The notes under the pieces were generated by a model. It worked only from the letters and a program-made list of their open reading frames with translations, did not search any database and was not told where the DNA came from. Positions 1-49,625 of a DNA stretch of 49,625 bases are shown here, in pieces. Position 1 is the first letter of the stretch, and each line of letters starts with the position of its first letter. A program made the translations under genes and the position numbers. Source of the stretch: an archaeon (GTDB lineage: Archaea > Nanobdellota > Nanobdellia > SCGC-AAA011-G17 > GW2011-AR17); the NCBI GenBank assembly GCA_043797705.1, contig JAZDPJ010000023.1:1-49625 (forward strand). The letters are read 5' to 3'.

Positions 1-378
1 TGCGTGCCAACCGCGACCATTTCCTTTGTCCTTGTATTGCATCAGCACCTTGTTCACTTCTGAATCCTCCTTGTTCGCATACAAATATGCAAGTATGTTG
101 CAGCTCAAAGCCACACTAGGCAAAAACATTTTTTGCTTCTCAAAGTAAACAGCAGCCTTGTAAGGATTGAAACTAACCTGTGAACCATTTGCGCCCCTCT
201 TGAGATCTTTATTCACTCTCAGTTTGTCATAACTCTCAAACTCTCTCCCATCAGAACCCACACAACGAATATTCCCCAAAACCAAGTGATCACTCTCAAC
301 ACTAATAACACAGGGATCACTATTCAATATCCTCTCCAAAACCTCCTCAACCGAGGGAACATGAAACTCTAGCTTCAT
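1..378 (-). CDS. Paralog of the 2410..3189 DGR-target-like protein (3' end runs off the window)
   Basis: Not in the ORF track. Manual translation MKLEFHVPSVEEVLERILNSDPCVISVESDHLVLGNIRC...VLMQYKDKGNGRGWHA aligns closely with the 2410..3189 product. ATG at 378 overlaps the ATPase stop (ATGA), with GGAGGAG upstream. Confidence 0.9.
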   Translation of the reverse strand, partial: MKLEFHVPSVEEVLERILNSDPCVISVESDHLVLGNIRCVGSDGREFESYDKLRVNKDLKRGANGSQVSFNPYKAAVYFEKQKMFLPSVALSCNILAYLYANKEDSEVNKVLMQYKDKGNGRGWHA

Positions 379-2357
379 TCTTCTCCTCCATTGAGTGCTT
401 CATTGTAGAAGTGTTTGGCAAATTCTGTTTCTTCTTTGAAGAGCTTTTCTTTTTCTTGTTTGAAGTCATCAGAGTTTTTCTCTCTTAATTTGGAGGTTAG
501 TGCTTTTTTTAGTTCCTGTTCGTAGAGGGGTTTTTTGCTGTCTGGCATGAATGTTACTCCTTGTTTCAGAGTTTTCTCCAAATCGCTTTCTATCTTAGTG
601 ATTTTGCTTTGGGGTATGTTAAACACTTTAGTTAGTTCTTCTGAGTCTGATGATTCAATGGATATGTCTCTTATTTTTTCAAGTTCTGTGTCATGCTGTT
701 TTTTGAGCATGTCATTTATTTCTTTGAATGGTTTGATGTTTGGTTTTCCGGCTGCAAATTTTTTGTATTCTTCTTTCGTGACTCCTTTGGCAAGTTTTTC
801 CAGGTTTGCGAATGTGTTAGGATGTTCTTTTGCTACATGTTTCATTAGGGCCGGGATATATTCAGCAGTATTGTTTTTTACTTCTTTGCTTAGCGATTTT
901 TTTGTATGCTCTTCTATCAGCTCCGGGTTCTCTTTTTTTAGTTCGGGGAATGTTAGCTGTTTTGTTTCTGTGTATTTTGCTCTTGTGGCTTCTTCTATCT
1001 CAGTATAATCTTTCTGCATTCCTTTGTCTTTGAATTGTTTTATTAATGCTGGTATGCTGTTGAATGTGTTTCCTGTTTGTTTTTTTTCTTTTTCCAGGAG
1101 TTCGTTGAATGTGTTTAGTTTTTTTGCTATTTCGTCGTGCAGCGCGTCGATTGATTCGTTTATTACGAGTGATTCTATGCCGTTATGTTCTTTTGCTGCT
1201 TTTGGGTTTACGCATCCTTTGTATGGTGCTACAAATTTGTATGCGAGTATTATGCTTTCAAGGGGATTTATGACTAATTTTTCGTTTCCGGCTTTTAGTT
1301 TTGCAACTTCTTCTAGTCCTTTTGCTAGCCGGTATACCGCTCTTATCGCTCTTGCGTCTATGCCTTTGAATAGGCCGCATAGGTTTGTTGATTTGTTGCA
1401 TGCTTGTGTTGTGCATTCTCTTGGCCAGGGTATTATTTCTTTGCTTTTGCTGAGTTTTGTGCAGGTGTCCATTCCGGTTTGGAGGTATTGCAGTATGAAT
1501 CTTTCTTCGCGTGTTGGCTGCTTTGCTTTTATTTTTTCGTGCATCTCAAGTATTTGGGGGAGAAGGTTTTTTGGTTCTGATGTGTGCACGTCTGGTGATA
1601 GGTTTCTTTTGACTAGTTCATCTTTGTCTTCTGTGCTTATCCTGTATGCGTCGAAGTCTAGTGCTACATGGAATCTTGCCCACATTGCGTAGTCCATTTT
1701 GAATGTTCCGCTGTAGTCTTCTGGATTTACCGCGGCCATTCCAGAATAGTATCCGTTTCCGAGGTTGATTATTTTGCCTTGGTGGTTTATCTCTCCTGTC
1801 ATCAGTCCGTAGAAGAGGTTCATTATTACTTCTGGGCATCTGTTGTATTCGTCTATGCAGAAGAAGTGTTTGCCTGTGTTTTTTAGCTGCACTATATTGT
1901 CTGTTGTGGTTGAGTTCCTTTCTATGAGTGTTTTTGCCTCTTCTTCTGTGATTTGCGTCCATCTGAGTTCAGGCCCGTTGTCTCCTGGAAAGAATGATCT
2001 TACAAAATGGGTCATTTTTTTATGAGCTGGGTCGTATAATAGTTTCATCTCAGGCACTGATCCTATCTGTCCTTTTGCGAGTGAGATGTTTAGTTTTTGG
2101 AATAGGTCGTTTGGCTTGAAGTCTGCCCTTCCCATTTCCCAGAGGCTGTGTTCTTCTCCTCCAAAGTAGTTGTTGTAGATGTCTCTCATGAGTTGGGTTT
2201 TTCCTGCGCTTTTTTGCCCCCTGCATATGAAGTTCAGTTTGCCTAGGAGTCCTGCTGTCACTATGTCCTGCAGTATCATGTCTTGTTCAGCTATTGTTCC
2301 TATTGGTGGCGAGTTCAGGTAGTTTGCTGGTTTTAGTTGTTCATATGTTAGTTCCAT
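375..2357 (-). CDS. MoxR-like AAA+ ATPase with long charged helical C-terminus
   Basis: Walker A GQKSAGKT, Walker B FCIDEYNR, AAVNP and ARF motifs. The start is moved to MELTYE (2357), which has a GGAG RBS. Confidence 0.8.
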   Translation of the reverse strand: MELTYEQLKPANYLNSPPIGTIAEQDMILQDIVTAGLLGKLNFICRGQKSAGKTQLMRDIYNNYFGGEEHSLWEMGRADFKPNDLFQKLNISLAKGQIGSVPEMKLLYDPAHKKMTHFVRSFFPGDNGPELRWTQITEEEAKTLIERNSTTTDNIVQLKNTGKHFFCIDEYNRCPEVIMNLFYGLMTGEINHQGKIINLGNGYYSGMAAVNPEDYSGTFKMDYAMWARFHVALDFDAYRISTEDKDELVKRNLSPDVHTSEPKNLLPQILEMHEKIKAKQPTREERFILQYLQTGMDTCTKLSKSKEIIPWPRECTTQACNKSTNLCGLFKGIDARAIRAVYRLAKGLEEVAKLKAGNEKLVINPLESIILAYKFVAPYKGCVNPKAAKEHNGIESLVINESIDALHDEIAKKLNTFNELLEKEKKQTGNTFNSIPALIKQFKDKGMQKDYTEIEEATRAKYTETKQLTFPELKKENPELIEEHTKKSLSKEVKNNTAEYIPALMKHVAKEHPNTFANLEKLAKGVTKEEYKKFAAGKPNIKPFKEINDMLKKQHDTELEKIRDISIESSDSEELTKVFNIPQSKITKIESDLEKTLKQGVTFMPDSKKPLYEQELKKALTSKLREKNSDDFKQEKEKLFKEETEFAKHFYNEALNGGEE

Positions 2358-2409
2358 TTTTTGTCTCCTGTTCTTTTTACCTTTGTTTCCTGTGGAGATT
2401 TTTTTTGCG

Positions 2410-3189
2410 TCATAGGTTTTGTACCCCACGGCAAGCATTAAAGTTATAAAGGTCGTAATTAGTGCTGACATCGAAATCACTGTTGTAGCAACCCAGCCAC
2501 ACCGCACGAACTTCTTTGTTGGTTGATGTCCAGATTTTGGCTGGTTTTTGGAAGTATTGCCCTATTTCGGTTAGTGTTTTTGGTTTTTGCAGTCCTGTGA
2601 GGTTTTGTATGTAGTTGTTGAATTCTGGTGTTTTTAGTGCCTCTTTCAACAGCATACACATAAAATCTTTAGGGTTGAACTTTCTCTCAACTCTCCTAGC
2701 ATTATTAATACCGTCGCTGCCTCCGTGTTCAGGGAAATCCTTGTCAGAAGGGTAGTGTATGATTTTTTTGCTGCCCCAGTCAACTATTGTGTTTTGTGCG
2801 TGCCAGCCGTAGCCGTTTCCTTTGTCTTTGTATTGCATCAGCACCTTGTTGACTTCTTTGTCATCCCTGTTCGCATACAGGCATGCAAGGATGTTGCAGC
2901 TCAGTGCCATGCTAGGCAGGAACATTTTTTGCTTCTCCAAGCAAGCAACAGCATTGTAAGGAGTGAAACTAACCTGTGAACCATCTGCGTCCCTCTCGAT
3001 ATCCTTGTTCACCCTCAGCCTGTCATACTGCTCAAACTCAACACCGTCAGAGTCCACACATCGAATATTCCCCAAAACCAAGTAATCACTCTCAACACTA
3101 ACAACACAAGGATCACTATTCAATATCCTCTCCAAAACCTCCTCAACAGTAGGAATGTAAACCCCTTCGAATATGTTTTTCTTGGTCAT
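2410..3189 (-). CDS. Putative C-type-lectin-fold, DGR-target-like protein
   Basis: C-terminus RAVWLGCYNSDFDVSTNYDLYNFNACRGV resembles DGR variable regions and contains 22 consecutive pyrimidine-ending codons. Confidence 0.65.
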   Translation of the reverse strand: MTKKNIFEGVYIPTVEEVLERILNSDPCVVSVESDYLVLGNIRCVDSDGVEFEQYDRLRVNKDIERDADGSQVSFTPYNAVACLEKQKMFLPSMALSCNILACLYANRDDKEVNKVLMQYKDKGNGYGWHAQNTIVDWGSKKIIHYPSDKDFPEHGGSDGINNARRVERKFNPKDFMCMLLKEALKTPEFNNYIQNLTGLQKPKTLTEIGQYFQKPAKIWTSTNKEVRAVWLGCYNSDFDVSTNYDLYNFNACRGVQNL

Positions 3190-3286
3190 TTTAGTCTTTT
3201 TTATTGATAATTTGAGAATCTTAAGTTATAGTATATAAAGCTTACGGAATTATAACTACTTAAAGAGAGTAATTATACATATATAA

Positions 3287-3700
3287 TTAGAATTTCCATC
3301 CAGCATCTACACTATCCTTGGACTTCCTTTCCCACGGGAACACGATCCATGCTGATGTCTCAAAAACATAGTAGTCCGGAATATATAACGTCCCCGGTTT
3401 TTTGTATAACGCAACTGTTTTTAAGTTTCGGTTACGAAGCGAGTCCAGTATTGCGAGAAACACTTTTCCAGTATCAGAAAGATCGTCAACCAGCAATCCC
3501 AGTTTTTCAGGGTTGTATTTGTTCATGCTATCTGTCCCATAGACGGCCAAGGGCTTATCAAGTTCATGCGATAATCTTACTCCAAGCACAAGTCCTCCGC
3601 GAGGTATTGCAATCACATAGCCAGGTATTTCTTTTAGCCGAGAAAGTATTACTTCAATTCCTTCTTCAAATTTTCCCCATGAACAGAATTCCTTGTTCAT
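3287..3700 (-). CDS. Purine phosphoribosyltransferase (Gpt/Hpt-like)
   Basis: AIPRGGL, PRPP-binding motif LLVDDLSDTG and WIVFPWE. Confidence 0.85.
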   Translation of the reverse strand: MNKEFCSWGKFEEGIEVILSRLKEIPGYVIAIPRGGLVLGVRLSHELDKPLAVYGTDSMNKYNPEKLGLLVDDLSDTGKVFLAILDSLRNRNLKTVALYKKPGTLYIPDYYVFETSAWIVFPWERKSKDSVDAGWKF

Positions 3701-4263
3701 AGGACTAGTAGAACTATTGCGCTTATAAGCATTGCGGTATAGATTTTTTTATTCCAGCGTAGTATCTTTGCGCCGTCAAATATGCTGAAAGGTATCATGT
3801 TGAATAGTGCCAGCCATGCGTTTATCATTTTGCCGAAGTCTGTTAGCATTGAGCTGCCTATTATTAAACTTAGCAGTATGAAGCCTATTGCTAATATGAT
3901 ATTTGTCAATGGTCCGGCCATGGCTACTTTTCCTGCCTTGTTCACTCCTGCGTGTCCAGATATCATTACTGCTCCCGGTGCTGCAAGTATTATTCCGAAA
4001 AAAGATGTTGCTATTGCTATGAGGAGCATTTTTCCATCAGATCTAAATTCAGCAAAAAGTCCGTAGTATTGCGCAACTGCTTTATGCGCTAGTTCGTGCA
4101 GTATGAATGCCACCCCTACTGTCAATCCAGAAATTAAGAATATGATTAATGCAGAATTCACAGAAGTTATTTTTCCCGAAAACAGTATTGTAAATGCTAA
4201 TGTTATTGCTGCCCACGCTTTTGCGAGGTGTTTTACTTCAATTTTAGAAGTTTTTAGTTTCAT
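3697..4263 (-). CDS. Site-2 protease family (M50) membrane metalloprotease
   Basis: HELAH, AGPLTN and FNMIPFSIFDG motifs; hydrophobic protein. Confidence 0.9.
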   Translation of the reverse strand: MKLKTSKIEVKHLAKAWAAITLAFTILFSGKITSVNSALIIFLISGLTVGVAFILHELAHKAVAQYYGLFAEFRSDGKMLLIAIATSFFGIILAAPGAVMISGHAGVNKAGKVAMAGPLTNIILAIGFILLSLIIGSSMLTDFGKMINAWLALFNMIPFSIFDGAKILRWNKKIYTAMLISAIVLLVL

Positions 4264-4334
4264 TGTATAGTAGGCGTTATTAGGTATTTGGGGTTTAAAT
4301 TATATAAAATCTCCTCTTATAAAGAACAGCTTAT

Positions 4335-4445
4335 TTGTATTATACAACAATAAGGCAATTATCAAAGTTAATGGTTGTACTATACAAAAAAGGGTACAAT
4401 ACAACAGTAAAGTTTAAATAGGCATTGTGAGTTGTATATTATAAC
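4335..4445. promoter_or_regulatory. Repeated TTGTAY-N-ATACAA palindromes and TATA box upstream of the HEPN/MNT pair
   Basis: TTGTATTATACAA at 4335-4347, TTGTACTATACAA at 4375-4387, degenerate copies at 4392-4404 and 4431-4445; TTTAAATA near 4413. Confidence 0.5.
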
Positions 4446-4784
4446 ATGAATGAAAAGGAAAGCATACTTATAGAAAACTTTAATGAATATTATACTCAAG
4501 GGTTGAATGCATTTAAGAAAGGTAAATATAACACAGCAACAACGCTTTTCTTTAAAGCTATTGCATCATTATGCGATCTTCTCATACTTAGAAAGGAAGG
4601 CCATATGCCTTCATCACATACAGCCAGATTCAGGATTCTAGAAGAAAAGTATTATGAGGTTTATAAGATTGCAGATCGGGATTTCCCGTTTTACCAAGAT
4701 AGTTATACACATAGGATGGATAAGGAGTCTGCAGAACTACTAAAAGAAGATGCTGAAAAACTTAAAAAAACAATTGGGGTCTGA
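4446..4784 (+). CDS. HEPN-domain protein (toxin-like)
   Basis: Short helical protein with A..LFFKA and PSSHTARF; overlaps an MNT gene. Confidence 0.7.
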   Translation: MNEKESILIENFNEYYTQGLNAFKKGKYNTATTLFFKAIASLCDLLILRKEGHMPSSHTARFRILEEKYYEVYKIADRDFPFYQDSYTHRMDKESAELLKEDAEKLKKTIGV

Positions 4785-5313
4785 GAAGGATAAGGCAATA
4801 TTTGATATTGTTATTTATGGCTCTATAGTAAAAGGAAAAGAGGATGCAAGAGACATAGACATATTAGTGATTTTTTTGGAAGGCTCGCTAAAAGAAAGGC
4901 TAAATAAGTTGCAAGAAATAAAATCCCGACTGAAAGATATGAAGATAGAAGCCGAACTCGACATGAAACAGATACTTCTTAAAGAGCTATTTTCCTCATC
5001 TTTCCTTGCAAGGACAGGAATACTCTTAGAGGGCGTAAGTATATTCACAAACAAAAAATTCTGCGAAACTCTTGGATTTAAGTCATTCACATTGTTCTGG
5101 TATAGTTTAACAGGATTAACGCATTTAGAGAAGGTTAAGTTCAACTATATTTTCGCCGGAAGAAACACAAAGGGAGTTATTGAAGAAGTAAATGGTCAAA
5201 GGCTTGTTAATGGTGCTATAAAAGTTCCTATTGAAAATTCTGCTATCATTGAAGGCATACTAAAGACAAATAAGATACAATATCATAAAAAGAATATTCT
5301 TGAAGAAGCCTAA
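4750..5313 (+). CDS. Minimal nucleotidyltransferase (MNT) with extra C-terminal domain
   Basis: IYGSIVKG...DIDIL Pol-beta superfamily motif. Confidence 0.8.
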   Translation: MLKNLKKQLGSEKDKAIFDIVIYGSIVKGKEDARDIDILVIFLEGSLKERLNKLQEIKSRLKDMKIEAELDMKQILLKELFSSSFLARTGILLEGVSIFTNKKFCETLGFKSFTLFWYSLTGLTHLEKVKFNYIFAGRNTKGVIEEVNGQRLVNGAIKVPIENSAIIEGILKTNKIQYHKKNILEEA

Positions 5314-5324
5314 CATTCTTAGTT

Positions 5325-6974
5325 TTAATCATGCGTGTACCAAAACTTGTAGGTTGTTCCTTTTTTGTCTAGTTTGCAGAATCCAAATCTTTCGAATTGT
5401 ATTACTTCTCCGACTTTAATATTCTTAATATTGCTTTCTCCTAACCCTGTTTTTACACTTCCGTCTGGCATGAGTATCTCCACGTTTATATTACCTACTG
5501 CTGGTAGCCAGTGCATCATTTTTGCTTTTAGTTTTGGATCGTATTTTTCAGAGACAAATTTTCCGTCTTTAAAATTAAACAAATGCATGAATCTGTACAC
5601 TTTACCTTTCGATATCTTGTCAGTCACATAGAATTCATCCGCTACTTTGAATGGTCTCTTCCCTTTTTGTTTTGTTGGGTGTAGTGGTGCTTCTGTTTTT
5701 TTTATTGGTGATTCTTTTATTTTTATCTTTTTAGGATTTTCCACGAAGAAGTATCTGTTCACTTCAGGATCTAGTAGTTTTCTGTTCTCAGCGTACAATG
5801 ATTCTATTGGTACTGTTATTTCGTTTTGGTTCATTCCGAAGCTTAAGCAGAATGTTCTTATTGCTTCTGGTAGCAGTCCTCTTCTTTCTAGTGCTTGTAT
5901 GCTCCATGTTCTTGGGTCGTCCCATCCTGTGTATTCTCCGCTTTCGACTTCTTTTTTTGCTTTTGACTTGCTCAACTTTACTCCTTCTAGAGTCAATAGT
6001 CCTGAGTGTAGTAGTTCTGGTTGTTTCCAGCCGAATATGTTCCAGATAAATTTTTCCATTTCTGATTCTATCATCAGTTCTTTTCCTCTTAGCACATGCG
6101 TTATTCCAAGCAGGACATCATCTACTGCCCAGGAGAATTCCAGCAACGGCCAGACTCTGTACTTGTTCCCTACTCTTACATGTTTTCTGTCTGAGATTCT
6201 GAATAGCACTCTGTCTCTGAATGCTGGGTTCGGGTGGTCCATGCTTGTTTTGATTCTTAATGCTGCTTCTCCGTCTTTGTAGGTTGTGTGCATTTTTTTC
6301 CATTCATCTAGTGTCTTCTCCATGCCTGCCTCTCTGCATTCGCATATTTTTCCGGAAGCTCTGTTGTCACGCAGTGTCTGCGAGTCGCATTTGCATACAT
6401 ATGCCTGTCCTTTTTTAATCAATTCTTCAGCATATTTGTAATAGATTTCTAATCTGTCTGATTTGTAGATTATTTTTTTGTCGAATTTTATTCCTAGCCA
6501 TTTCAGTCCGTCTGGTATCAGCTTGTAGGCATCTTTTGTCGCGCTTTTTTCTTCTGAGCCTATGGTGTCGTCCATGATTAGAAGGAGTTTTCCTTTGTAT
6601 TTCTTTACTAGTGCGTCATTTAGCATTGCTATCTTGACGTTTCCTATGTGCAGTGGTCCTGAGGGGTATGGTGCGAGTCTCATTACTACTTTTCCGGGTT
6701 TTGCGTTTGGAAGGTCTGGTATTGAGATTCCTTTTTTTCCTTTTTTTTCTTCTAGTAGTTCTGGTGCGATTTCTTTGAGTTTTTCAAGTTGCCTTTCTAC
6801 GCTTAGTTTGTTTACTTCTTTGATTGTGAGATTGACTTCTTTGGCCAGTTCTGGTACTTTTTTCTTTAGTTCTGGCTTTAAGGATAGCATTTTTCCGATT
6901 ATTGTTCCAGGATTTGCTTTTCCTCCGTATTTTACTGCATTTTGCAAGGCATATTTCAGTATTGATTCTTTCAT
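5325..6974 (-). CDS. gltX: Glutamate--tRNA ligase (archaeal type)
   Basis: RLAPYPSGPLHIGN (HIGH), ITHVLRGKE, LSKS and QFERFGF motifs. Confidence 0.97.
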   Translation of the reverse strand: MKESILKYALQNAVKYGGKANPGTIIGKMLSLKPELKKKVPELAKEVNLTIKEVNKLSVERQLEKLKEIAPELLEEKKGKKGISIPDLPNAKPGKVVMRLAPYPSGPLHIGNVKIAMLNDALVKKYKGKLLLIMDDTIGSEEKSATKDAYKLIPDGLKWLGIKFDKKIIYKSDRLEIYYKYAEELIKKGQAYVCKCDSQTLRDNRASGKICECREAGMEKTLDEWKKMHTTYKDGEAALRIKTSMDHPNPAFRDRVLFRISDRKHVRVGNKYRVWPLLEFSWAVDDVLLGITHVLRGKELMIESEMEKFIWNIFGWKQPELLHSGLLTLEGVKLSKSKAKKEVESGEYTGWDDPRTWSIQALERRGLLPEAIRTFCLSFGMNQNEITVPIESLYAENRKLLDPEVNRYFFVENPKKIKIKESPIKKTEAPLHPTKQKGKRPFKVADEFYVTDKISKGKVYRFMHLFNFKDGKFVSEKYDPKLKAKMMHWLPAVGNINVEILMPDGSVKTGLGESNIKNIKVGEVIQFERFGFCKLDKKGTTYKFWYTHD

Positions 6975-7028
6975 TATTTCGATTTAATTCACGCAAATTT
7001 ATAAATGTTAGTATATCATATAGTTCTT

Positions 7029-7523
7029 ATGAAGCATCTTAGAATCCTTAATAGCAAGGAAATCAAGAGAATTCTTAAAACTCTTGAGGAGCAGTTTGGT
7101 AAGTTTGATCTTAGGGATTATGTTTTTTTCATGAATAATGATAGTAAGGTTTTTTTGCTAAGCAGGAAGTTTGCGGAGTTGGATGAGAAGAAAGTTAGGG
7201 TAAATAATTTGGGCTTGTATTTTGGTAAGGAGGAGGTTGATGGCTTTAGGTTGACTATTGAGGGTGCGCAGTTGGTCAATCCTAAGAAGAATGTTGTTAA
7301 TTTAACAAAAGATCAGGTTCCTTGTTGGATGCGTGGCGAGGATATTGAGGTTGGTGATCTCAAATTGTATGGCTATGTTGTTGTGAAGCATGAAGATGAT
7401 ATTTTTGGTTGCGGTAGGTTTAAGGAAGGGAGAGTCTTGAATTCTATTCCCAAGTCAAGAAGAATAATCGGTATTCAGTCTGATGATAAGACTGGTTTGA
7501 GAACTGTTAAGTGTGGTAAATAA
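7029..7523 (+). CDS. NIP7/RsmF C-terminal-like PUA RNA-binding protein
   Basis: GLYFG, RLTIEGAQ, WMRGEDI, GCG and NSIPKSRR pattern. Probable start is MKHLRIL at 7029. Confidence 0.7.
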   Translation: MKHLRILNSKEIKRILKTLEEQFGKFDLRDYVFFMNNDSKVFLLSRKFAELDEKKVRVNNLGLYFGKEEVDGFRLTIEGAQLVNPKKNVVNLTKDQVPCWMRGEDIEVGDLKLYGYVVVKHEDDIFGCGRFKEGRVLNSIPKSRRIIGIQSDDKTGLRTVKCGK

Positions 7524-7608
7524 TTTCTAATAACCCCGAAAATCTTACGAAAAATCTTGATAAAAATATATATGCTTAGTTTTTATTCTAAATAACAGAA
7601 AGTTTTAA

Positions 7609-7632
7609 ATATCTTTTATGCAATAAAGATAT
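7609..7632. promoter_or_regulatory. Inverted repeat operator just downstream of a TATA box
   Basis: ATATCTTT-N8-AAAGATAT directly after TTTTAAATA, ahead of a toxin-antitoxin-like pair. Confidence 0.5.
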
Positions 7633-7649
7633 CTTATGGAAAAGACAAT

Positions 7650-7934
7650 ATGTTGTACTGGAAAGAGAAGAAGTTTAGATTTACTTGGCATTTTAAGAAA
7701 GAGCTTGAGGAACTTGGTAAATTTGAAGAGTTTGTACTTTACATTTTGGAAAACGGTACACATAAAAGAATTTCAAAGAAACAGAACAAATATCAAGTGC
7801 TTCACCCTTAAAAAAAAAGAGCAGTTTGTCTCATATATGTAATCCACAAAGACTTAATTATATTAATACACATAAAACCAATAAGAAGAAAATGGAAACT
7901 TGTTACAAATGCAATGTTAATCTGGAAAGAGTAA
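7650..7934 (+). pseudogene. Interrupted RelE/DUF4258-like toxin gene
   Basis: Frame reads MLYWKEKKFRFTWHFKKELEELG...ILENGTHKR...KYQVLHP*KKRAVCLIYV...IILIHIK, with an in-frame TAA at 7809-7811. It precedes an antitoxin-like gene. Confidence 0.55.
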
Positions 7935-8215
7935 CTACATTAAAGGAAGGGATAAAACTTAAATGTCAAAGATGCCCAAAATGCGGTGAGGAGTATTTCA
8001 CTTCTTCTGAGCTTATGAGATATGATATCTTAAAAGGAAACAGAACCATGATACGTAAATTTGGGGTTCTTGGACAATCAACAGTGCTGCGTATTCCTGA
8101 GAAGGTAATATCACAGCTAAAAATAAAGACAGGAGATTATGCCTATTTTGAAATGCGTCCGGAAGGCATATTAGTCAAACCTATTTCTGCTTCAAAGCTC
8201 AAAGTAAAAACATAA
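7892..8215 (+). CDS. Zinc-finger plus AbrB/MazE-type DNA-binding antitoxin-like protein
   Basis: CYKC...CPKCGEEYF followed by GQSTVLRIP...IKTGD...GILVKP. Confidence 0.75.
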   Translation: METCYKCNVNLERVTTLKEGIKLKCQRCPKCGEEYFTSSELMRYDILKGNRTMIRKFGVLGQSTVLRIPEKVISQLKIKTGDYAYFEMRPEGILVKPISASKLKVKT

Positions 8216-8306
8216 CATTTAATTTTTATTTATAATTCCGCTTGCCTATTTTCTTTATTTTTTTTATCAAAGCGTCTTCAATATCAATTTTTAGTTCTTC
8301 AGCAGT

Positions 8307-8597
8307 ATGACCAAGTTCATAATTCCTGCTTTTGCAGTACTGCTTTTCTACATTGGCATTCTTATTAAGCATGCTAAGAGGAATTGGTTTATTGGCATTC
8401 GGACTCCTTGGACTTTGAGCAGTGATAAGGTATGGGATAAGACCCACGCTCTCGGTGGCAAGCTATTTCAGGTCTCTGCTGTGATTACATTAGGGGGTAT
8501 TTTCTTTGATAAGTAGGGTATATGGTTTTTGATTGTCCCTCTGATTTTCACTACAATCTATACAATTACTTATTCTTATTTAGAATATAAAAAATAG
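8307..8597 (+). pseudogene. SdpI-family membrane protein remnant
   Basis: NWFIGIRTPWTLSSDKVWDKTH signature. An in-frame TAG at 8514-8516 is followed by another hydrophobic segment ending YSYLEYKK*. The N-terminus is missing. Confidence 0.7.
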
Positions 8598-8598
8598 A

Positions 8599-9441
8599 TT
8601 ATCCTTTCTTGTACACAATATGAGGGTATGCTATTTCAACCCCCCTGGTTTTCCTGATTCCATCGAATATTTCTTTTGTTATTCTGCTGGATATTTCTGA
8701 TACCCTTGTTGCCGGGGTGAAGTATCTTGCATGTATATTTATTCCGCTTGGTTGGAAGTAGGTTCTTATATGGGGCTGGTGTTTTGTTTGGTCTTTGAAT
8801 TCTTTTGTGTGTTTTATTGTTGCATCTAGTGCGATTTGCATTGCTTTGTCAAGGTTGCTTTCGTAGGTTATTAATGTAACTACTTGATCCAGTACATAGT
8901 CATCATTTGCAGTGTAGTTTATTATGTTTTGTTCAAAGAGCTGGGAGTTTGGCACCATGATTATCCTTCCTGAATTTTCTTCGCTTTGTATTAGCCCGCC
9001 TAGTTCTTTTAGGTAGATATGTGTTAGGGTTATGTCTGATACATCTCCCCGCACACTTCCGATTATTATTCTGTCCCCTATTTCAAAGGGCCTTTTTGTT
9101 ACAACCATTATCCATGCCGCAATTCCTGAGATTGGCCTTTGTAGTGCCCAGCCTAGTGCTGCGGATAATAGCCCTATGACTAGTCCTAGGCTTGTCCATG
9201 ATCCAGAATAGGAGAATACCGCTAGTAGAATTAGCATAAGTAAAAATCCGTATTTTAAAGATTTTGAGAATATTTCTACTGTTGTTATTTGTTTTTTTGT
9301 TTTTACCCTTTTGAGAAGCCTTTTTTCTATGATTTTTATGATTAAGCTAAACAGTGCAAATATTATAGCAAGTATCAGGATAGTCTTAAGAAACGGGACA
9401 ATGTTAACAAATACTTTGAGTGTGTCTAAGATGCCGCCCAT
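8599..9441 (-). CDS. mscS: Small-conductance mechanosensitive channel
   Basis: LGWALQ..ISG, RPFEIGDRI and VPNS..F...IIN motifs. Confidence 0.9.
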   Translation of the reverse strand: MGGILDTLKVFVNIVPFLKTILILAIIFALFSLIIKIIEKRLLKRVKTKKQITTVEIFSKSLKYGFLLMLILLAVFSYSGSWTSLGLVIGLLSAALGWALQRPISGIAAWIMVVTKRPFEIGDRIIIGSVRGDVSDITLTHIYLKELGGLIQSEENSGRIIMVPNSQLFEQNIINYTANDDYVLDQVVTLITYESNLDKAMQIALDATIKHTKEFKDQTKHQPHIRTYFQPSGINIHARYFTPATRVSEISSRITKEIFDGIRKTRGVEIAYPHIVYKKG

Positions 9442-9522
9442 ATAATAAGTTCAAGGTCATTAAGTTTTAAATAGCTTTTGTTTGCAAAAAGTATAAAAAA
9501 GATGTGATAACTACGCGTTCTT

Positions 9523-10098
9523 ATGAGAAAATTACTTGGTGAGATTGAGAAGCTTAAAGAGTCTAGTGTAAAATCTTTAGTTGATTCTCGTATTGGGGAG
9601 TTTAGTAAGAATAAGGATCTATTTAGTGAGCTTTGTTTTTGTTTGTTGACTGCTAATTTTAATGCTGAGAGGAGTATTAGGATTCAAAAGGAGGTTGGTG
9701 ATGGTTTCTCTAAGTTATCTAAAACAAAGTTAGCAAAGAAATTGAAAGAGTTGGGCCACCGTTTCCCAAATGCAAGAGCAGGTTACATTGTTGAGGCAAG
9801 AAAGCATAAATTAATAGCAGACAGAGAATGGTTGGTTAATAATGTTAATGGCCTTGGTTACAAAGAGGCTAGTCATTTTCTGAGGAACATTGGGAACGAG
9901 GACTCGGCAATTATAGACTTTCATATTATTGATTTGTTAGTAAAGCATAATTTAATTAAAAGACCTAAATCTCTAACTAAAGTTGTGTATTTACAGATTG
10001 AGGATTTACTGAGGAGTATCTCTCAAAAGGTGGATCTGAATCTTGCGGAGTTGGATCTTTATCTTTGGTATTTGGAGGCTGGTAAGGTTCTGAAATGA
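9523..10098 (+). CDS. ogg: 8-oxoguanine DNA glycosylase/AP lyase
   Basis: FSELCFCLLTAN, HhH motif GLGYKEASHFLRN, AIIDFHI and LDLYLWY. Confidence 0.92.
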   Translation: MRKLLGEIEKLKESSVKSLVDSRIGEFSKNKDLFSELCFCLLTANFNAERSIRIQKEVGDGFSKLSKTKLAKKLKELGHRFPNARAGYIVEARKHKLIADREWLVNNVNGLGYKEASHFLRNIGNEDSAIIDFHIIDLLVKHNLIKRPKSLTKVVYLQIEDLLRSISQKVDLNLAELDLYLWYLEAGKVLK

Positions 10099-10134
10099 CA
10101 ACCTTTTTAAACTATTTATAAATAAATCATATTT

Positions 10135-11046
10135 ATGTGTAAGAATTGTGATTTAAAACCTGTAATTAAGCTAAGTAGCGGAGTCTCTTTGTGTAAGAAT
10201 TGTTTTATAGACTATTTCGAAAGAAAAACAAGGAAGACTATTTCTAAGTTTAAGATGATTAGTAAAGGAGATCGTATTGCTGTTGGTTTGAGTGGCGGTA
10301 AAGACAGTACAGCGGTTCTTTATATTATTGCTAGCATTGCTAAGAGGCATGATACTATCAAGGTTATGGCGATTAGTATTGATGAGGGCATTAAGGGTTA
10401 TAGAGATGAAACATTGAAGGATGCTAAGGCGATGTGTAAAAAGTTAGGGATTACGCATAAGGTTTATTCTTACAAGAAGGAGTTAGGTTATACTTTGGAT
10501 CAGATGGTTAAGAAGCTTGATATGAATCCATGCACTCTCTGCGGAGTCTTTAGGCGTTATTTGCTTAACAAGTATTCCCGGAAACTAAAAGTTACTAAGC
10601 TTGTTACGGGGCATAATCTGGATGATGAGTCTCAGTCTGTTATTATGAATCAGTTTAGGAGTAATGTTGATGCTAGTGCTCGTCTGGGGCCTGTTACTGG
10701 AATTGTTGCTGATTATAGGTTCATTAGGAGAATAAAGCCGTTTTACTTATTGTTAGAAAAAGAAATTATGCTTTATGCTTTCTTGAAGAAGTTTCCTTTT
10801 TCTTCGCAGGAGTGTCCTTATGCTCATTCTGCTTATCGTTCTGAGGTTAGGGATATGTTGAATGATTTTGAGCAGAGACATCTTGGTGTTAAGAATAATA
10901 TTATTAACTCTTTTTTAGCGGTTTTGCCATTGTTAAAAGAGCATTATAAGGCTAAGTCAAAGAGGATTAAGAGTTGTAAGTGTGGAGAGCCTTCGTCAGA
11001 AAGTGTTTGTAAGGCTTGTCAGCTGATTAAAGAGTTGAAGGATTAG
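10135..11046 (+). CDS. tRNA 2-thiolation protein, TtuA/NcsA/Ctu1 family
   Basis: PP-loop SGGKDS, CTLCGVFRR, TGHNLDD, CPY and terminal zinc fingers. Confidence 0.9.
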   Translation: MCKNCDLKPVIKLSSGVSLCKNCFIDYFERKTRKTISKFKMISKGDRIAVGLSGGKDSTAVLYIIASIAKRHDTIKVMAISIDEGIKGYRDETLKDAKAMCKKLGITHKVYSYKKELGYTLDQMVKKLDMNPCTLCGVFRRYLLNKYSRKLKVTKLVTGHNLDDESQSVIMNQFRSNVDASARLGPVTGIVADYRFIRRIKPFYLLLEKEIMLYAFLKKFPFSSQECPYAHSAYRSEVRDMLNDFEQRHLGVKNNIINSFLAVLPLLKEHYKAKSKRIKSCKCGEPSSESVCKACQLIKELKD

Positions 11047-11968
11047 CAGATTTGATATCTGACATTAATTCTTCTGCCAATTCATTCAAAAGCTTATGAA
11101 CCTTCTCAAGAAATTTTTCAAAACCCCTAGGTATAGGGGTAAGCAATAACTTTTCTTCTTCTCCCAGAACAAATTTTTCCAGTTTAAAGTTTTGCAAGTT
11201 CTGAATGTATTTATTATATCTTAACATAAACCTTGTTTTTTCAAGGATTTTTTTTGTTAAATTTTTTGGGTCAATATTTTCCTTTTTTGAAATTAAGAAT
11301 AAGTCTATGAAATCTCTTGCCTTAACTCCTTTTCTAGTAAGGATTGCCCTAAACTTTTCAGTTATAATCTCTCTTATATCGTAACAAGATATTTCTGGTT
11401 TTGTCACCAATATTTTTGCATACTTTGGGAATAGGAAATCAAATTCCTTTGAATCAATGCCTCTAACAATAGAATTTGCTTTACAGGTTTTAAAAGGATA
11501 GTGGAATAATTCTAAAAAGTTTATTTGAATCTTGATAAACTGCTCTCTGTTAGAAATTACTGATTTGTACCAAAGTTTAAAGGTCGTAAATTTGTTACTG
11601 CCACCAGATTCAACATATTTCTTGTTGTGTTTTTCTGTTTTAAAATTAAGGTTTAGTTTTTCAGATATCTCTTCTAGAATTCTGCCAAGTTTTGTAATAT
11701 GTTTTGATAAAATTTTTCTAATTTCTTTTTGACTCACGTTTTCAAAATCTTTTTGTTTTATCCAAGTGAAGTCTAAATCTTCTGAGAATCTAAAATAACC
11801 ATAGTAACATTTAGTTAAGCAAGTTCCTCCTTTAAATGCAAAATTTTTCCTAAAATAGTCATTGTTTATTAAATCAGATAACAGGCTATGAAGGATTATA
11901 TCATTCTCTAGAAGGTTTTTGTTTTTTATCTCTAATTCTGATGAGAGATAATCTATTATCTTTTGCAT
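11027..11968 (-). CDS. AbiEii-type nucleotidyltransferase toxin (type IV TA)
   Basis: FKGGTCL...RFSEDLDF, EKFRA and ARDFID motifs. Confidence 0.9.
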   Translation of the reverse strand: MQKIIDYLSSELEIKNKNLLENDIILHSLLSDLINNDYFRKNFAFKGGTCLTKCYYGYFRFSEDLDFTWIKQKDFENVSQKEIRKILSKHITKLGRILEEISEKLNLNFKTEKHNKKYVESGGSNKFTTFKLWYKSVISNREQFIKIQINFLELFHYPFKTCKANSIVRGIDSKEFDFLFPKYAKILVTKPEISCYDIREIITEKFRAILTRKGVKARDFIDLFLISKKENIDPKNLTKKILEKTRFMLRYNKYIQNLQNFKLEKFVLGEEEKLLLTPIPRGFEKFLEKVHKLLNELAEELMSDIKSANPSTL

Positions 11969-12585
11969 ATTAGTTTCTCCACAAATGATACGATATTTTT
12001 ATTATAGTTTTCTGAATATTCTAATAATTTAGTTTCTGAACAGTATCCGATTAAATCAACTATTTTGTTATTTATTTCTTTGTCACTAAACCCTCCATAT
12101 TTTGATAGGTATATGATGTCTAAAACTGTTTTTTCAATCTCAGAAACATGGTTCTTTATACCGAACTTGAAAAGCCCTTTTTTTAATTTGCTGAATTTTA
12201 TTTTATGTCCAAATATCTCTAGGGGTTTAACTCTGTATATAGTATCATTAATGATAAAGTCTATAGTAAAATATTCGTGCGTATAATTGTTTAGTTTAAG
12301 GGCAGTTTCTAGGCCGAAATACCAATTTTTAATACCCTTAATTTTTAGAGCGGCGGCTATGGCTTCTTTATAATCTATATCAATTTTCTTAAGTTTTCTT
12401 TCTTCTATGCTCGGCTTGTAGAATATCCCTCTTAAGATTCTATATAGGTATCTGTTATTGAGAAGGTAAATTATTGCTATTTTGTAGTCTAACTTGAGTT
12501 TTTTACAGTAGTCTCTAACTAAATCTCTTGTTATGATTTTTTCTTCTGTTAGATACAGTTTTTTTGTTAAAATTTTGTATGACAT
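11956..12585 (-). CDS. AbiEi-like antitoxin
   Basis: RILRGIFY, YFGLETAL and EKTVLD; overlaps the AbiEii gene upstream. Confidence 0.8.
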   Translation of the reverse strand: MSYKILTKKLYLTEEKIITRDLVRDYCKKLKLDYKIAIIYLLNNRYLYRILRGIFYKPSIEERKLKKIDIDYKEAIAAALKIKGIKNWYFGLETALKLNNYTHEYFTIDFIINDTIYRVKPLEIFGHKIKFSKLKKGLFKFGIKNHVSEIEKTVLDIIYLSKYGGFSDKEINNKIVDLIGYCSETKLLEYSENYNKNIVSFVEKLICKR

Positions 12586-12663
12586 TTTATCCCGTAATAA
12601 TACAAAAAGTATATGATTATGATATATAAAACTTCCGGTAAATTGCTTAAAGAGCTAAAGTAA

Positions 12664-13344
12664 TCACTTGTCTACTAGTTTTGCATCTTTTATTATGAGG
12701 ACTCCTGAGTGCTTTTCAGCCCTTATTTCAGAATCCAGCACTTCTATCCTTTTCCTGAAGAAAGGCGCGTCTAGGACCGTACTCTCCAGCTCTCCACCTT
12801 CCCCCGCAGGGTTTATTCGGTATTTATCTTTTAGCTTAATTAGTTCAGTGATTAACTCAGAATCTATCTCTTTTCCAAGCCATTTTTCAGTTAATGGTTC
12901 TGCAAATATCCCCGAGATTATGACTTTGAATCCGTTCTCTACTACTTCTTTTAGCAGTTGTATTTGGTCCATTCCCCAAAGTGGGTTTATGCATTCCAAT
13001 CCTAGTTCATCGCAGAGTTTTGCTATTCTTTCTCTTTGGTAGTTTGATGCTAGCGCCCCTGTTGTTATTCCTTCAATATTATACTTGTCTTTTGCTTTTT
13101 GCAATGCTCTTTTCAGGTCTTTTAGCTCTTCTTCTTTTACTCCTTCTGTGTTCTCTTTTACTAATGGTAAGTTCATCGCTTCAGCTTGCATTTCAGTTAA
13201 GTGGATATTTGGGACATGGAACATGTAGCTTTCATCGTTTTTGGAAACCATGGTTATTAGACAAACTATTTCATGTTTCCCCATTGCTTTGAACATTGCG
13301 TATGCTGAGTCTTTTCCGCCTGAGAATAGTGCTCCGAGTTTCAT
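12664..13344 (-). CDS. dph6: Diphthine--ammonia ligase / ATP pyrophosphatase (Dph6 family)
   Basis: LFSGGKDS, SYMFH, PLW and GEGGELES motifs. Start at MKLGAL (13344). Confidence 0.88.
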   Translation of the reverse strand: MKLGALFSGGKDSAYAMFKAMGKHEIVCLITMVSKNDESYMFHVPNIHLTEMQAEAMNLPLVKENTEGVKEEELKDLKRALQKAKDKYNIEGITTGALASNYQRERIAKLCDELGLECINPLWGMDQIQLLKEVVENGFKVIISGIFAEPLTEKWLGKEIDSELITELIKLKDKYRINPAGEGGELESTVLDAPFFRKRIEVLDSEIRAEKHSGVLIIKDAKLVDK

Positions 13345-13363
13345 GTATTTGCAACATCCAGAA

Positions 13364-13753
13364 TTACTTTTTAAGCTTTTTCTTTTTGTAGTCTTCAATT
13401 GCTTTTTTCAGCGCACTTGATCCTAGGATTGAGCAGTGGTGTTTTACATTTGGCAGTCCACCAAGATAGTCTGCTATGTCTTGTGATGTTATTTTTAAGG
13501 CTTTTTCTATTGTTTTTCCTTTTGCTAGTGCGCATAGTGCTTCTGATGATGCAATTGCTGCTACGCATCCGAATGTTTTGAATTTGATGTCTGTTATCTT
13601 GTTGTCTTTCACTTTGATGTAGACCGTCATCATATCACCGCAGACAGCGTTTCCTACTTCTCCGACTCCCGAGGGGTTTTTTATTTCTCCGACAAATTTT
13701 GGTTTCTTGAAGATTTCAATTACTTTTTTTGTGTATTCTTTTGCTGTTGTCAC
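13364..13753 (-). CDS. iscU: Fe-S cluster scaffold protein IscU/NifU-N
   Basis: GNAVCGD, FKTFGCVAAIAS and KHHCS motifs. GTG start at 13753 overlaps the dcd stop, with a GGAG RBS. Confidence 0.93.
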   Translation of the reverse strand: MTTAKEYTKKVIEIFKKPKFVGEIKNPSGVGEVGNAVCGDMMTVYIKVKDNKITDIKFKTFGCVAAIASSEALCALAKGKTIEKALKITSQDIADYLGGLPNVKHHCSILGSSALKKAIEDYKKKKLKK

Positions 13754-14253
13754 GGTTTCTCCTGCTTTGCGTATTGTCCGGAGTATTTGCTTTTGCCTTT
13801 TGTTTTTACTAGCATTAGTTGGCAGATTTTTGTTCCTGCGTGTAGTGTCAGTTCGTTGTCTGAGAAGTTTGTTATTTCGAAGACTTGCTTGTTGTTTACT
13901 CCGGGTTGTATTAGGCTTGCTGTTGCGTGTATTGCTAGTCCTAGTCTTGCGAATCTGCTTCTTCCTGTTAGTATTCCGCATATGTCTAAGGGCAGTTTTA
14001 TTTTTTCTTTGCTTATTCCTAGTATGAACTCTCTGGGTTTTAGTGTTATTTCATCTATTGTTACTGGTTCTGTGAATTTCCTGTAGTCAGTCGCTTCTTT
14101 TAGGTCTATCTTAGTTTTTTTCTTGTATACTCTGAACTCATTTCCTAGTGTTAGGTCTATTGATGCTGGCCCTACTTGGTTTTTTGAGAATGGTGTAATC
14201 ACCACTTTTTTCTTTTTTATCAGTTTCAATATCTCGTTTTTTGATAGTATCAT
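13750..14253 (-). CDS. dcd: dCTP deaminase
   Basis: MILS, PASIDLTLG, GRSRFARLGL and KICQL motifs. Start at 14253. Confidence 0.9.
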   Translation of the reverse strand: MILSKNEILKLIKKKKVVITPFSKNQVGPASIDLTLGNEFRVYKKKTKIDLKEATDYRKFTEPVTIDEITLKPREFILGISKEKIKLPLDICGILTGRSRFARLGLAIHATASLIQPGVNNKQVFEITNFSDNELTLHAGTKICQLMLVKTKGKSKYSGQYAKQEKP

Positions 14254-15389
14254 TTTTTGCCTCCTAGTGGACTCATTTTTCTTAAGTCTTTGACTATGAT
14301 TTTGAGTTTGTTTACTGTGTAGTCTATTTCTTGTTTGGTGTTGTATGCACTTAGGCTGAATCTTATAGTGCCGTGGGCTATTTCCGCAGGTAGGCCTATT
14401 GCTTTTAGTACATATGATACTTTTAGGTCTCTTGCTGCGCATGCTGATCCTGTGGATACGCAGATGCCGTTCATGCTTAGGTGTAATAGCAGTCCTTCTC
14501 CTTCTATGTACTTAAAAGATAGGCTTGCGTTGTTGCATAGTTTTTTTGAGTTGTCTTTTGGGCCGTTTAGTTTTACTTCTGGTATTTCTTTCATTACTTT
14601 TTTTATGAGGTAGTCTCTTAATTTTGCTATTTTGTTTGTGTCTAATTTTAGTTTTACTGCTTCTGCGAATCCGGCTATGCCCGGTAGGTTTTCTGTTCCT
14701 GATCTCCTTCCGAGTTCGTGTCCTCCGCCGTGTAGTTGTGCATTAATTTTTATTCCTTTTCTAAGGTATAGTGCTCCTACTCCTTTTGGTCCGTGTATTT
14801 TGTGTGAGGATAGAGACATTGCGCTTATTGGTATTTTTGAGATGTCTATTGGTACTTTTTTGAAGCTTTGTACTGCGTCTGTGTGGAATAATATTTTTTT
14901 CTTTGCACATAGTTCTGCTATTTCTTTGATTGGTTGTATTGTTCCTATTTCGTTGCTTGCGTGCATTATTGTTACTAGTTTGGTTTCTGGTGTTATTGCT
15001 TTTTCCACTTGTTCTGCTGTCACTAATCCTTCATTGTTTACTGGTAGGTAAGTGATTGTGTATCCTTCTTTTTCTAGTGCTTTGCATGTTTTTTCAACTG
15101 ATGGGTGTTCTATTACTGTTGTGATTATGTGTGTGTTTTGTCCTGTCATCCCTTTTATTGCTAGGTTGTTTGCTTCTGTGCCTCCGGATGTGAATATTAT
15201 TTCTTCTGGTTTTGCGTTTATTGATTTGGCTATTGTTTCTCTTGCTTTGTCTAGGATTTCTTTTGCTTCATCTCCTTTGTAGTGCATTGATCCGGGGTTG
15301 CCGTAGTATTTTAGCATTGCATCTTGCATAGCTCTTGCTGCTTTTTTGTCTACTTGTGTTGTTGCGCTATTGTCTAGGTATACCTTCAT
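14250..15389 (-). CDS. iscS: Cysteine desulfurase
   Basis: YLDNSATT, FTSGGTEANN, SSHKIHGPKG and STGSAC motifs. Confidence 0.96.
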   Translation of the reverse strand: MKVYLDNSATTQVDKKAARAMQDAMLKYYGNPGSMHYKGDEAKEILDKARETIAKSINAKPEEIIFTSGGTEANNLAIKGMTGQNTHIITTVIEHPSVEKTCKALEKEGYTITYLPVNNEGLVTAEQVEKAITPETKLVTIMHASNEIGTIQPIKEIAELCAKKKILFHTDAVQSFKKVPIDISKIPISAMSLSSHKIHGPKGVGALYLRKGIKINAQLHGGGHELGRRSGTENLPGIAGFAEAVKLKLDTNKIAKLRDYLIKKVMKEIPEVKLNGPKDNSKKLCNNASLSFKYIEGEGLLLHLSMNGICVSTGSACAARDLKVSYVLKAIGLPAEIAHGTIRFSLSAYNTKQEIDYTVNKLKIIVKDLRKMSPLGGKK

Positions 15390-15736
15390 TTACATACCTC
15401 GCACTTTTTTAGGTCGCATTTTGTGTGTCTTTTGTGTATTTTGCATAGTAGCCCGTGTTTTCTTATGAGTGTGCATAGTTTTTGTGTTTCTGCCATAACA
15501 GCATCTGATTTTGCTATGCTTTTGGCTGAAATTTGTATGGCTTTCCTTATCTTTTGTGGGAATTTGATGTTTGCTGCTCTTTTTGATTTTAGGTATTGGC
15601 TTATTGCTGCCCCAGTTACATGGAGCTTTTCAGCTATTTCCTTCTGTTTTAGCCCTAGTTTGAGCATTTCTTCTGCCAACGCCTTCCTTAGTGCAGGTAA
15701 TACATACCAGACTTCTACTTCTTGTGGGGATTCCAT
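15386..15736 (-). CDS. HTH transcriptional regulator with Cys/His-rich C-terminus, first gene of the isc operon
   Basis: LKQKEIAEKLHVTGAAISQYLKSKR helix-turn-helix; C-terminal LC..H...C....C..C. Confidence 0.85.
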   Translation of the reverse strand: MESPQEVEVWYVLPALRKALAEEMLKLGLKQKEIAEKLHVTGAAISQYLKSKRAANIKFPQKIRKAIQISAKSIAKSDAVMAETQKLCTLIRKHGLLCKIHKRHTKCDLKKCEVCK

Positions 15737-15741
15737 TTAAG

Positions 15742-15755
15742 TTAACGATAGTTAA
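15742..15755. promoter_or_regulatory. Palindromic operator between TATA box and start codon of the isc operon regulator
   Basis: TTAAC-GATA-GTTAA. Confidence 0.45.
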
Positions 15756-15836
15756 TTTATTTAAATACTTTACTATGGCAGAATCTAATCGATAAAAGAA
15801 AAAGATTTATATAATAGTATGATTTTTCATACCAAT

Positions 15837-16376
15837 ATGGAAAGAATAAAAGAATTGTTTTTCAATGAAACATTGAAGAGATGGCACTTTAAAGATATAA
15901 TAAATATCTCAAAAATGAGCAGAGAACGTGTTAACTATTTCATAAAGAAACTGCTTAAAGAGAAGTATATAAAAAGGATTAAGCCAAAAGGAAAGATGCC
16001 ATATTATATAGCCGATAGAGAGTCTCTTAAATTCAGATCAGAAAAGCGATTATACGGCCTTGCTTTGCTCGAGCAGACAGGACTTTTTGAGCATATTATT
16101 TCTATAAAAGACATAAAAACTGCCATACTATTCGGAAGTTTTGCAAGAGGAGATTGGAGTAAATCAAGTGATATAGACATTTTTATATATGGGAACGATA
16201 AAGAATTTAACAAGGGGAAATTTGAAAGTGAAACAAAAAGGGATATACAATTATTTAGCTATCAAGATAAAAAAAGATTAAAAAAGGAATTGGATCCAAA
16301 CTTACTTCCAAATATAGCAAAAGGATTTAACATCAAGGAAAGTTTAGAGCCATTTGAAGTTAGTATAAATGCCTAA
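15837..16376 (+). CDS. wHTH-MNT nucleotidyltransferase antitoxin-like protein
   Basis: N-terminal HTH-like region and LFGSFARGD...SDIDIF. The start at 15837 fits TATA spacing. Palindrome GTATGA-N4-TCATAC at 15817-15832. Confidence 0.85.
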   Translation: MERIKELFFNETLKRWHFKDIINISKMSRERVNYFIKKLLKEKYIKRIKPKGKMPYYIADRESLKFRSEKRLYGLALLEQTGLFEHIISIKDIKTAILFGSFARGDWSKSSDIDIFIYGNDKEFNKGKFESETKRDIQLFSYQDKKRLKKELDPNLLPNIAKGFNIKESLEPFEVSINA

Positions 16377-16824
16377 GGAAAAAACACCAAAAGAAGTTTA
16401 TGATGATCTTTCTATTAAAGGGTTTTATGAAGAGGCTAACTTTGACAAGAACGAAGTAGAGAAAGTTAAAAGGATGGTTATAGAAGATTATGAATTCGGT
16501 AAGAGCCTAAGGAAAATAAAAAGTACGAACTGGAGAGTTATTTTCAACATACATTACGATGTATTGAGAGAACTTTGCGACCAGCTTATGCGATTCAAAA
16601 AACAGAAGACAAGCAATCATCAAGGGCTTTTTGCATTTATAATTTTATATTTTCCAGAGCTTGAACTGGATTGGGATTTCTTTGAGATTATCAGGAACAT
16701 ACGAAATCAGAACAAGTATAAAGGAACAGATATTAGTAAAGACATGTGGAAGCAGGTGGAATTTAAAATGGATATTTACATTTCTACAATTAAAAAAGTT
16801 TTGGAGAGGAAGTTAAGAGAATGA
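16369..16824 (+). CDS. HEPN-like protein
   Basis: Y..LREL, NHQGLF and R..RN...Y.G pattern; coupled to the MNT gene. Confidence 0.7.
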   Translation: MPKEKTPKEVYDDLSIKGFYEEANFDKNEVEKVKRMVIEDYEFGKSLRKIKSTNWRVIFNIHYDVLRELCDQLMRFKKQKTSNHQGLFAFIILYFPELELDWDFFEIIRNIRNQNKYKGTDISKDMWKQVEFKMDIYISTIKKVLERKLRE

Positions 16825-17396
16825 TAACTAAGATTGCTGAAAAAGTGTGGAAAATCAAGACTAACTTCTTGGACGCGAATGTTTATCTCATAGATTTGGA
16901 TGAGCCAACATTAATAGACCTTGGGTATCACACAGATAATAAAGTTGTACTAACTGATTTAGATTCAATTGGCTATTCTCCAAAAGATGTAAAAAGAGTT
17001 ATATTCACGCACTTGCATTCAGATCATTCTGGCAAGCCTTCAGATTTCCCAAATGCAAGATTCTACGCTTCTTATCAGGAGATTAAAAATCTAAAGTCTA
17101 TGCAGATGTTTTTCACATATGATGCTCAGGCGACAGAGTTTCTTAATAAAACTAAGTTGGAGCCTTTGAGAGAGAAGATTGGGCCTTTTGAGGTTATCCA
17201 GACTCCCGGCCACACTTCTGGTAGTGTATGTCTTTACCTTAAAGAAAATAATTTACTTTTCACAGGAGATACGTTGTTCGGCAAGCACACTGGCCGCACT
17301 GATGTTCCCACAGGTTCGGATAAGGAGATGGATCAATCTCTTAAGAAATTAGCAAGGTTTAAAGCTAAGCTTCTTCCAGGACATGATTATGGATAA
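16821..17396 (+). CDS. MBL-fold metallo-hydrolase (glyoxalase II-like)
   Basis: THLHSDH, TPGHT, FTGDTLF and PGH motifs. Confidence 0.92.
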   Translation: MITKIAEKVWKIKTNFLDANVYLIDLDEPTLIDLGYHTDNKVVLTDLDSIGYSPKDVKRVIFTHLHSDHSGKPSDFPNARFYASYQEIKNLKSMQMFFTYDAQATEFLNKTKLEPLREKIGPFEVIQTPGHTSGSVCLYLKENNLLFTGDTLFGKHTGRTDVPTGSDKEMDQSLKKLARFKAKLLPGHDYG

Positions 17397-17850
17397 GGAT
17401 TATTATTCTGAGATTTCTTCAGGTTACAATGAGCTATATGGAGAGGAGCAAAAAGCAAAGTTTGAACTTATCAAGAAGCACATCAAGTTTAAGCCTCTAG
17501 TTTTAGATATTGGTTGCGGTACTGGGATTGTCGGTGTTAAAGCAGTTGGTATTGATCCTAGTTTAGGTTTGTTAAAAGAGCATCCTGGTTTGAGAGTTTG
17601 CGCCATGGCAGAGGAGTTGCCTTTCAAGGATAGTACATTTAGTACTATTATATCACTTACTGCTTTGCACCACACAGATATTAATAAAGCTATTAAAGAG
17701 ATTGAACGTGTTGCAAAACCTGGTGCCACTTTTGTTTTTACCATTCTTAAGAAAGCAAAGAATTTTCAAGAGATAGCTGAGAGACTTAAATCTAAGTTTG
17801 ATTTGAAAGAGATTGATCAGGAAAAGGATTTGATTTTAGTCAAACATTGA
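17383..17850 (+). CDS. Class I SAM-dependent methyltransferase
   Basis: VLDIGCGTG, AEELPF.D..F and RVAKPG motifs. Confidence 0.88.
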   Translation: MIMDKDYYSEISSGYNELYGEEQKAKFELIKKHIKFKPLVLDIGCGTGIVGVKAVGIDPSLGLLKEHPGLRVCAMAEELPFKDSTFSTIISLTALHHTDINKAIKEIERVAKPGATFVFTILKKAKNFQEIAERLKSKFDLKEIDQEKDLILVKH

Positions 17851-19686
17851 GAACACTGTGTCTTCTTTTGGGTCTTCTCTTTGGTTCATTGCTCTGTTGA
17901 AGTTTTGTCTTTGTATTCTTTTTGCTTCTGTTTCTTCAGCTTGTTTTACATCTCGTAGTATTCTTGCTTTATAGTCTGCCATTTCTCCTGCCTTGTCTTT
18001 GCCGATGTTATAGATGCTGAATTTTTGTTTTTCAGGGGAGGTATTTACTTGCTTTATTTTAAATGGCATATGTTCAGTGTTGTTTTTCCTTTTAGGAGAG
18101 ATTTTGGAGTAGGCTATGTAGGATAGTAGGCTGATGCATACCATTACCATGAGCAAGTAAACAAAGTTGAATGATAGCCATGATTTGCCGTCTAAAATAT
18201 TAAGATCTGTAAAGGTCTCTTCTCCGAGAGGGGTATTTACATTGATTGCATACATTCCGGTTGGGAGCTGTTTGGATAGGTCTATTATTGCTGTATCGTT
18301 TTCATTGATTGTTTCTTTCCTGCTGACTGTGTAGCTTTCTCCATCTCCAACTGCTTGTATTTCAATTGTGTCTTTGAATTTTACATTCCCTAGGTTTTTT
18401 ATTGTTAGGATTGTATTTTCTAGTTGTACTCCAAGGTTTACATGTTTTTTTAGGGTTATTGTTTCCTTGCGTTCAAGTTCATCGTAGGTCACTATTATTG
18501 TCCATTCTCCCGGTACTGAGAATTCTGGGAGAGAGAATATTTCTTTTTTTGCGCTTTGAATGGATTTTGAGGTTGCAAGTTTCCCGTTCTGGTTGTAGAT
18601 TTCTAGGAAGAGATCTTGGTTTATTACATCACTTGCTTGATCGTACAGGGTGCCAGTCACTTCTAGCATGTCTCCTGGTATGAATTCCTTGTTGTTTAAT
18701 CGTATGCTTATGGCAGAGGGTATTGCTTCTATGTATAGCCCTATTTTTGCTAGGCCGACATTTCCTGCATTGTCTTTGACTGCGATTACCACAGTGTGTC
18801 TTCCGCTCTCAATGTTGTGTGGTATTTGGAATGATCCTCTGAATGTTCCGTCAGTCATTTGTGTTGTGTAAGATTTTAGTCCTATGCTTATCACTACGGA
18901 TGCGCTTTTCACTTGCTCCTGCAGGGCTGTTCTTACTTCTCCGTGGATTGTTACTGTGTCTCCAGGCAGGTATTCGTCATTATCCAGTTTTGCTATAACA
19001 CTTAGTTCCTTGATTAGCACAAAAGATGCTGCATCAGTGAAAAATTCTTCATTGCCGAATGTGTCTCTTGCGCGTATTTCTAAAAAGTATCTTCCTTCTT
19101 GCAGTGCAGGCATTGTGTGGGTATATTCAAGTATCCCTTCTTTAACATCAAGTATCGCGACAAGGTAGCTCGTATCATCTTTTTTGAAGTATACTTCTGC
19201 TGATCCGTCTATTTTTGTGTTGTCTAGCCGGGTTATTTCTCCTGTGATTTTTAGTTCGCTGCCAATTTGGACTCTTGGTTCTTCTATCTCAAATGTTCCT
19301 TCAAGCGAGTTTGTTATTTCAAAAGGGTCTGATTCTGCCCAGTCTAAAAGGGTGTCTCCTGTTGTTAGGTCTGCTCTTATCCTGCATGTTCCTTGTATGG
19401 ATGATGATGCGACAAGGGTAGGCAGTTTTATGTCTCCAGGGAAGGTTAGCTGTTGGTTTTTGATAAGTGATACTGGAACCATTTGCAGGGGGTATGTTCC
19501 TGTTTCGCATTCCATTGAGAATTTTAGGAATCCTGTCATTGAGCTGTCATGTTTTGTATATCCTGAAATTAGTATGGGATCTCCGATGTTGAACTTGTCT
19601 ATTTGTGGTCCGTTAATGACTAATGTTGCAGTTGCTGCTGGTAACAGAAAAAGTATAGCTAAAACTATTATTAAACCTCTTTTCAT
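17836..19686 (-). CDS. Secreted multi-Ig-like surface protein with C-terminal membrane anchor
   Basis: Signal peptide, repeated Y/F-x-PGD-x-V-x-I/V-x-G beta modules, a TM helix near the C-terminus and a charged tail. Confidence 0.7.
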   Translation of the reverse strand: MKRGLIIVLAILFLLPAATATLVINGPQIDKFNIGDPILISGYTKHDSSMTGFLKFSMECETGTYPLQMVPVSLIKNQQLTFPGDIKLPTLVASSSIQGTCRIRADLTTGDTLLDWAESDPFEITNSLEGTFEIEEPRVQIGSELKITGEITRLDNTKIDGSAEVYFKKDDTSYLVAILDVKEGILEYTHTMPALQEGRYFLEIRARDTFGNEEFFTDAASFVLIKELSVIAKLDNDEYLPGDTVTIHGEVRTALQEQVKSASVVISIGLKSYTTQMTDGTFRGSFQIPHNIESGRHTVVIAVKDNAGNVGLAKIGLYIEAIPSAISIRLNNKEFIPGDMLEVTGTLYDQASDVINQDLFLEIYNQNGKLATSKSIQSAKKEIFSLPEFSVPGEWTIIVTYDELERKETITLKKHVNLGVQLENTILTIKNLGNVKFKDTIEIQAVGDGESYTVSRKETINENDTAIIDLSKQLPTGMYAINVNTPLGEETFTDLNILDGKSWLSFNFVYLLMVMVCISLLSYIAYSKISPKRKNNTEHMPFKIKQVNTSPEKQKFSIYNIGKDKAGEMADYKARILRDVKQAEETEAKRIQRQNFNRAMNQREDPKEDTVFSMFD

Positions 19687-19825
19687 GTTGTTTTAAGTAT
19701 TTTTTTTATTTAAATACTTTACTGTAAAAATCAGAGTTGTATTTAAGCAGTTTTTATCCATTATAGTCTTTTACTTTTTATCACCCAATAAATTTATATA
19801 GTTTCTTTTGATTTTATCCCCTGTT

Positions 19826-21538
19826 ATGGATTTTGAAACTCTTAGGCACAGCACAGCCCATGTTTTGGCACAGGCAGTAAAGCGGGTTTATCCTGATGTG
19901 AAGCTCGGTATTGGTCCTGCTATTGAGGATGGTTTTTATTATGATTTTGATAAGAAAGAGCCTTTTACTCCTGAAGATCTAAAGAAGATTGAGAAGGAGA
20001 TGAATAGGATTATTTCTGCGGATCTTAAGTTTGAAAAACTATCAAAAACAAAAGCTGAGGCAGAGAAGCTTCTGAAGAATGAGCCTTACAAACTTGAATT
20101 ACTCAAGGACATAGAAAAACCCACATTTTATAAGGATGGTGATTTCATTGATCTTTGCAGCGGGCCCCATATTGGTTCAACTAAGGAGATCAAGGCTTTC
20201 AAACTTTTAAGAACTGCTGCTGCTTATTGGAAGGGAGACTCTAAGAATAAGCAATTACAAAGAATCTACGGTACTGTTTCTAACTCTGACAAGGAATTAA
20301 AGGCTTATTTGCAGATGCTGAAGGAAGCTGAGACTAGAAATCATATTAAGCTTGGTAGAGAGCTAGATTTATTCACAACTTCAGAGGTAGTCGGTCAAGG
20401 CCTGCCACTATTAACCCCGAAGGGAACAACTCTTAAGAGAATCTTGGTAAGGTTTATTGAGGATGAAGAATTAAAACATGGCTATCAATTAACTTCAACT
20501 CCAGTCTTGGCAAAAAGTGAACTTTACAAGATTTCTGGACATTTAGACCATTACAGAAAGAGTATGTTTGTGTTTAATGCTAATAATGAGGAGCTAGTTT
20601 TGCGGCCTATGACTTGTCCCCACCAATTTATGATTTACAAGAGCAAGCAGAGGAGTTACAGGGATTTGCCTATTAAGTATGCAGAAGTTGCAAATTTGTT
20701 CAGGAATGAGGCTTCTGGTGAGCTTCATGGGTTAATAAGAATAAGACAGTTCACTCTTGCTGATGAGCATAATATTTGCACTCCTGAGCAGCTGGAGAAG
20801 GAGTTTGAAGATGTTATTGATAGGGTCAAATATGTTATGAAGTCTCTTGGTTTCAAAGATTATTGGTATCGTTTCTCTAAAGGGGATCCTAAAAGAAAAG
20901 ATAAGTATATTGATAATCCTAAGGCTTGGAAAGATTCACAAGCAACTATGAAGAAGATTCTTGATAAGTTAAAGGTAAAGTATACTGAAGCAGATGATGA
21001 GGCTGCTTTCTATGGTCCAAAGTTAGATGTTCAGATGAAGAATGTGTACGGAAAAGAGGACACTATTTTTACCATCCAAATAGACTTTGCTTTGCCTGAA
21101 AGGTTTGATATGTGGTATGACGGCACAGATGGTAAGAAGCACAGGCCTATGGTTATCCACAGTTCCGCTCTAGGTTGTTTGGAAAGGACGATGGCTATGC
21201 TTATTGAGCAGTATGCTGGTAAATTCCCGTTGTGGCTCTCTCCTGTGCAAGTAAAAATCTTAACAATGAATGATACTAACTTAGATTTCGCTAAAAAGAT
21301 TAAGGAAGATATGCAAATCAAGGGTTTGAGGGTTGTTGTTGATGATAGGAATGAGAGCATTCCAAGAAAAGTTAGGGAAGCGCAGTTGGAAAAAGTCAAC
21401 TATATGGTCACAATTGGTGATAAGGAAGTTGAGAATGGTGTTCTTGCGATTAGGGATAGGGATGGCAAGGTTACTTTTGGCATTAAGCCTAAGGATTTCA
21501 TTACCCGGCTTGTTTCTGAAGTTGAGGATAAGGAGTAA
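19826..21538 (+). CDS. thrS: Threonine--tRNA ligase (bacterial type, lacking TGS domain)
   Basis: RHSTAHVLA, DLCSGPH, LRPMTCP, AFYGPKLD and TIQIDF motifs. Confidence 0.97.
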   Translation: MDFETLRHSTAHVLAQAVKRVYPDVKLGIGPAIEDGFYYDFDKKEPFTPEDLKKIEKEMNRIISADLKFEKLSKTKAEAEKLLKNEPYKLELLKDIEKPTFYKDGDFIDLCSGPHIGSTKEIKAFKLLRTAAAYWKGDSKNKQLQRIYGTVSNSDKELKAYLQMLKEAETRNHIKLGRELDLFTTSEVVGQGLPLLTPKGTTLKRILVRFIEDEELKHGYQLTSTPVLAKSELYKISGHLDHYRKSMFVFNANNEELVLRPMTCPHQFMIYKSKQRSYRDLPIKYAEVANLFRNEASGELHGLIRIRQFTLADEHNICTPEQLEKEFEDVIDRVKYVMKSLGFKDYWYRFSKGDPKRKDKYIDNPKAWKDSQATMKKILDKLKVKYTEADDEAAFYGPKLDVQMKNVYGKEDTIFTIQIDFALPERFDMWYDGTDGKKHRPMVIHSSALGCLERTMAMLIEQYAGKFPLWLSPVQVKILTMNDTNLDFAKKIKEDMQIKGLRVVVDDRNESIPRKVREAQLEKVNYMVTIGDKEVENGVLAIRDRDGKVTFGIKPKDFITRLVSEVEDKE

Positions 21539-22039
21539 ATGGGAAGTTTTGAGAGGCTTAAGTCAGAGTTTGATAAACTTAAGGGGTCTGAAGAGCTTAA
21601 AGAATATTTGAAGACTCATGAGGGTGCTTATTTTGTTTCTGCTTTTCTGATTAGTGGCTTTGATAGTTTGGAAACAGCCCCTTGGATTTTAGAGTATTAT
21701 TGGCCCGAGAACGGTAAGGTTGCTACTTTTTCTTTTGATACTGCTTGGAAAGTGACTGATGATGATAATGTTATGCAAAAAGAGAGGAAGATGCTTGAGG
21801 AGCTTGATTTTGAGATTGTTAAGTTTGATGATCCGGTAGGTAAGGTAAAAGAGGAATTTAAGGGAGAGTCTCCTTTGAAAATGATAGTTATTCTGAACTC
21901 ACAAAATAAAAGTCCGATGTGGAATATTACTGTTTTCACTAGGTCTTTCAAGGTGGTTAATTTTAAGATTGATGCTGTAACTGGAAAGACTGAGAGTTCT
22001 AAGGTTGATAATTTGCTTCAGTTCCAGAAGAAAGATTAA
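21539..22039 (+). CDS. Hypothetical protein (PepSY-like C-terminus)
   Basis: W.I......KIDAVTGK pattern; directly follows thrS. Confidence 0.6.
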   Translation: MGSFERLKSEFDKLKGSEELKEYLKTHEGAYFVSAFLISGFDSLETAPWILEYYWPENGKVATFSFDTAWKVTDDDNVMQKERKMLEELDFEIVKFDDPVGKVKEEFKGESPLKMIVILNSQNKSPMWNITVFTRSFKVVNFKIDAVTGKTESSKVDNLLQFQKKD

Positions 22040-22069
22040 TTATATAAATAAAAACTACTTTTTCCAAGT

Positions 22070-22255
22070 ATGCCGAAAAAACTTCCGGAATCCAACCCTA
22101 AAGCATTTAAATCTAGAAAATACAGAAGAAGTATGTTCAAATTCATATACTCAAAGAAGACTGAAAAGATTCTGACTTACTTCTATTTAGGTCTCTGTGT
22201 TTATGGTGCAGTAATGCTAATATTAGCTAGCTTAAAACTCCTAGGAGTATTCTAA
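22070..22255 (+). CDS. Small membrane protein
   Basis: Basic N-terminus and one TM helix; TATA box about 25 nt upstream. Confidence 0.5.
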   Translation: MPKKLPESNPKAFKSRKYRRSMFKFIYSKKTEKILTYFYLGLCVYGAVMLILASLKLLGVF

Positions 22256-22428
22256 TGCTATTCAATTCTTTTGTTTAGACCTTATTGTTATTTTAATGAC
22301 TGCTTTTGTTATGATTTATAGTTTGATGAAAGGTATGACTCAATTTTGGTGGATTTTTAATTACTCTTTTCTTACACTCAACATATTTGCTATGCTCGGT
22401 AATTTAAGACTTCTAAACAATAGAATAA

Positions 22429-22641
22429 TCAACCAATCCTAATCAGTTTCTCTTTAGATGTGAATCCGGATATTATCTGGGCTGGCTGTTTGAACTTTTT
22501 CCTGAACAGTTTTAGAACTTCTAGGTTCGCTTTTCCTTTTTCAGGCTGTGCTTTGACTGATACTCTGTAAACTCCTTTGTCACATGATAGGATTTCTGAT
22601 TTACCAGTGTTGGCCTTCACTATCGCTTTGACTACTTCCAT
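22429..22641 (-). CDS. DUF167 (YggU-like) protein
   Basis: V.AQPEKGKAN and ISGFTSKEK motifs. Confidence 0.85.
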   Translation of the reverse strand: MEVVKAIVKANTGKSEILSCDKGVYRVSVKAQPEKGKANLEVLKLFRKKFKQPAQIISGFTSKEKLIRIG

Positions 22642-23536
22642 GGTTTAGGTATGAGTATATTGCGTTCGCCGCTACTGCTCCTTGTGCGGCTGCGATCACT
22701 ATTTGTTTTAGGTTGTTATTGGCATCAGTTAGGTCTCCTGCCGCAAATAGCCCTGGAACTGTTGTCATTTGGGATTTGTCTACTTTCACATATCCTTTCT
22801 TATCAGTATCTGCTCCGGCTTGTCTTGCTAATTCATTTGAGGGGAGGTATCCTATTTCTATGAATACTCCATCAAGTTTAATCTCCTGACCGTTATCAAG
22901 TTTAACTCCAGTGAGCATCTTGTCGCCTTTCAGTTCAGCCACATTTGCTTTTGTTATTATCTCTATGTTCTTTTTCTTTTTTATTTTGTCAACAAGTATT
23001 GGTTGCGCTCTAAGTTCTTTTCCTCGGTAGATTATTGTTACTTTTTTTGCAAAGTCTGATACATGCAGTGCTGATGTTGCTGCTGAATTGCTTCCTCCGA
23101 TGACTGCGACTGTTTTATCTCTGAATATTGGTGCGTCGCATGTTGTGCAGTAGCTTATTCCCTTGCCAGAGTATGTGTCTTCTCCGTCTATGTTCAATAG
23201 TTTTGGATGCGCTCCTAATGCTAGTATTACTGTTTTTGCTTCGTATTTTTCACCTTCTTTGGTTGTGATTTTGAAACTGTTCCTGGTTTTTTCCAGTTTT
23301 CCTGCTGTTCCTGTTTTTATTGGCACTTTTAGGGTGGTTACTTGTTTTCTCATTTTTGTTACTAGCTCAATCCCGCCTATGCCATCTATTCCCGGATAGT
23401 TTTCTATGAGGGGAGTTTTTGATATCTGTCCAAGGTCTTTTGCTAGAACTATTGTGTTCAGGTTGTATCTTGCAGCGTATATTGCAGCAGTTAGTCCTGC
23501 TGGTCCTCCGCCGATGATTATGATATCGTGTTTCAT
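22601..23536 (-). CDS. trxB: Thioredoxin reductase
   Basis: GGGPAG, CTTCD, GGSNSA and FAAGD motifs. Confidence 0.95.
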   Translation of the reverse strand: MKHDIIIIGGGPAGLTAAIYAARYNLNTIVLAKDLGQISKTPLIENYPGIDGIGGIELVTKMRKQVTTLKVPIKTGTAGKLEKTRNSFKITTKEGEKYEAKTVILALGAHPKLLNIDGEDTYSGKGISYCTTCDAPIFRDKTVAVIGGSNSAATSALHVSDFAKKVTIIYRGKELRAQPILVDKIKKKKNIEIITKANVAELKGDKMLTGVKLDNGQEIKLDGVFIEIGYLPSNELARQAGADTDKKGYVKVDKSQMTTVPGLFAAGDLTDANNNLKQIVIAAAQGAVAANAIYSYLNHGSSQSDSEGQHW

Positions 23537-23593
23537 CAGTTCCTTGTAGAAAGAGAGGGTTTATATGTTTTTCTTTAGGCCGCAAGTATGCTC

Positions 23594-26323
23594 TTAACTT
23601 GACTTCATGAGCCCGTCGATTATCTTTGTGAGTTTTGCTGCTTCTCTTATGTCTTTGAGGCTGCAGGGGTTTGCGCAGTTTTTGCATTTGTAGCAGGCTT
23701 TTTCTCCTGATGCGTAGTTTATCATTATTGCTCCTGGAACCATGTCGCAGTTTGCATCTACATATCTTACAGTTGTTGAGTCAGAGGATATGAGGGTTAT
23801 GCATGATCCTGTTTCGCTGGAGATGAATCTTCTGTAGGTTATTGGTTTTGATGGATGATCGAGTGTTCCGGATCTTGTGCCTTCTATTGATAGCGAGCGG
23901 CTGCTTATTGCGTTGCTGAGCTCTTCTTTTGTTGTTGACTTCACTATCTGTTTGTAGTTTTTAGTTGCTGATAGTTCGTCGAATGTGAGCCCGCTCTCAT
24001 CAAGAGTTGCCGGTATTGTTATTGTCTCTGCTTCTGGGTTTGTTAGTACTATATTTACTTTTGAGTTGCATGCAATACCTTTAGTTGCCCTGCCTGTGGC
24101 TTTTATGGCGGATGCTGTTGGTAGAGGTTCTAAAGTCGGTTCTACTGGGCAGAATCCTATGATATCCCTTGAGTCATCTTCTTTTGGGATTGCCTCCAGC
24201 TTGGGCATAGGCAGCTTTTCGCCTAATGTGATATCCAAACCAGCAACAGTAATAGGCTCATCCAAAGGAACCTCCAACTCTTCAACAGTGATTTCTTTAG
24301 GGAACGCTTCTTTCATTAGTCTGTCAAATTCTGCTTTGCCTAGGTTATCTTCGATAGGTATTTCTGATTCGTCTTGCCTTTCTTCAAAGCTTCCGAATGC
24401 TGTCTCGAATGTTTCTGTCCATCCTTCTTCATCAAGGAAATCAAACTTTACTGTTTTGTCTTCAGGGTTTACTGTGTATCCCTCGCTTTTTATTTTTGTT
24501 GTCGAGGCCAATTTTGAGACGCCTTCGCTTATTGTCATTTTTGCTTGGCCGTCTCCAATAACTTCTAGGGATTTGGTTCTTATCTGTATTTCTTCTCCAG
24601 CGCTTATTGATCCGCAGTTTTTGTTTTGCTCTTGTAGTTGGGGATTGAGGTCGCATATTTTTTTCTGGAGTTTGTTTTGCTTAAATGCGCTTGAGGAGCT
24701 TTTTAGGTCTTTCACGACTTCTTTGAGGGTTGTTTCTTCTGTTGTCTTGTAGGATTTTATGTGTTCAACTCTGATTCCTTTTGCGTCGTTTAGGGAGATT
24801 TCAAGTTTCTTATTGTTTGAGCATACGCTCATGCTTGGTCCTTCGCTGCCTTCGCAGTCATCAGAGAAGGATATTCTTTCGCTTCCTTTTGGTGTTGTTA
24901 TTTTTATCATGTTTTGTGGATTCTCAAGGCCAGGCACTATATTTGATGGCAGGGACTTGTCTAGTTCTGGAAGCCATGCTTCTAGGATTGTGTTTTCTCC
25001 TATGCTGTCCAGGGTTCCGCTCGGGCTTATTGCTATGTCTCCTCGAATCATGTTAATCTTTTGTGTTGGGCTAGTTATCTCTGCAGACCCTGCAATGTCA
25101 TATCCTCCTCCGATGTTGTGGGTTATCTGGGGCTTTGTGTCTCCTGTCTGCCTTATTGTTGTTGCGCCCACTGCCTTGCTGTCTTTGTAGCTTGTTATTG
25201 AGAACTCTTTTTTTTCGATATTGCCCAAGTCTACATCAAATTTTCCGTTCTTGTAGTTTAGTATGCCTCCTAGAGGTATTGAGTATTCTTCATCTTTGAG
25301 TCTGAATGTATGTGGGTCGTTTTTTGGTACAAATCTTCCTTCAAATAAGGTCCAAATTTTGTCTTCTTTTATGAATGTCATGTAGGTTCCTTTGCCGCTA
25401 TCCAGCACTGTCCATCCCTCTAAATCCATTGAGCAGCTTCCTGAGTTGTAGACATATATTTTGACTCCTGTTTTTGATAGTGTGCATCCTTTCCCTTGGA
25501 CTTTTGCGTTTGTTAGTTCCTTATTGAAGGCGAAAGATATGTCTGTTGATTCTGTGCTTCCGATTTCGCAGTTTTGTATATCCCCAGTAGATGGTGTTCC
25601 TATTTGTGTGCCTGTTACTCCTTCTTCTAGTGAGAATCCTACAAGGCACTTGCCTGCTGCTTGGCTCATGTCCCCTTTGAAGTCAGCGAAAGGCCCTGAC
25701 TGCTGGGCTACTGCCTTTCCGGTTGTCGCTGTTTGGAATGGGACTGCTTTTTGTGAGGCTGTTGCGGCATCTGTTCCTGGAGGGGCCGGTGCTGCTTTTA
25801 TTTGGTCCACATAACCTTTAATCCTGTAAACTTGTGATATTAACTGTCCGATTGTTGGGTCTTGTTTTGATAGTTCTTGCAGACCGTAAGATTTTGCAAA
25901 GGCTACGGGATCTTTTATAGCAGAGGAAGCTGTAGAATAGGCTTGCATCCCGTCGTTATAAATCTTGTAAAGTTCTGGATTTTTTTCACTAATTTCTTTT
26001 GTTAATTCACCTTCTAGTTTGCCTGCTGCAAAGCTTATGGGATTGGAGGTTATACCTATATAGGTACTGTATGCTTGGTAGAGATTTGGTGATGCTTGTG
26101 CTATCTGCTGCATTGCTGCTGATGTTGCGAGGTCTACTAGGCTTCCGGGATTTTGTGCTATGTTGTATGCTGCCGCTACTCCTTGGTATGCCGGGTTTCC
26201 TGCGAGAAGGTTTGTGGCTTGGTCCTTGCCTACATTCATTATTAGGTCGTTTATTCCTGCTGCTTCAGCGATTGATACTAGTAGCAGGAAGGTGATTGCT
26301 GTTATTGCCAGTATCTTTTTCAT
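23594..26323 (-). CDS. Large secreted protein with helical repeats and a possible LysM-like segment
   Basis: Signal peptide, repeated P-x-L-Y/NP..FA units and paired cysteines. Confidence 0.65.
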   Translation of the reverse strand: MKKILAITAITFLLLVSIAEAAGINDLIMNVGKDQATNLLAGNPAYQGVAAAYNIAQNPGSLVDLATSAAMQQIAQASPNLYQAYSTYIGITSNPISFAAGKLEGELTKEISEKNPELYKIYNDGMQAYSTASSAIKDPVAFAKSYGLQELSKQDPTIGQLISQVYRIKGYVDQIKAAPAPPGTDAATASQKAVPFQTATTGKAVAQQSGPFADFKGDMSQAAGKCLVGFSLEEGVTGTQIGTPSTGDIQNCEIGSTESTDISFAFNKELTNAKVQGKGCTLSKTGVKIYVYNSGSCSMDLEGWTVLDSGKGTYMTFIKEDKIWTLFEGRFVPKNDPHTFRLKDEEYSIPLGGILNYKNGKFDVDLGNIEKKEFSITSYKDSKAVGATTIRQTGDTKPQITHNIGGGYDIAGSAEITSPTQKINMIRGDIAISPSGTLDSIGENTILEAWLPELDKSLPSNIVPGLENPQNMIKITTPKGSERISFSDDCEGSEGPSMSVCSNNKKLEISLNDAKGIRVEHIKSYKTTEETTLKEVVKDLKSSSSAFKQNKLQKKICDLNPQLQEQNKNCGSISAGEEIQIRTKSLEVIGDGQAKMTISEGVSKLASTTKIKSEGYTVNPEDKTVKFDFLDEEGWTETFETAFGSFEERQDESEIPIEDNLGKAEFDRLMKEAFPKEITVEELEVPLDEPITVAGLDITLGEKLPMPKLEAIPKEDDSRDIIGFCPVEPTLEPLPTASAIKATGRATKGIACNSKVNIVLTNPEAETITIPATLDESGLTFDELSATKNYKQIVKSTTKEELSNAISSRSLSIEGTRSGTLDHPSKPITYRRFISSETGSCITLISSDSTTVRYVDANCDMVPGAIMINYASGEKACYKCKNCANPCSLKDIREAAKLTKIIDGLMKSS

Positions 26324-26324
26324 T

Positions 26325-27056
26325 TTAGTATTTCACTGCAAAGGATAATTTTAATGGTTTGCTATTTATTTTTGAGTTTTGGTCAATTAATGTGATTATC
26401 ACTGAGTTTTCGAATGGTTCTATTTCTGCTTCTATGTCTTTTTCTTCAGCTATGCTGTTCACGCAGTTTATGCATATTCCTTCGGAGTTTACTGTTTGGA
26501 TTATCTGTTCTGCGGCGTCCAGCAGTTTCCCTAGGCTTATTTTTGGTGTTATGCTAAAGTCTTTTATTGTTTCAGCAGTTTCGCCTATTTTGAGAGTTAC
26601 AGGCATCGTTATTTTTGCTCCAATCTTGCTTTCTTCTATGGTCACTTCTGATTCTGCCATTTTTGGTTTTTCTAGGTCTGCGACTGTAGGGCACAGTACT
26701 GCATCAAGATTGAACACTCTGGATATCTCCGCTGCTATTCTTTCTCTTGGGGGAAATTTGTTCCCTTTGTTGTAGAAGTAGGTGATTAGCAGTCCGTTGG
26801 CATCTAACGCGTTGGTTGGTTCCATGAATCCTCCGCGTATTGCAATGGTTTCAGTTGCATCTGCCAGCCTGTCGCTTAGGCAGTTTTCTATCTCGGTCTT
26901 TGTGTTTTCGAATTGAGGCGGTAGTGATGCTGTTTTTACGAGTCCGAATTCAGACGCTTTTGAGGATATTTCATCTCTGTAGGAGTAGCTGACTGTTACT
27001 AGTGCAACAATTAGAATTCCCATAATTACAAATATTGTTGCTTGACCTCTTTTCAT
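26325..27056 (-). CDS. Class III (prepilin-like) signal peptide protein
   Basis: MKRG|QATIFVIMGILIV prepilin-type N-terminus. Confidence 0.7.
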   Translation of the reverse strand: MKRGQATIFVIMGILIVALVTVSYSYRDEISSKASEFGLVKTASLPPQFENTKTEIENCLSDRLADATETIAIRGGFMEPTNALDANGLLITYFYNKGNKFPPRERIAAEISRVFNLDAVLCPTVADLEKPKMAESEVTIEESKIGAKITMPVTLKIGETAETIKDFSITPKISLGKLLDAAEQIIQTVNSEGICINCVNSIAEEKDIEAEIEPFENSVIITLIDQNSKINSKPLKLSFAVKY

Positions 27057-27083
27057 TATATAAAGTAAAAGAAATAGTTGCTT

Positions 27084-29429
27084 TTAACAGTTTCGGTCTT
27101 GCATGTCTTTTCTTGCGACATCAAGTAGTATTTTCTTTTCTACTTTAGCCACTATGTTTCTTATTTTGTGCACTGCGTCAGCGTTTGCTGATATGCTGTC
27201 TATCCCTGCTCTGACTAAAAACTCTGCCATTTCTGGGTTGCTTCCTGCTTGTCCGCAGATGCTTGTTTCCACATTGTATTCTCTGCATACATCTATGACA
27301 TATTTTATCTGTCTCAGCACTGCAGGATGCATCTCATCATAAAGATTTGCTACGTTTTCATTGTTTCTGTCCAAGGCTAATGTAAATTGTGTCAGGTCAT
27401 TCGTTCCGAAGCTTACGAAGTCTATTCCTTCTTCGCATATTTCTTTTATTATTTGTACTGCTGCAGGTGTCTCCACCATTATTCCAAAGTCTATGTTTTC
27501 TTGTGGCTCAAGCCCAACTTCCCGTAGTATTTTTTTGCTTTCAGATACTTGATCAAGATGTGTTACTAGTGATAACATGACCCCTACATTTGTTAGTCCC
27601 ATATCATGTACTTTTTTTATGGCTTCGAACTCTGCTCTTAGAAGGTCTTTTTCCATCATTCCTCTTCTTATACCGTGGTATCCCATCATGGGGTTGTCTT
27701 CTTTTGGTTCTTCGTCTCCGCCTTCTAGTTCTCTGTACTCGTCTGTTCTTATATCAGATGTCCTGTACCATACTGGTTTACCTTCGAATGCTTTTGCTAT
27801 TTCGCTTATTCCTTGTACTAATTGTTCTACAAGTTCTTCTGTTCTCCCTGTTCTTAGCATGTATGCTGGGTGTACTTTGCCTCTTACTATCATCATTTCA
27901 ACCCTTAATAGTCCAACCCCGTCTGCTCCTGTTTCTGCTGCTTTGTGTGCGAACTGCGGCAGGTCCACTATGACTTTGACTTCTGTTGCTGTTTCTAGGT
28001 CTAGTGGGGCGAATTGTTGTTCTTTTTCTTCTTTGTGCGCTATTTGCAGTTCTCCTTCGTACACTTTTCCTGCGGTTGCGTCGACTGTTATTACTTGCCC
28101 TTCTTTTAGCACTTCTGTTGCGTTTTTTGTTCCGACTATTACTGGTATTCCCATCTCTCTTCCTACAATCGAGGCGTGACAGGTACTGCCTCCTCTGTCT
28201 GTTACTATTGCTACGCTTTTTTCCATTGCTGATACATAGTCTGGATTTGTCATTTCTGCTACTAGTACGTCTCCTTTCTCAATTTTACTAAGTTCATCAG
28301 CATTATGTACTATTTTTACTGGTCCGATTCCTACTCCTGGGCTTGCTGGTATTCCTGTGACTATTGGTTCTTTGTCTGTTTTTGTTTCTTTGGTTTCTTC
28401 TTTTGATTCTCTTTTTTTCAAAGTCGTTACTGGTCTTGATTGGGTGATATAGATTTTGGATCCTTCAATTGCCCATTCCATGTCTTGTGCCTTTCCGTAG
28501 TGGTGTTCGATTCTTTTTGTTAGTTGTGTTAGCACAGCTATTTCATGGTCATTAAGCACTTGTTCTTTTCTTTTGTCTGGTGGTAGTGATCTCTTTACTG
28601 TTTTGCCGAAAGAGTGGTCAAGCGTGAGCATGTAATCTTTGTCTCCTATGTTAATATTCTTCACTTCTTCTGTTTCTTTGTCTATTAGGTATTCATCTGG
28701 TGTTATTGCTCCTGATACAACTACTTCTCCTAGGCCGAATGCTCCTTCGATTAGGATTTCACTTTCGTTGTTTGTAGCGGGGTTTATTGAGAACATTACT
28801 CCTGCTTTGTCTGAGTTTACCATTTTTTGTACTATTACTGCTATGAGTACTTTTTCGTGTGGGAAGTTATTTTTTACCCTGTAATAGATGGCTCTTGCAG
28901 TATATAGTGATGCCCAGCATTTTTGTACTGCTATTAGTAAAGGATTGTTTCCTCTGATGTTTAGGAATGTTTCTTGTTGCCCTGCAAAACTAGCTTCCGG
29001 TAAATCTTCCGCCGTTGCTGAACTTCTTACGGCAACTAGTGGCGGTTCTCTTCCGCCTTTTACTATGGATAGTGCTTCGCTGCCAGCTCGTTTAAGGACT
29101 TCTTCATCAATATCTAGGTTGTCATATGCTTCTGTTATTGCGCTTGCTATGTTTTGTGGCATAAGGGTTTTGAGTATTAATTCTTTTATTTTTTTAGAAA
29201 CTTCTTGCAGTTTTGCATTGTCTTCTTCATCTAGATTTTTTAGAAGTGAAAATATCTGTTCTTTTAATCCGGTATTTTCAATGAATGCTTTGAATGCTTC
29301 TGATGTTACTGCGAATCCCGGAGGTATTGGCAGCTTTGCGTTGTACATTTCCCCAAGGTTGGCACCTTTTCCACCCGCTAAGGGGACATCTTCTTTTGAA
29401 AGTTCACTAAACCACGCGATAAAACTCAT
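27084..29429 (-). CDS. ppsA: Phosphoenolpyruvate synthase
   Basis: GGKGANLGE, VRSSATAED, TCHASIVGRE, GTNDLTQ and SICGQ motifs. Confidence 0.97.
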   Translation of the reverse strand: MSFIAWFSELSKEDVPLAGGKGANLGEMYNAKLPIPPGFAVTSEAFKAFIENTGLKEQIFSLLKNLDEEDNAKLQEVSKKIKELILKTLMPQNIASAITEAYDNLDIDEEVLKRAGSEALSIVKGGREPPLVAVRSSATAEDLPEASFAGQQETFLNIRGNNPLLIAVQKCWASLYTARAIYYRVKNNFPHEKVLIAVIVQKMVNSDKAGVMFSINPATNNESEILIEGAFGLGEVVVSGAITPDEYLIDKETEEVKNINIGDKDYMLTLDHSFGKTVKRSLPPDKRKEQVLNDHEIAVLTQLTKRIEHHYGKAQDMEWAIEGSKIYITQSRPVTTLKKRESKEETKETKTDKEPIVTGIPASPGVGIGPVKIVHNADELSKIEKGDVLVAEMTNPDYVSAMEKSVAIVTDRGGSTCHASIVGREMGIPVIVGTKNATEVLKEGQVITVDATAGKVYEGELQIAHKEEKEQQFAPLDLETATEVKVIVDLPQFAHKAAETGADGVGLLRVEMMIVRGKVHPAYMLRTGRTEELVEQLVQGISEIAKAFEGKPVWYRTSDIRTDEYRELEGGDEEPKEDNPMMGYHGIRRGMMEKDLLRAEFEAIKKVHDMGLTNVGVMLSLVTHLDQVSESKKILREVGLEPQENIDFGIMVETPAAVQIIKEICEEGIDFVSFGTNDLTQFTLALDRNNENVANLYDEMHPAVLRQIKYVIDVCREYNVETSICGQAGSNPEMAEFLVRAGIDSISANADAVHKIRNIVAKVEKKILLDVARKDMQDRNC

Positions 29430-29531
29430 TTGGTACCACCTCTTGTGTAACTAATTTAGTTATAGAATATTTAAAACTTCCGCAAACCAATAGCACATAA
29501 TCCCCCTTAAAAAAATCTTATAGTCTGCTAT

Positions 29532-29681
29532 TTAGTAGTACTCGTGTGCTTCTTGAAGTTTTTCCAGTTCTGACAGCTTGTCTTCTATCTGGTCAATTTG
29601 CAGTCTATAAAACTCTATGTTTCTCCTGCAGTTTTCTATTTCAAACCGCAGCATTTGTTGTTCTTTGTCTTTGTCTGTCAT
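29532..29681 (-). CDS. 49-aa coiled-coil hypothetical protein
   Basis: GGAGG RBS before ATG at 29681; translation MTDKDKEQQMLRFEIENCRRNIEFYRLQIDQIEDKLSELEKLQEAHEYY. Confidence 0.65.
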   Translation of the reverse strand: MTDKDKEQQMLRFEIENCRRNIEFYRLQIDQIEDKLSELEKLQEAHEYY

Positions 29682-29758
29682 ATTTTTCCTCCGTGGGAGC
29701 CCAACCCTGTTTAGGGGTTGGGTTAAGGAGGGAACGCAATGTTTTTTGTTGGCAGTGC

Positions 29759-29977
29759 TTAGCTTTTTATAACTTTGAGTATACATGGCTTGAATCCCTT
29801 GTTGGATTTTATGTTGTTGTATCCATACTCTGCGATTTCTTCCGAATCGAATGCATGGACCATCGGTTGCAAAAGACGGACTCTCCGTCCAAGCAATCGA
29901 TTCAATATCCCTCTTTTTTGTATTGGCTGCCATGTATGCCACATCACTAAATATTTTCCTTCTTGTCTGGTTTCCAA
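29759..29977 (-). CDS. 72-aa hypothetical protein (TTG start)
   Basis: GGGGGTGA RBS 5 nt before TTG at 29977. Confidence 0.55.
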   Translation of the reverse strand: METRQEGKYLVMWHTWQPIQKRGILNRLLGRRVRLLQPMVHAFDSEEIAEYGYNNIKSNKGFKPCILKVIKS

Positions 29978-29979
29978 TT

Positions 29980-30350
29980 TTTTCACCCCCAATGTTGAAT
30001 ATGATGTTTTAAACCAGGAAAGAATTCCAAAAACCAAAACATTTAATAAGGTGTTTGGCTTCAGTATTGCGGGAAAAACCTTTCAAGGTTTTACTTTTGT
30101 TTTCCTCTTTGAGTTTCAGCGGCTTCTAGAGGAAAACGCTTTATTTTTTCTTTGTCTTTCTTTTTGTTTCACCCTTTTTTTTATTTTGACCCTTGTTTTC
30201 TTTTAAGGAAATAGTTTTTCTTTGAAAATTTCCTTTGGAACTTGTTACATAGGTCGAAGGCACCAGAACTCTGTAATAACTTGCCTTCATCAAAAATGCA
30301 AAAGATAATTGATAAATCTCTGCATCAGTGTAGTCTTTCTATTTATTCTA
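29980..30350 (-). ncRNA. Candidate structured leader or non-coding RNA (chain of hairpins)
   Basis: At least five inverted repeats downstream of a minus-strand TTTATATA at about 30372-30379. Confidence 0.35.
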
Positions 30351-30676
30351 CAATTTATATGGTATAAGAAGTATATAAATATTATTATGGTTTAAAAATC
30401 ATTTTCAATTGGGTAATTACTGTTTGGTTAATGCAGAAAGTGCGGTAAGGCGCATATAATAGGGGGGCATAATATCAAGCCAAGATTTCCTTGTTTGCGG
30501 ATAAACCCCCTCACATTGCTATGTTTTCATCATTTAGTATCCATTCGTCATCAGAAAAAAGTCCATAACAGTCGTTGCAGTCATCTGTCAAATTTTGGGT
30601 ATTTATTAGCCGCAATGTCTTTTCAATCATTTTGGCAATATACTAGAAGATTGGTAAATATTTAAAGGTTTGGTAT

Positions 30677-31189
30677 TTACTGTTTTACTGTTATTTCCGC
30701 TCTTAATGGTAGTCTGTAGGTTGCTGCTTTGAGTGCTGCTTTCGCGAGTTCGACATTTTCTTTGTCTAGGTAGATTGAGAATACTGTTTTTCCTTTTTTT
30801 ATTCTTGCCGCAAGTCCTACTGCTCTTCCGAATGATTTCTGCATTCCTGTCTGCATTCTGTCTGCTCCTGCCCCGGTAATCATTTTGTTTTCTCTTAGGA
30901 CATGATGCGGAAATACTCTGATCTTAACATGGTAGTTTTTACCTAGAGGGTTTAATTTTCTGATTATTACTGTTCTTGCTGATTCTATTGCGTTGTGCCT
31001 GAGTTGTATTGCTTGCTTTGTCACTAGGTTTACTTCTGCTGCGAACTTTTTTGTCAGGTTTCCATAGTCAAATTTTACGATTTTTGAGGGTGGAACTGAC
31101 TTGATGAATGATGATTTCTTGAATTTTGATTTTCTTGTGTATGCTCTTTTTACAGGTGTGTAACATCTTCCGGGTCTTAGGCTTACCAT
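30677..31189 (-). CDS. rpl10e: 50S ribosomal protein uL16 (L10e)
   Basis: LRPGRCY, HNAIESAR and PHHVLRENKMITGAGADR motifs. Confidence 0.97.
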   Translation of the reverse strand: MVSLRPGRCYTPVKRAYTRKSKFKKSSFIKSVPPSKIVKFDYGNLTKKFAAEVNLVTKQAIQLRHNAIESARTVIIRKLNPLGKNYHVKIRVFPHHVLRENKMITGAGADRMQTGMQKSFGRAVGLAARIKKGKTVFSIYLDKENVELAKAALKAATYRLPLRAEITVKQ

Positions 31190-31204
31190 TTTAGTCTTTC
31201 ACCT

Positions 31205-31648
31205 TTATTTGTTGTTGTATACCTTTATGTTTAGTTCTTTTAGTACTGTTGAGTATAGTGATCTTAAGAAAGGGTCCAGTCTGTCTTTAAAAAGCTGCCT
31301 ATTTTTTCCTTTCCTTTCTGCGGTTTTGAATTTTCCATTGAATTGTTTTGCGTATATGTCGACTGTTGCATCGCATCCGTTGTCTATGAATTTTACTTGT
31401 TCTCCGTTTTTGTCTTCTACATGGAATACGCAGTCATTGTTGTACTTTAGGTACATTACTTTCCCGCCGGTCTGCACTTTTGAGCAGTCTATTGCTCCGT
31501 CTACGAACTCGCATGATGGTGATGTTTCGAGTATTCTTCTGCAGGTGGCCCTGTTTTCATTGAATTCGCAGGTCAATGGCCCAGCATATGCTGTTCCGCC
31601 TATACCAAGAGCTAAAGCTGTTTCCAGTACGAGGTCTGTGAGTTTCAT
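31205..31648 (-). CDS. Secreted protein of the DxGCD family (member 1)
   Basis: Signal peptide; IDNGCDATVD...LFKDRLDP. Confidence 0.7.
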   Translation of the reverse strand: MKLTDLVLETALALGIGGTAYAGPLTCEFNENRATCRRILETSPSCEFVDGAIDCSKVQTGGKVMYLKYNNDCVFHVEDKNGEQVKFIDNGCDATVDIYAKQFNGKFKTAERKGKNRQLFKDRLDPFLRSLYSTVLKELNIKVYNNK

Positions 31649-31651
31649 GAC

Positions 31652-31915
31652 TTATGCTCCCATCTGCACTTTTGTTCCTAATGCTTGTCCAGGCAGTCCT
31701 CTTTCGAATATTGCTCTTACTGCTCCTGCTTTTCCGTGGGCGGCTCTTATTTCGCCGACAATTTTCTTTCCTGCAGGGCTTGTCCAGCTCACTGATTTAC
31801 CGACTAGGGTTTCAGCTTTTTTTCTGTCAGCAATGCCTTTAACAACGAGTACTACATGTGCTGTTGTGCGTTGTGATCTTTTGCTTCCTCTGAATGCGCT
31901 TACGACTGCTTCCAT
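31652..31915 (-). CDS. rpl35ae: 50S ribosomal protein eL33 (L35Ae)
   Basis: FRGS, G.I...HGKAGAVRAIFERGLPGQALG. Confidence 0.95.
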   Translation of the reverse strand: MEAVVSAFRGSKRSQRTTAHVVLVVKGIADRKKAETLVGKSVSWTSPAGKKIVGEIRAAHGKAGAVRAIFERGLPGQALGTKVQMGA

Positions 31916-32367
31916 TATAATGTGTCCTCATAATTTTTTGGTATTGATAAATCTTTCTCTGATTTTGATAAAAATTTCTTAAGGTCTCGAAAAGCCGGGT
32001 CGAATTGGGTTTTAAAGAGTTCTTCGTTTTCATCTCTTAGGACCATTGAAGGTATATCCGGAGGGCCTATTAGTTTAAATTCCACTTTTCCATCAGGGCC
32101 GATATCATAAAAGCTTGATCTGTATACTTTATCCCAAGTTTCAATTAAGTCAATTACATCGATTGATGTGTTGTTTTTTGTGCACTGAGAATAGCCCACG
32201 ATTACATTATAGATGGAATCAGTTCCTATACTTTCGCACCTCATATTTATTACTTGTATAGCCAGATCTTTTCTCTTTTCTAAGAGGCCATTCTCTTCTG
32301 TTTGGCATGCTCCAATAACGAGTGCGATGCCCATTGTTGCCCCGGATATTAAGTATTTTAAGCTCAT
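31915..32367 (-). CDS. Putative lipoprotein of the DxGCD family (member 2)
   Basis: Lipobox-like IGAC; DIGPDGKVE...ENEELFKTQFDP. Confidence 0.65.
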   Translation of the reverse strand: MSLKYLISGATMGIALVIGACQTEENGLLEKRKDLAIQVINMRCESIGTDSIYNVIVGYSQCTKNNTSIDVIDLIETWDKVYRSSFYDIGPDGKVEFKLIGPPDIPSMVLRDENEELFKTQFDPAFRDLKKFLSKSEKDLSIPKNYEDTL

Positions 32368-32375
32368 TTTGATGT

Positions 32376-34214
32376 TTAGTAGTTCAGCATGACTTCAACG
32401 TCTGTGCCGAATATGTCTTTTAGGTCTCCAAAGAAGTGCTCTTTTATAAAGATTTTCCTTGGAATACCTAATTTTACCATGTATTTCTCTAATTCTTCTA
32501 GATTTGATGGTTTTAGGTTGTTTATGTGGCCGTCTTCTGTTATTTCAGCTTTTTGCAGTTCGTCCCTCTTTTCTAGGTCTTTTACGATGAATACTGCATC
32601 GTCAAATAGCATGAGTTCTCCGATTTTGTTGCCGTATTTGACTCTTACTTTTATTCTTTCTAGGGCTCCTAGTTTCTTTCTTTGCATGTGTTCTACCATG
32701 GCTTTGATGAACAGGTTGGCTTCTTTTCTTGCTTTTTCCAGTTCTTGCTTGCTCATCTTTCCTGCGAGGTAGTCTGTTTTTGCTTTTTTGACAGTGTTTA
32801 GTATTCTTAGGAATTTGTCTGGTATTTTTTCTTCAGGCATCAGTTTTGCTTTGAATAGTGTTATTACTTTTTCGTCTGTTGTTGCTTCTGCTCCTTTTAG
32901 GGAAAGCAGGTCTCTTGTGATGCCGATGCATGCGTCGTATGTGTCTAGTATTGATTCTTTTGCTGCTCTTTCTGATATTTGTTCGAATAGTTTTTTGATT
33001 CTTGCTAGGTAGTCTTGTGCGTCTTTCAGCAGTTTGTCTATGTCTTTTCCGCTTACTGCTTTTGTTTTTCCGTGTTCAATGTTTTTGTATGCTGTTCTGA
33101 TGTCTGCTAGTATTTGCACATATTTTTTTTCAAGTAGCTTTTCTTTTTTTACGAATATTTCGTCTAGTAGGTGGATTGTTTCTTTTGGTGTTGGTGGCGG
33201 TATTCCGTAAAGCATCAGTGCTGCTTGTGCCGGATTCAGTACTGCGTAATACAGGTCTTCTCCGACTACGCTCAGCATCTTGTGCCTTATTCTCTCTAGC
33301 AGTCGTTCTCCTATGTCCATGTTCATGTCTATTGCTTCCATGCTGGGTTTTACTCTTCCCATTTTTAGCAGTAGTTTCCATGGCATGAATACTCCTCTGT
33401 CGTATAGCGGTACTCCGTCTCTTAGGAATGTGAATATTACTGGGCTTGCGTCTTTGACTTGGTCCCAGAAGTCTGTTAGTATGTAGGTTTGTATGTGGAA
33501 TTGTTTTTGTATTCCTGTTATTTTGCTTGCTTCGAATCCCATGCCTACGATTATTGCTCTTAGTTTGTCTCTTAGTTCTGTTCTTGGCATTTTTTTGACA
33601 TCTGTGTCGTCTATTACTACATACACATCGATGTCATTTGATTGCTCTCCTCTGAATAGGCTTCCTGCTGCTACGTAGCTTAGGATGTATTTTTCGAATT
33701 TTTTGATGACCATGTTCTTGTGCAGTTCTGATATTTTAAGTCCTGCAAGTAGGTCTTTTGGATCGTATACTGGTGCGCTGACTGCTATCATGTTCAGAAG
33801 GTCATATTTTGAGTCGTAGCATACTTCTCTTAGTTCTGATAGTAGCATTACTTGTGGTGCTAGATTGTTGTCTAGGTCTTTGCCCATCTTTTCTATGATT
33901 GCTGTTACTTTGGAGCTCAGCTCTTCTTTTGGAATCTTTTGTGAGTCTGCATCGTCTACTAGTACTAAGACATTGATTTTGGTTGGGTCTATGTCTTGCT
34001 CTTCTTTTTGCTCTTTTCTTGGGGGTGGCAGTAGTGATACTCCTACTATGTATTTGTCGAATTTTTCTAGAATTTGCTTTGTGAATTTGTCAAGGCTGTC
34101 TTTTACGCCTTCCATCCGTTCTTTCATTTCTGTAGGCAGGTTTGCCAGCATGTTTTGGACATCTGTTTTGGGCTTTTCTGCCTTCTTTTCCTTTTTTGAG
34201 GTTTTTTTGGCCAT
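32376..34214 (-). CDS. Tandem nucleotidyltransferase-domain protein with HEPN-like helical region
   Basis: A degenerate first NTase repeat (INVLVLVDD), an intact second one (AGSLFRG...DIDVYVVIDD), then LYYAVLNPAQAAL. Confidence 0.7.
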   Translation of the reverse strand: MAKKTSKKEKKAEKPKTDVQNMLANLPTEMKERMEGVKDSLDKFTKQILEKFDKYIVGVSLLPPPRKEQKEEQDIDPTKINVLVLVDDADSQKIPKEELSSKVTAIIEKMGKDLDNNLAPQVMLLSELREVCYDSKYDLLNMIAVSAPVYDPKDLLAGLKISELHKNMVIKKFEKYILSYVAAGSLFRGEQSNDIDVYVVIDDTDVKKMPRTELRDKLRAIIVGMGFEASKITGIQKQFHIQTYILTDFWDQVKDASPVIFTFLRDGVPLYDRGVFMPWKLLLKMGRVKPSMEAIDMNMDIGERLLERIRHKMLSVVGEDLYYAVLNPAQAALMLYGIPPPTPKETIHLLDEIFVKKEKLLEKKYVQILADIRTAYKNIEHGKTKAVSGKDIDKLLKDAQDYLARIKKLFEQISERAAKESILDTYDACIGITRDLLSLKGAEATTDEKVITLFKAKLMPEEKIPDKFLRILNTVKKAKTDYLAGKMSKQELEKARKEANLFIKAMVEHMQRKKLGALERIKVRVKYGNKIGELMLFDDAVFIVKDLEKRDELQKAEITEDGHINNLKPSNLEELEKYMVKLGIPRKIFIKEHFFGDLKDIFGTDVEVMLNY

Positions 34215-34351
34215 ATCCTGTCTAAAAACCACTATTATTTATAAGGCTTACTATTTATAAATTTAGAATTTACTTGGTGTATCCGCCTTTTCTGCATTAA
34301 ATTTAAAAACTGGTCTATAAACTAAGTATCAAAAATAAAGGAGTTGATAAA

Positions 34352-34723
34352 ATGAATCTAAGAAACTTAGTTTTAGTGGGTGCAATAGGATTGGCAGGTT
34401 GCGCAACAACACATTCATCGGTAAAGAGAACTTGTATGGATACTGGGAGGACAATGACTTGTATGAAAGAAGGTAACGGGTTGGTAGCGTATAACCGCGG
34501 GGATAATATCTGCAGTGTTATGTTGAAATCCAGCAAGGGATATTTTCTTTCATTGAATGATTTTGGATGTGACGAGGAAGTTGATTATTGCATAAGAGAC
34601 CTTGATGGGGTGAAGGATATTTCTTGGAGACATAAATACAATAATGAAAAAATATTTGAAAAGAATGCAGATGTATTGTATAAAAAAATAAAAAAAGATG
34701 CATTGGAGGTTGATAAAAAATGA
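34352..34723 (+). CDS. Putative lipoprotein of the DxGCD family (member 3)
   Basis: Lipobox LAGC; DFGCDEEVD...IFEKNAD. Confidence 0.7.
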   Translation: MNLRNLVLVGAIGLAGCATTHSSVKRTCMDTGRTMTCMKEGNGLVAYNRGDNICSVMLKSSKGYFLSLNDFGCDEEVDYCIRDLDGVKDISWRHKYNNEKIFEKNADVLYKKIKKDALEVDKK

Positions 34724-35016
34724 AGAAGCTATTTAGTTCAGAGTCAGTGACAGAGGGCCATCCTGATAAAGGTTGCTGACCAGATATCAGACGCGATATT
34801 GGATGCGCATCTTGCTCAGGATTCGGAGAGCAGGGTCGCTTGCGAGACGTTGGTTAAGACCGGCGCAGTTGTTCTTGGCGGAGAGGTAACTTCAAAGGCG
34901 GTTGTTGATTACCAGGTTGGTGTTACGAGGATACTGCTGCTTATGGTCACTTTGGAAGAAGTAAGTTTCCTTGGGAGAAGACTGATAAGGTTGAGGAATT
35001 GAAGGGTTGTTTTTAG
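34720..35016 (+). pseudogene. metK: Bacterial-type S-adenosylmethionine synthetase remnant (frameshift plus large internal deletion)
   Basis: [17 protein letters not shown], then a frameshift, then [11 protein letters not shown]...RVACET...GEV, joined near 34922 to the C-terminal [16 protein letters not shown]. Confidence 0.9.
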
Positions 35017-35411
35017 TTTTTTTCTTTTTTTATTAATTCTTCAAAAGTTAATCCTTTTTCTTTAGCAAAGTCTAATGATACTAAGAAACTATTCCCGCCG
35101 CTTCTCTCTAGATCTTTGGTGTGGACGAACCACCACCCTTTTTTGTCGAATCTTACTCCTATCCATGGTTCTGCTCCGAATCGTGAGGAGAAGTAGTTCA
35201 GCTGGTCTATTTCGTCTTGATAAAAATATTTCTTGTCTATTTTTAGTGATTTGCATTCTAGTGCAAGGAATCTTTCATTGTTTCCAGCTATTAGGTCTGG
35301 TGAGGGTACTTGTGCTGCTCCGCTTCCTGCACTGCGAACTACTGACCATCCGTTGTCCCATAGCATCTTGAATAGTTCTCTTTCAGCCTTGCTTCCTTTT
35401 ATTTTGCTCAT
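35013..35411 (-). CDS. hjc: Archaeal Holliday junction resolvase
   Basis: KG...[18 protein letters not shown] and ECKS motifs. Confidence 0.93.
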
Positions 35412-35454
35412 AGTAAAGTAGTATGCATTAAGGTATAAATAGCTACCCCCAGAG

Positions 35455-35564
35455 GGCTTTGGTGCAACCCTCTGAAAAAGACTTCTAGAATAGTATCTTC
35501 ATAGCGACATCGGTAGGTATTTTGAAGGAAAATATACCTTTCTAAATAGGAATGCACCAGAGCC
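35455..35564. mobile_element. 110-bp MITE with IS6-like ends
   Basis: 12-bp terminal inverted repeats GGCTTTGGTGCA / TGCACCAGAGCC (one mismatch). Perfect 8-bp flanking duplication CCCCAGAG at 35447-35454 and 35565-35572. Confidence 0.8.
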
Positions 35565-35626
35565 CCCCAGAGAAAAATTTAAAAAGAGAGTTAGGCATAT
35601 AAAAGTTCCTAAGGAGGTCTACAAAA

Positions 35627-35710
35627 ATGGAAGATTTCAAATTCAAGTTTGATGATGATGACGATGACTTTGAAAACGATGACGACGACGACTTTGATAG
35701 CGGAGAGTAA
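35627..35710 (+). CDS. 27-aa hyperacidic peptide
   Basis: MEDFKFKFDDDDDDFENDDDDDFDSGE, with an AGGAGGT RBS, upstream TTTAAAAA box and downstream T-tract. Confidence 0.65.
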   Translation: MEDFKFKFDDDDDDFENDDDDDFDSGE

Positions 35711-35774
35711 GTAGTTATTAATTATTTTTTTTATTTTCTTAAAATTCTAAAAAAAAAGAAAAAAAGCAAGAGAT

Positions 35775-35945
35775 TTATAGGTCTCTTGGCTTTAGTGTTC
35801 CTCTTTTGTTTTCTTTTGCTCTTTCTGCAGCTTTTTGGATAAGTTTAACTACTTCTCCGTTTAGTGCTTCTGCGAAATCGCCTGCAACATTTAATCCGTT
35901 TGCGTGTTCTTTTATTTTACTTCGTACAACTACTAATTCACCCAT
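35775..35945 (-). CDS. Short histone-fold protein (56 aa)
   Basis: MGELVVVRSKIKE...NVAGDFAEALNGEVVKLIQKAAERAKENKRGTLKPRDL has the R-x-T-x4-D histone C-terminal motif; GGAGGTG RBS. Confidence 0.88.
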   Translation of the reverse strand: MGELVVVRSKIKEHANGLNVAGDFAEALNGEVVKLIQKAAERAKENKRGTLKPRDL

Positions 35946-36097
35946 TGTTTGCACCTCCTAACTTGCGTTTTACAGCGGTAAACTGCTGTATAGGGTATTT
36001 AATCATCTTTTAGATGAGGCATAGGTATTTAAAACTTACGCTAAGAGTATATAAATGATGGCTAATTTTGGGCTTCTAAAGGTATATTAAAGCAGTT

Positions 36098-37003
36098 TTA
36101 CTTCTCAAATGTGAGTAAAAAATATTTTGCTTTGTGAACTTTTACTTCTCTTTTGTTTACCAATTTGAAACATCTTGGGTTAACATTTTCCTTTTGTGTT
36201 ATTATGAGTATTGTTCCTTTGTCTGTTAGCAGTTCTTCAGCTTTTTCAAAGAGATTGTCTATTCGTATTAGTTGGGTTATTATGTAGTTTGTTTTCTTGG
36301 GTTCTGTGAATTTTATATGTTTATGGACTCCTGCTAGTTTTGAGTTTATTTCTGCGGCTGTAACGCTTGTTATTTGGCTGTCTGTTGCTGTTATTTCTTT
36401 TGGGTCTTTTGCCCATAGTGCTGCTTCTATTGCTATTACTCCATCTTTGCATTCTGGATTAAATAGTGATTTGTCTTTTGTCCAGCCGGCTAATCTTAGT
36501 ACCCCGTAGGCTAAGGTTGCATTGATTGCTTTTGAGTGTGCTTTTACTCTGTATTCTCTTTTGCTCAAATCATTGTCATTGGTAAGGTCTTTTCCTAGGA
36601 AGCATTTGTTGTTTATTATGTCTGCTATGATTATTGTCTTAGGGTTGTGCAGGTCTACTTTGTGGCCTTTGTTGTAGAATAGTTCTCCTATTTCTTTTTC
36701 TGCGTCTAATGATTGGAATCTGTGATCCCCTTCTCTTTGGCATCTTACGACAAAGGGGTCTTCTATTTCAAAGGTTTTTACTTTTTTGAGAAGGTCTTCA
36801 AATGAGCTGAATTCTATTTCTTGTACAAATTCGTATACCCTGAATATGCTTCTTGCATTAAGTAGCTCTGTTGCTTTCTGGTTTGTAGTGTCAAATAGGA
36901 CTCTTCCTTCTTGCAGTTTTTCAGCCCTTACACCTATTAGTTCTTCAATCTCTTTAATAGAAATGTCTTCCATTCCCCCGGCTGTTTGTGCTATGTACTT
37001 CAT
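36098..37003 (-). CDS. THUMP-domain RNA methyltransferase-like protein (Trm14/RlmL-like)
   Basis: THUMP region (GMEDISIKE, VDLHNP) and LSKREYR; the SAM-binding motif is divergent (NPECKDGVIAIEAA). Confidence 0.75.
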   Translation of the reverse strand: MKYIAQTAGGMEDISIKEIEELIGVRAEKLQEGRVLFDTTNQKATELLNARSIFRVYEFVQEIEFSSFEDLLKKVKTFEIEDPFVVRCQREGDHRFQSLDAEKEIGELFYNKGHKVDLHNPKTIIIADIINNKCFLGKDLTNDNDLSKREYRVKAHSKAINATLAYGVLRLAGWTKDKSLFNPECKDGVIAIEAALWAKDPKEITATDSQITSVTAAEINSKLAGVHKHIKFTEPKKTNYIITQLIRIDNLFEKAEELLTDKGTILIITQKENVNPRCFKLVNKREVKVHKAKYFLLTFEK

Positions 37004-37058
37004 AAAAACCAATGATAGCAGTAAGCTTTAAATATATATCCTAGAAATAAAATCTAAA

Positions 37059-37469
37059 ATGGATTTAAAACAATTAATACTGGGAACATCACTGGTCGTA
37101 GGTTTAGCAGGTTGTGTAGGCATAATGGCATCTGTTGAAAAAGGTTGCTACATGAAAAGCGGTCTTAGGATGTGTACTGATTATGTTGAGAATGGGCAAA
37201 TTACTTTCTATAGGGGTTTTAAAGATGATAAACCTTTTTGTGGAATGAGAGGCCTTTATCCAGATAGGTGGTTTTCAATTGTAGACCAAGGTTGCGACGG
37301 AGCTGCTGATATTTATCAAGAAGGTAATGACAAAGGGGTTACAAATCATCTTTGGAGAGAGCGAGAAGTAGAAAGCTATCTTTGGACAAAGAAGGATAAA
37401 GAAAGATTTGAGAAAGAATTTGATCCTGAACTTGCAAAAGCAAGGGACATGGTTTGGAAAGAAGAATGA
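37059..37469 (+). CDS. Putative lipoprotein of the DxGCD family (member 4)
   Basis: Lipobox LAGC; DQGCDGAAD...FEKEFDP. Confidence 0.7.
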   Translation: MDLKQLILGTSLVVGLAGCVGIMASVEKGCYMKSGLRMCTDYVENGQITFYRGFKDDKPFCGMRGLYPDRWFSIVDQGCDGAADIYQEGNDKGVTNHLWREREVESYLWTKKDKERFEKEFDPELAKARDMVWKEE

Positions 37470-37996
37470 AACTTAGAAGTTTAGTCTTAGGATTGGTAGT
37501 TGGTCTTGGTGCTTGTACAACCGAGTCAGATAGTCATTGGGGTAAGCGTTCTGAGAACTCATTTAGCAAAATAACTAGAGACTCTGAGTTTCATATTCAA
37601 GATTTTGAAAAAGCTGTATTAATGTATTCTCAGGATAATTCTAATCCCGCATTTTGTGTTGCAGCTGTTTATGAGCCTCGTCCAATAATAACATTAGATA
37701 ATCTAAAATTTGATATTCCTCAAAGACTCATATATGACAAAAATAATTTAGGCTATGTTTTGATGGATATTGGATGTGATGGGGCTGTTGAAACAAAGAT
37801 AGAAAATACATTTCCAAGAGTCCAAAGCATATTACCTAGAGAGGAGAATCAAGAGTTGTTCAAAAATGAGTTGGATCCGTTATACGCTGATATTAAGAAC
37901 GAGGCAAAAGGAGAGCCAAAGCCTAAGAAGCAATTTAAGAGATTCAGCAAGGAAGATTTGATAATTTTTATCCAGAATATTAACCGGTTTTATTAA
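37466..37996 (+). CDS. Putative lipoprotein of the DxGCD family (member 5)
   Basis: Start at MKLRSL; lipobox-like LGAC; DIGCDGAVE...ENQELFKNELDP. Confidence 0.7.
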   Translation: MKLRSLVLGLVVGLGACTTESDSHWGKRSENSFSKITRDSEFHIQDFEKAVLMYSQDNSNPAFCVAAVYEPRPIITLDNLKFDIPQRLIYDKNNLGYVLMDIGCDGAVETKIENTFPRVQSILPREENQELFKNELDPLYADIKNEAKGEPKPKKQFKRFSKEDLIIFIQNINRFY

Positions 37997-38970
37997 ATGG
38001 TCTCTGCAAGATAGAGATTGTTTTTTGTTTCTAGGATTTTTACTTTTACTTTGTCTCCGATTTTGGAATTGCAGTTATTCACGGTGATTGATCTGTTTCT
38101 TGCTACACCGATCATCTGTCCTTTTATCCATCCTAAGCATTTGATTTCAGCATATTCTTTTTCGCCTTTCTTGAATTTCTCTGGTAATCTTTTTGCTTTT
38201 TTGATTTTCATGTCTTTTGCGGTTAGTTTTAGTTTAACTTTGTACTTTTTCTCCCATTCTTCTATTTTATCATAGAACTTCCAGTAGTTGATTGCTTTTA
38301 TTTTTGGAACCTTCCTGCTATATTTGTAAATCTCATACTTTTGTATTCCTATTTTGCATTTTAACTCTTTAGAGAGTGTTATCATTTCTTCAATTCCTTT
38401 GTCATTTATTCCAGGTATCCATACTGGTGCTAATAACAGTTCTATTTTTGGTTCTGCCACTTTCTTAGCTATCGCTAAAACTTTTTTCAGGTCATAGCAG
38501 TCAGTACCGCTCAAGTATTTCCCTTGTTTCGCATCTAGGGTGTTTACAGAGAGATTAATCTGGTTCAGGCCGGCTTTTTCTAGTTTATCAAGCAAAGCAG
38601 GAGTCAATAGTGTCCCGTTGGTTTGCATTGATATGCGCCGTACATTCTTTATTTTAGATGTTTTTTTGATTAGTTCAGCTATTTGCTTGTATGTTAATGG
38701 GTCTCCTACAGAATCGATGTTCACTTCTACGCTTGTTTCTTTGTATTCTACAGCATCCTTTACATATTCCATTAAGTAATCAAGGTCAACTACATAGTCT
38801 GCTTGGTGTATTTTTGATTTTGGTCCTGAGTCAGTTGAGCAGTAAATGCAGTTTAAGTTGCATATTGATGTTGGTCTTACTTGTAGGAGGTCTGTTCCTC
38901 TGTCGATTATTCCGAATGCTATTGCTCCGAGAAGGGGTATTCCTTTTGTTATTTTTATTATTTTTTTCAT
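37993..38970 (-). CDS. Radical SAM protein with C-terminal TRAM-like domain
   Basis: CNLNCIYC motif; FGIIDRGT..LQVRP; basic beta-rich C-terminus. Confidence 0.88.
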   Translation of the reverse strand: MKKIIKITKGIPLLGAIAFGIIDRGTDLLQVRPTSICNLNCIYCSTDSGPKSKIHQADYVVDLDYLMEYVKDAVEYKETSVEVNIDSVGDPLTYKQIAELIKKTSKIKNVRRISMQTNGTLLTPALLDKLEKAGLNQINLSVNTLDAKQGKYLSGTDCYDLKKVLAIAKKVAEPKIELLLAPVWIPGINDKGIEEMITLSKELKCKIGIQKYEIYKYSRKVPKIKAINYWKFYDKIEEWEKKYKVKLKLTAKDMKIKKAKRLPEKFKKGEKEYAEIKCLGWIKGQMIGVARNRSITVNNCNSKIGDKVKVKILETKNNLYLAETI

Positions 38971-39230
38971 AGTTGTATATGGAAGTCAGCTAGTGCTTCT
39001 GTCTCCTGTTCTTCAACTTCTACTTCATCAACTTTTGATCCTTCTGGTCCTTTTTTGCATGCTTCGATCAATTTATCAATCTGTTCTTCTGTTCCTTGTG
39101 CAACTACTTCTAGTGTTCCGTCTTCTAGGTTTTTTACATATCCTTTCAAGCCTTCCGCTTCTCTTTTAACAAATGCTCTGAAGAATACTCCTTGCACTAT
39201 TCCTTTTATGGTCAGTTTTACTTGTTTCAT
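38967..39230 (-). CDS. acyP: Acylphosphatase
   Basis: G.VQGVFFR, GYVKNLEDG and KGP motifs. Confidence 0.95.
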   Translation of the reverse strand: MKQVKLTIKGIVQGVFFRAFVKREAEGLKGYVKNLEDGTLEVVAQGTEEQIDKLIEACKKGPEGSKVDEVEVEEQETEALADFHIQL

Positions 39231-40201
39231 TTTCTTACAAATTTAGGGTATATTCCTGCTTGCATGAACACTCTCAGTTTTGTGGCTACTATGCCTCTGC
39301 TTTGTGCTAGTATGTTCTGGCTGTTCATCTGTGCTTCTCCTATCGCAACTAGCTCGTCTTTGAGTGTCATTATTGCTACTATGTCTCCTTGGTTGATATT
39401 ATCGTGTAATTTTACTACTCCTGGCACTGATAGTGCTGCTCCGTGGCTTATTGTGTCTACTGCTGTGTCTATTATCCATAGTTTTGGCAGGTGTCCGACG
39501 CCGTTCTCCACTGGTTGTATGGCTCTTCTTATTGCTTTTTCATCTTTCATTTCAAAGGCGTCTTTCAATTCCTGTAATGTGACCCAGTTCTCGTAGTTGA
39601 AAGGCCCTGCTTTTGTTCTTACTAATTCAGCCATATGTGCACCAGTTCCTAATTTCTCTCCTAGGTCGTGTGCGTATTTTCTGATGTATGTTCCTGCTTG
39701 GCATCCTATCTTAAGCAGGATATCTCTCCCAGATATTTCCAGTATTTCAATGTAGTAGATTTCTCTTTCTCTTAGTTGTCTTTTTACTGAGCTCTTTATG
39801 GGCGGTAGTTGCATTATTTTACCGATGAATTCATTTAGAACTTCTCTTATCTTATCTTCTTTTATTTCAGAGTGTAAGTGTATTATTGAGACGTATTCTT
39901 TGCCTGCAGTTAACAGTACTTGTACGATTTTTGTAGCTCTGCCTATTGCTATTGGCAGTACTCCGCTGACATTTGGGTCTAGCGTTCCTGAGTGTCCTGC
40001 TTTTTGGACTTTGAGTATTTTTTTCACATAGTCTGATACTTGATGGGATGTTGGTCCGGATGGTTTGTTTAGATTTACAATGCCGTATTCAAGAATTTTT
40101 TCTACGGATCTTTTTTCAGGTCTGCAGCCGTATCTGCTGTCAGTTTCTGCTTCTCGTTTTATTGCTATCTTCCTTTCTATTTTTTCAAATGGTAGTTTCA
40201 T
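39227..40201 (-). CDS. cbf5: Pseudouridine synthase Cbf5/TruB
   Basis: KPSGPTSHQV, GHSGTLDP and GTYIR motifs plus a PUA domain. Confidence 0.96.
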   Translation of the reverse strand: MKLPFEKIERKIAIKREAETDSRYGCRPEKRSVEKILEYGIVNLNKPSGPTSHQVSDYVKKILKVQKAGHSGTLDPNVSGVLPIAIGRATKIVQVLLTAGKEYVSIIHLHSEIKEDKIREVLNEFIGKIMQLPPIKSSVKRQLREREIYYIEILEISGRDILLKIGCQAGTYIRKYAHDLGEKLGTGAHMAELVRTKAGPFNYENWVTLQELKDAFEMKDEKAIRRAIQPVENGVGHLPKLWIIDTAVDTISHGAALSVPGVVKLHDNINQGDIVAIMTLKDELVAIGEAQMNSQNILAQSRGIVATKLRVFMQAGIYPKFVRK

Positions 40202-40306
40202 ATTGTTAGAGAAATATCTGCAGTGATTAATAAAGGTTTAGCTTTTATTTTGCACTAACTTCACAGAGCAATTCTGAATTAGGCGATAAGTCAGCTAGAA
40301 TTTTAC

Positions 40307-41956
40307 TTACCTTTTAATCAGGTTAGATAGGAAGTTAATAGCTATTCTTGTTGTGTCTCTTATTCCATTAGCAGTTTCGGTAATTATTCCTTCATCTTCT
40401 TCATATATGTCTTTGAATTCTACAATCATGTTTTCTAAGTTTTTAAGTTCAGATCTTAGGTCTTCTAGTTCTTCTGTAGGTGCTTCCTCTGCTGGTCTTT
40501 TCATAGGCTCTGATCTTTCTATGCATTTATTACCTTTTGAGCATATTTCATCTGGCGCGCATTCTCTGTCTGTAGTGCATTCATCTCCGAGTAGTTTGTC
40601 AAACCATGTTCTATCGACTGGTGCCTCTAGAACTAAACACCTGCCTTTTTCACATCCGCCAGGGCAGTCTGTTAATTCATATTTGTAGCCGTTTCTTGTG
40701 TTGGGATCGCAAGAATATTCTTTTAGTTGATCTCCTTCGCAGGCATCTTCAAATTCTTCTGCAGTGAGGTCTTCTTCCGCGAGTTTTTTCATTCCGTTAT
40801 TATAGACTGATCGTGTTATATCGGGTAGTCCTGGTTTAGTTATCTTAGGTGGTTGTATGTCTGGTATTTCAGGGACAGTAAAACTGGGTATTTCAGGGTC
40901 ATCTAAACTAGGTGTTATTGCTTGTGGTGCCGTATCTAACTCCCTGGGTATTGAGTTAAGGTTGGCTATCGGGTTTCCGGTTATTTTTAGATTTGAATTT
41001 CGAGTTATCAGACTTTCTTTTGGAGTATAAATTACCAGCTTGCCTTTTGTATAAATTGGGTTTGATGCATGTTTGTCACTGTCCATGCAGTATGGTCCTC
41101 CTGTGCATCTTCCTTCTGCGCAGTTCGGGCATGTTACTTCTAGGAATGCTACTCTTGAGGATTCTGCCCAAATCGGGTTTGACAGTCCTATGCATCCGTA
41201 GTTTACTAAAGTTATTTCATCTTCACAGTAGTCTGTAAAGGTATCAAAGAATGCATCTGTTGAGGGGTATTTTCCTTGTACTGTTGATCTTTTTGTAAAG
41301 TCATCTAGTGATGCTCCTTCAGTATCATAGACGCAGGACAGGTCTGCTTTTGGATCAGAAAGTTTTGTCCCTATCCAGATGGTATTGATCTGCATATTGG
41401 CAGGTTGTAATATGTTTCCTGTAGTTATATAGACTTTTGTAGCAAATGTTAGTTTTACTGCATTTTTTCCATTGAGTGTATCGAGTTCTATTGTGTGTTT
41501 GAGTGTTTGTTCATTTTCTTTTGTGTAGAAGTTTATTCCTTCTTTTGTTAGTGATCTTATTAGTTCGGGTTCTCTGTCAAAACTTTCCTGCTCATTTGTG
41601 AAGAAGTAGCTGTCTAATTTTTGGATTTTGGTTTGGTGTATTCTCCAAGTTGTGTATAGCTTGTCTAATCCATCGTTGAAGTCTATTCCTACTGTTATTC
41701 TGTTTGGTGTTGAGCTTTTTATTGTTACATATGCTTTGTTTTCGCCGAAAGTTGTTTCTGCTATGTTCTCCGTGTTTGCGTCTAGTATTCCTTTGACAGC
41801 AATTGGTTCGCCTTCAGTATTTTCATAGAATAGTTTGAACTTTTCAAATGAGGATACTTGTTTTTGTGGGCCTACATCTGCGGCATCATTTTCAGCTACT
41901 GCTAATGGGATCAATAAAAGGAGCCCTATTAGTATTGTGGTGATTGTTTTTTTCAT
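40307..41956 (-). CDS. Secreted Cys-rich protein, paralog of 46900..48510
   Basis: Signal peptide; FFDTFTDYC...LVNYGC...SRVAFLEVTCPNC block shared with the paralog. Confidence 0.75.
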   Translation of the reverse strand: MKKTITTILIGLLLLIPLAVAENDAADVGPQKQVSSFEKFKLFYENTEGEPIAVKGILDANTENIAETTFGENKAYVTIKSSTPNRITVGIDFNDGLDKLYTTWRIHQTKIQKLDSYFFTNEQESFDREPELIRSLTKEGINFYTKENEQTLKHTIELDTLNGKNAVKLTFATKVYITTGNILQPANMQINTIWIGTKLSDPKADLSCVYDTEGASLDDFTKRSTVQGKYPSTDAFFDTFTDYCEDEITLVNYGCIGLSNPIWAESSRVAFLEVTCPNCAEGRCTGGPYCMDSDKHASNPIYTKGKLVIYTPKESLITRNSNLKITGNPIANLNSIPRELDTAPQAITPSLDDPEIPSFTVPEIPDIQPPKITKPGLPDITRSVYNNGMKKLAEEDLTAEEFEDACEGDQLKEYSCDPNTRNGYKYELTDCPGGCEKGRCLVLEAPVDRTWFDKLLGDECTTDRECAPDEICSKGNKCIERSEPMKRPAEEAPTEELEDLRSELKNLENMIVEFKDIYEEDEGIITETANGIRDTTRIAINFLSNLIKR

Positions 41957-41971
41957 TGTTTAGATTGTTTT

Positions 41972-43297
41972 TTAGCCTCGCAGTAATGTTATTACTCTTC
42001 CTGTGATTCCCCAGAAGAATCCTCCAATGGGAATGCCACCAGAGAATGCCCCGTAATCTGGTGCAGTTCCTGATGATTGAACAATCTCTTTACACTCAGT
42101 TGTTCCTGGTTCCACACACCCTTTTGGATCATATACTATATCATCCCCATTTATTGCAACTAACTCTTTACCAGGCATGCATCGCGGAGGTGTCCAACCC
42201 GGGAGGCAAGCAGAAGACCGGCTATCACCTTCGGATGTTGATTCTAGTTGATCATCACTTTCTTCAGTTGTGCCTGTTGTTTCATCTCCACAATCTCTTC
42301 CTGTGCATCCAGTTCCTGAATTCGGTAATCCGTCTCCAGACCTCCCGGTATTTATGTCTGAGGCACAGTTAGCTTTGACAAATTCCCCCTCTTCTCCTCC
42401 GACTTCTTCTCTTAGGCATTTGTTTTTGCATATGATGCTTTGTATTACTATTTCAGCTTTAAGTATTCTGTCTTTTAGTTGTGCTACATTTTGTTTATCA
42501 ATGTCTTGTGTTGGTTCCCAGTTTTCAGGGTCAAAATCTTTAATGTAAAGCTTAGGGTCTCTTCCATCATCTATGCAGCTTTCAGGATCGAATTCTTCTT
42601 CAGTATTAGTTGCACTTGGTATTTCTGCTGGTGTTGGTGCAAGATGTGCTTCGGCTACTGCTTGTTGAGGGGTTCCTGATAGTGCCTGTTTTAATCCTGA
42701 CAATCCAGGCGATGAAGGCTCTGATGTTGCTATTACATCCTCTGGCGGTGTGCCGCTTGTTGTTACTGGAAGAGCATCTAGAGAATAGCCTAACCAGGTA
42801 ACATCATCTTGGCAAGGCCTATCTGCCCAAGGAACATCAGGACCTTTAACAACTATCCCTATGGCATTATCATAATAATAGTTATTATCTTCATTTTGCA
42901 TACTTACTTTAGAACATCCTTGAAGTAGAGAAGAAGTTGGAGAAGAAGGTAAACAAGACTTGTCTGCACAGGCGTAAGTATACCCGATTACGGCTCCAGA
43001 GGTTCCTCCACCCTTCCGTTTCAATGATTGAGGCAGAGGCATTATGCCTGATGGTACCTCTCTAAAAATATATCCTAAAGAAGTATCTCTCTCATATTCC
43101 CTATCTTGAACTGTTACGCATGGAAAATCAACTGTTCCCAGATAATAGTGAACATCTACCTCCTCAGTAATCTCTTTACACCTAAATAATTCTACATAAT
43201 CCTCTGCTCCATAATTCTCTGCTGCATTCACCATTCCTGCAATAGAAATCAAAAATACGCTTATTATTAATAATGTTACAATTCCTCTTTTTTTCAT
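41972..43297 (-). CDS. Secreted Cys-rich protein, paralog of 48515..49624
   Basis: Signal peptide; IQSIICKNKCLREEVG...EFVKANC; C-terminal GITGRVITLLR. Confidence 0.75.
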   Translation of the reverse strand: MKKRGIVTLLIISVFLISIAGMVNAAENYGAEDYVELFRCKEITEEVDVHYYLGTVDFPCVTVQDREYERDTSLGYIFREVPSGIMPLPQSLKRKGGGTSGAVIGYTYACADKSCLPSSPTSSLLQGCSKVSMQNEDNNYYYDNAIGIVVKGPDVPWADRPCQDDVTWLGYSLDALPVTTSGTPPEDVIATSEPSSPGLSGLKQALSGTPQQAVAEAHLAPTPAEIPSATNTEEEFDPESCIDDGRDPKLYIKDFDPENWEPTQDIDKQNVAQLKDRILKAEIVIQSIICKNKCLREEVGGEEGEFVKANCASDINTGRSGDGLPNSGTGCTGRDCGDETTGTTEESDDQLESTSEGDSRSSACLPGWTPPRCMPGKELVAINGDDIVYDPKGCVEPGTTECKEIVQSSGTAPDYGAFSGGIPIGGFFWGITGRVITLLRG

Positions 43298-43345
43298 TAT
43301 GAAATCACTCTCCTATTTTGTTTTATTTAAGCTTTTTGTGAGTAT

Positions 43346-44200
43346 TTATTTTGTTTTAAATGCTTCAGCTATTTGTTCTGGTTTCCATCCGCTTTTCAGC
43401 AGTCCTTTTTTTATTTCTTTATCAGGCATTTTCTTTGCTCTTGCTTTCTCTACATATTCAATTAGTGAAGCTGGTGCTCCGGTTGCAGGTTTTTTTAGCA
43501 GTAAGAACAGCACTGCTCCGCCAATCAAAACAGCTACTAATGCGATTAGTAGCATTACCCAAGGGAATCCCGGCTCCATTACTTCTAATTCAGGTGATTC
43601 TTCTGATTCTTTTACAAGTATTTCTCCTGGTTTTGCAGATTCTTTTGATTCAGCTTCTGCTTGTTCGTTTGTAGATTCTTTAGGGATGTCCTCAACTATT
43701 ACGATGTTTTGGCCTCCTCTGCTTCCGCCGGTTCCGCCGCTTCCGGTTGTTCCGCCATTAGTTTCTGATTCTATGCAGTCTGAATCGTCTGCGTCTATTA
43801 GTCCATCGCAGTCATTGTCTTTTCCATCTTCACAAAGGTTAAGTTCAGAAATGCCTGGGCTCATCTCTTTGTCTGTGTCGTCGCAGTCTGTTTCTAATCC
43901 GCCAGTGCAGTCATTTGATCCTGGGTCTCCGTAGCCGTCTCTGTCATGGTCGACACAGTATGAGCATCCTGTTTCGTCTATTTCTCCGTTGCAGTTGTCG
44001 TCTATGCCGTTGTCGCAGAGTTCGTCTGCGCCTACATTCACAAATGGGTCATTGTCATTGCAGTCTTCACCTTTACAGTCTCCAATTTCACCAAGTCCGT
44101 AGTTATCCCCATCATCATCGTAGCATACTGCTGCGGTAGAGTAAGCAGATATTGTTAACATAATTAAAAATAACAAAATATACTTCAACCTCTTTTCCAT
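43346..44200 (-). CDS. Membrane-anchored protein with two acidic Cys-rich putative metal-binding repeats
   Basis: Two D.DGD.YG...DC.D...ELC..G.D..C.G.ID repeats, a signal peptide, a C-terminal TM helix and a small cytoplasmic domain. Confidence 0.8.
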   Translation of the reverse strand: MEKRLKYILLFLIMLTISAYSTAAVCYDDDGDNYGLGEIGDCKGEDCNDNDPFVNVGADELCDNGIDDNCNGEIDETGCSYCVDHDRDGYGDPGSNDCTGGLETDCDDTDKEMSPGISELNLCEDGKDNDCDGLIDADDSDCIESETNGGTTGSGGTGGSRGGQNIVIVEDIPKESTNEQAEAESKESAKPGEILVKESEESPELEVMEPGFPWVMLLIALVAVLIGGAVLFLLLKKPATGAPASLIEYVEKARAKKMPDKEIKKGLLKSGWKPEQIAEAFKTK

Positions 44201-44278
44201 ATAGACAATTTAAGAATAGCTAACTTATAAAAGTTTTGGTGACAAATTTCCTAAACTGGTGTGATTTTGTTAGTAGAA

Positions 44279-44806
44279 TTATCTTCCAGTGGTCTCTACG
44301 CCGTCTTTTGATTTTCCAGTGTGCCCGATTAGTTCTTTTTTGTGGTCTTTCTTTTCTTCAGCCTTGTGTTTCTTTGCTGGTTTCTTCATTTTTTCTGTTT
44401 TTTCTTGGAATTCTTTTTCCAGAAGTTTTTCTTTCTCTCTTTCTTCTTTCTTTTCTTTGTCTTCTGGTGCTTTTAGTGCGTCTTTTATTTTGTCAGCGAT
44501 TTTTTTAGATTTCTTTTTTGTTCCAGTCACTTTTACTTCTTCTTTTGGTGCGTCAGGTAGTTCTGCGAAAACATAAGTGCGATCTTTTTCTTCTACTTTT
44601 GTTGCTAGTACTTCTATTTTGTGTGGTGGCTTTTTCATGCCTCTTGCCCATATTGCTTGGTTCAGGTATTTTCCTATTTTAACATCCTCTACTTTCATGT
44701 GTTTTTGTAGGAATTGCTTTAGGGCTGCGCCTGCTTTTTTGGATCTCTTGTAGATTGGCACTTTCAGCCATTCTTTTCGTAGTGGGATTATGTATTTTCT
44801 TTCCAT
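44279..44806 (-). CDS. rpl31e: 50S ribosomal protein eL31 with Lys/Glu-rich extension
   Basis: ERKYIIPLR, KRSKKA and LNQAIWARGMKKPP motifs. Start at 44806. Confidence 0.95.
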   Translation of the reverse strand: MERKYIIPLRKEWLKVPIYKRSKKAGAALKQFLQKHMKVEDVKIGKYLNQAIWARGMKKPPHKIEVLATKVEEKDRTYVFAELPDAPKEEVKVTGTKKKSKKIADKIKDALKAPEDKEKKEEREKEKLLEKEFQEKTEKMKKPAKKHKAEEKKDHKKELIGHTGKSKDGVETTGR

Positions 44807-44808
44807 CT

Positions 44809-44982
44809 TTATGCCTTTATGTTTGTTCTTCTCCAGTTTCTTTTTACTGCTGTGTGTCTTCCTGGGTGGACTTTCTTTCCTTTGCCGTATGTTTTTGGGA
44901 CTGTCCAGAATGGTGCCCATTTTCTTTGGTTTAGCTTTTTTGCTAGTCTTAGTTTTTTTGCTAGGTTTGCGAATGTTCCCAT
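44809..44982 (-). CDS. rpl39e: 50S ribosomal protein eL39
   Basis: Not in the ORF track. Translation MGTFANLAKKLRLAKKLNQRKWAPFW...KRNWRRTNIKA; lies between eS19 and eL31. Confidence 0.92.
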   Translation of the reverse strand: MGTFANLAKKLRLAKKLNQRKWAPFWTVPKTYGKGKKVHPGRHTAVKRNWRRTNIKA

Positions 44983-44983
44983 T

Positions 44984-45409
44984 TTATTGTTTCACCGGTT
45001 TTGCTGCTTTTGATAAGAATGATTGTCCTTTTGGTGTTAGTATTCTTCCTTTGTGTACGCCTTTTTCTGTGTATCTTATTAGGCCTGCTTTTTCCAGCTG
45101 TTGTAGTATTGTTCTTAGGACTTTTCCGCCGGCTTTGTATACTCTTTCTGGTTTGTGGCCCATATTCTTTTTTGTGCTGTATTTTGTTCTTAGTTTTGCT
45201 ACGCCTATTGGTCCTGTTAGTGCTATTCTTCTTAGAACTGATGCTGCTCTCATGTGCCACCAGTCATTTTTTGCTGGAGGCCTTTCTTTTCCTGCTCCTG
45301 TTTTGACGAATTTTGCCCATTCTGGCATTTCTAGTTCTTTTACCTTTTTTAGCTCGTCTGCTGCCTTTGATATTACATCTGATGTTTTTGTGTCTCTTAG
45401 TGATACCAT
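44984..45409 (-). CDS. rps19e: 30S ribosomal protein eS19
   Basis: PEWAKFVKTG..KERPP, WWHMRAASVLR and LQQLEKAGL motifs. Confidence 0.97.
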   Translation of the reverse strand: MVSLRDTKTSDVISKAADELKKVKELEMPEWAKFVKTGAGKERPPAKNDWWHMRAASVLRRIALTGPIGVAKLRTKYSTKKNMGHKPERVYKAGGKVLRTILQQLEKAGLIRYTEKGVHKGRILTPKGQSFLSKAAKPVKQ

Positions 45410-45500
45410 TTTCTTTATAGCTTGAAATTTGTGCTTATTTATAAGCTTTGCCTTTTAGAAGCTCTGTCTTGAGGGTTTAGTTGGTATAAGAGAATATGAG

Positions 45501-45572
45501 TGTACTAATGCAAAACATCTAAAATCACTGCAACCGAAGTTACAGCAAAACTAAACATTAAACATCAGTACA
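45501..45572 (-). ncRNA. Candidate hairpin small RNA, copy 1
   Basis: Long G-U-rich stem closed by cUUCGg; TTTAAATA box at 45594-45601. Confidence 0.6.
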
Positions 45573-45652
45573 GGATATCATAAAGTATAATATTATTTAA
45601 AGCTTTCGGTAAGGGTGCATTTCAGGTATTTCAAAGTGTAAGAGAATATGAG

Positions 45653-45724
45653 TGTACTGATGCAAAACATCTAAAATCACTGCAACCGAAGTTACAACAA
45701 AACTAAACATTAAACATCAGTACA
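45653..45724 (-). ncRNA. Candidate hairpin small RNA, copy 2
   Basis: UGUACUGAUG...UUGUAAC-UUCG-GUUGCAG...CAUCAGUACA; TTTAAATA box at 45746-45753. Confidence 0.6.
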
Positions 45725-45905
45725 TAATATCAGATAATAAGATATTATTTAAAGCTTTCGTTAGGATTTTTGAGTGGTATTTTTAGCAGATTTAATCTAC
45801 ATAAACATTATAAAACCTCAAATGAGTTATTACTGCTATGAGAGGGGTGATAGAGTTAATGGACTAAAAGAAAGACTTATAACTTTTACTTCGTTCTTCT
45901 AGGCA

Positions 45906-46781
45906 ATGGAAACCGTTGGAGGGCAGGCAGTTATGGAGGGCGTGATGATGCGCTCAAAAGACACAGTTGTCACTGCTGTTCGTGATCCTAATGGAAAGAT
46001 TGTGTATAAAAAAGATAAGGTGAAGAGCCTTACAAAGAAACCCCCTTTCAAATGGCCTTTTCTTCGGGGCATTATCTCATTATATGAGACTTTAGTTATT
46101 GGTATGAAGAGTCTAAATTATTCTGCTGATGTTGCTATGCATGATGGCAGGAAGGTTGAGTCTACAAAGAAGGAGTGGGTTTTCATGGCTTTCTCTGTTG
46201 TTCTTTCTTTGGGGTTGGCGATTGCTATTTTCAAGTTTATCCCTTTGGCTTTGACTCAGTTTGCTTCTGGTTTTAGTTCAGTTTTTGGTAATCGTTTTGT
46301 TTTTAATATAGTTGAAGGTGTTTTGAAGCTTGGTATGTTCATTGGTTATATTGTTTTGATAGGTCAGATGAAGGATATCAGGAGGGTTTTTCAGTATCAT
46401 GGTGCGGAGCATAAGGCTGTTAATTGCTATGAGGCTGGTAAGCCTTTGACTGTTGAAGCTGCTAAGACATTCTCCACTGTTAATCCTCGCTGTGGCACTA
46501 GTTTCTTGCTGTTCGTGATACTGGTTAGCATTCTTGTTTACATTGTTATTCCTTTGGATTTTTCTTTTTGGGTTAAGTTAGGATTAAGACTTTTACTGCT
46601 TCCGGTGATTGCAGGTGTTTCTTATGAGGTCTTGAAGCTGAGTGCGAAGTATCCTAAGAATAGCGTATTCAAAGCTATTAGTGCTCCAGGGCTTTGGGTT
46701 CAGAGGCTTACTACAAAGGAGCCTGATGATAGGCAGTTGGAAGTGGCTCTGTTTTCTTTGAGAAAGGCTGTTAAGAATTAG
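45906..46781 (+). CDS. DUF1385 (YqhQ-like) membrane protein
   Basis: GGQAVMEGVMMR, FQYHGAEHK, PRCGTSF and Q.LTTKEP motifs. Confidence 0.92.
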   Translation: METVGGQAVMEGVMMRSKDTVVTAVRDPNGKIVYKKDKVKSLTKKPPFKWPFLRGIISLYETLVIGMKSLNYSADVAMHDGRKVESTKKEWVFMAFSVVLSLGLAIAIFKFIPLALTQFASGFSSVFGNRFVFNIVEGVLKLGMFIGYIVLIGQMKDIRRVFQYHGAEHKAVNCYEAGKPLTVEAAKTFSTVNPRCGTSFLLFVILVSILVYIVIPLDFSFWVKLGLRLLLLPVIAGVSYEVLKLSAKYPKNSVFKAISAPGLWVQRLTTKEPDDRQLEVALFSLRKAVKN

Positions 46782-46800
46782 AAAAATGGGTTTATTCTAG

Positions 46801-46910
46801 GGCTCTGGTGCATTCCTATTTAGAAAGGTATATTTTCCTTCAAAATACCTACCGATGTCGCTATGAAGATACTATGGTGCAACCCTCTGAAAAAGACTTC
46901 TAGAATAGCC
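46801..46910. mobile_element. Second MITE copy, opposite orientation, with internal 31-bp inversion
   Basis: 46801-46874 is the reverse complement of 35491-35564; 46875-46905 is a direct copy of 35460-35490. Confidence 0.8.
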
Positions 46911-48510
46911 TAGCAGCAAAGCTTCTAATGCCTGTACTGACTCTTGAGGCTACGCTTGGGGCTTCAACAGAGGTTATTTCTCTATCAGATGTTTCCCATA
47001 GCCCGCCCCACCAGCTTTCTTCAACTGGTTCGTATGCATTTTCAAGAAGGGTTATCATATCTCGTAATTCTATTAGCTCATCTCTGACTTGTGATCCTTC
47101 TATAACAGATTCTTCTTCCACTTCTTCAATTACTTCTATTGGTTCACCTGTGCATGCGCCTTCTACGCAGTTTCCTGAATCACATGGTGCTGTTGTTATT
47201 GTGTATCCTTCAGGAGCATTAGCATCACATTTATATTCAATTAGCTCCCCGTCAGCACAACTGTCCACATGGGTTTCTGTTACAGCAACTAGTTTTATCC
47301 CACTTTCATAATCACCTATATTTGTTAGTGCTCTTGTTCTTGGTTCGTATATTTTCAGTGTTCCTTTGAGTACTGTTTGGTCTCTGAGGGGTGCATATTT
47401 GTCTGTCTCAATGCAGTATGGACCTTCTTCGCATGCTCCGTCTGCGCAGTTCGGGCAGGTTACTTCGAGGAATGCGACTCGTGAGGTTTCTTTCCAGTTA
47501 GTGTTTAGCCCTACGCACCCGTAGTTCACTAGTGTTGTTTCATCTTTGCAGTAGTCTGTGAATGTGTCGAAGAACTTGGTTGCTGAGGGGTAGTATCCTT
47601 CAACTGATGATGCTCTTGTGAAATCATCTAATGATCCAGTTGCTCCTATGTTGTATTTGCAGGCTTTTTCGTCAGGGCTTATGTCTGCAAGTTTTGTTGT
47701 TATCCAAATCGTGTCTGTGTCTTTGAGTATGTTTCCCTTTGCTACTTGGAATTGTTCTAGGGAGGATATTTTGATTGCATTGATTTCAGGGTGGCCAGGC
47801 ATTGGAGCGAGCTCTATTTTGTAGTCTATGCTGCCTAAGGTGAGAGTTAATGCATTGTCATCTGCTATGAAATCGAATAGTGATTCTTCTGAAGTTTCAA
47901 TTTTTTCTTCTAGTAGGGCTTGTATGTTTGTGTGGGATATGTTCCAGGGTATGTGCAGCTTTTCTGTTTTGTCTGCGCTTTCGAAGTTTATTCCTAGTGT
48001 TATCTGTGATGGTGTTGAGCTTCTTATTTTTATGTAGGCGTTATTTGCCCCGTATGTTATTTGTGCTAGAAAATCTGTTGTTGCGTCTACTGATTTTGCA
48101 AATTGTGCGTCCTCATCGTAGAATACTTTAAATTTTTTTTCTTCAAAGCTTCCTAGTACTTTCTCAAAGGATTTTGTCAGGGTGAGTGTTGCTTTTCCAG
48201 TTTCAAATCCTTCATAGGTTGCTGTTATCACTGTTAGTCCGTCTGATTCATAGGAGTCACCGATTTCAATAGGATTGTCATTTATTGTTAGGTCTCCTGT
48301 ACTCGGGTCAAATGTTAATTCAATGGCAGTATCGCAGTATGTGAAGCTTTTATCCTGGTCTACGATTAAGGAGTAGGAGTCACATATCTCGCTTAGGTCA
48401 TCTTCAGTTTGTGTTGTGTCAGTATTTCCATCAGTTATGGTATCTACGGCTATCGCTAAAGGAAGTAGCAGAAGGAGTCCGATAATTAGTATTATGATTT
48501 TTCTTTCCAT
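46900..48510 (-). CDS. Secreted Cys-rich protein, paralog of 40307..41956
   Basis: Signal peptide and shared Cys-rich block; the stop codon lies within the MITE copy. Confidence 0.75.
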   Translation of the reverse strand: MERKIIILIIGLLLLLPLAIAVDTITDGNTDTTQTEDDLSEICDSYSLIVDQDKSFTYCDTAIELTFDPSTGDLTINDNPIEIGDSYESDGLTVITATYEGFETGKATLTLTKSFEKVLGSFEEKKFKVFYDEDAQFAKSVDATTDFLAQITYGANNAYIKIRSSTPSQITLGINFESADKTEKLHIPWNISHTNIQALLEEKIETSEESLFDFIADDNALTLTLGSIDYKIELAPMPGHPEINAIKISSLEQFQVAKGNILKDTDTIWITTKLADISPDEKACKYNIGATGSLDDFTRASSVEGYYPSATKFFDTFTDYCKDETTLVNYGCVGLNTNWKETSRVAFLEVTCPNCADGACEEGPYCIETDKYAPLRDQTVLKGTLKIYEPRTRALTNIGDYESGIKLVAVTETHVDSCADGELIEYKCDANAPEGYTITTAPCDSGNCVEGACTGEPIEVIEEVEEESVIEGSQVRDELIELRDMITLLENAYEPVEESWWGGLWETSDREITSVEAPSVASRVSTGIRSFAARLF

Positions 48511-48514
48511 TTTT

Positions 48515-49624
48515 CTATCTCAATAATGATACTACCCTCCCTGTGACCATGCCAATAAAGCTCGCTATCGGTGATTGTTTAGGTGTAAACGCCCCCGGCA
48601 CTATTACTTTTTCTTGGGCAACAGAAGTAAGTGCAGCAGGTATTGAAGCTGCATCAGGTATTGAAGTTCCGGCCGGATGAGTTCCTGCTGTTGCTGTGCT
48701 TTTGCAGTTAGCTTCGACAAATTCATCTCCGACTTCTTCTCTCAAGCAGCTGTTTCTGCAGATAATGTCTTGCACCATTGCTTTGGAAGATTGTATTCTT
48801 GATATGATTTGGCTGTCTGATGGTTCTCCAGGCATAACTTCTGGTAGCGGCCATTTCTGATGTTTCAATAGTAATTGCTGCTGTTTTAGTTGTGATTCAT
48901 ATCCATCATCAATGCATGCCATATTAGAGGGAGTAGCAGGAGTTAAAGTAGAAAGTTGCTCGCAGTTGTTAGAAATAAATAGTAAATCTTGCTGTGCTGA
49001 TTGCGGTCTTAGGCATTTGTTCTTGCATATGATGCTTTGTATTTTTGATTCAAATGAAAGTATGTGCCCTCTTGCTTGAGCTGCTGTAAGGGAGGATTCT
49101 ATGTTTGGAGGCCAAGTAGGTGGTGCTGCGCTGCTTGTTGGTCCGTATGTATCATCTACGCATCCTTCTAGTGTTGGAGTCACATCTGTTTGGTCAAGTG
49201 CTCCGCTATCAGATCCTCCTCCATTTTGATCGGTTTGAACAAAATCGGGCAGTCGTAGCAAGTATTGTTTCGGTGATTCTGTTGGTGGGCTTGTTAGTAT
49301 GATTCCCATGACATTTGTAACAGTTGAGCCAGCATCTATACCTTGAGGGGCATTGCCTTGAATAGATAAAGTCCAATATTTGGTATAGCTCGTAATTGAA
49401 AGTTCACAGGAAGACCAAGGGTAAGGTTTGGCTGCAGTTATTTTTCGGGCAGTATAATCCACAGTTAGCCCTGTTGAGACTATTATTGCTTCATCGCAAT
49501 ACTCAAAGTCTAAAACAGAAACTGGCTGACCCCTACTGTCTTCTGGTATAGTTGCAGGTGTTTGCTTGAATACCCATCCTATTGGATCTCCTGAAGGCCC
49601 TTGAGGCCTCAATGGCACGACATC
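48515..49624 (-). CDS. Cys-rich protein, paralog of 41972..43297 (5' end outside the window)
   Basis: Frame is open to the window edge; two IIC.N.CLR repeats; C-terminal GMVTGRVVSLLR. Confidence 0.75.
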   Translation of the reverse strand, partial: DVVPLRPQGPSGDPIGWVFKQTPATIPEDSRGQPVSVLDFEYCDEAIIVSTGLTVDYTARKITAAKPYPWSSCELSITSYTKYWTLSIQGNAPQGIDAGSTVTNVMGIILTSPPTESPKQYLLRLPDFVQTDQNGGGSDSGALDQTDVTPTLEGCVDDTYGPTSSAAPPTWPPNIESSLTAAQARGHILSFESKIQSIICKNKCLRPQSAQQDLLFISNNCEQLSTLTPATPSNMACIDDGYESQLKQQQLLLKHQKWPLPEVMPGEPSDSQIISRIQSSKAMVQDIICRNSCLREEVGDEFVEANCKSTATAGTHPAGTSIPDAASIPAALTSVAQEKVIVPGAFTPKQSPIASFIGMVTGRVVSLLR

Positions 49625-49625
49625 C

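Follow-up and report, generated by a model that had tools for sequence, protein, structure and literature searches.

Twin hairpins upstream of rps19e in a reduced archaeal genome: candidate sibling genes for a lineage-restricted small RNA

Base-pairing small RNAs of bacteria that occur as siblings are typically encoded by tandem near-identical genes with their own promoters, and PrrF1 and PrrF2 are small RNAs of this kind. An RNA hairpin that starts at +1 has a geometry known to protect 5' ends. For the archaeal H/ACA guides, one structural account (PMC4652768) places a K-turn or K-loop, built on tandem sheared G-A pairs, in or above the upper stem and some 10 stacked layers higher than the pocket. 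The pocket itself is an internal loop whose 3' side is a single strand 5-6 nt long, the lower stem has 7-9 bp, and the ACA lies 14-16 nt from the pocket's closing pair. Some archaeal C/D box sRNAs have their own promoter and a purine start, and the tRNA genes of Nanoarchaeum equitans are described as terminated at a polypyrimidine (T) stretch, according to a second report (PMC3491384). The small RNAs of DPANN-type archaea are almost unexplored. A literature search for RNA-seq in these organisms returned Nanoarchaeum equitans alone, and the available part of what is published for that species contains no hairpin like those described here.

The locus lies in a window of 49,625 nucleotides, the whole stretch of DNA analysed, which is contig C3 of a genome of 785,491 bases in 38 contigs (38% G+C, 94% complete). 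A gap of 496 nt between rps19e (44984-45409, minus strand; Pfam Ribosomal_S19e, E 5.6e-47) and a divergent DUF1385 gene (45906-46781, plus strand) houses a direct repeat on the minus strand, with two copies of 128 nt at 45636-45763 and 45484-45611 that are 91% identical and 152 nt apart. Both units have the same order, going from the motif CGAAAGCTTTAAATA through a spacer of 21 nt and a hairpin of 72 nt to a pyrimidine-rich tail. The distal unit consists of the BRE/TATA promoter P1 (45746-45760), a spacer (45725-45745) that is the diverged part of the unit, hairpin 1 (45653-45724; 30 bp with a cUUCGg loop) and the tail CUCAUAUUCUCUUACAC (45636-45652). The proximal unit consists of promoter P2 (45594-45608), spacer (45573-45593), hairpin 2 (45501-45572; also 30 bp) and tail (45484-45500), and the two tails share the sequence CUCAUAUUCUCUUAYAC. 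Downstream of the units, rps19e is the next gene and has a promoter P3 of its own, AAAGCTTATAAATA (45436-45449, minus strand), of a motif type that also stands before tRNA genes. The repeat with its 152-bp spacing, the layout of both units and the nearby genes rps19e and cbf5 (39227-40201, minus strand; 5.3 kb away) are all as an earlier note on this DNA had described them. The twin hairpins are a real and well-built candidate for a new small RNA, and with slightly better than even confidence the locus can be read as two sibling genes for one structured small RNA that is restricted to this lineage.

Several neighbouring genes have features of their own. Four large ORFs near the locus, at 46900-48510, 41972-43297, 40307-41956 and 48515-49618 (all on the minus strand; 536, 441, 549 and 367 aa), have no Pfam match, and the first two are also without a match in an NCBIfam search. 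The L31e gene (44279-44920, minus strand) has a product of 213 aa in which the L31e domain covers only residues 40-111 to 40-117. The one public RNA run found, X12, covers 44400-44668 of the window, outside the hairpin locus, and its contig skips 44425-44547 inside the L31e gene, where a repeat is flagged.

The promoter core of the two units is shared with genes of known function. The 13-mer AAAGCTTTAAATA occurs five times in the window when up to one mismatch is allowed, versus 0.56 occurrences expected, and none of 100 shuffles reaches five. Twenty-four occurrences were found in the genome, and in 12 of these an ATG-started ORF of at least 50 aa begins 21-25 nt after the motif. A TTG-started ORF follows at 19-26 nt in 3/24, and another 3/24 have a long leader with a Shine-Dalgarno-like GGAGG. 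The sites without an ORF (6/24) belong to tRNA-Phe, the 16S rRNA operon, both hairpins and two others; the copies before the 16S rRNA operon and tRNA-Phe are exact, and tRNA genes have like motifs 23-28 nt ahead of their 5' ends. The hairpin begins 21 nt past the motif in both units, which is within the motif-to-ATG pattern (21-25 nt) of the 12 leaderless genes, and transcription is therefore expected to start at the hairpin base. The predicted starts are purines at +22 or +24, namely G45723 or A45721 for hairpin 1 and G45571 or A45569 for hairpin 2, which are among the first bases of the stem. This prediction, calibrated on the genome itself, agrees with the 5' ends near 45572 and 45724 that had been proposed, and promoter and start site are spaced as elsewhere in this genome, as would be expected of promoter-driven small RNA genes on the minus strand. 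The spacing calibration is the strongest new argument that each hairpin may head its own transcript.

The same motif touches on two other features of this genome. Since AAAGCTTTAAATA is followed by an ATG 21-25 nt on in 12/24 cases, with few genes having long GGAGG leaders, half of the strong promoter motifs stand at leaderless spacing and many mRNAs should be leaderless. A promoter-like motif followed by a 162-aa ORF is also contained in a partial, weaker match to archaeal 23S rRNA on contig C11 (positions 87-2110; 845 bits, model positions 1423-2973). The full copy is on contig C15, and the C11 stretch may represent either a divergent second copy or an ORF-bearing rRNA intron.

Each hairpin has an outer stem of 11 bp, a UU/UU loop, a middle stem of 9 bp, a second UU/UU loop, and an apical stem of 10 bp capped by UUCG. 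On the minus strand the minimum free energy is -28.8 kcal/mol (z -6.12) for hairpin 1 and -32.0 kcal/mol (z -7.70) for hairpin 2, and none of 200 dinucleotide shuffles reaches the stability of either one. The plus-strand folds are not comparable, with z of -2.33 for hairpin 1 and +0.32 for hairpin 2. The 30 pairs in each hairpin comprise 6 G-C, 15 A-U and 9 G-U. Every one of the nine non-Watson-Crick pairs is a G-U on the minus strand and would read A-C, a mismatch, on the plus strand, so that the wobble pairs work on the minus strand only, as had been noticed from the letters. If a DNA palindrome decayed neutrally, the chance of finding 9/9 wobbles on one strand would be 0.004 (two-sided).

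This strand asymmetry stands out in the genome. A fold scan of 6,999 intergenic 80-nt windows (283 segments, 91,091 nt) was made, and among the 45 most stable intergenic loci listed, hairpin 2 (-24.1 kcal/mol) and hairpin 1 (-16.5 kcal/mol) have the largest difference between strands; the rest of this set consists largely of parts of rRNA and tRNA genes. A scan of genic and intergenic sequence alike, which covered 40,506 windows on contigs C1-C8, puts hairpin 2 about 16th by raw energy; it alone among the top 40 windows has less than 40% G+C. No further hairpin RNA gene of the same type was found among the best 45 loci of the intergenic scan. An AT-rich candidate on contig C37 (21425-21491) is a 67-nt palindrome made of two back-to-back promoter motifs, with GAAAAGCTTATAAG on both strands, and it looks like a divergent promoter pair rather than an RNA gene. 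Short matches on contig C21 were set aside as T-rich antisense of coding sequence.

Two other structured elements were seen in these scans. Positions 1900-2160 of contig C2 (L242:601-861) form an ORF-free, G-rich element of about 260 nt with several perfect hairpins. Its z is -9.3 for the minus and -5.7 for the plus strand, and Rfam has nothing that matches it (best E 0.64); it is a second unexplained structured element of this genome. A GC-rich nested hairpin with stems of 11 bp and 8 bp lies at 29685-29735 of the window on the plus strand (z -3.98 plus, -2.03 minus), under overlapping ORFs of 134-136 aa on both strands.

The divergence between the units is patchy. Unit-to-unit differences number 1/21 in the BRE/TATA region, 7/18 in the spacer (7/21 over the full spacer), 2/72 in the hairpin, 1/17 in the tail and 15/24 beyond the tail. 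The claim that the spacers between promoter and hairpin have diverged is thus borne out (7/18 versus 2/72 hairpin differences; Fisher p = 1.2e-4). The claim that the hairpins differ in a structure-preserving way stands in its letter, since there are exactly two differences and pairing is kept in both (G-C/G-U and C-G/U-G, each one-sided), but it carries almost no weight alone. Of the pairs, 28/30 are invariant and 0/30 are changed on both sides, so none is compensatory, and 39/60 of the possible transitions in paired bases would preserve pairing. Two of two differences keeping their pairs has a chance of about 0.4 and is therefore not evidence by itself. The patchy divergence is better evidence than the pair-keeping differences. 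A diverged island between two conserved blocks makes a single gene-conversion tract hard to invoke, and the pattern fits what selection on promoter, hairpin and tail might leave. The near-identity of the hairpins could still be owed in part to gene conversion rather than to selection.

The locus has no relatives in the sequences searched. Neither BLAST of the unit nor a covariance model built from the two copies (R1) found a third copy in the organism's own genome, and BLAST against 40 relatives returned only promoter-like pieces of at most 49 nt. The search of related genomes with a covariance model, which the earlier note had suggested, gave R1 matches in 0/36 genomes of the family, 0/150 of the order and 0/150 of the phylum, in samples that overlap in part and with stricter filters for sets of more than 40 genomes. 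Among 80 metagenome loci fetched with Rps19e, the best R1 match has E 1.3. The nearest Rps19e in the genomes and metagenome contigs searched is 64-65% identical, and close relatives are absent from these sets. BLAST against phages and plasmids returned only chance pieces of about 30 nt. The pattern of the apical 19-mer has one chance match, in a spirochaete, and none in viral contigs. The outer-stem pattern matches 85 stretches in genome contigs, where about 300 are expected by chance, and 18 in viral contigs. When 98 of these loci (the 80 listed from genomes and the 18 viral ones) were rescored with R1, the top scores of 42 and 32 bits belonged to GC-rich bacterial palindromes and are inflated, because the loci had been preselected by pattern. 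With no homolog beyond the locus there is no covariation. The proposal of an undescribed small RNA family is supported in part. There is no known-family match, and the own-promoter geometry fits small RNA genes; the word "family" is not yet supported, as no homolog was found outside the locus.

Strains of the same organism are represented in other data sets. Three further studies (runs X2, X3 and X6) have DNA contigs in which pieces of the locus occur with 0 differences. A 406-nt contig of run X3 joins position 45460 to 45643 through 26 other letters, and it has 15/110 differences to the distal unit and 1/270 in rps19e. This contig is from a strain with a single diverged unit, in which the rps19e promoter is kept.

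The known classes of stable RNA do not account for the hairpins. An Infernal search of the window against Rfam 15 gave 0 matches at the gathering threshold, so no known family was recognised, and the sub-threshold matches have E of 5 and 8.5 (SNORD28 with 16.8 bits and mir-21 with 13.6 bits, of which mir-21, at E 5, is the best weak match). ARAGORN found 0 tRNA or tmRNA genes in the window. SRP RNA, 5S, RNase P RNA, 16S and 23S are all encoded elsewhere in the genome, and the hairpin is therefore no stand-in for one of the standard stable RNAs; mimicry of rRNA is not apparent either, with only 7-10-mer matches to the organism's stable RNAs. A C/D box sRNA was rejected, as there is no C box (RUGAUGA) with a 3' D box (CUGA), and the 5' CUGAUGU and the 3' CAUYAGUACA simply form Watson-Crick pairs with each other. 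Dicer-like processing was also rejected, since neither RNase III nor Piwi/Argonaute was found in the genome. The hairpin RNA is not an H/ACA or C/D guide, the former being weighed below.

An H/ACA-type pseudouridylation guide working with Cbf5-Nop10, an option raised in the earlier note, is highly improbable. The hairpin is of the right size (about 70 nt), its basal stem of 8-11 bp ends in ACA, Cbf5 is encoded 5.3 kb away and Nop10 is in the genome, and a start of transcription at A45721 would leave the ACA unpaired, although in the full hairpin it is paired with the 5' UGU. The features that define the class are missing, however. There are no tandem G-A pairs in either arm, and hence no K-turn or K-loop, which agrees with the earlier remark that no clear K-turn was to be seen; the 5' arm has no GA facing the GA dinucleotides of the 3' arm, and the apical 10-bp stem is fully paired. 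There is also no pocket, as both the MFE and the centroid folds contain only the two 2 x 2 U-U loops. The ACA is 10 nt from the first U-U loop, and opening the middle helix would bring the distance to 21 nt, versus the 14-16 nt given in the structural account (PMC4652768). When the A-U/G-U middle helix was taken as the pocket and scanned for bipartite pairing around a U in 16S and 23S, the best match had 12 pairs; 142 of 200 shuffled guides did better and 28 did equally well. The complementarity to rRNA is thus no better than that of shuffled guides, with 170/200 shuffled guide pairs reaching at least 12. Gar1 was not found in this 94% complete genome, by a model that also misses it in 1/4 archaeal control genomes, and the H/ACA RNA of the DPANN archaeon N. 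equitans is reported to retain K-turns (PMC3491384). The genome thus encodes Cbf5 and Nop10, Gar1 was not found, and no H/ACA guide RNA is known for it. A small hydrophobic peptide resembling a type I toxin, encoded by a 37-aa ORF at 45597-45710 on the minus strand, is barely credible. It is the sole ORF of at least 30 aa at the locus and its N-terminal half is hydrophobic, but its start codon is buried in the stem, and in unit 2 the frame stops after 17 aa through a C>T change that preserves the base pair. A peptide is unlikely because one copy bears this pair-preserving stop codon; the conserved peptide frame that had been named as speaking against an RNA was not found, the frame being 37 aa in one unit versus 17 aa in the other. 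A phmmer search of 1.84 billion representatives returned one match, an unrelated 600-aa repeat protein, which is weak evidence because small ORFs are rarely called in that library.

The main rival to sibling genes places the hairpins in the 5' leaders of long transcripts of the rps19e-rpl31e operon, which would start at P1 or P2 and read through; the hairpin at the 5' end would then stabilise the mRNA or act as a ribosomal-protein operator. This is unlikely but deserves serious attention. P1, P2 and P3 are co-oriented with spacings of 152 and 157 nt, the hairpin starts at the predicted +1 in the 5'-protecting geometry, and the one-unit strain retains its unit immediately upstream of rps19e. 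No oligo-T terminator lies between the hairpins and rps19e: in the 15-nt tail of either unit T-runs reach no more than 2, so transcription may run on into the next unit and rps19e. Of 31 stable-RNA genes of the organism, 8 have a T-run of at least 4 in the first 15 nt of the trailer, and the trailers are only slightly T-richer than background. The tails have 12/15 pyrimidines, and about 12% of random 15-mers of the genome reach at least 11. What speaks against a leader is the promoter of rps19e itself, a consensus one placed for leaderless transcription 26 nt ahead of the ATG and kept in the one-unit strain. Such a hairpin is also absent upstream of rps19e in 29 loci of the family, where an open frame of at least 70 aa lies within 165 nt of the start in 23/29, four have a longer gap and two are too short; and its likeness to the organism's own rRNA is limited to 7-10-mers. 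It is very doubtful that the locus is functionless, that is, recently duplicated palindromic DNA with a chance copy of a promoter. Its confinement to one lineage, the adjacency of its two copies and the existence of a one-copy strain would suit such an origin, but all nine wobble pairs fall on one strand, conservation is patchy with a diverged spacer amid two conserved blocks, and there is no dispersal of the kind seen for mobile elements. A trans-acting antisense regulator, in which the hairpin would do no more than stabilise the RNA and the CU-rich tail would base-pair with purine-rich sites of mRNAs, such as those for ribosome binding or initiation, is distinctly improbable as well. The tail is conserved (1/17) whereas the sequence that follows has diverged (15/24), it is unpaired in the MFE fold, and by analogy the tandem near-identical genes with their own promoters would resemble the sibling small RNAs of bacteria. 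The best non-self duplex of the tail in a genome scan, at -20.9 kcal/mol, however falls within an ORF of contig C7 rather than at a start codon, and none of the 18 non-self matches with at most 2 mismatches was recognised by eye as a start site.

Under the preferred reading of two sibling small RNA genes, each copy would have a minus-strand transcript of its own, driven by the consensus BRE/TATA promoter of that unit, a strong promoter of the stable-RNA type. The start would fall 22-24 nt past the TATA box, within the opening bases of the hairpin, and the 5' end would then be buried in the 11-bp stem. The RNA would form an almost uninterrupted rod, its 30 pairs interspersed with two tandem U-U loops and closed by a cUUCGg cap, and a conserved, unpaired, pyrimidine-rich tail of about 14-17 nt would follow the rod. 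It is most likely a stable stand-alone RNA, in which the rod may both protect the RNA and serve as its recognition body, probably for a protein, and the tail may be either a signal for the 3' end or a short pairing site. A protein-bound role is favoured over antisense action by the tail because the whole helix is conserved in sequence and leaves almost no single-stranded surface.

A bolder proposal is that the locus represents a new class of archaeal RNA, an abundant double-stranded rod resembling a pre-miRNA that is made from rRNA-grade promoters and, instead of guiding modification or working as antisense, serves as a dsRNA decoy or ligand. This is speculative and has a small chance of being right. 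With equally little confidence, the protein it would target might be of the cell itself, of a host or of a virus, the organism being a genome-reduced symbiotic archaeon. The locus may, on the same tentative footing, be fast-evolving between strains, as the one-unit allele differs at 15/110 positions versus 1/270 in the gene.

At present the value of the locus is that of a clean candidate and not of a discovery, for it is one orphan locus in one uncultivated lineage. If it is transcribed, it would offer a well-defined test object, a short and very stable RNA with a promoter core shared with the rRNA operon. It would also be an RNA outside the two guide-RNA classes that dominate archaeal small RNAs, and would indicate that even a 0.79-Mb genome invests in a lineage-specific regulatory or structural RNA.

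Among described systems, the archaeal H/ACA sRNAs, both the single-hairpin kind and the 159-nt two-hairpin RNA of Nanoarchaeum equitans, are similar in having a hairpin of about 70 nt, an ACA and a TATA promoter; unlike them, the hairpins here have no K-turn, no pocket, no rRNA target above shuffles and no Rfam match. Archaeal C/D box sRNAs are likewise small, some with their own promoter and a purine start, but have the box pair that is absent here. Leaders of ribosomal-protein operons and 5'-terminal stabiliser hairpins share the position directly upstream of a ribosomal-protein gene and a hairpin at the predicted +1, and they differ in that rps19e here has its own promoter of the leaderless type, the hairpin has no likeness to rRNA and it is absent from the 29 related loci. 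Eukaryotic pre-miRNA-like hairpins are comparable in shape, being some 70 nt long with G-U pairs and small symmetric mismatches in a stem of about 33 layers, although no RNase III or Argonaute was found in this genome and the mir-21 score is 13.6 bits versus a gathering score of 52. PrrF1 and PrrF2 differ from the present pair, which has an archaeal promoter, no intrinsic terminator, no recognised seed or target and an RNA that is nearly all in one helix, but they are like it in being near-identical genes that stand side by side, each with its own promoter.
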